A program made the position numbers and the translations under genes. A stretch of 63,989 bases of DNA, counting the filler, from Phoronis australis (lineage: Eukaryota > Animalia > Phoronida): NCBI GenBank assembly GCA_002633005.1. It is 10 parts of 10 records of this genome, joined end to end, with 100 filler letters (N's around TTAATTAATTAA, not from the genome) between each part and the next. Parts side by side here need not be neighbours in the genome. Positions count along the whole stretch, not along the records: positions 35,098 to 45,454 come from NMRA01000635.1; 9 more parts are not named here. One strand, given 5' to 3'. The notes beneath the pieces are model-generated. The model had not been told where the DNA came from. It was given only the letters and a program-made list of their open reading frames with translations, and made no database searches. Below are positions 1 to 63,989 of this stretch, one piece after another; the stretch's first letter is position 1, and the number at the start of each line of letters is the position of its first letter.

Positions 1-1007
1 TAGATTTTTCTAGGAAAATTTTTTTCGGTCATTTTTACCCACAACGGCGCAAATTTGTATATTTAATTTAGTAAACGCCTTCGTACCAAGGCTAGAGCCT
101 TCCGAGCCCTTTGGCGTAAGAACACAATTGTTGGCGTTGCGCGTATACTCCAGGGGGTAAAACTTTGAAAATAATATTTTCGGGGTAACCTGATACAGGT
201 AATCCTAAAAAACTTGTCTGTGTTTTCATGTAGAGCGTAAAAATTATTAACCCAGTGATTCAAAAAGAACACTCTGGCAAACGAAAACGCCCAAAATTTT
301 CACCTCTATTACCCTGGTTAAAAAACAACTTCTATAAGTTTATTGCATCGGATTCTAGTGATCACCAGGGCAAGTCAAAACTCTTAAGGGGCGCAATTTC
401 AAACCTTTGGCAGGAATCAGTGTTATAAAAATGGAATTAGACCGACTTTAATTCATCAGCAATGTAGACACAACAGTTACAGACACTGACTGCGTTTGTT
501 AATGTCTTGTGGCAATGATAAAAATAAATGTTTCTACTATGATTGATAACAAGTTTTACTCTGATGAGGTATGATGCAATATACATGTCTAATATGCAGA
601 TCGGCAGTTGCAAAATTTTTACTTAATGAATCCGTTTGATATGAACCACTGTAAAAGTATGATTATTAATTGTACATTCGAAGCACGCCTCATTAGACTA
701 AAAACATACACACACATGCTTGATGATCCTGGGAGTACCTCTAGGCATGAATGAAGATATATACTGTAGTTGTTAAGCCATAGAGGATAATAAGGCTTAC
801 ATAATATCACACTGAGCCATCTACACCAGGCATATACAAAGGTAAGGATAAATGTATCTTTTTCACCAGCATAGATTTGTATAGTTTCATTTTGCAGAAA
901 GAACTGGTTTTACAAAGTCGGAATACAACAGAGATGTTATGTGCCCTTAATTGCTCAATATTTTAATTCGACTTGTTGGTTATTTATCAAATACATTTCA
1001 TGTTTAA

Positions 1008-3506
1008 CCCATTTATGCCCAACTACGCGTTTTCAGTGGATATTCAGATAGTATGTGCCATTAGACATACAATGAACATAATGAATAAGGAAAAATGGAA
1101 AGAAGTTTTTATTTTACGTTTTTTGACGTTTTCATCTTCGTCCCACAAAAGGGACGCTGGGCACATATGGGGTTCTATAAACCACCAACAGAAATACCTA
1201 CTAAAACCAGTAAAAATGAAAGATGTGGTATGATATTGATTGTTTTTGGATGCTAATATATTGCAGAAAGTAAAACAAAAGACAAAAATTGATGAGAATG
1301 TTGTATCAAGTATCTTTATTTTGGCACATGAAATGCCATAAAGCATTTGTCGTAAAGACTAACATCGCATTTCACACAAAAACGCTTTGTCTTCATTTTA
1401 CAAACTGCATATCGCCTCTGGGTGTCTTTTGTGTTTATGAAGTGGTCCAATCTGTCAAATCCGACATCAGGCAATACTTTCTTTGAGCAAGGCACGGATT
1501 TAGGAACATACTGAGTTACTCGTTTCCCCTTCATGAGCAATACATTAGCCGAACCTCCAGGAGATCTTTGTGCTGCTCCATTCCACTTTCGGTTGCTCTG
1601 TAGAGGTGTCATGCTTGCTGTACACAAAGATCTAGACAATAGGCGAAAATCGGCCACCACCATTTTTTGATCGTATCGAGACCCTGTATTTATCTATGTT
1701 TTGATCCATTCTGTCGACGCCACCCATGGTTTGATTGTAGTGACTTATCACAAAGGGTTGGTAAATCCGTATGCGCTGGCTCTCTGCGCGAGACCATCTC
1801 TTTGCTCTTTGTAAGGGGGCAACTCCGTGAAGATTGGACACTATATTGACAATGCTGTTGTCATTCCACCTAACAACACATAGATTGTTCGCGGCATCGC
1901 ATGAGTAGTCATATGTACCACGAGGTGTCTTCTGGAACTCTTTCACTGCTCTCAGGGGACAGTCTCCGAGACAATTTGCACGGATTTTGCCAGTGCATAC
2001 AATGCCTTGTCTCGAGAGCTCGTCAACCATGTCCAGTGAGGTGAACAAGTTGTCAAAGGTCAGGTGGTATGGTCTGTCCTTTGGTAGCTCAGCCAACGGA
2101 TCAAGCACGACTCTACCCCCATACCAAACCCCGCAGTGTCACCCGTCTGCTGACCTCGTTTTCCCTGATATGGTTCAAACTGAACCACGTATTCTAAAGC
2201 AGTTATCAACGCCCAGATTTTGAATCCGAATCTGATGGGTTTGCTGCGAATAAACTGTTTGGCCCCGCGTCCCCGGTAGTAGGGGATCATCGACTCGTCA
2301 ATTGACAGGTTTTGCTCTCGGCTGAAATAGACGAGACATTTCTCATTGATAGCCGACATCAGAGGTCTCACCATTCCCATTTTGTCGGAGCCATCCAGGC
2401 GATTGTTGTCTACTAAATGCATATAACGCATTATTGTCTCGACCCTGTTGCGAGACAAAGTGTTGGCTACTGCTGTGTTGTGCAAATCATCGTCAAGAGA
2501 CCAATACATTTTTCGCCTAGGTGTCGATGAGTATCCGGATACCAGGAGTATGCCAATGAACGATTTCATCTCATCTTGGGTAACAGTGAATTCATGAGCA
2601 CCTTTTGTTCCAGCACAGCGCACCGTCTTTGACACAATCATATCAATTACATCATCAGAAAAAAACAACTCGAACAATCCTGTTGGAGTCTGCGGCAAGT
2701 TGTCAAAGTTTGCTGTTGGTTGTTGACGCCACAGAAATTTGTCATGGGCTGTGATGTCCTGTTTGACCCAGGTTCTTGCAGCCTTTTGCTTTTTTGCCTT
2801 TTTGGTATTACTGTTTCTTCGTTGTTGTTTGGGTGGAGGTGGTTCATCATCAGAGCTGTCTTCCATTCGTTGACGTGTGCTGTTGATAACGGTTACAGAC
2901 GCTGCAGCAGTAAGGAGACGACCAGGAAGATTATCTATATTTCCAACGCTGTCTTCATCTCCACTGTCCTCATCTGTTATACCACCATCTGAAGGTGGGT
3001 TCATAAAAATGTCAGCCCGTTGAAATGCTCCATCATCTTCCAGCATTGCAACAGCATCATTTACAGTAAGATTCCTGCCAAATAAAATGAGAATAATGAT
3101 ATTACCAGGAGCAACCATTTTAGCCCAGCGTCCCTCTTGTGGGACGTTTTCAAAGGCATATATTGTTTACAAAATTTGTGAAAACAAATAATCAAAGCTT
3201 TCTATGGACTCTAGACACATTATTTTACTAAGTGAATTGCAATAAACTAAAAATTTCATGATTTGAATAAAATTTTTGCTTACCTTCTTTGAGACATGTG
3301 AAAACCTCTAAACCATGCAGGCGTGGCGTCACAATAGCACAATTACGTAAGTAAAAGTGGAGATAATTCCAATTGTTGCAAGTGACCCTCTGCGTACATT
3401 CCCAAGCAAACACTATACCAGAGTAAATTCAGATAGAATTGAATTTTTGTTATTTAGGACAGCATTTTTGTAGTGTCCCACCAATGGGACGCTGGGCATC
3501 AATGGG
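1008..3506 (-). mobile_element. piggyBac DNA transposon, full length, inactive
   Basis: 14-bp TIRs CCCATTTATGCCCA (1008-1021) and TGGGCATCAATGGG (3493-3506), 1 mismatch. TTAA at 1004-1007; the right flank reads TATA. Palindromic subterminal motif GTCCC-N5/7-GGGACG at ~1140, ~3125 and ~3475. Encloses transposase ORFs. Confidence 0.93.
1316..3297 (-). pseudogene. piggyBac (PGBD3-like) transposase, two frameshifts
   Basis: Three overlapping ORFs (2060-3118, 1632-2108, 1316-1663) carry SIDESM, KPIRFGFKIW, TFDNLFTS and GGVDRMDQ (DDD triad) and a degenerate C-terminal Cys-rich domain. Predicted 14-nt exon 1 at 3297-3284 and intron 3283-3075. Confidence 0.92.
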
Positions 3507-4215
3507 TATATTGACGGTTAAAGTAGTTGTGCATTTTACATGCTCTTTAAGAGAGTTATAAACAGAAGCGCTTTAGGATTTATATCTATTACCGCGATCA
3601 CCTGTCACAGCCAGTTACCTTTTTCTTCCCATCAATTTTGTGATATGTCAATTGTTAAAAAATTGTATAGAGTTATGGAAAATCATGTTTTTGTAATTGA
3701 AATTTCATTACTGTAAGTTCGCTTTCTTCTAGTGAAACCTCCAGCTTCAACAGAGTAATTAATCTGAGCGTGTTTTTCCTTCCAGGGTTAGAGGGGTACA
3801 CAATGATCAACTTATCTGCTTCACATCTATTGACGAACATGCTTTATCCTTAAAACTACATTCCGCCATATTTAGATGATGAAAAGAAGAACAAGCTAGG
3901 TGTTTCACTTTCACAAAATCAATCTCAAAATGATCCTTACTTAAAAAACATCCTATTTCATTGGCAATCTGTGTATGGTCTGTTTTCAAGTTTAAGGATT
4001 GGACAACCCCAATCTTGCATCCCTGGTAGTTCAAAAAAACATTTAAGAAAACTTAATCAAAGTAAGGATGAGTATGTGACCAATTTGATGAGAATCGAAG
4101 GCCTAATTCGATTTTTGTCAACTAAAAAGAGCAAAATTCAGTTTTAACTACTTTGCTGCCAGCTAACAAATGAAAATATAGTGCAATCCAAATGATACTG
4201 CAATGTGACATTTAA

Positions 4216-7200
4216 AGGAGCATGCCACCCAAAAAACAACCTAATTTGTATCAATTTAGATGAGTAGTTCTACTCCATAACGACACGTACGGTTGCGTTA
4301 CCTGACACCTGACGGCAGACGGAGGTGTTGAAATTATCCAATGACGTCATCGGTTTCATACGCAGTCTGTTCAGCAGTACACAACACGGGTTACTGGTGT
4401 CAGTTTATCGCTTGAATGCATCGTTTAACACCAAATAAATCATCAAACTTCGATTAAAAACCATTAAAAATACACCGACTTCTTATAAAAACGTGATGTT
4501 TTATTTCGCTCTTACGGCTATATTGGTATTTGGACACACCGCAGCCTACAAAGTTCGGTAGGCCAACAAAGTCCGTAGGAGGAGTTTAGGGTCTGTTCAG
4601 AGATAATTTCGAAGTATTTTCCGTGCGATACAGACAGAAGAGCCTAGATCTGTGTTGTGTAAAGTTGTATCTTTTTTTTAGTTCTAAACACAAACGCCTG
4701 TTATCCTGCCCGATCAGACCCATCGCGGCCGCCCGGATTGACGGCGTTGTCCCGACCAGTGGCACGGAAACTAATCACGAACATAAACCAGCCAACGTTC
4801 AGTGGAAACTAAACTTCCAGTGAAGAAAATACTATACTAGTGAGCCAAAGTAATGTGCACGTGATTATGTTGGTGAATTAGCTACGAAACTGAAAATCTA
4901 CTTACTCGTCGGGGGCTGCGAATTCAGGTTCCATTTTAGCCACAGCACCGTCAGGGCAGAAGTTGTACATTGACAATCATAGTGAGTAATGTAAATGTAA
5001 ATAAAGATTCTCCTAACACCTGGCCGTGGGATGGAAATCGAGTTCTTTCACAACAGTTTCTGCCAGCAAACACTAGCATGGGCTCACACGGCCTCGGTGT
5101 CCGGTCAATTAGTTTTATTGCACCTTATGCCGGTAACGCAGTGATTTATTCATTGATGGCTTTTCAAATTATTTGCACTCACGAACACTCCAAAGGCATT
5201 ACAAAGTGCATTTAATGAGACAGGCTTTGTTTCATTTTTATATAAGATTTGGTTAGGGTGAGTATAATTTATTTTGAAACAGAACGCTCAGTAATAAACG
5301 CCAACATGGCAACCGTCGCAATTCCGACTTAGGACGATCTAGACCTCATCAGTCCCAACTTTGCAAGTGTTTTACAGGCTATCAATTCGAACAGGAATAC
5401 AGTGATGAAGAAATACTAGAGGCGCCGTGAACAAGCTCACACAAAGGAACGTATAGAGTTATTTGGTAATGCTGTTGTCAGAAATTGCTGGTGGGAAAAT
5501 CAACGTGTCCATTGACATAAAAGAAACGCATTCAATTATGAACTGAACCTGGATTGAAATAATGATATGTGTCACAATTCTCATTCAAATACAAGAGAGG
5601 CAACTTTACATGAGTTGGATTAATGTTTTGTAAAGCCAATCACATGTTTAAGCCCTTAGGTTGAATGAGTCACATAGGCCTGCTGTGTATATTCAAGGTT
5701 TTGAGGTTAACAAGAACTTATATTGTTTTTATTTGTAATTAATATATACATGGAGTAGGAAACTTAATTTTTCCTTGCAATGTCATATATGTTAACATTT
5801 GGTCTCCACTGAGGCCACTATACCCTTTTAGATCATTGCACAGTAAATGTTATTGAGATCAATTAATTCTGTGCTTTGTACAGGGTCATCCTTGACATTT
5901 TCAGAGATAAAACGTGATAAATGTTGCCTGACATGTTTAATTACCATAAAGGTTTGTACAGCAAAATACAAGAATTGCTCTGCATATGTTGCACATCCGA
6001 GGTTATTATATCACCAAGAGGAGTCGACATCACAAAATTATGACTCAAAATGTTGATCGCTGATGAGATAAATATAACATAATCTGTACCAATCATATAA
6101 TAACGGAAAGGCAATGCTTATTTCCACAAGTGGGTGCTTGAGATTACTCAGCTCGCCCCCGTGGTTTTGGAATTCGGTGAACCCACACAGTTGTGTTTCA
6201 TTTTGAACCGAATCAGAATAAAGATGTAAGATATAGTATCGTTCTGTGTTCTGTAAAGAACATGGCATGGACATACGGCATTGAAATTTATTGGTTGAAG
6301 TTCGCAGCATGTATCCTTTTGATGTGGTCAACTGGTGATGCAATCGTTACTGTGCATTTGGCTCATTTAGTCATTTTGCAGCATGTATCCTGGTCTTGTA
6401 GTCAGTCGAGAAGAATAATTGCGCATTTTTGATGTTCAGGTTATTCACTTTGTGTAAAGAAATGGAGATTAATTGGTATTCCAAGAAGTGAGAGAATATG
6501 CGGCATATGTTGTTGGGGGTGAAACTGAAGATGAGCCTCTTTCCATGTGTCGACGCCGTGTTCTTGGAGACTTTGTGATTGCTAACTATTCTCTTGTTAG
6601 GTTATTCCAACAGAAAAACATGACAGTACCCACCGTCTTGCATTGTATATTCAGAAAGCTTTGACTTTAAGAAAAGAACTGTACAATAAGTAGTATTATA
6701 CATGTTTATCAGCATGTATGTATTCAGTTGGCTGCGTGTGTCCTGGGTCCTTCTTGTTCATTTTGTCAGTTGGCAGCGTGTGTACTGGTCATGTAGTTAG
6801 TTGGCAGCGTGTGTACTTGTCAGGTAAGCAGTTAGCAGGGAGTGTCCTGCTCTAGTAGTCAGTTGGCAGCGTGTGTCCTGGTCATGTGGTCGGTTGGCAG
6901 GAAGTGCCCTCGTCGTGTACTCCAGCAGCAGTGCGTATCAGTTTCGGATATTTAGTTGAGAGTAAAGAAGTAAGTAATTTTTCTCTGTCCACCTTTTGCA
7001 GCATTTCTCGCAAATTGATCAAAGTGCAGGAACACGGGAGGTTTTATCCTGGACAAGTAGTCACTTGGAAGTGGCTATTTTGTTTCCGTTGTCAGCTGGT
7101 CATCTTTATTCACCCATGAATAAAAGTAACAAATGATCGAGAAATCATGTTCAAGACCTATTCAACCAGGATTCAATTTCAATGTTTGTTACATTTGGAC

Positions 7201-10200
7201 CATGTCTATATTGAAGTATGCAATCGATCTACCATAACTTTTAGCCAATGTAGTGACTTGATACCAAACGTATGTTCTTGTAGTGAGTGTGTACCAAGAA
7301 AATCAAAGTAACTTACAAAGTATAGTGTTCTTGCCTGGTACTGTCACAGGCCAACGAGTGAAAATTTGTTCATTTTTATTGTCGCGTTTAGCGTGACTGA
7401 AAATTGAAAATTAACTCGATCTGTACTAAATCGTGGTTGCAGGGAGTCTCTTGATTACAACACATGCCGCCTATGAAATTTGAATTTGAAGAACCCAAAT
7501 ACGACCTAGAGTATTGCGGCATGAGCAATGGTAATTGTTGGAGACAGCCGTAATAAGCATTTGCCACATGGCGACCAAATTATCCACCGCTACTTAGGAG
7601 TGTCGCCCTGGGCAGAGCACCACCCCACCCTAAAACTAAGCAACTTCTATTGCCTCGTGATATCTGTATTCTGTAGGATAACTAATTTGAAATCACAAAA
7701 AGCTGTTTTGAATGAAATAGAAATTTGTTGAACTCCATTTTTCGACAAAGTTATCAAGGCTATGGTTTCGCTTTTTCTTTCATGCTTTCATGAAGAAGAC
7801 AACAGATTCATTTTCATTTGTTGTCAGTCAATGGAATGATCATGATTATGTAACCTTGGACCGCACGCTATTGACGTCTAGAAAAGAGCCATCTGAGCAT
7901 TGGTGTATGTAAATAATACCAAGCGTTCTTCTTGAGATTTGGTGCCAACAATATTATCGAAGTAAAATATGATTTTCTTACTGTAACATCGTTGAAAACG
8001 CTTTACATGTCACCAGAATGAACAGGCACCGTCGCCGAGATGCTCCGATTCGGAATGTGGACAAAATGTAAGCCAGCCCTCGTAGAACAGGTAAACTGAC
8101 TTTTAGGCATAGTCAAAGCATCTATTGCATTATTTAATTTATTGCAGACGCTGTACTTACATTCATAAGTCAAATTCGTTTTTGTGTTATTTTTGCCAAA
8201 ACATCGCACATATTCGTGTCTGTAATTGTGATAAAACTTCAGGAGGCGCTGTGCGGTTAATCGGATGCGTGACTTCAGCGATTAACCTAAGTCACTTCTC
8301 AGTTCCGAGATCGTATGTAACTTACACGCAGACACGTAATGTGCGGTGTCGGTGATGTTTCCATTGACAAAAGGATGGCCAACGAACAGACAGAGGTATT
8401 GAAATTGATTTGATATCTTTATAGCCATCATTTTACATCACCGAAATTGAGTACGCACATCCTAGGATGGATGACACACTCCGCCATCGGGATGGTGGAT
8501 CACGGTCGACTTTGTTGACGGACGATCAGGGAACTATCCAGTGGCCGGGGGTAAACAAAAGATTTCCACATGATTGCCGTATCACAGACTCGAAATCTAC
8601 CGCCTAGTCATTTTTTACTCTATTTCTAACTACAATTTGCTAAAACGATAACACAGCAAGACATGCAGAACTTACAGCTTGAAACGCGAGTTGCGATCTT
8701 TTCCTGTTCATAACATTCATTCATTTATCTAAATTAGGGCGGACAAACAATTGTTTTCCTTATGAAAAAAATGCTGCATCCTACCCAATAATAATCAAAA
8801 AAATATCAAATCGGAGAAAGCACTACAAATTCTTAGCAATTTTTGTGGCGAAATTTGAGTCACTTGTAACGATCGGGTCGGCCATCTAGGACGACAGACG
8901 GATAAGTTACATGTACGAGATTAAAACTTTTTATAAATTACTTTTACCAAGAATTTACAGTGACATTTCATGAAACATATTTTTATTTACTATTCCGCGC
9001 GATTCCTTCACCAAATTTCAGCCTCACAGACATTACTTATAAGTGATAAAAGTGCTCACACTTCCCGTTGGCGGCTCGAACAACATAGCGACGTCTGCTG
9101 AACTGAAAGACATGTTCAACCGGCTCCTTTGTAGTTTCTAAAGACTAAACTTGATGATTTTGCCAATATTGATACAACAAACCGCTTTGTTCAATGTTCA
9201 CGATTTTGTGCAAACATATAAGGAATGTTGTAATTATTTCACTGTGAATTTCCCTTTCAGGTGATATTACACTGAGCTAAAAGGATAGTCGAAAATTTTT
9301 GAAATGTTTTTTCTTTGACAGTTCAAATGCCCTAGCAACTTCTTAAAATTCATGAAAATTACTGGCCTTCGCTGTGCACGATTGCGCTAAAAATAGATAA
9401 GAACTGAAACAAAGACGCTGGCATAATTTGTTTACTTCGCTGCATTGAGAACTACGCCGAAGTGACGTCTGGCAGTTGAAAATCCACAGATTTTATCAAT
9501 TTTCTATCTCTTTTTCTCACTTGACTTTTCCTACATTTGTATAAGTATTCGTGCATTATTTAGAGGGGGTGAGTTGCTCATAAAACCGGACAATTTTTTT
9601 ATTTTGTGTTTTTCTTGATTGAGAAATTTCCAACTTAATTTTTAAATTTTCCAAAAAAGTGGGACTTCTAACAAAAATTATATTTATCTGTCCTGATTTC
9701 AACAAATTAAAGTTATTTTCAAATTTAAATAACGTTCACATTCCTTGGTATATGCTAAGCTATGTGAGCATAGACAGCAAAATTGGTCAATTGCCCGTGT
9801 CAGTGTCGTCCATTTTGCCTCAAGGTCAGAAACAAACGTCCCGTGGAGTACGAAAATGCAGTTGAAGTCCGTGAAGAATGAAAGGTATGGTTTTAATAGT
9901 AAGTTTGAGGCCGTGAAACTTATCCGTGTCTGTGGTCGGCATTTCGTCGACAGTGATTTCTCTGACGAATTCCGGCTTACCAAAGAACTATCCATAAGTT
10001 CAGTTGCCTATGGATGTTCACGGCCCCTCTCAGGTATTTATTGATCAGTGCATTCCGATTCCAACTTATAGACTGTGAAACCTAACGATCCGACCCGTGA
10101 AGTCTTCGTCGGATGAGCGGTCTTGACTAAGTCGGGATTGGCGCTGGGCGAGTTCCCATGTGGACGTTTATTATTCTGCGTTCTGTTTCAAAATGAATTA

Positions 10201-11318
10201 TTCTCATCCGAAAATGATCCTAGTAACCAATGCTTATATGAAACTGGAACAAAGACTGTCTCATTACATAAAATTAGTAATGCCTTGGAGTGCTTCTGAT
10301 TGCAAATGTCGCGAGACACCAGCAATGAATAAACCACTGCGTTACCGGCTTTTGATGCCGGCAACAAATTAATGTAATTGACAACCGGGCACCGAGGGCA
10401 CGTAAGCGCATACTAATTCAGTGTTTGCTGACAGAAAGCTGTTTTGAAAAAAAATACTCGATATTATATGCTATTGTCACATGTAAGGGGAATCTTTATT
10501 TAGAGCTAAAAATACAGTACATTATTTAAATCATTTTTACTGTACAGCCTTTGCCCTGACAGTGTGTGGAAAGGGAACCCGACTTCGCGGCCCCCGACAA
10601 GTAAGTACGTTTTCAGTTTCGTGGTTAAGTTACACAGATAATTGCGTGCCCATTATTTCTTTGGCTCACAGTTATAGTTTTCTCGTGACTGGAGGTTTAG
10701 TTTCCAACTCAAGCTGGTTTATGTTCGTGCCAAGTCCGGCCGTCGTGACGAGCCTGATCCGGATCCGAACCACTGGCCGGGACAAACGTGTCAGTTCTGA
10801 TGCCTCGGGCCTGATCGGGTTCCGAGCCACTGGCGTGTTTAGAGATCAAAAAACCACAAGTATAAACAACAAAGGCCTAGGTTCTCCTGTCTGTATTTCA
10901 CGGAAGAATACTTCCAATTTGTCTCCGAACAGACCCCAAATGCCTGTCGCGGACTTTGGAAATTGGCCTCAGGGAGTGCCTGACATTGTAGGCTACGGTG
11001 TGTCCAAATACCAGTAAATCCGTAACAGCAAAATAAAGCAACACGTTTTTATCAGAACTCGGTGTATGTTTAAGGTTTTACATCGAATTTTGACGATTTA
11101 TTGGTGTTAAACGATGAATTCAAGCGATAAGTTGACACCAATAACTCGTGTTGTGAACAGCTGAACAGACTGCGAATGAAACCAATTGCGTCATTGGATA
11201 ATTTCAATACCTCCGTCCGCCGTCAGGTGTCAGGTAGCGCAACTGAACCTGCAGTTATAGAGTAGAACTACTCGATCTGAATTGATCAAAATAGAATGTT
11301 TTTGGGTGGTATTCTCCT
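4216..11318. mobile_element. Kolobok-like DNA transposon structure: two ~1.3-kb inverted arms bounded by TTAA
   Basis: TTAA|AGGAGCATGCCACCC at 4212-4230 and GGGTGGTATTCTCCT|TTAA at 11304-11322. By eye, 4216-~5490 aligns with the reverse complement of ~9960-11318. AGG/CCT termini with a TTAA target are typical of Kolobok. Decayed KolX-like motifs (GYQFEQEYSDEE at ~5375-5415; EMPT and CIFVLHGTF on the minus strand at ~9830-9950). Confidence 0.7.
6725..6901. repeat. 31-bp minisatellite, ~6 degenerate units
   Basis: Unit like CAGTTGGCAGCGTGTGTCCTGGTCATGTAGT recurs at about 6767, 6798, 6829, 6860 and 6891. Confidence 0.8.
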
Positions 11319-12406
11319 TTAAGGGCTTATAGCGAATTCCAGCTCACCTTCAAGCCCCTAACCCAGAACAAAAAGATAGGGTCAGGTTTTACAGAGTTCG
11401 GAAGGCTTAAACAAAGTACTTCTTGGCATGTCGTCCTCAACTTAACGTGGACTTTCCTGCTGCTGCCTGTTACGTTTGATACCTTTATTAATGCCTGGCA
11501 CTAGCTTCCAAATCCACCAGCTGATCGGTTAAGAGTCGTTTCCCGGAAGTGAATGGGTCTAAACGTTCACGTCACTTAGCGATGATTGGTTAAAAAGAAT
11601 CTCAGGTTGTGTACAGACAAAGAAGTACGTAGTTAATTCAGTTGTTAATTAACAGGTGGTGCATTTTGATTAAATCACACATTTAGACAGCTTTATTCAT
11701 AAGTCTTCAAGGGCTTTAAGATATTTCGTTAACAAGATTGGGTAACGTGCCGAAGTGCAGCCGGTCATGAATACTTCACGTGTGCTTACATTGCATCGTG
11801 CTTACGCGCAGCATTGGAAAGAAGTGACTCAGATCAATGGCAAGAGATAGGGAATTGGGAATCCGTAGGATAACGTGATTGACCTGATGCATACCCTGGA
11901 TGCAAATTGGAAAATCAGGCAATTGAAGTTATCAAAAAAAATCTGTGCAGCGGTTTATCATTGTTTGGTACTACGTTTTTACTTGCAAAGAATATGATCC
12001 AGGCCTTGGAGTTTGACATAACACCGTCTTGCCAGATGCAACCAGGAAAAATCCCAGATTTCCAAATATTACAAATTTTCCAAAACAAGGATGTCCCGTG
12101 TGGCATGGTGGGTGTCATGTTTTTCACTAAAAGTGGATGGGCGCAGGTTGATACAGGCCGGCGCTTATACATGTACCTTTTGGTGCGACGACAGCTGAAG
12201 GCTAGTTCGAGTTAATCACTTTATTAATCTCGGCTGTACGTTCACAAGCCTACTCAGACAAAACCTCCGACGTGATGTCTGCTTTAAGCCCCACCCTTTG
12301 TAGCAAAGCCTTAAATTGTGATGAACTTCTGAGACACATTCAGCAACTGTTAGACTCACTGATTCAATGACCTGCTGTCTCTATAGCTGGTTCTCTATTG
12401 GCTACC

Positions 12407-12561
12407 TGTGATAACTTTGGGAATAACAATGATGTTAGTCGATAACTGAGTACTATATTAATTATCCTAAACTACAGTAAGCAGCCATAACGGAAGAAGA
12501 GCATCAGGGGTAAAAAACGTGTTAACAGTAACGCCATCTGGCGACTAAACAAGCTATAACA
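12407..12561 (-). repeat. 3' LTR of Mag-like element
   Basis: Direct repeat of 16607-16761; adjoins the PPT. Confidence 0.95.
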
Positions 12562-12675
12562 CTTCCCCCCTTAAGTCCAGTCCATATGTAGCAAACAAGG
12601 GTAAATACTTTAGCAACCACAAGTGTCAACTTAATTAAAAGTCACTCCCACAAATGCATTTTGCAACGTTCCATC

Positions 12676-15600
12676 TTAATTACACTTAAACCACAAGTCC
12701 AGTCGAACCGGTGGTTTTACAACCCTCAACGAGCGTCTGGGTGCAGGCACCGGTTTATCTGAAAAAGCTGGCTCGGTTACAGTCTCTGGAGATGTAACAA
12801 GTTCATTGTTGACTTGACCAGTTGGAGTTTCCACAGTTTTTGCGAATGTTTTTGGTACAATCACACCATCAGATATCACCGCAGGTTCCACCACGGCAGC
12901 CTTCGGAATCACGGCTTCACGCACGTCAGTCTCCAACAACTGTAATATATGGTCAATGTGTCGTCGCATAACACAACCATCCAACAATTCGACCTGATAC
13001 GACACCGGCCCAGAAGGCGCAATAACAGTGGCTTTAAGCCATTTTTCACCAACAGTACCGAAATTTTTCACAAGTACTTTATCGCCTGGATTGAACACGC
13101 GGTCGCCACAAGATCCTGGTAGTCCTTCTGCAACCAATGTCTCTCGGACGTTTGCGCGGGTCGCATGTTGTCAAGACGAGACCGCAATCTCCTACGTTAC
13201 AACATGTTACAAGGTGGTTCACCAGCTGTGCTATGTGGGGTTAAGCGGTACCATATAAGCAGCTTGTTCAATCTTGTAGATAGTGTCCCACCTTTGATCT
13301 TTCGAAGTCCGTCCTTGACCACCTGTACGGCCCTTTCGGCCAGTCCGTTTGACGCGGGGTGGTAGGGAGACACAAGTATTTGTTTCACCAAATTGCTGTT
13401 CAAGAAGTCACGAAACTCTTCACTTGTGAAACATGATGCATTGTCACTAACAACCGAACGTGGCACACCATGATCTGTGAACAATTTTCGCTTGCTTTCT
13501 ATAGTCGCAGCGGATGACGAAGAACTGTTCACGTGTACATAAATTCACTTTGATTTTGCATCGATTATTACTAACAACATCTTTCCCTCGAAAGGACCTG
13601 ATTAATCAAGATGCAGACGTTCCCACGGTTCTCCTGGTTCCACCCACGGGAGCTTCTGCAGGCATTTTCCTGCCCTGCTGACAGTTCGAAAAATTTTTAA
13701 CTATCATTTCTATCTCGCTGTCCATTTTTGGCCACCAAATGTAACCTCTCGCTAGGATCTTCGCTCTCGAAATTCCCAGATGAGCTTCGTGTAGCTCACG
13801 CAGTACATGAGAACGGAGTGACTGGGGTACTATAAGACGACAACCCCATAAGACACAGCCATTGTCTACACTAAGTTCATCGCGACGAACATAATACGGT
13901 TGGTAACGTTCATCAGTCACCTCAGATGGCCAACCGAATCTCACAAAATGCAGTACTGTAGACAATACACTGTCTCTGGCTGTCAATCGTTTCACATTAC
14001 GCATGTTCGCAGAGGTGGTTGACAGAGTCTCCTTCACCCAGTTCACTTGGCATGGCATCTCCACTCGAGCCGGAGATTCGCGAACAGGCAACCTGCTAAG
14101 TCCATCAGCATTAGCCAGCTTCGCACCCGGTTTGCACCGAATCGCGTAATTGTATCCGGACAGAATGAGCGACCATCGCTTCAAACGGTCCGAGGCCATC
14201 TGCGGGATAGCCTTGTCGATTCCGAAAATTCCCATCAGTGGCTTATGGTCCGACTCAATAACAAATGTACGTCCGTACAAATATTGATCAAATCTACTTA
14301 GTCCGAAAATGATTGCGGCACCTTCCTAGTCCAGTTGACTATTGTTCTTTTCTGCAGTGTTTAAGGTGCGAGATGCGTAAGCAATAGGGTGCTCTGAACC
14401 ATCACTGTCTATGTGAGGGATAACTGCACCGAGACCATAGGGAGACGCGTCGCAAGCAAGCACAATCGACTTAGTCGGGTCATAATGTGTCAGTACCGTG
14501 TCCAAAGACAACAGATCTTTCGACAGCTCGAAAGCCGTGTTCTCCTTGCCTGTCCATGACCAACGAACACCTTTCTGTAGCAGTCTGTAGAGCGGTGGTA
14601 AGTGCGTAGGTGCATCTCGAATATATTAACAATAATAGTCCACCATTCCAAGAGAAGCACGTAATTCTGAGACATTTTTCGGACCCGGTGCATCGCGAAT
14701 AGCTGCAACTTTATCATCAGTAGAGTGAAGCCTCTCTTTGTCAATACGATGTCCAAGATAGACGATCTCGTCCTGTAAGAAGCTACACTTTTCACGATTT
14801 AGTCTCGAACCGGCATCTGAAAGTTTGAGTAACACTGCCTTTAAGTTCGCCAAATGTTCTTCCCGACATTTGCCAGTCACAACTATGTCCTCAAGATAGA
14901 CGACTACTCCCGGCAACCCTTGCAAAAGGTTGTCAATGGGTGTTGCCAAATACCTGGGGCGGAGTGGACCCCAAATGGTAACCGTGTATATTTGTATAAC
15001 CCACGGTGGGTATTAATTACCAAATACTTCTGCGAAGTTTCATCGACTGGCATCTGTAAATAAGCATTACTCATATCGAGCTTACTACACTGGACACCCT
15101 GTGCCACCTTGGCCTGTATTTCGTCAACTTTCGGAATGGGATGCTTGTCAAGCAGTGCTTCCTTATTGACAGTGACACGAAAATCTCCGCAAATGCGTTT
15201 CTTACTGTTAGACTTCACAACCGGTACTATGGGTGCGGCCCATTCAGAAAATTGTACCTTCTTGATGACACCGGACTGTTCCAGACGATCTAGCTCATCG
15301 TCCACTCGTGGCTGTAAGGCATAGGGTACGGGTCGGGCTTTGAAAAACTGAGGACGCGCATCAGCGGGCATGTGGATTTTAGCCACCTCACCTGTCAAGT
15401 TACCAAGTTTGTCCGCAAACAAATTCGTAAACCTGGTCAACAGATCATCCAGATCACTTGTGAACACTTTGTTCACTGATTCCCAGTCATTCATGGCTTA
15501 ATTTTTCCAGTTACGCCCTAGAAACATATGTAACCAATCACGCCCCAACAAGCTTGGAACGCTGTCCCAAACAACTAGTAATGGTAAGTCATACCGTTTA

Positions 15601-16582
15601 CCATTTACACTGACATGTACTGTAGCTTTGCCACTAAGTTTAATTGGTGACTTTGTATATGAATACAAACTGTCACTGGCATGAATCAATTTTACACCAT
15701 CAAAATGATTGTCAAAAGTTTTCCTGGCTAATCAATGTCTTGGGAGAGCCAGTGTCTACCTCAAACTGGAGAGGTTTACCATGGATAATAAGAGTCGTGA
15801 CGATCGGAGACTCTCCACCTTCTTGCCCATGGACTTTGTTTAGCAGGTCCTGAGACTCGGACACATGGTACGTGCTCTTACCTTTTGGCTTTGTGGTTTT
15901 GGGTGCTGAAAAACATTTCTTTCGTAGGTGACCCTTCTTACCGCACCTATGGCACTCCGCCTCCTTAAACCTACATGCCTCTGGTTCGTGCTTTCCACCA
16001 CAGCGAAAACACACTTTTGTCTGACTTTGCTGTTTCGTCTGACTCTGCATCTCCTTCTCCTTCCGCTTTTGACCCTGAACATAGTGTGTGCTACCACCAA
16101 CTGTCCCACCTATTAGTCCCACATTGCAGACAGCCGTTTCCAGTGCCGTGCACGTTTTTAGTGCCTTAGAAAATGTCAAGTCTTTTGTGGCTAACAAACG
16201 TTTTTGCATGTCTCACCAAATTCACACTTTCCTGCTAGTTGATACAAACGTGCCATGTACTGAGCAATCGATTCGTCCTTGGAGCGTTGGGCTGAGTGAA
16301 ATCTGTACCTGCAAACAATGGTATTTTCCTTGGGAGCATAGTGTTCTGTTAACACATCGATGAGTTCTGTGAATGTCTTATCTCCGGGCTTTGCTGGTTG
16401 TATCAGATTCCGTATGGTTTGATAAGTGGCTGGGCCACACGTACAGTACTCAGAAAAATCGCCCTCCTTTTCTCATCTGATTCCACGTCGTTTGCAACGA
16501 AATAAAAGTTCAGCCTCTCCACATAGTTATTCCAGTTTTCAGTGTCCACGTTATATTCCTTACACTGTCCGTGCATTGCCAT
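12676..16582 (-). pseudogene. gag-pol of Mag-like element, fragmented
   Basis: Two CCHC knuckles (CFRCGGKHEPEAC, CHRCGKKGHLRKKC), protease VDTGS, RT (WAAPIVPV, RICGDF, RLPFGV, YLEDI), RNase H (LACDASPYGLGAV, DHKPL, NADGLSRLP), integrase (LHEAHLG, VSDN, YHPASNGLAERAV, GPVSY). Multiple stops and frameshifts. Confidence 0.93.
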
Positions 16583-16606
16583 TGCTTTGTTTTTCTCGTC
16601 GCCAAC

Positions 16607-16761
16607 TGTGATAACTTTGGGAATAACAATGATGTTAATCGATAGCTGAGTACTATATTAATCATCCCAAACTACAGTAAGCAGCCATAACGGAAGAAGA
16701 GCATCAAGGGTAAAAAACGTGTTAACAGTAACGCCATCTGGCGACTAAACAAGCTATAACA
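16607..16761 (-). repeat. 5' LTR of Mag-like element
   Basis: Direct repeat of 12407-12561; adjoins the PBS. Confidence 0.95.
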
Positions 16762-18267
16762 CTACCGCTGTAACCGCTGATTTTCTTCAGTGCAACTCAG
16801 CTGTAACTCTCTTGTAACTAGCTTTAACTGACTTTCAGTTCTTAACTCACTTTTTAACTCCATCTTGCAAACCCGTGCTTGGGTATTAAGACTCATGCAA
16901 TGTTTTAGAGCTTTTCACCCATTAAAGTACATTCTACAAATAGCTTTCCAGAATGCACCCAATCATTCTTCCAACATTTACTAGTTCCAGATTGCGTTTA
17001 TCACTCACATGCGTGATTCTTTAGAACATTCCAAGCTATTCTTTGGTAACTAGATTATATCTATCTGCTAAAACAATAGAACAAAATAAAAAAAAACTAA
17101 CAAAGTCAGTCCACTTCTTAAAGTGTTCCCTAACGTGCAAGCTCCGCCTGTCGACTTAAGCACTGACGTTACATTTTCACGGGATATCCTGCACATGCAA
17201 TTGATAATTGTGCGGCTCTATAGCCCATCGCATAACTAAGGGGCTTTCAATCTTACAATATTGAATATATATATCAATGGTTTATGGTTTGTCTGTTCCA
17301 CGAATTCTGTACCTTAGCAGTCAAACTGGAATCAATTAACGGCGAACAATATCACCAAACTCCCCTTCTCTTCTGCGAAGTATTGCCGCTCTCCCTCTTT
17401 CGCTTCCAATTGGCTTACGCAAAAGGGAATGTCCCATCGTCAAACTCTTTCAGTAAGGCTGGCCCTTGCTTTAGCTTCTTGAATGCAAGGTCATGAATAT
17501 CGGTCCACAAAACATTCTTTGGCTGGCCTCTCTTCAATAAACCTGTCAACGGAGTATCTGTGCATAGTGAGGCACAAAGTTTCGGTAAGCCCTAGGAATG
17601 AACGTGGTAGAAGACGTTGGTCATTTCTGGATCCTCATTATCTTTTGGTCTTTCATAGCTATCCGGTTCTTCCAACCCAATGACCAAGGAACTCCAAGTC
17701 CTCCAAGTCCTAATTCTGCATTTCGACAGTTTTAGTGTCAAGCCTGTTTGTTTGACCGTCTAAAAGAGGTCTTTCAGTGTACGGAGATGCTCTCTCCAGA
17801 TGACAGTGTGGGGTAAGACATCATCACCATACTGCTCGATATTATCTGAGCCTACTAACATCCTCCTCATTATCCTGTTGAATGTAGCCACCAACTTCAG
17901 CAAACCAAATGACAATCTTAAGAACTGATAACAGCCCCTGGAGTAACAAATGCGGTTTTCTTTTTACTCGCCACATCCATGAGAATTGCCAGTAGTTCTT
18001 GGTGAAGTCGATCTTCAAAAAGAAACATTGACCATGCAGAGTCGGCATAATACCTTCAGTAGTGCGCATTCGTTCGTTGTCAAATTTAGTCACTGCATTT
18101 AGCCGTCGGTATTCAACACAGAACCTAGTGGTGCCACCCTTTTCAGTCACCAAAACTACAAGAGGGCTGTAAGCTGAAGAGTAAGATTCAATGATGTGAT
18201 GTTCATCTTTAACATCTTTTGCACTTCCTTCTTAACTAGGTCTTGAGTAGTGTACAGCATTGGCGTG

Positions 18268-18985
18268 TGTCAGACGATTGTCTGTGTGGGTTTGTTTAAA
18301 AGGTAGCTATGCTTTGAAGTTGTGCATAGATGGAGAGTGAATAATCAAATCCAGTAATTAATTTATTATATGATAACCCCTAATTAGACAAATGAAACCT
18401 ATTGTTAATTAAGTAATCAACTATAAAGAGAAACTACGCTAGCGCCCTCTTTAAAGATTACATTAATCAAACAACCAAACGATCAATTGTCTTATCTGCT
18501 ATCCAAGCTAGGACTCTCCACTTGTTGGATGTCTGTCCTGTTGGTGAATCTTCGAACTACACACACTGTATAGCGACAGTGTACTTGCTGGTCACCGTCT
18601 CTGGTGATGCAACACTTGCAGGCAATTTCTTCTACCCGCGATTCTTCTTGCTGGTCATAGTCTCTGTCTGATGACGCAACACTCCAGTAGTATCTTACTA
18701 CCCACAATGCAAGTGACAAGCTCTTAGTTAACTTCCGGTTCGTTAACCCTTGCCCTTGCCAAAATCCTTTCTAGAATCTTCCACGAGATGGCTCTGTCGT
18801 ACATCTGCTTATATACACTGTAGCAAGTCTTTATGCTTCTACTACTTTAGCGCATCTAATTATCTTGCTGATTTCATCCCATAATATAACATTCTACTTA
18901 TTGAGTGATTGGCTAATAAAAACCACATGGTCATATCCACTCGTTTTATTGGCTGTTACAATTTGTTCTCAGAATATTCTAGAAT
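18268..18985. mobile_element. Non-coding insertion (possible solo LTR) interrupting the Gmr1-like pol between INT and RT
   Basis: pol similarity stops at ~18265 and resumes at ~18990. The insert starts TGTCAG and looks LTR-like; no TSD found. Confidence 0.4.
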
Positions 18986-21900
18986 CTCTAGAGTACTTTG
19001 ACCCCAGAACCTAAAGTTGTAAACACCACAATATCATCAATATCACATTCTTCATCTTTGTCTGCAATGTTTTCAGCCTCGCTTTCGTGATTTTCCTTCA
19101 ACAGATTGGTATTGAAGATTTTAATTTTGCCGTTCGTGTTAATAGTGTTGTCCATACGGTTGACTGCTTCTGTAACTTGGTTTGGCCCCTTCGACTGTAG
19201 GTTGAGCTTGTTGTGGTATGTGTGAAGTATACCAACAATCGTTGCTTCACTCAAAACTGCCTATTTCTGGTTTCCTTGTCGTAGTCATGCTTGTGAATAC
19301 ATTATACAAGCTTTTTTCTAGCCAACTCGCAGGCATCATATAAGCGGTTCCTGAGCTCGAAGACATACTGGTAAGTATTTCGGACTTCGTTTTTGTTTTT
19401 CCCAGTTAAGAGCTCGCTCAGGATTTGCATCGAGACTCGTACTGTGTTACACTGCGGACTGTAAGGGGTCATATACATATGATGTGCGCTCACCAGCCTG
19501 CTGGCCGTCATCAGTTTCCACGATCACTTAGGATCTCTCTTGGGAGCCTAACTGCACTGTATACTTCTAACATCGCTTCAGCCACATGATCCGGCTCAAT
19601 CTTCGGCAGCTCCACTGCTTCGTGGTATCTGATAACAAAATCTACCCCGTGGGAGTATCTCTGTTTCCCTTTTCAGAAACTAGAGATTTATGGCCAATCA
19701 GATCAATCGCCATCGCTTTGAAAGGGTCCTCCATCAAATGCATATTTAAAATCGGTACATTGTTTACTCGACCTCTCGGTTCACACATGATGCCACACCT
19801 GGCCAATAGAAGTTGCTGGTAATATGGTTAGTTGCATTTCTATGCCTAACTGGACCTCCATCACATATGACGCTTTGCCTTCGGTCTTACTCCCACAATT
19901 TTTCGGTTGGTGAATATTTATTCTTGGCTTCTTTGAACTGCTTTACTCCTACCACTTGTAGGGTCGGAGATACAGCTAATAGCTTAATTACCGCTTTTTG
20001 TCGATTTACCTGAGCCCTGGTTGTGACTGCTCCCGCTTAACCTACTGGACTCATCAGCATCCGTTCTTACCAACATGTTGGTCACCACCTATTCATCTGG
20101 AGTTGAGGCCACTGGGTTCTTCAAGTGAGAAGTAGTACCCTCTTGAGCGTAGTCTTTCGGACCTTCCACCAGGCTTTTGCATGTTCTGTCCTTGTTGACT
20201 ATGCCGTCTGCTGTCGCTGAACATCCCGTTTCCAAGCCTCCTGGTAAGTCCCCGAAAATCAAATCGGCCACTGGACGGTCCATACACATCGCAAACAATT
20301 ATCCCGTGCAATACAGTGTCTTGATTTTGATCTTGGCTATAAGGAGTCATCTCTTGGTTGAATCCGGCATCTTGCATGACCACTTCCGACCGGTCATGTC
20401 TCCTGGTTCAACTTAAGTGGATCCAACAGCAACAGCTGTGGAGCCTGTGTCTCTCAAAACTGGGAACTTCTTCGCTCCAACATACTCCTCCTTCAGACAC
20501 AGCTTTCCTTTGAAACAGCGTACCTCGTCAGAACGCTCCACTGACTACTCTTTACTCTAAGAACCTCGGTGGTTCACCGCTGCTGACTTTGGGTGTCTTT
20601 TCAACAGTCTTTAGCTATGTTTCCAGACTTGTATCAGGTCAGTTTTCTTCTGGTTGACTCTCTGGTTGTCCCATTTCACTGGTCGTTCTTGCAACTTTTT
20701 ATACACGACTGAGTGCTTGTTATATCCACCCCATGGGCCTCAATATATATCTCTGCAAACCCGACCACCTCTAGCAAAGGCTTGGGTGCCCGCTCTCGCA
20801 GCAACAATACCAAGACCTAAGAACAGGTGTTCACGCACTGCTTATGCATCAACATGTCTCTCAACTAATAAAGTTTTTACCACAAACGGACACGTCAATC
20901 CACCTGTGAAAGTAGCGTTACAAACTGATAAACTGTGTCATCCCTCTCAGCCCTCCCTTCCCGGAAATGCCTGCGAAATCCCACTTGCGTCAGCACATAC
21001 CACGTCAGCAAGATTCTTTTGAGTGTAACATAGTTCAGTGCATCCATCTGCAATCATAAGGCCGGTGTAAACAAGCAGACTCTTGCCTATAAACAAAGGT
21101 CTAAGAGCAATTGTCCATTTACACTGGGTCCAACCCTGACTCTCGGCGTATCCTTCAAACCTTTTCAGGATATTGTCCTGCTTTTCACCAAACTTGAGTA
21201 GCTTCGGCTTTATATCATCAGTTGTCCCAACAGGGTTACCCCCAGTTGCAACCTGTTAAGCTTTAAGTGTTGCTAGTGCCCTCTCGTGTTTCATTATTTC
21301 TCTCTTCATCTGCTGTTCGGTTTCGTTGGCTTGACTTCTCTCATCGACTTCAGCATCTCGTGCTTGACTTCTCTCTTCGGTTTCACGAGCTTGCTGTCTC
21401 TCCTCAGCCTCACGAGCCTCAGCTTGTTGTTTTTCCACAAATCGTCCAAGCTTGTCTCCCTGCTGACGCATTTCTGGTCAGTGGGCCATCAACTCCCTTA
21501 ATTGAGACATTGTCTCCATTATTGAATCGCTAGTTCCAACAGTCCACTTTATCACACCTTGTTACCTTCAATAAGCTCCAGGGATTGTCGCCAATTGTTT
21601 CATTGTCCCCCGTGTGTGGGTGGGCGGAGATTGTTACCGACTGGTGCTAATAGCTGTCGGTGCTACAATTGACTGAAGACTGGTTTGAGTTAATCACTTT
21701 ATTAGTCACCCAGCACTACCACTGTTTGAATAGGATTGTGAACGTAGGGCTGGGATTAATAAAATGATTAACTTAAAAAACAATTTGCTTCCCTTTTAGA
21801 TTTCACATCATAGTTGAGTCATCGATAATTCATCAATACCCGAATGATATTCCAGTTTTTGTTTCCGATTTATGAGTAGACGTCTCGTCCCGTTCATATA

Positions 21901-22885
21901 TGAACTATATGACTGCCTGTACTACATGTAGTGTTTTTAATTCAAGCCCCAAATGTCACCTAACTTGATACATCCTGTAAAAATGCAAAGATACAGTATA
22001 AAAGTATTGATATAAACGTAGGCCTGCAATGAGTTCTATGCAAGAGAGAACAGGGGTTGACCAGAAACCAAACAACTGCGGCCCAAAAATGTCGACTGGA
22101 GTTTCGGGCTGACGTGGACAACCGGTTTACTAGAGAAGAGGTTGGTAATTAAGTACTAGTCCACGAGAGCACCAGCCATGAGCGGCAAGGTGGGGGTCAG
22201 CTGATTTTCACCAAATTTGGCACATAGGTAGTCCTATGGGATCTATAAACAGCGGTAAAGTATTTCCTCAAAATATTACGTTTTTCCAAAGTTATAGGCT
22301 CAAACACATTTTACGGCTTCGCAGCCATGTTTTCACGGTATAAAAACTGTCCAGTTTTAACTGTTCATATTTTTCCTTGAATGAAAGGTATTGATTTATT
22401 ATTCACTTGACATTGTTTTGTGGTGCCTGTAGATTGTTACACAGATGTCTTGAAACACGAATTCCGATTTACCACCCTCATTTAGTAGTTTTACTACACT
22501 CCCCCCCGTTATGCCATTTTGAGGTTGTGTTCAGTACACTGCTGTACCAAATTTGCCCCCACTGTTATGAGAATGAAACTTAGCCAAAATGTTGACAAAA
22601 CATGTTACTTTCATTTCATAAAATAAAAACTTTGTCAGCCAGTATATTAGTTATATATTTTGGCACCTCAAATGCACTAAAATGAGAATTTTTCATATAT
22701 CTGAGATCGATGCGTGAGCACCGTAAAATCCGATTGTCCTTCATGTTTTTCGATATTTTGCAACAAGTTAGTTCCTCCTGAATGTTTTGAACGTTTTACT
22801 ACTGATCATTTAGGGCTATAGTACCCCTAAATACCATACATGGCTCCATTTTGTAAAAAGCCGATTATGTCCTCCACAGTGAACA

Positions 22886-22985
22886 NNNNNNNNNNNNNNN
22901 NNNNNNNNNNNNNNNNNNNNNNNNNNNNNTTAATTAATTAANNNNNNNNNNNNNNNNNNNNNNNNNNNNNNNNNNNNNNNNNNNN
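22886..22985. other. Artificial contig spacer (44N-TTAATTAATTAA-44N)
   Basis: Identical construct also at 25660-25759, 29221-29320, 32709-32808, 34998-35097, 45455-45554, 48486-48585, 50761-50860 and 61634-61733. The linker has stops in all six frames. Confidence 0.97.
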
Positions 22986-24197
22986 TTTTTTTTATTTTCA
23001 TAAACCCAAGGTCTAAGAATACCTGTATTACTTTGACATTGTTCGTTGGGATCATGTAAACTGATATTATGTTTCCTGGACAAGGTACAGAAATTTTGTC
23101 TATCACCCCAGGATATGAGTAATTTTGAAGTGCCTAAAATTTCAAGCTCAACATCATCCCCTAAGAGTTGAGAAGAATGATTGGGGTACACAGCTAGAGT
23201 AAATATAAAATTTTTGATGTGTTTTGGCAGAACATGAGTGACCACAAAAATTGATGTCCTTAGTAATGAAAACAATACTCTTAATTTGGGAGGCAATAGT
23301 AATTACCACTGCGGAAATGTTGTCCATATTCTGTTATTTTTGGAGCTAAATTTGCTTCACCTTTGAGCGTCACAAAACCCCTAATTTCTTTTGTCGTTGA
23401 ATCGTTAAGAAATTGTTCTTTCAGAGGAGTGCAGCTCTCAACAGTTAATTGCTAGAATTGGTTTCAGCTTTTTGTATAAATTTGGGCATTCAATTGTGAT
23501 GTTTCACAGGTTTAATTAACAACTGAATTTACCAAAAAATTCGAAAACTTGTCTTGATTATCATGTCATTGTGTCACCAACAAAAGGTGAGCGATTGGTG
23601 AGTAACCGTGCGCATGTCACACCAGCATTTTGGTGAACTGAAAAAGCTCGTTTTACCTACAGCAATGCGCATGGTTCACATGCTATGACTATGAGAGTCC
23701 ATGTTGACCGGCTGCACAGGATTTTTGGGAGCCACCACTGAATTTAGCTGTAGTGTCATTTCCTCCTCTTGTTAAAGACAGTGACAAGGTAGCTACATGC
23801 CAAGCTAACTAGGTAAATGGTGTTCTGTGCTACTATAAACAGAAAGTAAAGAACAGGACCAATATATCTTAATCACATATTCAAAGTTATCACAGATGTC
23901 AAAGCTAAAGAAAAACCCTTTAAATCAAATGGCAACCAAATAAAGAATATAAATTTGGAGCATTTTCATTTTTGATCCAGCAACATAAACATTTGACTGT
24001 CCCCAGCAAGCTATTGGCCATTGAAATAATTTTTTGGTAAACCAGACTCTACTGTTACAGCTGTTTTTTAAGGAAAATTATACCCTCGAAGTTTTTTGTA
24101 AAGAAAGGACTGATGTACTATTTTCCTCAAAAAGCGACAGTAGTTAGTGGCATCAACGTAATCCTCAGAACATGAATAACAAATGAAGAAAACACAC

Positions 24198-24310
24198 CGC
24201 ACACGTCTTGAGCAGTGGTAAATCCACCGTACAGCAGGATATGACTGGGAGAGACAGGAGAAAATATCTGCCATGACCGACCAGATGGCTCAGCACCTGA
24301 CGGGAGTAAC
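24198..24310 (-). CDS. KLHDC2: Kelch domain-containing protein 1/2-like, internal exon
   Basis: TTTCAG acceptor and GT donor. Encodes LLPSGAEPSGRSWQIFSPVSPSHILLYGGFTTAQDVC, resembling the KLHDC2 GRSWH...LFGGFTT kelch repeat. Phase matches the 25466-25602 exon. Confidence 0.8.
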
Positions 24311-25465
24311 CTGAAAACAAGGAATTTATGTTCAACAACACTGTTATGACGTGAACTATTCAGACTTAAAACTAAAACAGATACGCTGTGGATTTGGAAT
24401 ATAAATAAACACGTGGTTTGAACACATCAAATAGCCAGGAAATCTGTTAGGTTTTTAATCGTGGCTGGATACAGGATACAGCTTTGGAACATTTCAATTA
24501 ATATTTACTAAAGGAAAAACTAGAGTGTATTGTCTTATTATATCAAAACACTTAATATTACGCAGGACTTTAACAAATTGTCAGTGTCTTTAGCTAAATA
24601 TTTACAAAACTAAAGACTTTAATACAGTAAAAGTACATACTTCCTGAAAGTAAAAAGCCTGCAGAATTCAATTTTTGAATTTAAACCAATCTGCAATTAA
24701 TTGGATCACGTGACCACGACTTTTTTTAGTAAATTTTAACAAAACAACTGTATCAGCAACACGACCAAATTTTTTCCATATAAATGTTTAAAACGAGATC
24801 GCAAAAACGCTTTTACGATTTTCTGAAATATCATTTCGATTCTGTTTTAATCAGTTTTTTCATGAAAATTATCAAAGTCCTATTTTTTTATAGAACTTCA
24901 AGCCAAACTGGAACATTTTAAAAACAATTCTTAGCAGCATTTTGGAGAACATTGTACAAAGTGTGGTGTCTGAAAGTTTCAGATGAATCCGATCTTTCAC
25001 TTCTTAGATCTAATGCCTCAGAGTTTACCAAATTTGTCCTACATAACCTGAAAGCTATGTGTAAAGAAGTTCATTTCCCTCAGTTTTGATGGTGATAGCC
25101 CGTTCTAGTGGAAGAGAGGTTTCATGCTCGAACATGTCATCAATGAGAAAATGTGAAGCTCAGGCTCACTAATCACTAGCTTGACACTTCTTTAACATTT
25201 GATAATTCAGTAAAAAAAGACTTTTCTTGATAATTTAGTGTTTTTTGAAAACACTTTAACCAACAATATTTAATATCATGAATTAATAGCTAAAAATTGA
25301 CTGCTCTTTATGTCTTGGAAACAACGCAAGTATTGACAGAACTCGGCTCATCACCATTTTGTTTTTTTAGGGTCAATTTGATTCCGTAATTGGTTTAAGC
25401 ATTCACACAAAGTGTCCTCTTATGGGCATAACTGGGCAAGCTCATCTGACTGGAGGATAACTCAC

Positions 25466-25602
25466 CTGGTTGCCGTTAGAGAAGTAAGATCCAGTGAGAA
25501 CAGATCGTTCATCCTCCTATTTAAGCACCTTCCTCCAAAAATGTACACATGTGAACCAATCTTGACACCAGAGTGCGCTGCTCTTGGTTGGATTGTTTCA
25601 CC
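25466..25602 (-). CDS. KLHDC2: Kelch domain-containing protein 1/2-like, internal exon
   Basis: AG|GGT...AG|GTGAGT. Encodes GETIQPRAAHSGVKIGSHVYIFGGRCLNRRMNDLFSLDL, matching PRAAH...FGGR...MNDL of KLHDC1/2. Confidence 0.82.
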
Positions 25603-25987
25603 CTTATCAAATAAATGAGAAAGTTAAAAAGTCCATCAACAGAATCTGCAAATAGTCTCNNNNNNNNNNNNNNNNNNNNNNNNNNNNNNNNNNNNNNNNN
25701 NNNTTAATTAATTAANNNNNNNNNNNNNNNNNNNNNNNNNNNNNNNNNNNNNNNNNNNNGNAAACACTTAGCGCCACCTGCAATTAACATGTGTCTTTAA
25801 TGGAGACTTGAAGCATTGGCAATTTTCAACATCTTTTTCAATTCTTTGTAATAATCATGCCTTCAAATTATCACTCTGATGTGATGGGATACAAAAGGCC
25901 TTGCTCCAGAAGGTCAATGTTGGTAAATGTTTGGGAAATCTTGCTCACCAAAATTTGAGATTGAGTCGAGCATTTTTCAGTGGCTGA

Positions 25988-26236
<249 letters not shown>

Positions 26237-26476
26237 TAATAAGCTGTTGACAACCTCCATTTTGTAACAACCACTTGTGATTTAAACTTTTTGAAAAATT
26301 TTGTTCAACACTACTCTCTTGCGGTTTGGGTTTTCCAGCACTGAAGAATTTGATGTCTTTAAGACGATTAAAAAATGGCCGTTTTGACAAAGAAAGGAAT
26401 TTTTCTTATTTAAACGACTCACTACAATAAAACAGATCTGCGTTCTGTAGTCACAAGAAACTTGGTAAAATGTAAG

Positions 26477-26690
26477 ATCACACCTAGTCTTTGTGAGAGA
26501 TCGCCATGTATTACAGAAGCATGTCAGGATCACACTAGTCTTTGTGAGAGATCGCTGTGTATTACAGAAGCATGTCAGGATCACACTAATCTTTGTGAGA
26601 GATCGTCGTGTATTACAGAAGCATGTCAGGATCACACTAATCTTTGTGAGAGATCGCTGTGTATTACAGAAGCATGTCAGGATCACACTA
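26477..26690. repeat. 51-bp minisatellite, ~4.2 units, intronic
   Basis: Unit GATCACACTAGTCTTTGTGAGAGATCGCTGTGTATTACAGAAGCATGTCAG. Confidence 0.95.
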
Positions 26691-26988
26691 GATTTACTTG
26701 CTAGTTTCTTGCGTTTACGGAACTTACCTATGGTCTTATTGTATTCCATATGAGCTTGGGAGGAACTGACCAGTAGTTACCGCTTGAGACCAGATTTACA
26801 TGAAGAACAAGTTGAGACTAGTTTTATAGTGGTCCAAATCAACAATTGTAACGAGTTAAGTGACGTAACTTATTCAGGGTTTCCAGTTTAGTCAAAACCC
26901 TGTGCTTGTAAAAACTGTGATTATATTGTTGAATGCTGCTTACACTTTCATTATAAGATCTAATCATTTGTCTTTTTTCCTACTTTAG

Positions 26989-27155
26989 ACTTCATGTGGT
27001 CGATATCAAACGATATCATTCTATCCTCGTCACTAGATGGCACTGCTCGCCTGTGGAAGGTAGCGAGTGGTGAATGTATTCGCGTTGTTCAGGATAGCTC
27101 TGGTGGCGAAGTGTGGTCGTGCACATTTCAACCTCTCAACAATAACATGTTTGTT
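26989..27155 (+). CDS. WDR13: WDR13 internal exon
   Basis: Encodes DFMWSISNDIILSSSLDGTARLW...CTFQPLNNNMFV in phase with the previous exon; followed by GTATCCTTT. Confidence 0.92.
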
Positions 27156-28012
27156 GTATCCTTTAAGAAGAAAGTTGACAAGATTTTTAAAAGATCTTTT
27201 TGTAAAGCAATAGTACCTTGTTATAACTAGAAGTGATACAGAGTAGAGACTCACGTGATGAAATTCCCATGCAACGCCATCTTTTGTTGGTTCTTGTTTT
27301 GGGGTGGAACTAATTCTTTTTGTTCTTTAATATGTGGAGTTAGTGTTCCTTATGATAAAGCCATGGATCATACAGAGTTCATGGATTACATAAACAAAAA
27401 GATTCCCCGTCGTATTTATTCCTGTTAAAAGTTTGCAGTTTTGGAAGTCACTTTACTGCCGTGTGGTCTTAAACAATAAGGAACGACCAGTTCTTCAAAT
27501 GTTCATAAATTTTTATTTCAAGAAAGGAACAAAGACTAAAAATTCGTTCTGCTGACAAGACCCTAAAAAGTGTGCACATATGCCTAACTTTGGAACATTA
27601 TATCTCATGGTTGATCGGAGGCATATGAAACATTCAGTTCTTGTGCTTGAGGCACCCCAAAACATTTTAGGAATTGTTTCCAAAATGTTCCACTTTTGCA
27701 TGAGGGGCTTTCTGAAATAGGACTTTTACGATCGTTGTGAAAGAACTCAAAAGTTGCATAAAAACAAAAATGAAAGGATAATTGAGAAAACTATAACATT
27801 TTTTGAGATTTTATCCCAAAGATTTCTGTTAAAACAAAACCTGTTCATGTTATTGATACCATTAATTTGCGATCAATTAATCTTTATTTTTTGCTAAGCA
27901 TTATGAATATGGTTACATGACCCAATTAATGACAAATTGGTAAAAGTAAAAAATTATACACGCTTTCTGACAAAAGAGAATTATTTTTAGTATCTTCTCA
28001 ACTCTATCTCAG
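27156..28012 (+). other. Putative U12-type (minor spliceosome) GT-AG intron in WDR13
   Basis: 5' splice site GTATCCTTT equals the U12 consensus. Branch-point-like CTTCTCAAC lies ~10 nt before the AG. Confidence 0.75.
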
Positions 28013-28072
28013 ATTGGTAACAGTAAGGCTACTGTGCAGGTAATGAATGTTTCCACAGGCAAGCCTGCTAAG
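28013..28072 (+). CDS. WDR13: WDR13 internal exon
   Basis: Encodes IGNSKATVQVMNVSTGKPAK; CAG acceptor and GTAAGG donor, phase 0. Confidence 0.9.
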
Positions 28073-28976
28073 GTAAGGTAACACAGCTGGTGATATGGTC
28101 AGTTATTCTTACGTATAGTATAAACAAGAATTATTATTATGTGATGTCAGCATGCTGATTTATTACAACACAATTATATGTTGTTAATTCTTTACTTATT
28201 TTGCATAAAAATATTTCCTTGAAAATTGTCATTTTCGTGTTTTTCATTGGCTGGATAGTTTGCTTTTAATATGGAAACTTTTACAAAATGTTGCTTTATG
28301 ACTTCTGCACAGTAGAATCCAAGCAACAGGACTAAAATTTTCTTAATTTTTATTTTTGCTGAGAAACTTGGCATAATAAACTTGTTGGTCATAAATAAAT
28401 GAAGATTTCCAATATTCACTGCTATGTATATGTTGCATTACAGAGAGCAGTTATTGCTGTCATTTAGTACATGCTTCTTTGTAGAGTCGATCTATGACAT
28501 TGCCCCCCTCTTTCTAGTTGCTAGCAAGAGGCCTGAGCCTCACCCAATGAAATTGGTGATGACTGAGGGGGGCATGAAATTGGTGACGGTTTTTGGTGAC
28601 GGGACTTTAATGGCTTCTGGTTGACACTGGTGCACCAAGGGCGACGAAAAACCCAGTGGTAAAACTGCCCCGTCATGATGAATACTTGTGTGGCCTGGGT
28701 AGCATCTGTATTACTGATCTATTCCCACACTCTGCCATCGAACTTCTGTCTCTTAAAAGACAACAACTAACTAGTCATGACAGTGGCACGTTGAAAAAAA
28801 TTTTGGTCACACACTTTTGTCACTTTTTGGTTGGGGTTTATTCAGAAAATCTTGTTTTGCAGTCAATACTGCTATTTGTTGTTGAGTTGATTAGTCTTTT
28901 AGTTTTTACAGATGCTGAGTCATTTCTATTGCGTTTGTAGCTTTGTATTATGTAACAGCATATTTTATCATTTCAG

Positions 28977-29119
28977 GGTGGTACAGGAAAGACTATGGGT
29001 CAAGTTTTGTGTGTGTGTTTTGATGCAGGGGGTCACATTCTGTGGGCTGGGGACGATAAGGGGTACATCTCGTCATTCATGTGTGATATGGGAACTGGAC
29101 GACTTAGTAAGGCAAAAAG
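28977..29119 (+). CDS. WDR13: WDR13 internal exon
   Basis: Encodes GGTGKTMGQVLCVCFDAGGHILWAGDDKGYISSFMCDMGTGRLSKAK, matching WDR13 LWAGDD...DMATGKLTKAK. Confidence 0.92.
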
Positions 29120-29518
29120 GTAGGTCAATCAGAAGGTGTGCTATCAGGTTAAGACCTGTATATAAGTGTCATCTAATATCCTATCATCATTTGAGTCCTA
29201 GAATCAGACGCCATTTTATTNNNNNNNNNNNNNNNNNNNNNNNNNNNNNNNNNNNNNNNNNNNNTTAATTAATTAANNNNNNNNNNNNNNNNNNNNNNNN
29301 NNNNNNNNNNNNNNNNNNNNAGTTAACGTTCGTGTGTGAATAAACTACACGTAGATTTCTTTATCTTGCACGTAGCTTTACATGTTTAATTATGTACTTT
29401 TCTTACACAGGCCTTACAGAAGCTGTTGCAAAATCCATGCTCAATTCCTTGAATTTGACAAACTGTGTCATGATTCACTTTTCCGATAAAGTGTACTTTA
29501 GAACAGACACTACCTTAA

Positions 29519-29869
29519 CGGGACATTATATTTTTTGCGGCTTGAATTTGCAATTTGGGGATTATAGTTGAATGGTGTAGGATTCTTGAGGTTATATTTA
29601 ACCAGAGTTATAGAACAACAACACAATCCGTTTTTTATTTGGGAATTTTTTACATATCGCCAATTCTCGCCGAGGTCTGCGAGACATTAACTGAAATCAA
29701 AGCAGATGTCTTTGCCGGCCCTATTTAAACGTGATATCATCATAATGCAGTCAAAACGTCACAATGTAATCAATACATCATTTAAAAATAGTTTAAAAAT
29801 ACTGTACTTTAAAGGGCGGGAAAGTAGGCTCAGCGGTAAACCTTCCGGTTGCTACAGCGAAATGTCCCT
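29519..29869. mobile_element. Kolobok-like MITE
   Basis: TTAA|CGGGACATT...AATGTCCCT|TTAA. Related sequence in inverted orientation at ~47120-47290. Confidence 0.55.
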
Positions 29870-30691
29870 TTAAAGCCTAATTGCGCTTGTATTCAAGTCA
29901 ATGTTTGATTTCACTGTGCAAATTAGTAATTCGAAAATCGATTAGAAAACCAAATTAAGATAGACAGTTAAAATGTTTGACTGCACCTTCTGGGACACAG
30001 TATTTGTTCATCTGTAAACACTGGACAACTCTCAAGTTACGTCAACCTAGCCTGAACTTGTGACCAGTGTGTTTTAAAACTCTAGATGGTGAAACACAGT
30101 ATATAGCTTATTGGGTAAGGATAAATTAAGAAAGATGACATCATTCGTTTTCATAAATACGGCTAACTGAAACTGTATTTTTATACATATAAAGTTTGAT
30201 TGACAGACTTTCCTTCAAATACGTTCAATTTCAGAGGCCAAACACGACGAAAACAACCAGTTTCCGTCCTGCTTAACATTTCAGTTTATTCCAGCCAGTA
30301 TTTTATGATAATGAAGACACCGCTAATGCGATAATTGTCTTCTTCAACACAAAGGAAGCTTAATGAACTTGCGTGACATCACGGGCGGACACCGACACCT
30401 AGAGAAACACTGTCCAACTACAAGATGCCACTGAACAGTCCGGTTTCCTAATAAATCTGGCACCATTCACGCAATTAATTATTTTCTAAATGGATAAAAA
30501 TAACTCAAGCTAAATGAAAATAAGGTTTTATTCGAAATAGTATCAAAATTTCTTTTTAATATTAAATATCTTTGTGTGAGTCGATAAAATCGTATACATG
30601 TAAAATAACATATTATGTATGAAAATAATTAATTTATATTCGTAATCATATGATTGTTATTGTAATCTTCGCATCAGTTTATTAACTTATG

Positions 30692-30916
30692 CATGCGCGC
30701 ACCGAGCCTTCGATATGGGGGGAGGGCTCGAATTCCCGACGTTGTGGACCATTTGCTAACAAAAGAGCGGGCGGACTAAAAAAGGGCAACCTCTGTGAAT
30801 TGCACGTTTGCGTTTATTTAGTGGACTTTTTGTCTCTCGGGGGCGGACCTTTTTGCTCACTTCGCCAATTTGGGGGGCTCGTTCGAGCCCCCCGACCACC
30901 CCTGGGTGCGCGCATG
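30692..30916. mobile_element. MITE with 5-bp TSD (hAT5-like)
   Basis: 12-bp TIR CATGCGCGCACC/GGTGCGCGCATG and TSD TTATG (30687-30691, 30917-30921). Confidence 0.8.
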
Positions 30917-31989
30917 TTATGTAATTGCGTATAATTGTAGATACATTTTGTATTTGTTTAGCCTCTTGACGCTTTCTGGGTCTGTATGTTTATTATACTG
31001 ACTATTTCATGATAAACATTAAAAAAAAACATTCACGCAAAATCGTAAGTTCTCAGTACTCCAACTGACAGAAAAAAGCGAGTAATTTGGACTTAGTAAC
31101 TGTACGATGGTACATATGAACAACAATTGAAAACATAACATTAATAATTCTGGATCATTGAACATAAATTCGTTCATTGTCAAAGGAAAATTAAAGACAA
31201 CTTTTCCGCTTCATTTTATTACAAATTTTATAAAACAAGTTTGAACACAAATTAGTTCACTTGCAACGTAAACCAAAGTAATGCTAATTCAAGACAAGTT
31301 AACATATTGACAGAATTGACTAAATTTAATATGAATTCTTTAAGTTAATTTTTATTTTGGTGGTGTACCACCAACTAAAATGACCCTCTTAGTGAGTGAC
31401 ATCTGACTCATGCATTATAAAGACACATTCAAGTGTCACCATGTGTTATGAAATTCCCGCGGGAACCCGACCACTAACAACTATGATTCATAGTAAAATA
31501 AGGCAAACACAGACAGAGCTGAAAGTTAGACATTGTTTATATTAAAGTAATACCTTTCGATTGATGACAGTCACCGTGTGATCTATACTGATGAATGTAA
31601 AGACAAAAAGTGTTACTGTTGTTCATGTCTCCTGGAGGGTGCGGTAAAAATTAAAAATAGAAGAGCACGCAGTGTTAGGAATGACCAGTTGTCGATTTGG
31701 GCAAATGGACGAAGAACTGCTCCAAGAAAAAGTTTCGAGAGTATTTGTTCGAGTTGAAATTAATTGAAAAATCGACGACCTCTTAAGGAGTCCCTCTGTA
31801 CGCAAAAGATGCTTATAACAACGTGGCCTTGTTCTTTTCATCAGCGTGAGACATAATTTATCGAAAAGCTTCCGGCGTATGCAGCAGCTAGTTATAAGAG
31901 CTTCAACATCTGGAAGGCCGGTCGAGACGGGAATCACTGTCTAGTCTACAACCGAGCCAGTGAATTAAAGTCAGGGGCCAACGACAACG

Positions 31990-32708
31990 ACTTATTTAAC
32001 GAAGCTCAGGCTGGTTTTAGAAAGGGGTATAGTACAATAGACCAAATTTTTACCTTACAAGGAATTGTTCATAAGTACTTGAGTAAGCGCAGGGGCAGAT
32101 TTTATGCTATATACGTGGATTTTTTCTCGGGCCTTTGACAGCATTTCACATAAATTTTTGTGGAATAGGCTTCAAAAAATAGGAATACATGGTAGTGTTT
32201 TAAAATTGATGAAAAGTATGTATTCAAAGCTAAGAGCGTGTGTAAGAACTGAGCGTGGGTTAACTGACTTTTTCAGTGGTACTCGCCAAGGGTGTATGCT
32301 TAGTCCTTTTTTATTTAGTATGTATTTGAACGAGTTTGTTGATTACTTAAGAGAATCTTTAATTAGCGGAATTTACGTAAATGAGAATGTGCCTCAAATT
32401 TGTATGTTGCTATACGCTGATGATATGGTTGGTTGTGCAGAGACAGCATTTAAACTACAGCAACAAATTAACGCTCTGCATGAATACTGTCAGGATTGGG
32501 GTATGAAAGTCAACCTTACAAAAACAAAAATAATGGTATTTAGAAAGGGCGGACCATTGAGAAAATACGAAAAATGGCATTTTGGAAATGACAAAATTGA
32601 TGTCGTCTCATCATATAAGTACCTGGGTATTTGCCTTACACCTAAGTTAGTCTGGACGCAAGCTACGGAAACTTTGTCTCACCAGGCACAGAAAGCAATT
32701 TTTTCAAT
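31990..32708 (+). mobile_element. Non-LTR retrotransposon RT fragment (RTE-X/CR1-group like), frameshifted and cut by a gap
   Basis: QAGFRKGYSTIDQIF, YVDF/SRAFDSISH, GTRQGCMLSPFLF, LLYADD and YKYLG motifs. Confidence 0.9.
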
Positions 32709-32808
32709 NNNNNNNNNNNNNNNNNNNNNNNNNNNNNNNNNNNNNNNNNNNNTTAATTAATTAANNNNNNNNNNNNNNNNNNNNNNNNNNNNNNNNNNNN
32801 NNNNNNNN

Positions 32809-33219
32809 TGTGGTTGACTGCACAGGCGCTTGAGTTTATCTGTTCCTCCATCACCACTAACGTCATTCATTACTAAGAAAACATACGTTTCTTATATATG
32901 GTTATTAGCCATCAAGAAATTCGAGCACCTGTGGTTAACTGGTGTTATGGGCATGCCGATGAGGAGATCGGAGGGAGTGAAAAAGTCGGAGCTTTTTGCA
33001 AGTTGTTTCAGTTTTTGATTCTGTGCGGATTGTTTTTAAATTTACTAAAATTACCCACCATCAAACATTTATGGCCCAATGAAACAACGACCTGTAAATT
33101 TTTATTTTTTTGAAGTACGAGCACCAGCCATTTTGAATTTAAATCAAACGCAACCACCCATAAATTTTTATTTCAGTTGCCTTTCCCCCCCTCCCACACA
33201 GATTTTGCTGGAACAGCCC
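32809..33219. mobile_element. Harbinger/PIF-type MITE, right part (same family as 46077-46613)
   Basis: Near-identical to 46205-46613; ends GGAACAGCCC followed by TTA. Confidence 0.85.
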
Positions 33220-33313
33220 TTATGGATTGTTGATAGATTTTTGCAATAATTTATATGATTTCACTGAGCAGTGATAAATGATCAGAAGTTTTCCATGAAT
33301 GCACTATAAATTA

Positions 33314-33533
33314 TGATCATATCGATATATTCATATCAACCAAGATCATATCGATATATTCATATCAACCATGATCATATCGATATATTCATATCAACCA
33401 TGATCATATCGATATATTCATATCAGCCAAGATCATATCGATATATNTCATATCGATATATTCATATCAGCCAAGATCATATCGATATATTCATATCAGC
33501 CAAGATCATATCGATATTTTCATATCAACCACA
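33314..33533. repeat. 29-bp minisatellite, ~7.5 units
   Basis: Unit ATCATATCGATATATTCATATCAACCAAG. Confidence 0.95.
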
Positions 33534-33780
33534 ATGAAGGAGCATAGCAGAAACACCAGAAATTATTTTCAATGTATAATTTATTATTACAAAACACGGA
33601 CCAACAATAAGCCCACTAATCTCTCCTGCACTTGTTGGTAGTCACACATTACAAATAAACGATATCACCACTGACTTTAGAATTGCATAATTAATGGTGA
33701 AAAGCACATTGACGGGCTGACCAAAGTACACTCGTGTACAAATTAACAACAGGTGCGTCTCCAGCACTGAAAGGCTAAAT

Positions 33781-33906
33781 TTAGCTCAAGTGAATTGAGC
33801 CAAGAAATTTAATTTTCTTATTCACATACTCCGCCATTTCCTTAGTTGTCTCTTGGTAACTCGTCTCTACCTTCTTTACTACATCTTGTTCAATTATACA
33901 CAGCTC
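33781..33906 (-). CDS. Terminal coding exon of unidentified gene
   Basis: TTTCAG acceptor, then ELCIIEQDVVKKVETSYQETTKEMAEYVNKKIKFLGSIHLS-stop. AATAAA downstream on the minus strand (~33585). Confidence 0.6.
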   Translation of the reverse strand, partial: ELCIIEQDVVKKVETSYQETTKEMAEYVNKKIKFLGSIHLS

Positions 33907-34624
33907 CTGAAAGTTGAAGAAAATAACACTTAAGTTACATAAGCCCTTATCAACAAGTCTGTGAATTAAGCAAAATATCTAGTGCAAAGTATTATAAATT
34001 TTAACCCCTGGGTAAAAGTATGTTTTCTGTAAAATTTGACTTTATACCAATCTTCCTTTAACTGGATAATGTGACCATGTCTGTGTAGTAAAATTAAGGT
34101 AAAAGGAAAGAATAGTTACAGCAAAACCACGGTATCAATAATTCATGAATTCTAGTAACTTCAGTAGCTACCATTTTCTTAAGTCACATTGTAAGGTGTC
34201 TAGCATACGCGCAAAACACCTTTCACTCGTGCGATTTTGTGTTTTCTTGCTTTCCCCCATCTACAGTATGCTGCCACGACCTCATGAAATTTTCCACGTT
34301 TTTTCTCCTATTTTAATGTCCCGTTTTCCAAACGTGGAAACTATTTTTGTCAATTCCAGGCTTAAATGCCTGCCTGAGTACAACCCGACTAGGGGAAAGT
34401 AGTGAGCTTTTTATATTCAGGCACTAGACTATCCACAATTTTCAATGGAACCCAATGCAAAACTGAAACACACAATTCATCCAATGTCAAGCAAGAAGCC
34501 ATACAAGCACAACTTCATAACAGTCTACATGAAGTTCAAAGACACTCAAGTGCAAACCTTTGACTCCACCTACCTGAGGTGAGAAGATACACTAGTACAA
34601 CTCACACAATGACCACATTCTTAC

Positions 34625-34771
34625 CTGACTGAAGGGACAAGTGCTGTCTAGACTGAGAACTGATATATCTGGCACTGTGGTGGGGTGGGTTTGCTGGAAC
34701 GCCTCTAGCAACTCTTTGGCAGCTGACTCCAGCCCTGACACTAAACTCTTGTAGCTTGTGAAAATGGCGGG
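34625..34771 (-). CDS. Penultimate exon of unidentified gene
   Basis: TTTCAG acceptor and CAG|GTAAG donor, 147 nt, phase 0/0. Open frame PAIFTSYKSLVSGLESAAKELLEAFQQTHP...CPFSQ joins 33906 in frame. Confidence 0.55.
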
Positions 34772-35097
34772 CTGAAACGGGAGGGCTTGCGTACAAAGGA
34801 CAACTTCACTACTTCAAAGCTGCAGCGGTAAACCTGTCTTCTAACACAAAACCAACCTTTCATTTAGACCAATCACTGTTTGAGATTGGTGTCACACTGT
34901 TCCTTTGTCAATCTGGAAATTTTCAGGTCTTCAAAATAATTGACAGTTTCTAACTGCTTGAGACCGGGCTCTACAAGCTGGCTTGTCACAGTGCATTNNN
35001 NNNNNNNNNNNNNNNNNNNNNNNNNNNNNNNNNNNNNNNNNTTAATTAATTAANNNNNNNNNNNNNNNNNNNNNNNNNNNNNNNNNNNNNNNNNNNN

Positions 35098-35262
35098 ATG
35101 GGCAACTGGTAAATATCTGAATGGTAATAGCCCTCACTCACTCATGGGCAACTGGTAAATATCTGAATGGTAATAGCCCTCACTCACTCATGGGCAACTT
35201 GTAACTATCTGAATGGTTAGCCTGCACTCACTAACAGGCAACTGCTAAGTAGTTGAATGGTT
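35098..35262. repeat. 46-bp minisatellite derived from the tRNA-like LTR segment
   Basis: Unit ATGGGCAACTGGTAAATATCTGAATGGTAATAGCCCTCACTCACTC, which grades into the LTR sequence GAATGGTTAGCACAC. Confidence 0.8.
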
Positions 35263-35700
35263 AGCACACTTGCTGGTTTAACGGAGTCGCTAGTTCCATT
35301 CCTGTGTTGGGAAATCTCCAATCTACAATTGGTGTAGTCGGCAAACGGATGGTATACCAAAGAAAAACTGCCAACTATAGCACTGCAGTGAACCTCCCCG
35401 AGCTGGCCTTATGGGTAACGAGTACTTACAACACAGGTCAAATACTTGTCAGTCCCAGTGTTCAAGACAGTACTCAGACCTCAGACAGCAGGCATGGCCA
35501 TGGGTATGGGGACGATAAAAGTTCCAGAGTTGAGGACCTGTATGATAAGACACCTTGTGTTCACCTGTATTGTGGTGCCAAAGTTGACGACCTGTGGGCT
35601 AGACAATCTGGTATTCACTGTTCTGTTAGCGCACCTGTTCTATAGGAAAGGAGGGAATTTTGTAGATACGCTTTCGGTGAATCATATGAGCCTCTGACAG
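35240..35700 (+). mobile_element. TRIM-like non-autonomous LTR element with tRNA-like LTR, decayed copy
   Basis: LTR end ...CTACA (35327), PBS TGGTGTAGTCGGC (35330), ~330-bp internal region similar to 39567-39760, PPT AGGAAAGGAGGGAA (35644-35657), then a partial LTR TGTAGAT.... Confidence 0.7.
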
Positions 35701-36323
35701 CATTAGACATTGAATGAATTATTGCAAAATGGAAACTGATGTCATTTATTTCTCAGATAAGATTATATAAAAATGTCAGATATTTAGGTACGTCCGATAT
35801 TTAGTCTGCAAATGACCTAACTCTTGATTTTGCAAAAAATGGGCTTGCTCAGTATGTATTAATTAACCCTTTATGCAACTTCTATAGTAATAGGCTAGAT
35901 TACCTGTCCTTGGAATAGAACCAACAATTTACCCCAATAGAACTGAACTGGCAGTGGCAAGTTTGCTAATCAAATTTGAAGCTAATAGATAATTGCCCTG
36001 GTTTCAATACATGCTGTTTGGTAAAGCTTGGTTTTAACTGGTCATAACAGTTCATCATACCACTAGTACCTCCGGCAAGCGACGTTGCACACTACAATTA
36101 GCCCAAATAGTAGTATACAATTTCCAACCGTCCTCAGCCTCTCACTCTCAGGCAGAGTCGGTCAGAAACCCTCCTGCAACGCCGAGCATGTCGCGGGACG
36201 AAAAGCGTATCAAGCTCTTTCAAATGAAAATGTTTTAGTGAAAAACGCAAAGCAAAACAACGTATTATTACATTGCCATGTACTTTGAAAACAAATTCTC
36301 GTCTTTTTTTGTCAAAAGGATAC

Positions 36324-36360
36324 TTTCCAGATAAAAAGGCCTGTCTTCTTCAGTCGCCAT
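36324..36360 (-). CDS. Possible first coding exon of a gene divergent from ORC2
   Basis: ATCATGGCG start, MATEEDRPFYLE, then GTATCCTTTT (U12-like donor). The frame could alternatively continue to a later donor. Confidence 0.4.
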
Positions 36361-36452
36361 GATTGTTGTTACTAGTAGGTTACCACGGGAAATTAAGGTA
36401 TGCGCAAGCGCAAACGTCTATCATTCGAGGTGTGGCGCTAAAGTCACTAAAG
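36361..36452. promoter_or_regulatory. Compact bidirectional housekeeping promoter
   Basis: Only 92 bp separates the divergent ATGs. NRF1-like TGCGCAAGCGCA (~36401-36412) and YY1-like AAGATGGC over the ORC2 start. Confidence 0.5.
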
Positions 36453-36555
36453 ATGGCCGCGTCCAGGGTGAAAAATGCGAAATGTGTTTATGTCGGCGAC
36501 GATGAAGTTTTCCAGCACATTGTCAACCTCGAAGGCTTAACACTAGACGACGCAA
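36453..36555 (+). CDS. ORC2: Origin recognition complex subunit 2, first coding exon
   Basis: Encodes MAASRVKNAKCVYVGDDEVFQHIVNLEG..., resembling the ORC2 N-terminus (VHFVGDDDVLNHILDREG); donor A|GTGAGT. Confidence 0.72.
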
Positions 36556-36791
36556 GTGAGTTAGATAGAGGTTAGATAGAGACAAGATTTAGAAAATACC
36601 TGTTGTAGTAATAGCCGAGCGTACCCGACACGGGAATCGAACCACTGCAACCCTGCGTGCTAACCATTCAGCTAATACGCAAGGCCCTTAGCGAGTAGCT
36701 AACAGAGGCTGATATGATTCATCGGAAGCACATCTATAACATTCTGTTAGCTACTCGCTAACGTGCAATTGTCTATCAGCTGAATGGTTAT

Positions 36792-37167
36792 TAGACAATA
36801 ACCCTTGGGTTTTTCTAACGATGCTTTATTAAGCAAGACGAATGTCCGTCTGAAACATACAAAATGAATATACAAATACTGTGAATTGAACTCTATATAA
36901 ACAACGAATGATAACTAATAATAACGGCTAATACACGTATGCGCCAGAAAATAAACAAAAGAACTCACCAGCACTTATCTGGTTTTGTGTAGAAATGTAC
37001 TGCGCAAACGTGAGGATGCTTTAATAGCTGGCGTGACACGAGAGCGCAATCGCGTGTCACGTAAACTATTCTCTACCTCCCCCCTAAGTTCCTTNGCAAA
37101 CGTGAGGACGCTTTAATAGCTGGCGTGACACGAGAGCGCAATCGCGTGTCACGTAAACTATTCTCTA
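36792..37167 (-). mobile_element. LTR-type insertion with TA...TA termini (collapsed at N 37095)
   Basis: Inverted termini TAGACAATA/TATTCTCTA and 5-bp TSD GTTAT. The LTR end is duplicated on both sides of the N, with a PPT-like CCTCCCCCC after the first copy. Confidence 0.6.
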
Positions 37168-37171
37168 GTTA

Positions 37172-37474
37172 TGTAGTAAATGTCGACATTAGTCTCAGCT
37201 GTGGCGTCTCTATGTGTGATGTCCTTTTCATGACAAAGTTGATTTTGGCCTGGTGCGATACCTGATGCCAGAAGTGCCCAGCAGAGGTCACACTGTCATC
37301 ATGTGACCAGTCACCTTTCAAGACCACGTGACAAGATCGTCTGGGCCTTCTGGAGTTTGCGGCCGTCCTGTGCGGACGTGCACGCCAGTACACTGTAGAC
37401 TTTACTCTTTCACCGTGTTCAATAGGCCGAACCTGCTTGACTGTGGCAGTAGCTGCAGCCATAATAATACAACA
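37172..37474. mobile_element. Solo LTR
   Basis: TGTAGTA...TACAACA termini and 4-bp TSD GTTA (37168-37171, 37475-37478). Removing it restores GAATGGTTAGCACG of the host LTR. Confidence 0.7.
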
Positions 37475-37956
37475 GTTAGCACGCTTGCCGGTTTTATGGG
37501 GGTCGCTGGTTCGATTCCCGGGTCGGGTTATATCGGCTATTACTACAGGTGCTCCTAAGTCTATATGATTCTGTTAGGTTCAGTCGGTACGTCCAAAAGA
37601 ATCATACCGCTCCAGTCCTCGTGCCAGCCTTTGTTTCGGCCGCAGGAATCCTGAATATTCATGTAGCGACCTCATTGGGCAGCACCGGCATAAGGGCCGG
37701 GACAGCCAACGTCGGCAATCACCAAGACACGCAACAGTCGTCTTCTGATGCTAACAGAGGGCGCGCGGTTAAAGGCCAGCGCAGCAGTGAGACACGTCAA
37801 ATAACGTCTCACTACAGAGCTGTAATGGTTAGCACGCTCGCCGGTTTTATGGGGGGTCGCTGGTTCAATTCCCAGACCTGGGTCGGGTAGTCTCGGCTAT
37901 TACTACAAATGGCGTAGTCGGCGAACGGATGATCTATTGATGAAAATCTAGTACCC

Positions 37957-39561
37957 CAGGGATATACCCAGGTTTCAAAACCCCGCTTACCAGCTGGGCG
38001 AGTGAGCCAAAAAATCTACTCGCCCAGCCCGAAGTTCAGTCGCCCAGCCGTTTGCGTCTGTCACCACGAACTTGCTGTCAGTGTAAATAAAAATCAACGT
38101 TTCGTGCGTTGATGTCACCATCTATTAGGGCTACCGTATTCTCCCTAATAAGAAAAAATCGTTTCGGAAGGGGAGGCGCTGTTTATATAGTCTCCGAAAG
38201 AGGTGAAATCGGAAGCTAGGATTTATCAAATTTACGCGCTGTGACGTAAGTGCATTGCTATCAAACTTTGTTGTTAAATTACGATCTTTTTTAAAAAATG
38301 TGCTGAAATCCCAGGGCGAAAACTTGCCAACTGATGCATCGCTTCTAGGGTAAAAACGCAGTTAAATTCAACAAACTATCTTAAATCCTCCTTAAGTTTT
38401 CCAAATAGCGTCCCTAAGATTTTTAAATTACTGTGGAGTCGGGATTAACCGCAGATTAAATCCAAATCGCACCCTGCAACACGAGAAAAATCTGGACGAA
38501 CACACATGTTGTTGTCACGTGATGTTTGTTTTGAAGTTAGTCTGCACGTGTGACCCGAGGGAGCGAGCGCGTGCGTGTCATCAGATTTCATTTGCCAGAG
38601 TATCAGGCCTCAACGCACGCTTCTTGGACATGTGCTCATTAACGCAGGTCAAGTTTTGATTCGCGGTTTTTACACACGTACAAAGTAATCTGGATTCCTG
38701 TTGACGGAGATCTGTATGGGAAAGGTACAATACAATCCGGTTCACCAGTACGCTGTGCCTGTTCTGAAAGACCTGACCATAGTGAGTGATTGCAAGATCA
38801 GCAAAACTTTTGCGTTCGTTTTGAAGCACTTTTAGCCACGGCTAAATACCGTCATAGCGGCGAGGCTCGTGTCATGGTCTCGAAATTCTGAGCATTATGA
38901 TTTTTCAGGACTGTCGGATATTATCATTGATAAATTGAAGATTTTTGTACTGTAGAATTTTATAACTGTAGGTAAGACATTTTTCAAATATGTACATTTT
39001 CATGAATTGGCGCTTACTTTAGCGAAATCTGAAAATGAGTGGGGGGCGCTTATAGGGGCATGGGTGCTTATTAGGACGATTGTTATTATTTGAAAATGTT
39101 ATTATTTATAAACTAATTTTGGCTAAAATGACATTGTATATTACAATAAGAAATCAGTCCTAAGATATATGGTTTTTCACTTAATTGCTTTGAGCACATG
39201 GATCGGTCTTCTGTCTTTCCCCCTTTTCTTCGATTCGGACTACTCCACAAATTCCTTTGTGCACGACCACACACTGTAATCTTTTGTCTAGACGAATGGT
39301 GTAACGGGTGACATCTACTGAATCGGTAGGATCGCACTGCGCCGATGTTTTTTACTGCCGGAGCATCGACACGCTGACCAAACTGAAGCTTAAATTGATG
39401 ATAAAAACAGCACAAGGAGGAGAAAATTTATTCAAACGATATAGTGCTTTTGTGCTCTGAAAATTCGCTCGCCACCTGGGCGACTGGCAAGTCAACTTCT
39501 ACTCGCCCAACACCATTTTTACTCGCATTGGCGACTGGGCGAGTGACTAAGTATATCCCTG
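37957..39561. mobile_element. Non-autonomous hAT5-like DNA transposon
   Basis: TIR CAGGGATATAC/GTATATCCCTG, 5-bp TSD TACCC and subterminal CTCGCCCA repeats. Confidence 0.85.
38134..39083. mobile_element. Tc1/mariner-type MITE nested in the hAT5-like element
   Basis: TA|CCGTATT start; homologous along its length to 41584-42999. Confidence 0.7.
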
Positions 39562-41036
39562 TACCCGCGTACCTCGGATGGCGCACATAGATGGTGATGG
39601 TAAATGTTCCAGGACAGGAGTCTAGGACCTGCATGAGAGACAACCTTGTGTTCACCTATGTTGTGGTGGTAAAGGTACCAAAGGGAGTTGATGACCTGTA
39701 TGTGAAACAACCTGGTGTTCACTTTCCTGGTGACGTCCCTGTTCTGTAGGAAGAGGGGAATGTCGTAGATGTGCATCCGGTGAATCATACGAGCCTGACT
39801 GTTAGCTAAATCGTTAACGACTAACGCGCAATTGCCTATTAGCTGAATGGTTAGCACACTCGCTGGTTTTATGTGGTTCGCTGGTTTGATTTCCATGTTG
39901 GGTAATCTCGGCTATTACTACATACCAATATTAAATGACCACAGTTTTGTTAACAATCACATTTTGAAAGTTAATTTTCCACAATGCATTGACAAGTTGA
40001 TCTTAGTTCGGCACTAGTCAGATGTAACGGCCCCTCTTTAAACCACCAGAACTTCCTCAATTTTTGAGCTAGAATCATGATTTCAGATAGTGTCACTTTT
40101 GCGTATGTTTCATTTTTAAATCTCACAGACTTTTAAATAAAGATTATTAAGTACTACTTCTACTATTGCATCCAAGCATTCAAAAGGCGTGTAGCAATTG
40201 TTCTGTGAATTGCCAACTTTATCCACAGTCAGTAACCCGTTCAATGACGTCATTAAGATGCTTGACACCTAACAGTGATTGCGTGTGTCAATTTATAGGG
40301 TCAGGAAATGGCCATTTGCAGTTTTAGCATTTAATTTTCCCAGAGGCAAGTAAAGCTGTCTCGTTTTTCACTTTAGATATTTATTTCTTTAAGAATGAGT
40401 CTGCATTCACCATTCCATTTTTGAAGCAGAGAAATTTAATGTTAATTTTTTTCAAAAATTTGAATTCTCTGCGTAAGTCTTTCACACCCCTTTCAAGTCG
40501 ATTTTTTCAGTCAGATAAGAAGATAGGAGAAGGTGATTTGAAAGCTATAAATGAGACCTAACGATTGATGTACTACGTATTGTCCTTGGAGCAAATTTTT
40601 TTCACAATTGATTGAAACGTTCTCTGATGTATGTCACAAATGGAATTGCCAATATATTTAATTTACATGTTCATAAGTTTCAAGATGAAGTGACCTGAAG
40701 AAGTTTCTGGATGGTGTAAGTTAACACGAGGACTATTGACCTGGACCCCAATTTTCTGGTTCCGGCACAAATTTGTCAAAAAAAATTGACGTTTGGAAGT
40801 GCCTTAGTGTAAGACTGAGTATTATACTGTATTCATAGCTGATTATGAAAGAAACCAACTCAACCCACCCCACCAAAGTAATGAATTGTTGACAAAATTA
40901 TTCAGGAAAAGTGTTTTTGTGCTGAAAGTGCATGTCTTTAACTGCTACATTTATATTGTGGTTTCTATGGTTACTGTGGTTTCTATGGTTACCATGGTTG
41001 CTATGGTTTCTATGCAAAGAATTTGATATCTTTCAG

Positions 41037-41162
41037 AGCCTCAAGTTGCTGGATTAACTCTTAAACTATTCAAGAATGTAAGAAAGAAGAAAAGTGTTGG
41101 TTATGCACAGTCCGGCTCTGAAGAGGATGACTCAGGAACAGAATGTTACAAACCATCGCAAG
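41037..41162 (+). CDS. ORC2: Probable ORC2 exon 2
   Basis: TTTCAG acceptor and AG|GTAATG donor, phase 1/1. Open frame KPQVAGLTLKLFKNVRKKKSVGYAQSGSEEDDSGTECYKPSQ is compatible with exon 1. Confidence 0.6.
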
Positions 41163-41583
41163 GTAATGATGATCGTCAATAGAGCAAATGGGCCGCTTGT
41201 TATTCTTGTATGTCATTTTGACTTGATTGTCTGTACTTACGTGTGAGTGTTAATCTCTAACATATTTAATGTTACTACATAATGCATGTCAAGGTCAAGT
41301 TCAAGGTCTACATTCTGTAGCTAGTTACAATAATCTCAGAGGTACTGATGGTGCAGTCTTGACTTGTCTGATAAAATCCAAAGGTTGACACCAGCTCTAC
41401 AATAACATGTGCGCTCAGTGAGATGAAAGACTAATTTTTTTTCTAATCTGAACTTTGATGTGATTGAACCAGAGTTTACAACTGAGAGTGGGATTTGTTG
41501 AAGACCATGGGAAGAATGGGTGCTGTCTGGGAAAAGAAAAAATATCTGTTCTCTGAGACTGAAAAAAAAAACATTGTGAATTA

Positions 41584-42999
41584 CCGTGTTCGCCGTAATA
41601 AGCGCCTAGGGCGCTTAGAAAATTCCGGTTCAGAGGGGGCGCTTATTATAACCCAAGGCGGTTGAAACCTGGTCTCTGAAACGGGTGAAATCGGAAGCTA
41701 AGATTCATTAAATTTATGCTCTATGACGTATATGTAATCTATGAAAGACTTTCAACAAAACTGTGGTGCATTGCTATCAACCTTTGCTGCTAAATTACGA
41801 TCATGTTACAGAAAATTGTGCTGAAATCCCAGGGCGAAAACTCGCCGACTTACTGCCTCGAAATCGCCGTCTTCGATATGGCGACTTCAATGCTTGAATA
41901 AAAATTTTTTCGACTCAAGCAAATTACCTGAAATCCTCATTAAGTTTTCTAAGTAGCGTCCCTAAGATTTTTTTTTTAGGTTCCCGTGGAGTCTGGATTA
42001 ACGGCAGGTTTAAGTACAAATCTGTGCAACATCGTGTCATCTACATGTATGATCGGCAACATGGCGAGAAAAATATCTGGACGAACACACATGTTGTCAC
42101 GTGACGTTTGTTTTGAAGTTTGTCTGCGAGTAAGCGAGTGCGTGCGTGTCACTAGAGTTCATTTGCCAAAGCAGAGACCGTCTTTTTGCCAGAGCCACGC
42201 AGTCTAACTAGCCAGATGTGTCTAAAGAAATTTGCACAAGCAGTAGGCTTAAACAAGAGCGTCTTTCATTCAGCACTTGCCGGTCTCGTGCTAAAAACTT
42301 TCGACATTTGTCTCGGTAAGGCCCATATTAGTCGCCGTGTAGCTGGATGCGTACATAACTATCTGACAGTTATTTTTCGGTGTAAGGGTGTGTAAGCATT
42401 CACTGTCAGTTGTCATTTTATCGGATATTCGGCATAAAAACACCAATTATGGTTAATCCAACAATCCATCTCAAAAATAACGCAAACATGTTTTATAGTA
42501 TTAGAAATTGTCGGAAATTAGTGCCAATATTCATTTCTTATCGATGCTATGCTACCCGTTTCATGAATGGATAGTTCCTGACTAATGTCTTTGATGACAG
42601 GTTCATGGATGTAGCGCGCGCATCCTGGCCACGTGCGTTTAACACAGAGTTATTTTTATTCATGAGACAGTCGATGTGTCTACTGAAAGGTCAGACCATA
42701 GTGGGACGCGGTCATCGCGATAGCGTAGCAATGCTGTTGCGTTCTTTTTGAAGCGCTGCGTTACTTTGAAGTTTAAAGTCACAGCTAAATACAAACGTAG
42801 CAGTGCCACTGGTGGTCTAGAAGACTCGTGCAAACATTTTTTGATAAATTGAAGACGTTACTGTAGCCGAGTTTTAGGACTGTAGGTTCGTCATTGTTCA
42901 CATGTACACGTTCATGGACTGGGCGCTTATTTCAGCAAAGTCTGAAAACGTGTGGGGGGGACGCTTATAGGGCATGGGCGGTTATTACGGCTAATATGG
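41584..42999. mobile_element. Tc1/mariner (pogo/Tc2-like) non-autonomous element
   Basis: TA TSD on both sides; imperfect TIR CCGTGTTCGCCGTAATAAGCGCC / GGCGGTTATTACGGCTAATATGG. Confidence 0.8.
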
Positions 43000-43135
43000 T
43001 AAGCAATTAATAAATAAATGTACCTGGCAGTGCGTGAACCGTGATGTGACTTTATTTGATACCGGTCTTAAAAAAGCTGAGTGAAAAGCTAATCACGAAT
43101 AAAAGCCAGTATCTGATGATTGTAGTACCTCCACA

Positions 43136-43248
43136 TATTCCTAAATTGTAATTCCAAAATTGTATTGCTAAATTGTATTCCTAAATTGTATTCCTAAACT
43201 GTATTGCTAAACTGCATTGCTAAATTGCATTGCTAAATTGTATTTCTA
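43136..43248. repeat. 14-bp minisatellite, ~8 units
   Basis: Unit CTAAATTGTATT(C/G)C. Confidence 0.85.
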
Positions 43249-43690
43249 ACTTAACTTTAATGTATTCCCCCACACTGCATGACTGCATGACAGCATCTAC
43301 GTTTTGATGGAAATATGGATGCCACAAGTTAATGCTGTCAGTTGAACCATACTGAACCAATTGTCTTCTTAAGATTTTATTGTATAGAAGATACTGAAGT
43401 CCTGTTACTAATACTTTTAAAATATCACTTTAATTTATTTTTATTAACGTGGGCTTGAATCAGAACTGTCAGTCCTGATTTTAAAAAGCAAGTAGTTAAA
43501 ATGCATTTTAGACAATGACTATTAGTATGTTTTAAATTACTTCCCATATTCTATTTAGGACAGCCATGTTTAATTAATACTAGTTTCAACTTTTTTATTT
43601 ATACTTGTTCTAAAAATAGTTTTCCTAAATGCCAACAGGTGTCAAATACAAAATGATTAATTCTCATCCATAATGTTTACCATCTTCAAA

Positions 43691-43921
43691 GAAAAGTGAT
43701 TTTATATCTTTAATCAAATTAAATGTTGAAAAGTGAGGATTTTATATCTTTAATCAAATTAAATGTTGAAAAGTGAGGATTTTATATCTTTAATCAAATT
43801 AAATGCTTAAAAGTCAGCATGATATCCAGCATAGGGTTACCTGAGGTGATGATTTCATGCGAGAGGCCAATCTGTGTGTTACCTGAGGTGATGATTTCAT
43901 GCGAGAGGCCAATCTGTGTGT
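43691..43921. repeat. Adjacent 40-bp (x~2.7) and 42-bp (x2) tandem repeats
   Basis: Units GATTTTATATCTTTAATCAAATTAAATGTTGAAAAGTGAG and GTTACCTGAGGTGATGATTTCATGCGAGAGGCCAATCTGTGT. Confidence 0.9.
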
Positions 43922-44647
43922 TTCAAAAAAGAGAACTATATTTTTCATTACGCACTATTTATTTTTTTTATCAATTGCAAAAGAGCAATAAAGTTTAAAC
44001 AGTTTAGTACAAGAATTCAGAGTGTACGTTTGTGGCGTATGTCACTTAACAAATTTTATTTTGTACTTCACAAACGTTCCACTAAATCATATAAAGCAAA
44101 AAATTAACATCATTGTAACTATTCACAGACAATTTATGTTACAATTTTTTTCAAAAATTCATATTCTCAGCATCCGTCACACCCCTTTAGAAACATTTTT
44201 TTTCAGCCAAGCAAAAAGACAAGATGAGAGTCTACTCATGCGTTGAAAGACCTCTATCTATGAGACTTAAGAAATGATGTTTTAATTATTTTCGTATAAT
44301 GAATATTTTTTCACAGTTGATCAAAATGCTCTGATTGTATGTCGATCACAAATGGAATTGCTTTCTATTTAAATCAGTTGGATAGGCGTTAGCCAGCATA
44401 GCAGGTGATATATTCAATCCATCCATTCCATGCAGACGACTACTGACTGATAACTAGACTGGTCTATGGTTCATTAAACTATTGAATATTTTGTGCATTG
44501 GTGTACGACCTCTTTTGTCAACCTGAACACAGGAATTTTTCTAATAAAAGTTACAATTTCTCCACCCATTTCAACCTGTTCACTGGCAGCCATTTTTAGA
44601 AACTAATGTCAACTGTATGAAGTTGCTGTGTATTGCCGAATAGCCTG

Positions 44648-44724
44648 GCAGTACAGAATGTTGGTCAGTGTGCAGTACAGAATGTTGGTCAGTGTGCAGT
44701 ACAGAATGTTGGTCAGTGTGCAGT
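44648..44724. repeat. 24-bp tandem repeat
   Basis: Unit GCAGTACAGAATGTTGGTCAGTGT x3; the flank is repeated at 44810-44864. Confidence 0.9.
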
Positions 44725-45369
44725 NAGGGAGGGATGATATGTTTGTGTCGATCAATGATACAGATATTTAACATGTTCAAAAGTCATTTGGCCGTTATGT
44801 ACGGTCTTTAAGTTGCTGTGTATTGCCGAATAGCCTGGCAGTACAGAATGTTGGTCAGTGTGCAATCGTGAGGAAGGAAAAGGGATAAAATGATTATGTT
44901 TCGCAAGGGGAATGCATCATTTCTCCATCCATTTCAGTGTTCACTGACGATTCGCCATTTTAAACTAATTCCAAAGTCATTACCTGGTCCCCTACTGTAT
45001 ATTCAGTTGCTGTGCATTGTCAGATAACCAGGTTGTACCAAATTTTGGGTCACTGAGCAAATGCGAGGAAGGAAGGGAATAAAATGATCATTTTTTAACA
45101 ACTTGGGGAAAAGGTCAAAACCCAACCAAATTATAATTGTTTTCCTGCTGGATCCTCAAAGATCGACAGTAGACATGTAACTTCTGCTTTGCTTATTTTT
45201 TTACTAATAATTTTTGTGCAGTGGTGAAGTTTTCCCATTAAGATTATGTGTGTGGTGGTCGATTTGGACAAGATTTTGAGTGGCGGGACCAAAAAAAGAG
45301 CATGGCGGACTACCCAGATTTTTTTCTGGCAGGGGAAACACTGAAGAGGTATGCTCATTAGCCAATATA

Positions 45370-45454
45370 AGAGGTACGCTCAGTATGAGGTACGCTCAGT
45401 AAGAGGTACGCTCAGTATGAGGTATGCCCAGTAAGAGGTATGCTCAGTATGAGG
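45370..45454. repeat. 16-bp tandem repeat running into a gap
   Basis: GAGGTACGCTCAGTA(T/A) x5. Confidence 0.9.
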
Positions 45455-45617
45455 NNNNNNNNNNNNNNNNNNNNNNNNNNNNNNNNNNNNNNNNNNNNTT
45501 AATTAATTAANNNNNNNNNNNNNNNNNNNNNNNNNNNNNNNNNNNNNNNNNNNNACTCCACATTATGAATGGGCAAGTTCTGAATCATTACAATGATACA
45601 CTGCGTGATTTTTACAG

Positions 45618-46091
45618 GTTGAGAAAACATGCCTGCCGATGGAACTGCGATTCAAAATTCTCCGAATTCTGAATGAACCCCAACAAAGAAAGGCATTTGA
45701 AAAATTGCTGAAGAAGGAACTGAAAGTTGCACAAGAAGTGATTGATGAGTTTGAAAAACTTCATCAATATCAAGAGGCTGAACGTATATATGGCAATGGA
45801 TACCTGGTGGATATCTTTGAAATGACTCTGAAGAGACTGGACAAATCACCCGCCGTAGATGGCCCGAAGATACTGATGGCACATTTTCAATCCAATCCAG
45901 ACTCCATTCTTCTAGATATTGAAAAATATTGTTATCCGGAGACGAACCCTTTTATTCGGCAGCCTGAGGGTGATTGTGACGGTGTGGCAGGAAGTGAGGT
46001 GCAGATGAGGACCTTTAAGAAGCGGCAGGGTAATCAACGGGTTGGAAAAGACAGTGGTTACACATCTTACCCATCAGGGCTGTTCCAGTAA
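45618..46091 (+). CDS. Terminal exon of unidentified gene (helical, possibly death-fold-like), C-terminus altered by a MITE
   Basis: TTTTACAG acceptor in frame with the 150-aa ORF. Removing the MITE extends the frame to TAA at 46688. Confidence 0.6.
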   Translation, partial: VEKTCLPMELRFKILRILNEPQQRKAFEKLLKKELKVAQEVIDEFEKLHQYQEAERIYGNGYLVDIFEMTLKRLDKSPAVDGPKILMAHFQSNPDSILLDIEKYCYPETNPFIRQPEGDCDGVAGSEVQMRTFKKRQGNQRVGKDSGYTSYPSGLFQ

Positions 46092-46613
46092 AATCTGTAT
46101 GGTTTTTCGCACCCACCACCCATATTTTTCATTTATTTCTTCAGCCTACCACCCGTAATTTTTTATAAATTTTAAATGCAACCACCCATAATTTTTTTTG
46201 TTCTTGTGGTTGACTGCACAGGCGCTTGAGTTTATCTGTTCCTCCATCACCACTAACGTCATTCATTACTAAGAAAACATATGTTTCTTATATATGGTTA
46301 TTAGCCATCGAGAAATTCGAGCACCTGTGGTTAAATGGTGTTATGGGCATGCTGATGAGGAGATCGGAGGGAGTGAAAAAGTTGCAGCTTTTTACAAGTT
46401 GCATTTTTGTTTCAGTTTTTGATTCTGTGCAGATTGTTTATAAAATTTACTAAAAATACCCACCATCAAACATTTATGGCCCATTGAAACAACAACAACC
46501 TGTAAATTTTGATTTTTCTGAAGTGCGACCACCAGCCATTTTGAATTTAAATCAAACGCAACCACCCATAAATTTTTATTTCAGTTGCCTTCNAGATTTT
46601 GCTGGAACAGCCC
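46077..46613. mobile_element. Harbinger/PIF (Tourist-like) MITE
   Basis: TIR GGGCTGTTCCAG(T/C)AAAATCT and 3-bp TSD TCA (46074-46076, 46614-46616). Confidence 0.9.
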
Positions 46614-47984
46614 TCAGCTGAAGACAACTTGTCATCTGACGAATCATTGCCGGATGTTGGTTCATGTACAGTCAGTACCCTATTATAAATGTGTGGAAAC
46701 TCAATCCAGACATCCCTGTTGATGATGTTTGGATAAGGCTTCCTTAACTCTGGATTAGAGTAACGAACTATTCCTTTGTATGGGTAACTTGTTGATGCCA
46801 ATAGGGGCATTATCAGGATTTTGGTATTGAAAAATATAACTATGCTTTTCAGCAAACTTGGCATTGAATTTTTTCATTTTAGTACTTTGAGGTGGCAGTC
46901 AAATGGTCTGCAGAGTATTTTAAACACGTGTCACCGAGTGACAAACCATCCCAAGTAGCCAGCAAGCCCACTAGGGTCAGTTGGAATTCTTGGGCAAACC
47001 ATAAGCGGATGTCATGCAATTTCACGGAAATACCAAGTACATAATTATTAAGTTGTTGGCATTTACGTAAGAGTTATCACGACAATATGTGATATGTTTT
47101 ACTGGTAAAATCATCAGCTTTGATTTCAGTAAATTTCTGGCAGACAATGTTAAGTTTTATTAAAATGAAAGCAATACTGGATTATATTGTTTTATAGCTC
47201 TGGTCAAAGCAAATTTTCAAATATTTTATCCCATCCAAATCCAAAAAAATTCATTTTTCGGCCACAAAACTGAACGATAACGTCCCTATAAAGTGGCGAC
47301 CAACCTGCCTGCTATCACAAAACTTAACAATAACGTCCCTTTGAAGCGAGTACCAACCTGCCTTTTATAGCAAAAATTCTTAGTTCAGATTCAGAGTGCT
47401 TAACATTGATGTCAAATTTTTCCTTTGCTATCTCAATCGTGGGATGATCTCTGGGTTTGGAAAGAACTGGCTTATTTAGTTGAAACCTGAGGTTCTATAA
47501 GTTGGTCTGTCACAGCAGGTCATGTTGTGCCCCAAGTATGGTCTAAAGCGATTAAATGAACTGGCAGTTCGTTTAAAACCCAGGCACCACTACTTCTCAT
47601 TGGGAGCATGTTGAGATGCAGTTCTATAGCCTCTCAAAGGTACAGAAAGATGAATTTGATAGACTTCTCAGGTAGTGGTATTCAATAAAATTAAATCGGG
47701 TTATATGTTGAAATGCTCAACTATATTTAACTTTAACAGCCAGCTTGAAATTATTTTTGTCCAATTTTGATATTTCACAGTTTTGTACATACCATTGATT
47801 GTGCTTCTTGTCATCAAAATAAAAATATTCAATTTGGTAATATCTTTTGTAGAAGTCAATAAATAAAACCATTACAGCAATCAGATTTTTGTTGTCTTTG
47901 TCCTCTTTCCAGACAGCTTGACTGGTCCAGTCAGCTTCTAGTTTTTAGTTTGCTGTAGGACAAGCTAACTTATGGAACCTCGGC

Positions 47985-48485
47985 TCAACCCACAGTTGAT
48001 CTACAGAATAACCCACAAACAAACTTTGCAACCAACCTCAACTTTAATAACCCAAGATTGACCTACAGAATAACCCACAAGGACAAACTAACCTATGCAA
48101 CCAACCTCAACTCAACCCAAGACTGATCTATAGAATAACCCACTAGGACAAACTAACCTATGCAACCAACCTCAACTCAACCCAAGACTGATCTATAGAA
48201 TAACCCACTAGGACAAACTAACCTATGCAACCAATCTCAATTCAACCCAAGACTAATCTATAGAATAACCCACTAGGACAAACTAACCTATGCAACCAAC
48301 CTCAACTCAACCTAAGATTGATCTATAGAATAACCCACTAGGACAAACTAACTAAGTATGCAACCAGCTTCAACTCGACCCAAGACTGACCTATAGAATA
48401 AGAAACTAAGACAAACTTGCCCTACCCAAGGTTGACGTACAGAATAACCTACTAGGCCAAGCCAACCTAAGTAACCGCAGCTCTA
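47985..48485. repeat. 65-bp minisatellite, ~7.5 units
   Basis: Unit ATCTATAGAATAACCCACTAGGACAAACTAACCTATGCAACCAACCTCAACTCAACCCAAGACTG. Confidence 0.93.
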
Positions 48486-49049
48486 NNNNNNNNNNNNNNN
48501 NNNNNNNNNNNNNNNNNNNNNNNNNNNNNTTAATTAATTAANNNNNNNNNNNNNNNNNNNNNNNNNNNNNNNNNNNNNNNNNNNNAACTTCTAGGTTTGA
48601 AAACAACTGACATGTCGTTATTGTTCAAAGCCACGCCTATGAAATATGGCTGGCATGGCAATACAATTTGATTTATTACAACAAATTTGAATTAAATTCA
48701 AACACGGGACAAAAACGCGATGATGTTGTTTTTGGAAACCCGCCTGTAAAGAGTGTTTTTAAAATCAGAAATTCGTTTATAGATGCTTTAAATTAATTTA
48801 GTCTCAATTTGCTCCTTACTGAGATGATGAGACATGATATATCCATTCCTTGAAGTTATGCTCGGAGCCTAAAATGACACAACACGACAAGTCTAACAGA
48901 GCAATAACGCATCCTTACTCATTTCGAAGACCATTTTAAGCGATCAAGTTGCATAATATTCTGTTTATGGACTCAAGCATATTTTAGTGTTTTTAAGAAA
49001 CACCCACAGACTATCCGTACCCACAGTGCCACCTGCTGGCCACACCCAC

Positions 49050-49201
49050 CTGTTGAATGGAGGAGTGGGCAGCGTTGTACTTCTTGGTGAAGTCACCTGT
49101 CTCGTCCTCCCAATCACCTCCGTAGCCATCATCAGAATCCCAGTCATCGTCATCATCGCCATCACCACCACCTTCACCTGGGTACAAGGACACACCATTC
49201 A
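49050..49201 (-). CDS. RIOK1: RIO kinase 1-like N-terminal exon
   Basis: TTTCAG acceptor and CAG|GTGGGT donor. An acidic stretch followed by DWEDETGDFTKKYN resembles the DW...DFTK.YN motif upstream of the Rio1 kinase domain. Possible upstream 41-nt exon at 50568-50608. Confidence 0.55.
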
Positions 49202-49421
49202 CTGAAATCAAACGCAAAGAAAACTCTGTGACTCACTTCCCTTGACCATAGACTACGAAATAAGTGTGTGAATTTTCGTGACAGTCAATCCCTGCACTCA
49301 ACAAAAATTGATGTTCGAAATTGCCCAAACTCAAAAACCAAAAGGTCAGCAAATAACTAACAAAAAATTCTTTAGATATAGTAAATATATAGACGCTGAG
49401 GTTGGCCAGTAGTGAAATATA

Positions 49422-49807
49422 TCAAATAAACACAGAAATATCAGGAACCCCAACTGGAAATCAAACCACAGGTCTCTAGATTGCCAGTCTAGCGCTCTTA
49501 CCAATGAGCTACTGAGGACCCAATATCTGTGCAATTACTGTTTACAGCCAACTGTTAAGTCATACATCCCATGAGCGGCGTTTCACCTTTTTCACACGGG
49601 ATTTAGACAATTATATATATAATCCCGTGTGAAAAAGGCGAAACGNAACGCCGCTCATGGGATGTATGACTTAACAGTTGGCTGTAAACAGTAATTGCAC
49701 AGATATCGGGTCCTCAGTAGCTCCATGGTGAGACCACTAGACTGGCAATCTAGAGACCTGAGGTTCGATTCCCAGTTGGGTTTCCTGATTTTTCTGTGTT
49801 TATTTGA
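49422..49807. mobile_element. Palindromic element made of two outward-facing tRNA-like units
   Basis: ~180-bp inverted arms around a TATATA-rich spacer. Each arm has an A box, a CTAGA-CTGGCAA-TCTAG stem-loop, a B box (GGTTCGATTCC) and a T-run. Confidence 0.7.
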
Positions 49808-50860
49808 AAAAATTCTTTGTGGTACTAGTCAGTAGAAGACGTGGCAAACAACATGGGGCATTTGATAAAACATACTAATGTAATTAAACAATTTCCATGG
49901 GTAGCAATAAAACGAGATGTTATTTATACTACACGTGAATAAATCTGGAAAAAATCAACAAAAGTATCAACAGTTACCTAACTCCGATAAACGAATTGTT
50001 TTCTTGCCACAATTATAGCATTTACCAAAGCAAATTGAGAGATACCCTGGCATGGATATAAGTGGACAAACACCGCAACGGTTCGTCAATACCGTAAAGA
50101 CTGACGGCTCTTTGAAAATATTTAAATGCTACCAGTGCCTTGAACGATTTGTTTGGGGATGGAAATCGTTTCAACTAAGGCTTCTAGAAACATGTTCAGA
50201 TCCAGTTGGAACGGGTGAGTTACATAGTTTATAACTTGCTTTCCATATAGTGTAAGACGTAACAATTCAAAATTTGAAAAACATGGTGGTGCAAACATGA
50301 AAAATGCACAAAAAAACAAATAGACAATCTAAACAATACTATAACAAAATCACTGACAGAGACCCAGAACTAGTTGAGTGAAGTTTTTAAGTAAAACCAA
50401 GGCCACCATATCCAAACTTTGTTTGAAAATAAATCAACTGGAAAAGGTTGACAGTGGATTTTGAGAACCAGGCAATAACTGAATTTACATTCATTCAATT
50501 ATTCAACGCAGGAAACTGCTTCTCTAAGTTTCAGATTATTCTATTCTGCTAGTACCAAATAGCTTACCTTCTTTTTCTAAGATGACGATGTTGTCCGGTT
50601 CATACGCACTAAAACAAAAACATCATTTTCATTATAACTGCGAAAACAATTACTTGCATACACATGTCAGGAATCGTTTTTGCCATTTTTACGCTGCTCG
50701 TGGCAGGGAGCATGACATCATGTCCCCTAAAGTGAGCAGCGTAAAAATGGCCAGTTGCTGNNNNNNNNNNNNNNNNNNNNNNNNNNNNNNNNNNNNNNNN
50801 NNNNTTAATTAATTAANNNNNNNNNNNNNNNNNNNNNNNNNNNNNNNNNNNNNNNNNNNN

Positions 50861-51060
50861 TACCACCTTCTAGTGTGTCTGATGTTCTTCCTGGAGTAAA
50901 CCTGAGTCAACCTTCCCACACCTCGAATGATGTTGTTCCTACCAATGATGCGGGTCATACTAGCAGCGGTACACTTGACGTGACGGGAGACGTTCCTTTG
51001 CGACGCTCTTCCAGGACCAAACGTCCTCCAACCTACCTTCAGGATTTTGTGGTTGATTAA
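50861..51060 (+). mobile_element. 3' end of an LTR retrotransposon pol (integrase tail)
   Basis: PLRRSSRTKRPPTYLQDFV-stop, the typical RRSxR...P..L.D(F/Y)V ending. Confidence 0.7.
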
Positions 51061-51649
51061 GTGTTATGGTATCCTCCCTGGACTTTGATGGTACCGATCC
51101 TAGTTCAAGTGTATTACATGTATTGTGCTAATTTTTTCTTAGGACTGATAAGTGTTACTTCGAAGGACTTAAAGAGACATTACGCCACTATTGGTTTCCC
51201 GTTTATTATTTTACGCGAGTTATTCGTTTGACTATTTTTGTTAGTCCTTCCGGTTTCGCCATTTGCGATAAATAAACACAAGTATTTTGAGTTCACACAT
51301 TGACTTATTTTACTGGCGCTGTAAGTATCGCGACGTGCGGTGTTGGGGAATAACGCTGCACAACGAAGACGGTTGCAATGACACTGTCAGAGCGAATTCT
51401 GCGCGGCGGTTTTTGAGAAGATCGTGGGATAAAACTAGCTCTTCCACGTTTATTATATAATATAAATTATATTATATGTTTGTGAGTGGTTTAATCTCTG
51501 ACTTAAGAAGAATCTATGATAACACTGATTGTGACAATCTAATGTTGAGTGGAAATACACTAACTGCAAATGAGTTGCAACGGAAACGAAACGTGCTTGG
51601 AGAATTTGTCATCTTACAGTGAATCAAGAAAAAAGTAACGTCTTAGCTT

Positions 51650-52247
51650 ACAAGCGTGATGGTGCTGTCTGATCACGCAAAAAATGTTTACTTAGACGGT
51701 AAATTAATTGTCACCAAACCATGTTTAATATCCAAGTGTTACATTCTCCTGTCGTCTGGAGTAATGCCTGCAACTGCCTTCCGTACATGCTCGAAAGCAT
51801 TAAATTTGAACATAAAACCATGTTTGTCTAAAAGATTCGGAGTGTCTCTGGACAAGAGTTCATAAACATTTCTTCAAACAATTATGCCTAGCGACTAAAC
51901 GAAAAGACCCCAAATGCAAAGGCTATTGGTGAGTGCAGAGGATTGTTGTTGCAATGATCTCGACTTTTCTAAGAGAAGACTGAGTGCCAGGAGCTGTATC
52001 CTATGTTGTGTCATGTCGTCTGCTTCATGTTGGCAATCATTAGGTTTCTGGCTACGCTTCTTTACAAAGTTTTACACGGTTACTTATGCTCTTTCTGTGT
52101 AAATTCTTCTATACCTCTCTGTAAATAATTCTCTACAAATGTATTTTGATCGGTATCACCTGTGCTAATGTTTTCCTTTGCTGCATCTACCCACGTCGAT
52201 TTAAAATAAATGTTTTACTTACTTACTTGCTTGCTTACTCTACTTAC
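51650..52247 (+). mobile_element. Decayed LINE 3' end
   Basis: AATAAA followed by a (TTAC)n tail at ~52215-52247; degenerate coding-like sequence upstream. Confidence 0.4.
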
Positions 52248-53666
52248 GAGACCGCTTGAGGGGAAGTCCCGTCCACGGACCGCTTACCCTAGAACAACTT
52301 CCGCAAGTGCGACTTACAGATATCCATTTCAGTGTAAAGATATGTTACAGAAACAATATGAGGACGACTGCAGTCACAACTGCAAGGTGGCCCAAAGATG
52401 ACATCGCGTGTTTCTCTGGAACGTTTGTTTTTTGTTGTGTTTTTTGTTTTTTTTTTGTCCTTCACCCTTAGCTGCCACGGGCCGCGGGTCTGTGGGTCCT
52501 CCTGTCCACTCCCTCTAGACTCCCCTGACCATGCATTCAATTTAGTTTGCAACGTGTATTTATTCAAACTACTTCGAGTAGTCGTTGTGGAAACAACAAT
52601 TTATTAGTTTAGACCGGTGAGCATTTGAAAACAGACTATGTTGATAGAATTGAGATCCCGAGATAGTTAAAAAAAGAATTGCGCGATGTCATCTTTTAGG
52701 CCACCGTACAACTGGGCATATTCCGTAAAAAATGTTTCTGTGTATTTGTTTTGATCGAAATTTCGTCAAAGACTAATTGATTGAGGAGTTCAAAATTGGA
52801 ACCCTGTTAATAAATTTTCGAGTTAATGTCAATTTTATTGTAGGCTACTATCAAAATGGAACTGCTCTGTGAAAAGACGCCTCTGCTGCACTGTTAAGAT
52901 CCCTGGGGAAATATTCACTCTCTTAAGATGCTCAGTGCACAAGCTTTTGAGGGCTTGCAGGTCTACTCGAGAGGGAAAGAATTCGTGAAGTTTGTTGCTC
53001 AATCTGTACCACTGATCTCGTTGACAGCTTCGTGTAATATGTCATTGCCTTCTCCTGGGTGACATGCGCAGAAATATTAGGTGACGAAAATGATAGACGG
53101 TGCAAAAGGAGTTAGCCTATTTCAAAGTCATTACCCTTGAGTTCAAAAAGCCTGGCGAACTATATGTCGAGAGCAACAGCTCTAAGAGCTGAGCTTTTGC
53201 CATTGTAAACTTGTATGTATTATATCAGGCCAAAGCTTACGTACAATAAACATTTCTGTTTTTTTTCTAATCCTGATTTATTCAATAATCTGTGGAAACA
53301 GCGGTTACAGTTTTCTTTCCAGCAATTAAGTTAAATTTACGTATTATAGTTAATTTTTTAAAGAAGAGAAGGAAATGAATATATTAAAAAATCCCGTGTG
53401 TACCGATACGCATAAAAATTCAACACGGTAAATCTCATTAATTCACTAAGTACTTCTATTTCCAGAGGTAGTTATAGCATGAGCGAACGATAGCCCATTC
53501 AAATCCACTCATTTAATTGGATGATCGCTGCAGTCCATCCAGTGCGGCATGGCCATTTTGCATGAGAAGCCTTCATGAATGTGTGTTGTCGTATCCCAAA
53601 GCACAACTATTTGACTCCACTTGAATGGCATTGATCCCATGGCACTGTAAAGATCGATATCTCCAG

Positions 53667-54317
53667 CTATAGCTTCTGTATGTGGTACATCATTCCAGGT
53701 TCTCCGTACAAATATCGCTCTACCTGTGTACTCTCAATCAACTTCATCTTTTCGTCATTTTCAAGTTTCTGATACAGATTCATGCATGCTGTGGGAGAGT
53801 GGGATCCTTCATTTATTTTCATCACAATGACAATATCGCCACCTTTCTTAACGACTCTCAAAAACTCCAAGATAGAGTCAATAGGCATGGCACATGGACC
53901 AATGGCACCAGAGATCACTGCTGCATCATATGATGCACTGTCGATCTCCGGAGTAGGTGCAGACGAAACGGGATAACAATAAATGTTTTTGTAGAGACCC
54001 TTCGGTCTAGCTTTATCCAACATCTCTTTACACGGGTCGACAGCATCCATATTGTTAAATCCAGACTTACGAAGTCCTTCCGCCACCCTGCCCGTTCCAG
54101 CACCAAAGTCTATAATACGAGCAGTTTTATTCTCCCCGAGCACTTCTGCCAGTTTTTTCGCGGCGAAGATTGGCGATTGAAATTCTGCATCGACTGTATC
54201 TTCATCATATGTGTTAGACCAGGCGGCATACGTAGTCGTACCGTCTTTATAAGCTTCTTCTACAATATGTCTAACATGAGCGAATCGCTCTTCTCTCGTC
54301 CGGCTAACTTTGTCCAT
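53667..54317 (-). CDS. Class I SAM-dependent methyltransferase, METTL27/WBSCR27-like, intronless
   Basis: Intact 216-aa ORF from ATG 54317, with YAAWSNTYDED, motif I IIDFGAGTG, DAVDPCKEML and LRVVKKGG. TATA-like TATAATA ~45 bp upstream. Confidence 0.88.
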   Translation of the reverse strand: MDKVSRTREERFAHVRHIVEEAYKDGTTTYAAWSNTYDEDTVDAEFQSPIFAAKKLAEVLGENKTARIIDFGAGTGRVAEGLRKSGFNNMDAVDPCKEMLDKARPKGLYKNIYCYPVSSAPTPEIDSASYDAAVISGAIGPCAMPIDSILEFLRVVKKGGDIVIVMKINEGSHSPTACMNLYQKLENDEKMKLIESTQVERYLYGEPGMMYHIQKL

Positions 54318-55149
54318 GACACACCTCACAGCCCTGTATCTGCTGGGGACAAGTTGCTATTATAGTCGGCTCGTACCTACACTTGAAGTTACGTCACCGT
54401 GGGGTTAGTCTAGGATAAGGTGAACGTTTACCTGGGAGTAGGTCATTATAGTACTTGTTTACAAAGACTCCCTTTGTATCGGTCGGAATATGGTTCAGAG
54501 CAGTGGTCAGTAGAGATGATTTCAAAACATCATGCGTGAGTCACGCACGGTCTGCCATCGAAGCCACTCTGTCTAATCCCTACAGAGAGAACTCACTCTT
54601 CAACACTAGGCTCTGTGGAATCGGAAAAGCGGAGTTCTCTGTTTGCAAAGTATGTTGAAAAATAAAACAGAGTTTTATTTCCTTTCAAAGTATCCCAGAT
54701 ATTCCATAAAACTGGAAAAGTTCAAAGCGAAGGGACCATTTTAGCAACATGGGATGTTGTTTTTTTATTTTTGATCGAATAGCCTATGTGGTGATGTTGA
54801 TAGTTTAGTCCTCAGGCCCGTAGGCCAGCATCAATGCGCGGGCGATGGTCCGAATTTCTAAAACGGCAGCCCTTTGATATTTTACAAACGCCTAGATATA
54901 GAGTTTTCGGTAAGGCCCTTGACGCAGCTTTATTAGAGGGATGGCCGGGAAATCTGCTCAGTGTTCCCGAGATGAGACGGAATTCGTAATACCATAAATG
55001 AGGATGCCTTATCGGTTGCTCGCGTTACCCCCTGCCAAACTTTCACAACCAGACGTGCTCAAATGAGCGATTGCATCTTGACATACTCGGACGGAAATAT
55101 TTGATCGGAGAATGACTTGCAAATTTTTATGAGGTTGTATTTCGCATGT

Positions 55150-55940
55150 TACTTAAATTGTTTACATCGCGGAAAATGGGAACAGCCCACTATTCCGAAG
55201 GTTCACTACTTTGAAGGTTTATATTCCGAAGGTTCACTACTCCAAAAATATCTAAAATTTTGGACTCAGGTGTAATTTTTTACTTTAACATGCAAAAAAT
55301 TAACGATAGTTCGGTTGATGTACCTGAAACAACTCCCGGATTTTATGCGCATGCGAAATCGCCCGCATGTCTTACGAATATGGAAAATGAGTACGTAGAC
55401 CTACTTGCATTTGTAAAAGACTATGAAGTAGGAATATCGATGAAATATCAAAAACGATACGTGATCAAATCCATGAAAAGCTTAGGGCCACTGCGCCTCG
55501 ACCTCACCCAACGTAACCACGCGGGGCACAGCGGTGTCGAAACTAAATGCTGTTATAGTAGGTTACCGTCCCTGCCAGTCTTCACGAAGTCCAAAAAGTC
55601 ACATTCAGTCTGGTCGACGCTGCAACCCTGACCCGATACGTTGAGAACGAGCCGTTAGTTAGATTCAAGAATCACGATTAACAATGATTGGGAACTGAGC
55701 TCTGTGTAAACAATGTAATCAAAGTCTTAAGAACTATTCAACTTTTGCAAACCCTTTAATGGTTACTAAATGGACTCAAATGCAATACATCTTTTTCATG
55801 TCAGTTCCGATTTATTAGCAGAGTCAGAGAACTGAACTGTCGGAGTTCTGGTTTCGGGATTGCGGACATTCGAAGTAGTGAACTTCCGAAGGTAGCGAAC
55901 CTTTGGAATAGTGAACCTTCGGAATAGTGACATGTAATCT
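55150..55940. mobile_element. Non-autonomous DNA transposon with subterminal repeat arrays (CMC/EnSpm-like)
   Basis: CACTATTCCGAAGGTT repeats at 55188-55243, mirrored by AACCTTCGGAATAGTG repeats at 55870-55930. Exact ends uncertain. Confidence 0.6.
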
Positions 55941-56198
55941 TGGAAATATTTGCCATCAAGTTGGGTGCTCGCATGAAGTCTGTGAGGTTGTGCATTATTG
56001 GCACTGATTGACCGTAAAAGAGAAGACTTTCTTTATTGACAAAAGTTTTTATTAGGTCTAGACCTACTTTTCCCAATAAGAATGTGAACATAGTCGTCGG
56101 GGTTTTCTCAGGCCCGCAGGAAGGCAAAAACGGGGTGCACAAACCATTTCGACTTCGCCAAACTATCCCCCCCATCACCACCACCTCCGCCACCCCCC

Positions 56199-56453
56199 NN
56201 NNNNNNNNNNNNNNNNNNNNNNNNNNNNNNNNNNNNNNNNNNNNNNNNNNNNNNNNNNNNNNNNNNNNNNNNNNNNNNNNNNNNNNNNNNNNNNNNNNNN
56301 NNNNNNNNNNNNNNNNNNNNNNNNNNNNNNNNNNNNNNNNNNNNNNNNNNNNNNNNNNNNNNNNNNNNNNNNNNNNNNNNNNNNNNNNNNNNNNNNNNNN
56401 NNNNNNNNNNNNNNNNNNNNNNNNNNNNNNNNNNNNNNNNNNNNNNNNNNNNN
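56199..56453. other. Assembly gap (255 N, no linker)
   Basis: Run of N. Confidence 0.98.
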
Positions 56454-56728
56454 ATCCCGAAGTCCCTAGTATAGTGTTTCCTACGACCCTGCACGGTAGC
56501 TAAATGTCTGTCTTTTCAGCAACGACGGAGGACTGCCTATAGTGAACTTACCGTCGGCGTGTAGTGAATTTAAAAGAATGGTAACGCACACGCACAGACG
56601 TGTACACGCATGCATGTCAATCCACGTTCAAAGTAGACACTGGATGAACAACACATCTGACAATCGCTTTCAATTCGAAATTTGAAAATGCCTGCACTTT
56701 CCATAATCTGCCTGCAAGTATACCAACA

Positions 56729-57648
56729 CAGTGGCAGATCTAGGATATCACAAGGGGAGGGGCAAAATTTTGTCAGGCTGTAAGCATTTGCGCAAACCAC
56801 GATTGCAGCAGCGCATAGCACCGAATGGGGGGAGGTCGGGAGGGGGGCTCCCCTCCCGCCCAGGAAATTTTTCTGTTTTTTCCTCTAAAAATCAAGCATT
56901 TTCCTTGATTCCTGAAGTATTTTCCACGAAAAAAGGCAAAAAAAAAAACAAAAACACGGAGAACGCGTTAAACAGGAAAAACTGCAAAGAGCACAGACTC
57001 GAACTCACGACCTGGCGGATAAAGCGAACGTGCTTTACCACTACACCACCACAACATAACTTCTATTCTCATAAAAAGAGACCTACTTCTTTATGGTCCA
57101 CAGCGTTTGCGCGCGAAACCTACTTCTTTTTGTAATGTTTATTACACGTTTTATATTTTGTGCAATCGGTTATATTAACAAATTTGTTGTATTTAAAATA
57201 GTCTTCAAGTGCCCAAAAGACCAAATCCGTTTTTCGTGTTGGCAATAATGACGGGATTGCTTTGGAAATCCTCTTAAGTTAAGGCTTGAGAAAGAGAGAA
57301 TTATGGGTTTCTGAGTGATTCACTAAGGCTTCGATTAAAATTCACATCTTACCAGCAGCTTCTGTTTTTTCATCGTCACTCAGGTTCCATTTTCTTTAAA
57401 AAATGAAGTAAATTTTCTTCATTGCACAGTGGAGCAGACGACGGAAACGGATTCGTAGAGCGCAGCGCCACTGCCGGTCGCCTGGGATATCGCAGGAGAG
57501 CCTAGTATACTACGCCATAGTTCCGTTACGAATGCTCCGTGTTCCGAATTTGACGCTTGAAATTGGATCTGAGCCCCCCCCCCAACATTTCCCTACGCTC
57601 TTGCTGAATGGGGGGGGGGGGNCCTCGCCCCCCCTAAATACGCCTATG
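56729..57648. mobile_element. hAT5-like MITE containing a tRNA-like segment
   Basis: Imperfect TIR CAGTGGCAGATCTAGG / CCTAAATACGCCTATG and 5-bp TSD CAACA. Minus-strand TGGTGTAGTGG...GTTCGAGTC at ~56990-57050. Confidence 0.7.
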
Positions 57649-58363
57649 CAACATAGTAAATACCAAACCTACTTTCTGCTGTTTTGTTTCTTGGTCGATT
57701 TTAAGGCATTCACACCGCACAACTTTTGGGATCTCTCGCTGTTATATAGCCTAGTTAGGTATAGACATACTTCTTCTAAACTCCCATTTACCCTATGTTC
57801 AATTGCAGCCACCATGGGCGTTCAATGCCGATGAATAACATAAAGCTTCTTCTAATCGTCTGCACGGTCCTGTCCTCTACGCAAACATTAGGGCGAAGTT
57901 GGCCGTGTACGTGAAGCGCTTGAAACAAATTCTACCTTAGTTATCATTGTAGCTAGTATTACCAGTAGATGCAAAATTTTGTTGCTGTTTCCATCTATAT
58001 CCTATCCTATAGGCTGGGGGTGAACGTTTCTGCGGGGGCGGGTTCGATCTAACGCCCCCCCTCTCACTCCCGAAGCCCCTGGTTACGGGTCTAGATTCCT
58101 AGTGTACATACCTAGCAGCATAGGCTCAACTGGGGTGTTGATTTCATTCAAAAGTCCAATTGCTGTGTATTTTGATATAAAAAATACGTGTTTTATTACA
58201 AACTAATTTAATTTTCTGAAACACTCGCAGATGACCAATATAGCTTAAATACTAAAGTTTGAATTATTCCGAATTGCTATCTTAGCCACAACAAAACAGT
58301 TTATTACTAGAAATTCAGAGCGTACATCCGTCACTTACGTCCCTCACACTTACTAACTTACAT

Positions 58364-59574
58364 CGAGATGTCTGACAAAAATTTGTTAGAAGATATCAAA
58401 AAATTAGCGTGTTGTACTTCACAAGCATTCTACTAAATCATCAAACAAAAATATGTACGTTTTTACAATTCACTGAAAATTAATGCTAACTGTTTTTCGA
58501 AAATCCAAATTCTCTGCTTACGTCCGTCACACTCCTTTAAAGACAGTCAGGCAAAAAAAGATAAGACAAAATTTGATACATGCATTGAAAGCTACCAATG
58601 AGACCTAACAATTGATGTATTAAATATTTTCTTAAGATGAATATTTTTCACGGTTGACCACAAGGTTCCTTTATTGTACTTCGGTACGTCACAAAATAAA
58701 TAGAATTGCCATGTCTTGGCGACCATGGTCTCGAGAGACTTACAAACTATCAGTTTGCAAGAGTAATTTCACTTCTCATCTGAGTATAAACTCCGCTTTT
58801 TACCATAGACTTTTTCATTAAAATGGTTTAATAAAGTGACTCGCCTTAAACTACCCCTTAATTGTTGAAGCACGCGCACAAGCGACTCACACAGTATTTG
58901 ACTTCAACGCTATCTACATATCAACGCAATGGGTGCGCGCAAAGTGGGAATANGCCCCCTGGGCCCCCCCCTAAATCCGCCTATGCGAGATGTCTGACAA
59001 AAATTTGTTAGAAGATATCAAAAAATTAGCGTGTTGTACTTCACAAGCATTCTACTAAATCATCAAACAAAAATATGTACGTTTTTACAATTCACTGAAA
59101 ATTAATGCTAACTGTTTTCCGAAAATCCAAATTCTCTGCTTACGTCCGTCACACTCCTTTAAAGACAGTCAGGCAAAAAAAGATAAGACAAAATTTGATA
59201 CATGCATTGAAAGCTACCAATGAGACCTAACAACTGATGTATTAAATATTTTCCTAAGATGAATATTTTTCACGGTTGACCACAAGGTTCCTTTATTGTA
59301 CTTCGGTACGTCACAAAATAAATAGAATTGCCATGTCTTGGCGACCATGGTCTCGAGAGACTTACAAACTATCAGTTTGCAAGAGTAATTTCACTTCTTA
59401 TCTGAGTATAAACTCCGATTTTTACCATAGACTTTTTCATTAAAATGGTTTAATAAAGTGACTCGCCTTAAACTACCCCTTAATTGTTGAAGCACGCGCA
59501 CAAGCGACTCACACAGTATTTGACTTCAACGCTATCTACATATCAACGCAATGGGTGCGCGCAAAGTGGGAATA
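58364..59574. repeat. 589-bp near-identical direct duplication across a single N (likely uncollapsed haplotypes)
   Basis: 58364-58952 and 58986-59574 differ at ~5 positions; separated by N plus a MITE terminus CCCCCCTAAATCCGCCTATG. Confidence 0.85.
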
Positions 59575-61310
59575 GTACATTAGAGTCAACACTTACAAAG
59601 CACAATTCACCATTGATGTATTTCATATAACAATCAAACTGGAACCATTTTGTGGAATAACGACCCGATGACATAATTTTTTCTCGGTTGACCAGAAACT
59701 CTGCAATTATTTTTGGAATAGCCAAACATCTCATGACCCTTCCTGTTAATGCCTTCCTGATGTTAGTCGTCTCCGGAACTGGTCATGAGGTAAAACTTTT
59801 ATCTATTCTCCGGTCAACAGTAGGTCTACGTCGGATGTCTGATATTGTCTCAAGTTACCAACACGCGTGTGTTCATCAGATGGCATAGCTGAGGATTTTG
59901 TCTCCCAAACGCGGTTGAGCTATAACCCATTGGTCTGGAAAAAACATTGACTTGTGCACAACATCACTTATCAGAGTATTTGTTAATACCTCCAAAGAAT
60001 AGTCCATGTTCAGTTGCGATATCAAAGAGTGATACGGTCTCGATATGGTCATGCCAGCACTTTTTTACAATATTTTTTTCAGCTAATATTTTCTGATCCT
60101 ACACTTTGGGTTTGATTTCAACTTTAAGTTGACAACCAAAGATTTGTTGCTTATTGCCTCTTACTGTTTCCTAGTTGCACCATTACCAAAAATGTAGTAT
60201 ACAGTGCAGTATCTTTGCAACTGCCTACAGTATGTATTAATGTGGTATTTTTGGTTGTCGTTAAAACATGTTTCCCACATTTTTATTGAATGTGTGACGA
60301 AATTGTACATTGCATGATATTCACATAAGACAATGATTCTTATGTGTGAGCTCGGGCCTTAGTGGCTGTCCCTTATATAATTTTTTTTTTCTGACTTTGT
60401 GTTTCTCAGAACGTTGATTTTGTGGACAACTCCATACCAAATTGTCTGTCTGGATATATTTACACGTCACTGATTTTGTGTGGTATTTCTGTTCGGTCAT
60501 GTTATTGACACCTCTCAGTCACTATAATATTGATTTTAATTTCTAGGCACTTGTTCTGTTCTCTGTCAGTCAGGTGCAGAATCTACAACTACATGTGATT
60601 ATTGTTGTGGGTTTCAGAATGATTCCCCATATCATTAATTAGTTATTACTGTTTTAGCTTGCCCGTGAAAAAATCACGTTGAGCACTATCTGTCACCATA
60701 ATTTAGTTTATAATGAGTATCAAGTTGAAATAATCCCAATGAAAACTGGTGTTTCAATCTGTGAGAAAGTTTACTTCAATTCAGAAGACACCACCGAACA
60801 CATGAGCTGATCAGCCTATAGTGGTAAGAACTCATAGCCTTTTATCAATTCTAAAACGTGTTACAGCTAAGTTATCCATAGTGAGATATCTTCAATACAT
60901 CTTTTTGTGTTTTCTTCAGCGAATTTGAGTGTTCAAACTCTTATTTTTAACCTTCTTTTGTCCGTTACTATTGGTCATATCTCCGCTGTACATATCTTTA
61001 GGTCAATCATTATCTATGTGTTTTGTATTCACTTGCAACAGAACTAACTGGTTTCCCAAGATTGAATTTATATGTTGTGCTTTTCAACTAAGTTGCTATT
61101 TATGTACCTATAAGCGAGCCTATGATATAATTTTGTTTTTTAAAAATGACTCCCCTAGTTGACCAGACTACCTTATTCATTTAACAACGCTTGAATTTTC
61201 AACAAGCATTGGTGTATTTATTGTTAAATACGGCTATCCTTTGAGTTCCTCGGGTAGTGTGAGTTTCTCTGGTCTTACAATGTTTTCCCCCTCATGGTCA
61301 CCGGCGTCGA

Positions 61311-61633
61311 ATGAGATATCACGCTATGCGGGTTCAGCTTACTGATGTGTCTTACTATTGTTTAAATAACACCTGTATGGATTACGGAATCGTTATTGGC
61401 ATGTGCCTCCTTTTAGCTGGCGATGATGAAGAAAATCCTGGGCCTGAAGACAATACTACCTTTAAAATCTTATTTTCAAATATTAACAGTATTAAATCCA
61501 ACAATTTCTCCAGATTCCAACTTCTAAAAAACTTTGTTCTGTCTTACGATTATATGATTGTCGCTCTTTGTGAAACTTGTAATGTTACCAAAGACGACCT
61601 TGATAATGAACTAATCATTCCTGGTTACAGTGT
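61311..61633 (+). mobile_element. Non-LTR retrotransposon ORF2 N-terminus: 2A-like peptide plus APE endonuclease start
   Basis: LLLAGDDEENPGP (61407-61445) followed by FKILFSNINSI...IVALCET...IPGY; cut by a gap. Confidence 0.85.
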
Positions 61634-63212
61634 NNNNNNNNNNNNNNNNNNNNNNNNNNNNNNNNNNNNNNNNNNNNTTAATTAATTAANNNNNNNNNNN
61701 NNNNNNNNNNNNNNNNNNNNNNNNNNNNNNNNNTTTTGCCACCCGTTTATGAGGTAGAGCATTTTGCACAAGAACATCTTGCTCCCTGTCAATTATTTGT
61801 CTAAAAGCGAAACTGGGGCAAGGCGGAAAGGATAATCTCTACCAAGCTTGAGCAATGACCTAAATACGGGTTCTCTGTCTCTTCAAATCTCGTCATTTGT
61901 AAACCTGCGCATGTGTGATTCACTCGCCAGCCTACAATTTTCGTCTTGCCGCAGTTAGTGAGTTGTGTGTGTAAAAGGACGCTTGACACCGATCAGTTTG
62001 CGCAGGGTCAAAAGTTGATGTCTAAACGAGACTTATGTTTATTGTTAACAAGTGAGGACATGGTAGCTGGGTTCTTTGTCGACAAAATCACAGTCACTTA
62101 CCATTCCTTAGTTTCCCTCCTCAAATTCAACTAATTCTTTCTTGATTTAATTTCTTGACTTGGCAAAAAACAAATTCCTGAGCTAGTTTTCAATTCAGAA
62201 CGAGTTTAACCCAGCCAAGAGCAAACCTTGTTCATTACATGGTGAAATGAAGTTCTGTTGCTTTGCAATAAAATGCGTTGATTTGTTTGTTTCTTTGATA
62301 GCACACCACAGGTCACATTTTAAGTCCAATAAACATGGAATTTACATACATCTTGTGAATGGCTCGAAACATATCATTTTTAGTTAAAATCGAAAGCAAG
62401 ACACCATTGCGGAGACCATTTGTTTTTGTTTGTGGAGCCACAGCTCTGCTGGTCCTGGATGGAGGGATTTTTCTGATTTTGTTCTTTGGACAGATCATTT
62501 CACAGGTTATCGGGAGTGTGCCATTTATTTTTCTCTAGGACTTACTGTTTTCAATGACTGCTTTCAAATTGTTTTTGTGCCATATCTTTGGTATACCTAG
62601 TCAATACATCTGTCTGAAACTAGTATCTGGATGAATCGTTTCAAGCGTTATCAGCATAGTGAAATTCGACTTACCGTTCTCGAGATATTCGCGATTTGCT
62701 GATCAAATGACTATTCTGTTTTGACTTATTTCTAGCTGCACTTCATTGGTAGAGATTACGTTCTGCGTGAAATTTAGTACAGTGTTTATCTAGTCAATAA
62801 CTAGAGTACCTTTGTTTAAGGGTGATATCGGATGCAAGATGGTGCTGTGACAGCCAGTTTTTGATTCACATAACGTGGAATAGTCGTGAGGACTTGACTC
62901 GGACCTCAGGAGTCTAACGCTCCACCGGCTTATCTACACTAATTTGAAAAGGCTTTGTCCAGTCACGCATTGTGGGTCATAATGCAAGTCATGTTTCTTC
63001 AGGCAGCTCTTATCACCAGATCATCTGCTTCACGGGCACTAAAATGTAATCGGCTGTGATCCTAGACCGTCCGGAGTTGCTCCATTGACAACTCAGGATG
63101 ATCTCTAACCATAATTTAACGTTACCTGTTAGAGGTCCTACCTCCACGATCCTTTGACCGAACTTGTCAAATAGGGTTTGCAAATAGTTCCCTTCACAGG
63201 TAATCAGCAATG

Positions 63213-63295
63213 CATGATTGGTTCTTGTTAAAAGTTATGGTTCATGACTTATTCATGATTGGTTCTTGTTAAAAGTTATGGTTCATGAGTTATTC
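63213..63295. repeat. 41-bp tandem duplication
   Basis: CATGATTGGTTCTTGTTAAAAGTTATGGTTCATGA(C/G)TTATT x2. Confidence 0.9.
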
Positions 63296-63989
63296 GAGGT
63301 TCCCCGATTTTATGATTATCTTTTATTGACTGATTTATCAATGCCCATTTAATGGCTTGTCATTTACTGTACATTGGTGTAACAGCCATTCAAGTCGTGT
63401 TTACTGATGTTCTTGAGCAGTTTCGTCGCCGACGTCAAATTTAAATTTTTATTTGATTTCACCAAGTGTTGCTCCTTAGAGCACTTTCGTTTCTATTCTT
63501 TGACCAATTCACCAGACATATATGCCCTTTTATAAATTCAGTATGTCAAATTTAGGTCGATTAGCTGTTACAGGCTACAATACATCGCTTACCGGACTAA
63601 TTTCATCATCCACTCACTGATAAACAGTTTTTACGTCGTCACAATGCATTCTACATTTAAAACTATCACTTAAACAGTGCTTACTTTCTACACTGCTTCT
63701 TTCTGTTTTTACATATCATCGACGAAGCATATGGCTACGAGAATTAAGGTGACTTCAACGAAGAATTCACGATAACAACAAAGTATTTCAACTTAAGTCA
63801 TGTGAATTAGGAAAAGACTAGTTCGAGACTGAGCAAAGCGCGTGAACTGGAGCTTGACACTTTCAAAATAGCATGAGAAGATATCAGGTGGAATTTGTAA
63901 GATTTGTGTCCCTTCGGCTTTTCGTTTGTCAACGCGAGTGATTTCATGTAACTTCCTCAAAATGGTACCCAGAGAGAGGTTAAGCTTGA

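What the first reader, a model, noticed from the sequence alone, without database searches (positions are those of the whole stretch)
36601..39922. Miniature LTR retroelement whose LTR is a tRNA-like Pol III promoter (Helenus-like TRIM) in ORC2 intron 1
Seen: a ~160-bp LTR (TG...TACTACA) contains an A box TAGCTGAATGG and a B box GGTTCGATTCC. It is followed by a PBS TGGCGTAGTCGGC, a non-coding internal region of ~250-330 bp and a PPT. A 4-bp TSD TACC flanks the whole cluster, and a second copy lies at 35240-35700. Established: this PBS matches the 3' end of tRNA-Ser, and TRIMs carrying Pol III-derived sequence are known (Cassandra with 5S; Helenus with tRNA-like LTRs). Inference: this is a SINE/LTR hybrid transcribed by Pol III and mobilised by a Gypsy partner, possibly a new family in this lineage.
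Basis: partly seen in the sequence, partly recalled or inferred. Interest (0 to 1): 0.8.

Follow-up and report, generated by a model that had tools for sequence, protein, structure and literature searches.

The report
Decayed Helenus-type mini LTR retrotransposon
This is an old, repeatedly interrupted copy of a very abundant, gene-less jumping element whose end repeats carry worn tRNA-like promoter motifs; it is likely a new family of the Helenus type described in 2024, so it is a new example and not a new kind of element.

Summary
The motifs are real, but 36601-39922 is a 3.3-kb nest, not one mini element. A non-coding LTR-PBS-internal-PPT-LTR unit of about 0.57 kb (162+243+162) has been split by a 1,605-bp TIR element with a 5-bp duplication, a 684-bp insert, a reversed solo LTR and a further repeat. 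The PBS matches the 3' end of tRNA-Ser. In reads and contigs the LTR ends sharply, is contiguous without the 684-bp insert and leads into a PBS; depth suggests about 1,400 LTRs and about 100 internal parts (rough). tRNA likeness is modest: both quoted boxes are exact together only in the reversed LTR; tRNA models give E 0.003-8. The 4-bp TSD rests on one rearranged locus. The host intron is spliced in RNA and exon 1 resembles ORC2 (E 0.038). Layout fits Helenus (Kojima 2024); no family-specific word or PBS matched its published set. Pol III transcription and a Gypsy helper are inferred, not shown; the host lineage could not be placed. The scan has noted Helenus-like elements in at least 17 other genomes.

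The parts
36453..36555 (+). Exon 1 of the host gene, ORC2-like N-terminus
   Evidence: PDB best hit ORC2, E 0.038; GT donor at 36556; RNA joint 36555->41039 in 6 reads of X6; phase checked
36597..36600 (+). TACC, candidate left target-site duplication, followed by TGT (probable start of LTR-A)
   Evidence: chance of TACC within 5 offsets 0.016, chosen after the fact
36604..36741 (-). Complete 138-bp solo LTR of the family in reverse orientation; exact A box (36674-36664) and B box (36643-36633), 20-nt spacing; flanked by CTGT on the left and TT+CTGT on the right
   Evidence: sharp end at 36741 in 16 contigs, agreement of flanks 0.40
36744..36790 (+). LTR-A, middle part with A box (36777-36787); its first ~36 bp are missing
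   Evidence: joined to 37475 in reads of 3 of 3 RNA runs and contigs of 2 of 2 DNA runs
36791..37474 (.). 684-bp insert with 4-bp duplication GTTA, made of other repeats; type not resolved
37475..37547 (+). LTR-A, 3' part with exact B box (37508-37518), ends TACTACA
   Evidence: E 0.0059; sharp end in 44 and 45 contigs with unlike flanks
37548..37816 (.). Unrelated segment; 37652-37816 is a separate TG...CA repeat of about 40-fold depth
   Evidence: table 8
37817..37907 (+). LTR-B, 3' half only (damaged A box, B box 37862-37872), 93% like LTR-A's 3' part
   Evidence: E 0.0026
37910..37922 (+). Primer-binding site complementary to the 3' end of tRNA-Ser (AGA/CGA/TGA type)
   Evidence: 13 of 13 letters match the human tRNA-Ser(UGA) template in PMC3299991; 25 of 28 loci with the complement are tRNA-Ser
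37908..37956 (+). Internal region, 5' piece
   Evidence: 77% like copy 2 over 40 bp
37957..39561 (.). 1,605-bp non-coding TIR element (11-bp TIR, 5-bp duplication TACCC; hAT5-like by TSD length), itself holding a nested MITE-like repeat at about 38133-39075
   Evidence: sharp ends at 37957 and 39561 in reads and contigs; hAT5 definition in PMC12730594
39567..39760 (+). Internal region, 3' piece, with two ~65-bp tandem units and PPT (39748-39760)
39761..39922 (+). 3' LTR (LTR-C), 162 bp; A box 39840-39850, B box 39883-39893 with two mismatches; tRNA-like stretch 39833-39907
   Evidence: 11.7 bits, E 0.45
39923..39926 (+). TACC, candidate right target-site duplication
35098..35702 (+). Copy 2: 5' LTR with a 46-bp A-box unit repeated 3.6 times, PBS at 35330, 330-bp internal part, PPT 35644-35657, cut 3' LTR
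41037..41162 (+). Exon 2 of the host gene
   Evidence: AG acceptor, open in frame with exon 1; RNA joint

Best explanation
The stretch is an old, multiply interrupted insertion of a non-coding miniature LTR retrotransposon with tRNA-like A and B boxes in its LTRs, a tRNA-Ser primer site and a polypurine tract, which was likely transcribed by RNA polymerase III from its LTR and likely copied and integrated by the enzymes of an unidentified Gypsy element. Shown: the layout, the PBS match, sharp LTR ends, high copy number, the later insertions. Inferred from Helenus and general LTR biology: Pol III starts just upstream of the A box in the 5' LTR and runs to the 3' LTR; host tRNA-Ser primes minus-strand synthesis, the PPT primes the plus strand, a borrowed integrase makes a 4-bp duplication; LTR-LTR recombination leaves mostly solo LTRs. 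This copy is probably dead: LTRs 84-88% alike, damaged boxes, four or more later insertions.
For: Two copies in the window with the same order LTR end, 2 nt, PBS, internal part, PPT, LTR start. PBS 13 of 13 to tRNA-Ser; reads from other copies extend the match to 14 (57 reads at 37923 in 3 of 3 RNA runs). LTR end joined to a PBS in 14 reads of X7 (joint 37515->35330). LTR halves joined without the 684-bp insert in 40, 32 and 115 reads and in 2 and 3 contigs. Flanks behind 37547 and 36741 are unlike each other (agreement 0.39-0.40). Depth about 1,100-1,600 times that of single-locus contigs on the LTR, about 70-110 times on the internal start. Boxes fit the Helenus motifs TRGCY, YGG, GGTTC; 4 of 5 box-bearing LTR pieces are among 16 hits of a tRNA model, all in the right orientation; T-arm hits E 0.0026 and 0.0059. 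No Pfam match in 7 of 7 stop-free frames tested. No run of 4 T in either internal part, as read-through by Pol III would need (weak).
Against: tRNA likeness is weak per copy: no Rfam or default ARAGORN hit, structured-model E 0.45-8.3, no better than some chance hits, and no cloverleaf fold (z 0.67, -0.08). The model was trained on phage tRNAs picked with a D-loop/T-loop pattern. No strand bias or start site at the tRNA-like head in RNA. Only one candidate TSD for the whole unit and its left end is rearranged; the reversed solo LTR has CTGT on both sides only with 2 extra letters. LTR-A, -B and -C carry TTTT between the boxes, which could stop Pol III early (absent from the reversed LTR and copy 2). 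No intact full-length copy was seen, and summed contig depth is, by the tool's own note, not a copy number.
Confidence: 0.8

Rival explanations
1. An ordinary Pol II-driven TRIM (or the solo LTRs and deleted forms of a full Gypsy element) whose LTR holds a dead tRNA/SINE remnant or a chance likeness that plays no part in transcription.
For: Weak model scores and no cloverleaf; the reversed LTR has lost 12 nt between the boxes; no Pol III start seen; LTRs outnumber the internal part about ten to one, so some may belong to a longer element.
Against: A and B boxes at tRNA spacing (32 nt) and a 6-of-7-pair acceptor-like stem in LTR-C; a one-mismatch box pair arises 0.15 times per simulated window against 2 seen, one in this LTR; two copies with short non-coding internal parts sharing both ends.
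Confidence: 0.14
2. A tRNA-derived SINE, with the PBS and PPT as coincidences or neighbours.
For: tRNA-like boxes; very many short dispersed copies.
Against: About 60-70 bp of conserved sequence upstream of the tRNA-like head, fixed TG...CA ends, no A-rich or repeat tail, PBS and PPT at LTR-typical positions in two copies and in reads.
Confidence: 0.03
3. A retrozyme-like element in which a self-cleaving ribozyme, not a terminator, trims the Pol III transcript (a lead from two earlier scan notes on other genomes).
For: No T-run follows the B box here, unlike many Helenus LTRs seen in the supplement.
Against: No ribozyme family at E up to 10 in the LTRs or internal parts; only about 30 nt lie between B box and LTR end; no unusual folding.
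Confidence: 0.03

Closest known systems
Helenus TRIMs (TRIMp3), Kojima 2024, PMC10886601; animal families of bivalves, Lingula, nemerteans, fishes, wasps, a ctenophore
   Same: Short non-coding LTR-PBS-internal-PPT-LTR unit within the 311-1263 bp range; LTR length like bivalve/nemertean families (104-193 bp); TRGCY/YGG and GGTTC motifs; 3'-end tRNA primer; many solo LTRs; probable 4-bp TSD.
   Different: PBS TGGCGTAGTCGG not found in the supplement (the listed Ser sites begin TGGCGCTGC and TGGCGACGAG); 10 of 12 words from this element absent, the two found being a generic T-arm word and an unrelated fungal hit; tRNA-like part more decayed; no T-run after the B box.
Cassandra and Ajax (5S rRNA-bearing TRIMs; as described in PMC10886601)
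   Same: Pol III-type promoter inside the LTR of a TRIM.
   Different: They carry 5S rRNA boxes and (Ajax) make 5-bp TSDs; no 5S match here.
tRNA-derived SINE2
   Same: A/B-box head.
   Different: Here the head lies inside a TG...CA repeat with PBS and PPT; no LINE-like or A-rich tail.
hAT5 DNA transposons (5-bp TSD; passage in PMC12730594)
   Same: The 1,605-bp insert has short TIRs and a 5-bp duplication.
   Different: Non-coding, so membership could not be tested by a transposase; other 5-bp-TSD superfamilies are not excluded.

Membership tests
Helenus (TRIMp3) | Two LTRs flanking a short internal part | tested here: met
   Two degraded copies in the window; LTR-PBS link also in reads. No intact copy seen.
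Helenus (TRIMp3) | PBS just behind the 5' LTR, complementary to a tRNA 3' end | tested here: met
   13 of 13 to tRNA-Ser, 2 nt behind the LTR end
Helenus (TRIMp3) | PPT just before the 3' LTR | tested here: met
   13 and 14 purines abutting the LTR start in 2 of 2 copies
Helenus (TRIMp3) | Short (about 0.3-1.3 kb) and non-coding | tested here: met
   About 570 and 650 bp by arithmetic without the inserts; no Pfam match in 7 of 7 frames
Helenus (TRIMp3) | tRNA-like sequence in the LTR with TRGCY/YGG (box A) and GGTTC (box B) | tested here: met
   Motifs present; T-arm E 0.0026 and 0.0059; whole-tRNA model weak, E 0.45-8.3; Rfam and ARAGORN blank
Helenus (TRIMp3) | 4-bp TSD (animal families) | tested here: inconclusive
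   TACC pair at one locus with a rearranged left end; CTGT pair with 2 extra letters at the solo LTR; both flanks of other copies were not obtainable (no genome held)
Helenus (TRIMp3) | Transcription by RNA polymerase III (predicted, not shown, for Helenus itself) | not testable with these tools
   Standard RNA-seq reads are mostly 90-95% alike (other loci), on both strands, with no start at the head
Helenus (TRIMp3) | Autonomous Gypsy partner sharing PBS and TSD length | tested here: inconclusive
   Only the window could be searched; its Gypsy-type element has a 5-bp TSD and another tRNA-Ser PBS
A published Helenus family | Shared LTR or PBS sequence with a consensus in Data S1 | tested here: not met
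   Word searches only; line breaks in the file can hide a word; no alignment was run
SINE2 | tRNA head at the 5' end, variable tail | tested here: not met
   Head is internal; fixed TG...CA ends
Retrozyme | Self-cleaving ribozyme in the LTR | tested here: not met
   No Rfam ribozyme at E up to 10; single decayed copies only

The most novel reading that the evidence does not exclude
An independently born Pol III-driven TRIM lineage with about 1,400 LTRs in an animal group where none is reported, using a tRNA-Ser primer new for Helenus, whose own A box attracts further integrations (3 of 3 junctions that interrupt its LTRs here lie within about 35 nt of an A box), as if a helper integrase were drawn to Pol III complexes in the way recalled for yeast Ty3.
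Probability: 0.1. Interest if true: 0.65.

Novelty: new member of a known kind. Interest (0 to 1): 0.3.

Why it matters
It adds a high-copy family and a new primer type to a class known from one bioinformatic paper, whose Pol III transcription and helpers are still untested. About a thousand dispersed A/B-box units could mislead tRNA and SINE annotation and, next to promoters such as this ORC2-like gene's, might affect chromatin. This particular copy is too decayed to be the test case; younger copies in the same genome would be.

Tried and rejected
No whole genome is held, so consensus, pairing and TSD statistics across copies could not be had. ARAGORN default: 0 genes in the window; at lowered thresholds no clean LTR hit. 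Rfam: no tRNA, 5S or ribozyme match in 6 searches; the mir-1781 hit is the hairpin made by two head-to-head LTR pieces. LTR-end+PBS pattern: 0 in metagenome contigs. tRNA-Ser pattern: 0 in viral contigs. Host lineage: protein searches gave nothing or at most 47% identity with mixed taxa (the atlas gave no answer), so it stays 'an animal'. No RNA holder of the stretch was listed. 37589-37637 had no contig cover, which proves nothing. The joint across the 1,605-bp insert (empty site) was not among the joints shown (44 joints not shown). The Gypsy-type element at 12407-16761 was rejected as helper. The tRNA-like pair at 49.4-49.8 kb shares only 69% over 64 bp with the LTR, not enough to call it the donor. 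Earlier scan notes: no look-alike sequence. Literature: searches found no further description of such families beyond Kojima 2024 and citing papers; Repbase and Dfam were not available.
Full report
What the sequence shows. The window is animal DNA of 40% GC with assembly gaps; no whole genome is held. Self-comparison finds seven pieces of one short repeat between 35098 and 39922: a complete 162-bp copy (LTR-C, 39761-39922), a complete 138-bp copy on the minus strand (36604-36741), a copy split in two (LTR-A, 36744-36790 and 37475-37547), a 3' half (LTR-B, 37817-37907), and two pieces in copy 2. They are 73-93% alike over aligned letters; LTR-B and LTR-C, which flank the internal part, 88%, LTR-A's 3' part and LTR-C 84%. 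Complete copies begin TG and end TACTACA.

The element proper. Two nucleotides behind LTR-B stands TGGCGTAGTCGGC. It is identical to the first 13 letters of a template for the 3' end of human tRNA-Ser(UGA) printed in PMC3299991 (passages read), and 25 of 28 tested loci that hold its complement behind a T-loop are tRNA-Ser genes with AGA, CGA or TGA anticodons (28 of 113 loci given). The pattern occurs twice in the window at up to two mismatches, each time right behind an LTR end. Both copies have a purine tract abutting the 3' LTR and share the start (77% over 40 bp) and the last 170 bp (71%) of the internal part. Without later inserts the internal part is 243 bp in copy 1 and 330 bp in copy 2. 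Seven stop-free frames over the region have no Pfam match.

The 3.3 kb is a nest. A 1,605-bp element with 11-bp TIRs and a 5-bp duplication splits the internal part (37957-39561); its ends are sharp in reads and contigs, a 5-bp TSD defines hAT5 (passage in PMC12730594), and it holds a further MITE-like repeat related to 41582-43001. A 684-bp insert with the duplication GTTA splits LTR-A; reads of all three RNA runs (40, 32, 115) and contigs of both DNA runs (2, 3) join the halves without it. 37652-37816 is a separate TG...CA repeat. The reversed LTR sits between CTGT and TT+CTGT, and the first 36 bp of LTR-A are missing, so the left end is rearranged. TACC on both sides of the cluster, followed on the left by TGT, suggests that the cluster began as one insertion (chance 0.016 for TACC within five offsets, picked after the fact). 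One account, inferred: the 5' LTR's 3' half was duplicated (LTR-A 3' part and LTR-B are the closest pair, 93%) and was then hit by several insertions.

The family elsewhere. DNA contigs (2 of 4 DNA runs laid, one sample, possibly the assembly's own) give 1,092 and 859 pieces on 36560-38000. Flanks behind 37547 (44 and 45 contigs) and 36741 (16) are unlike each other (agreement 0.39-0.40), so both LTR ends are true termini. Summed depth on the LTR is about 1,100-1,600 times that of single-locus contigs in both runs and about 70-110 times at the start of the internal part; the tool warns that this is not a copy number, so I take it as orders of magnitude: about a thousand LTRs, mostly solo or with diverged internal parts. 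In RNA (3 of 3 raw-read runs, one study, about a fifth of each read) 14 reads join an LTR end to a PBS, and all 57 reads at 37923 carry the letter that lengthens the tRNA-Ser match to 14. No intact full-length copy and no pair of flanks from another locus could be read.

How tRNA-like is the LTR? Kojima's motifs TRGCY, YGG and GGTTC are present, with 32 nt between the boxes in LTR-C and 20 in the reversed LTR. A one-mismatch box-pair scan finds only the reversed LTR and an unrelated site at 49718 (0.15 expected, 20 simulations). Rfam and default ARAGORN are blank. A covariance model from 70 of 113 distinct phage tRNA loci lists four LTR pieces among 16 hits, all in the right orientation but at E 0.45-8.3, level with chance hits; the sequence-only model finds the T-arm of LTR-B and LTR-A at E 0.0026 and 0.0059. 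No cloverleaf is predicted. So the LTR holds a decayed tRNA-type promoter module, not a tRNA gene. RNA reads are mostly 90-95% alike, lie on both strands and show no start at the head: Pol III transcription is neither shown nor excluded. Neither internal part has a run of four T; LTR-A, -B and -C have one between the boxes, the reversed LTR and copy 2 none.

Host gene. Exon 1 (36453-36555) has ORC2 as best PDB match (E 0.038), the intron 36556-41036 is GT-AG and in frame and is joined in 6 reads of one run. No later ORC2 exon was recognised by eye in the plus-strand frames, so the name is probable, not proven. Copy 2 lies upstream of the ATG.

Mechanism. Likely Pol III transcription from the 5' LTR, tRNA-Ser priming, PPT priming and integration by a Gypsy helper, as Kojima infers for animal Helenus (main text parts 1-4 of 6 read; supplement parts 1, 9, 10, 11 of 11 and three searches). 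The helper is unknown: the Gypsy-type element at 12407-16761 has a 5-bp TSD and the other tRNA-Ser site.

Novelty. The layout is that of Helenus. No family-specific word and not this PBS were found in the published set (word search only, supplement parts 2-8 seen only in excerpts), so it is probably an undescribed family. Whether the host group is new is open, since the lineage could not be placed. Searches found no further primary description; PMC12859917 (passages) only cites it. Earlier notes of this scan report Helenus-like elements 81 times in at least 17 genomes (unchecked notes), none with this sequence. The ribozyme variant raised by two of those notes was tested by Rfam and not found. 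The clustering of three junctions near A boxes is a post hoc observation on a 150-bp target; Ty3's targeting of Pol III genes is recalled, not read here. Verdict: new member of a known kind, decayed copy, interest 0.3.

Noticed in passing
window 49414-49815: A ~400-bp foldback (arms 88% alike) with two outward-facing tRNA-like heads (49444-49518 minus, 49711-49785 plus; model E 3e-10 and 9e-8), each with over 100 bp of shared upstream sequence; a SINE, another tRNA-bearing LTR or an inverted duplication.
   Followed up: partly
window 12407-16761 (minus): Gypsy-type LTR retrotransposon with ~155-bp LTRs 93% alike, 5-bp TSD GGTAG, tRNA-Ser-GCT-type PBS and a pol broken over several frames.
   Followed up: partly
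window 37957-39561 and 41582-43001: hAT5-like TIR element (about 200-fold depth) with a nested MITE related to a second MITE in the next intron; both draw many RNA reads from other loci.
   Followed up: partly
window 37652-37816: Separate TG...CA repeat of about 40-fold depth with a terminal hairpin; may be the LTR of another family.
   Followed up: partly
window 35098-35261: The A-box region of copy 2's 5' LTR is tandemly repeated (46-bp unit, 3.6 copies), a minisatellite born from a Pol III-type box.
   Followed up: no
window 36560-38000, joints 36744/37545 and 36744/37547: Two single-locus contigs join an LTR end to an LTR start, hinting at tandem LTRs elsewhere in the genome.
   Followed up: no
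window 1316-3166 (minus), 32083-32706, 53667-54356 (minus), 45609-46091: piggyBac-like transposase (DDE_Tnp_1_7), a LINE reverse transcriptase piece, a single-exon SAM methyltransferase with at most 47% identity to any library protein, and a 160-codon frame without Pfam or homologue.
   Followed up: partly
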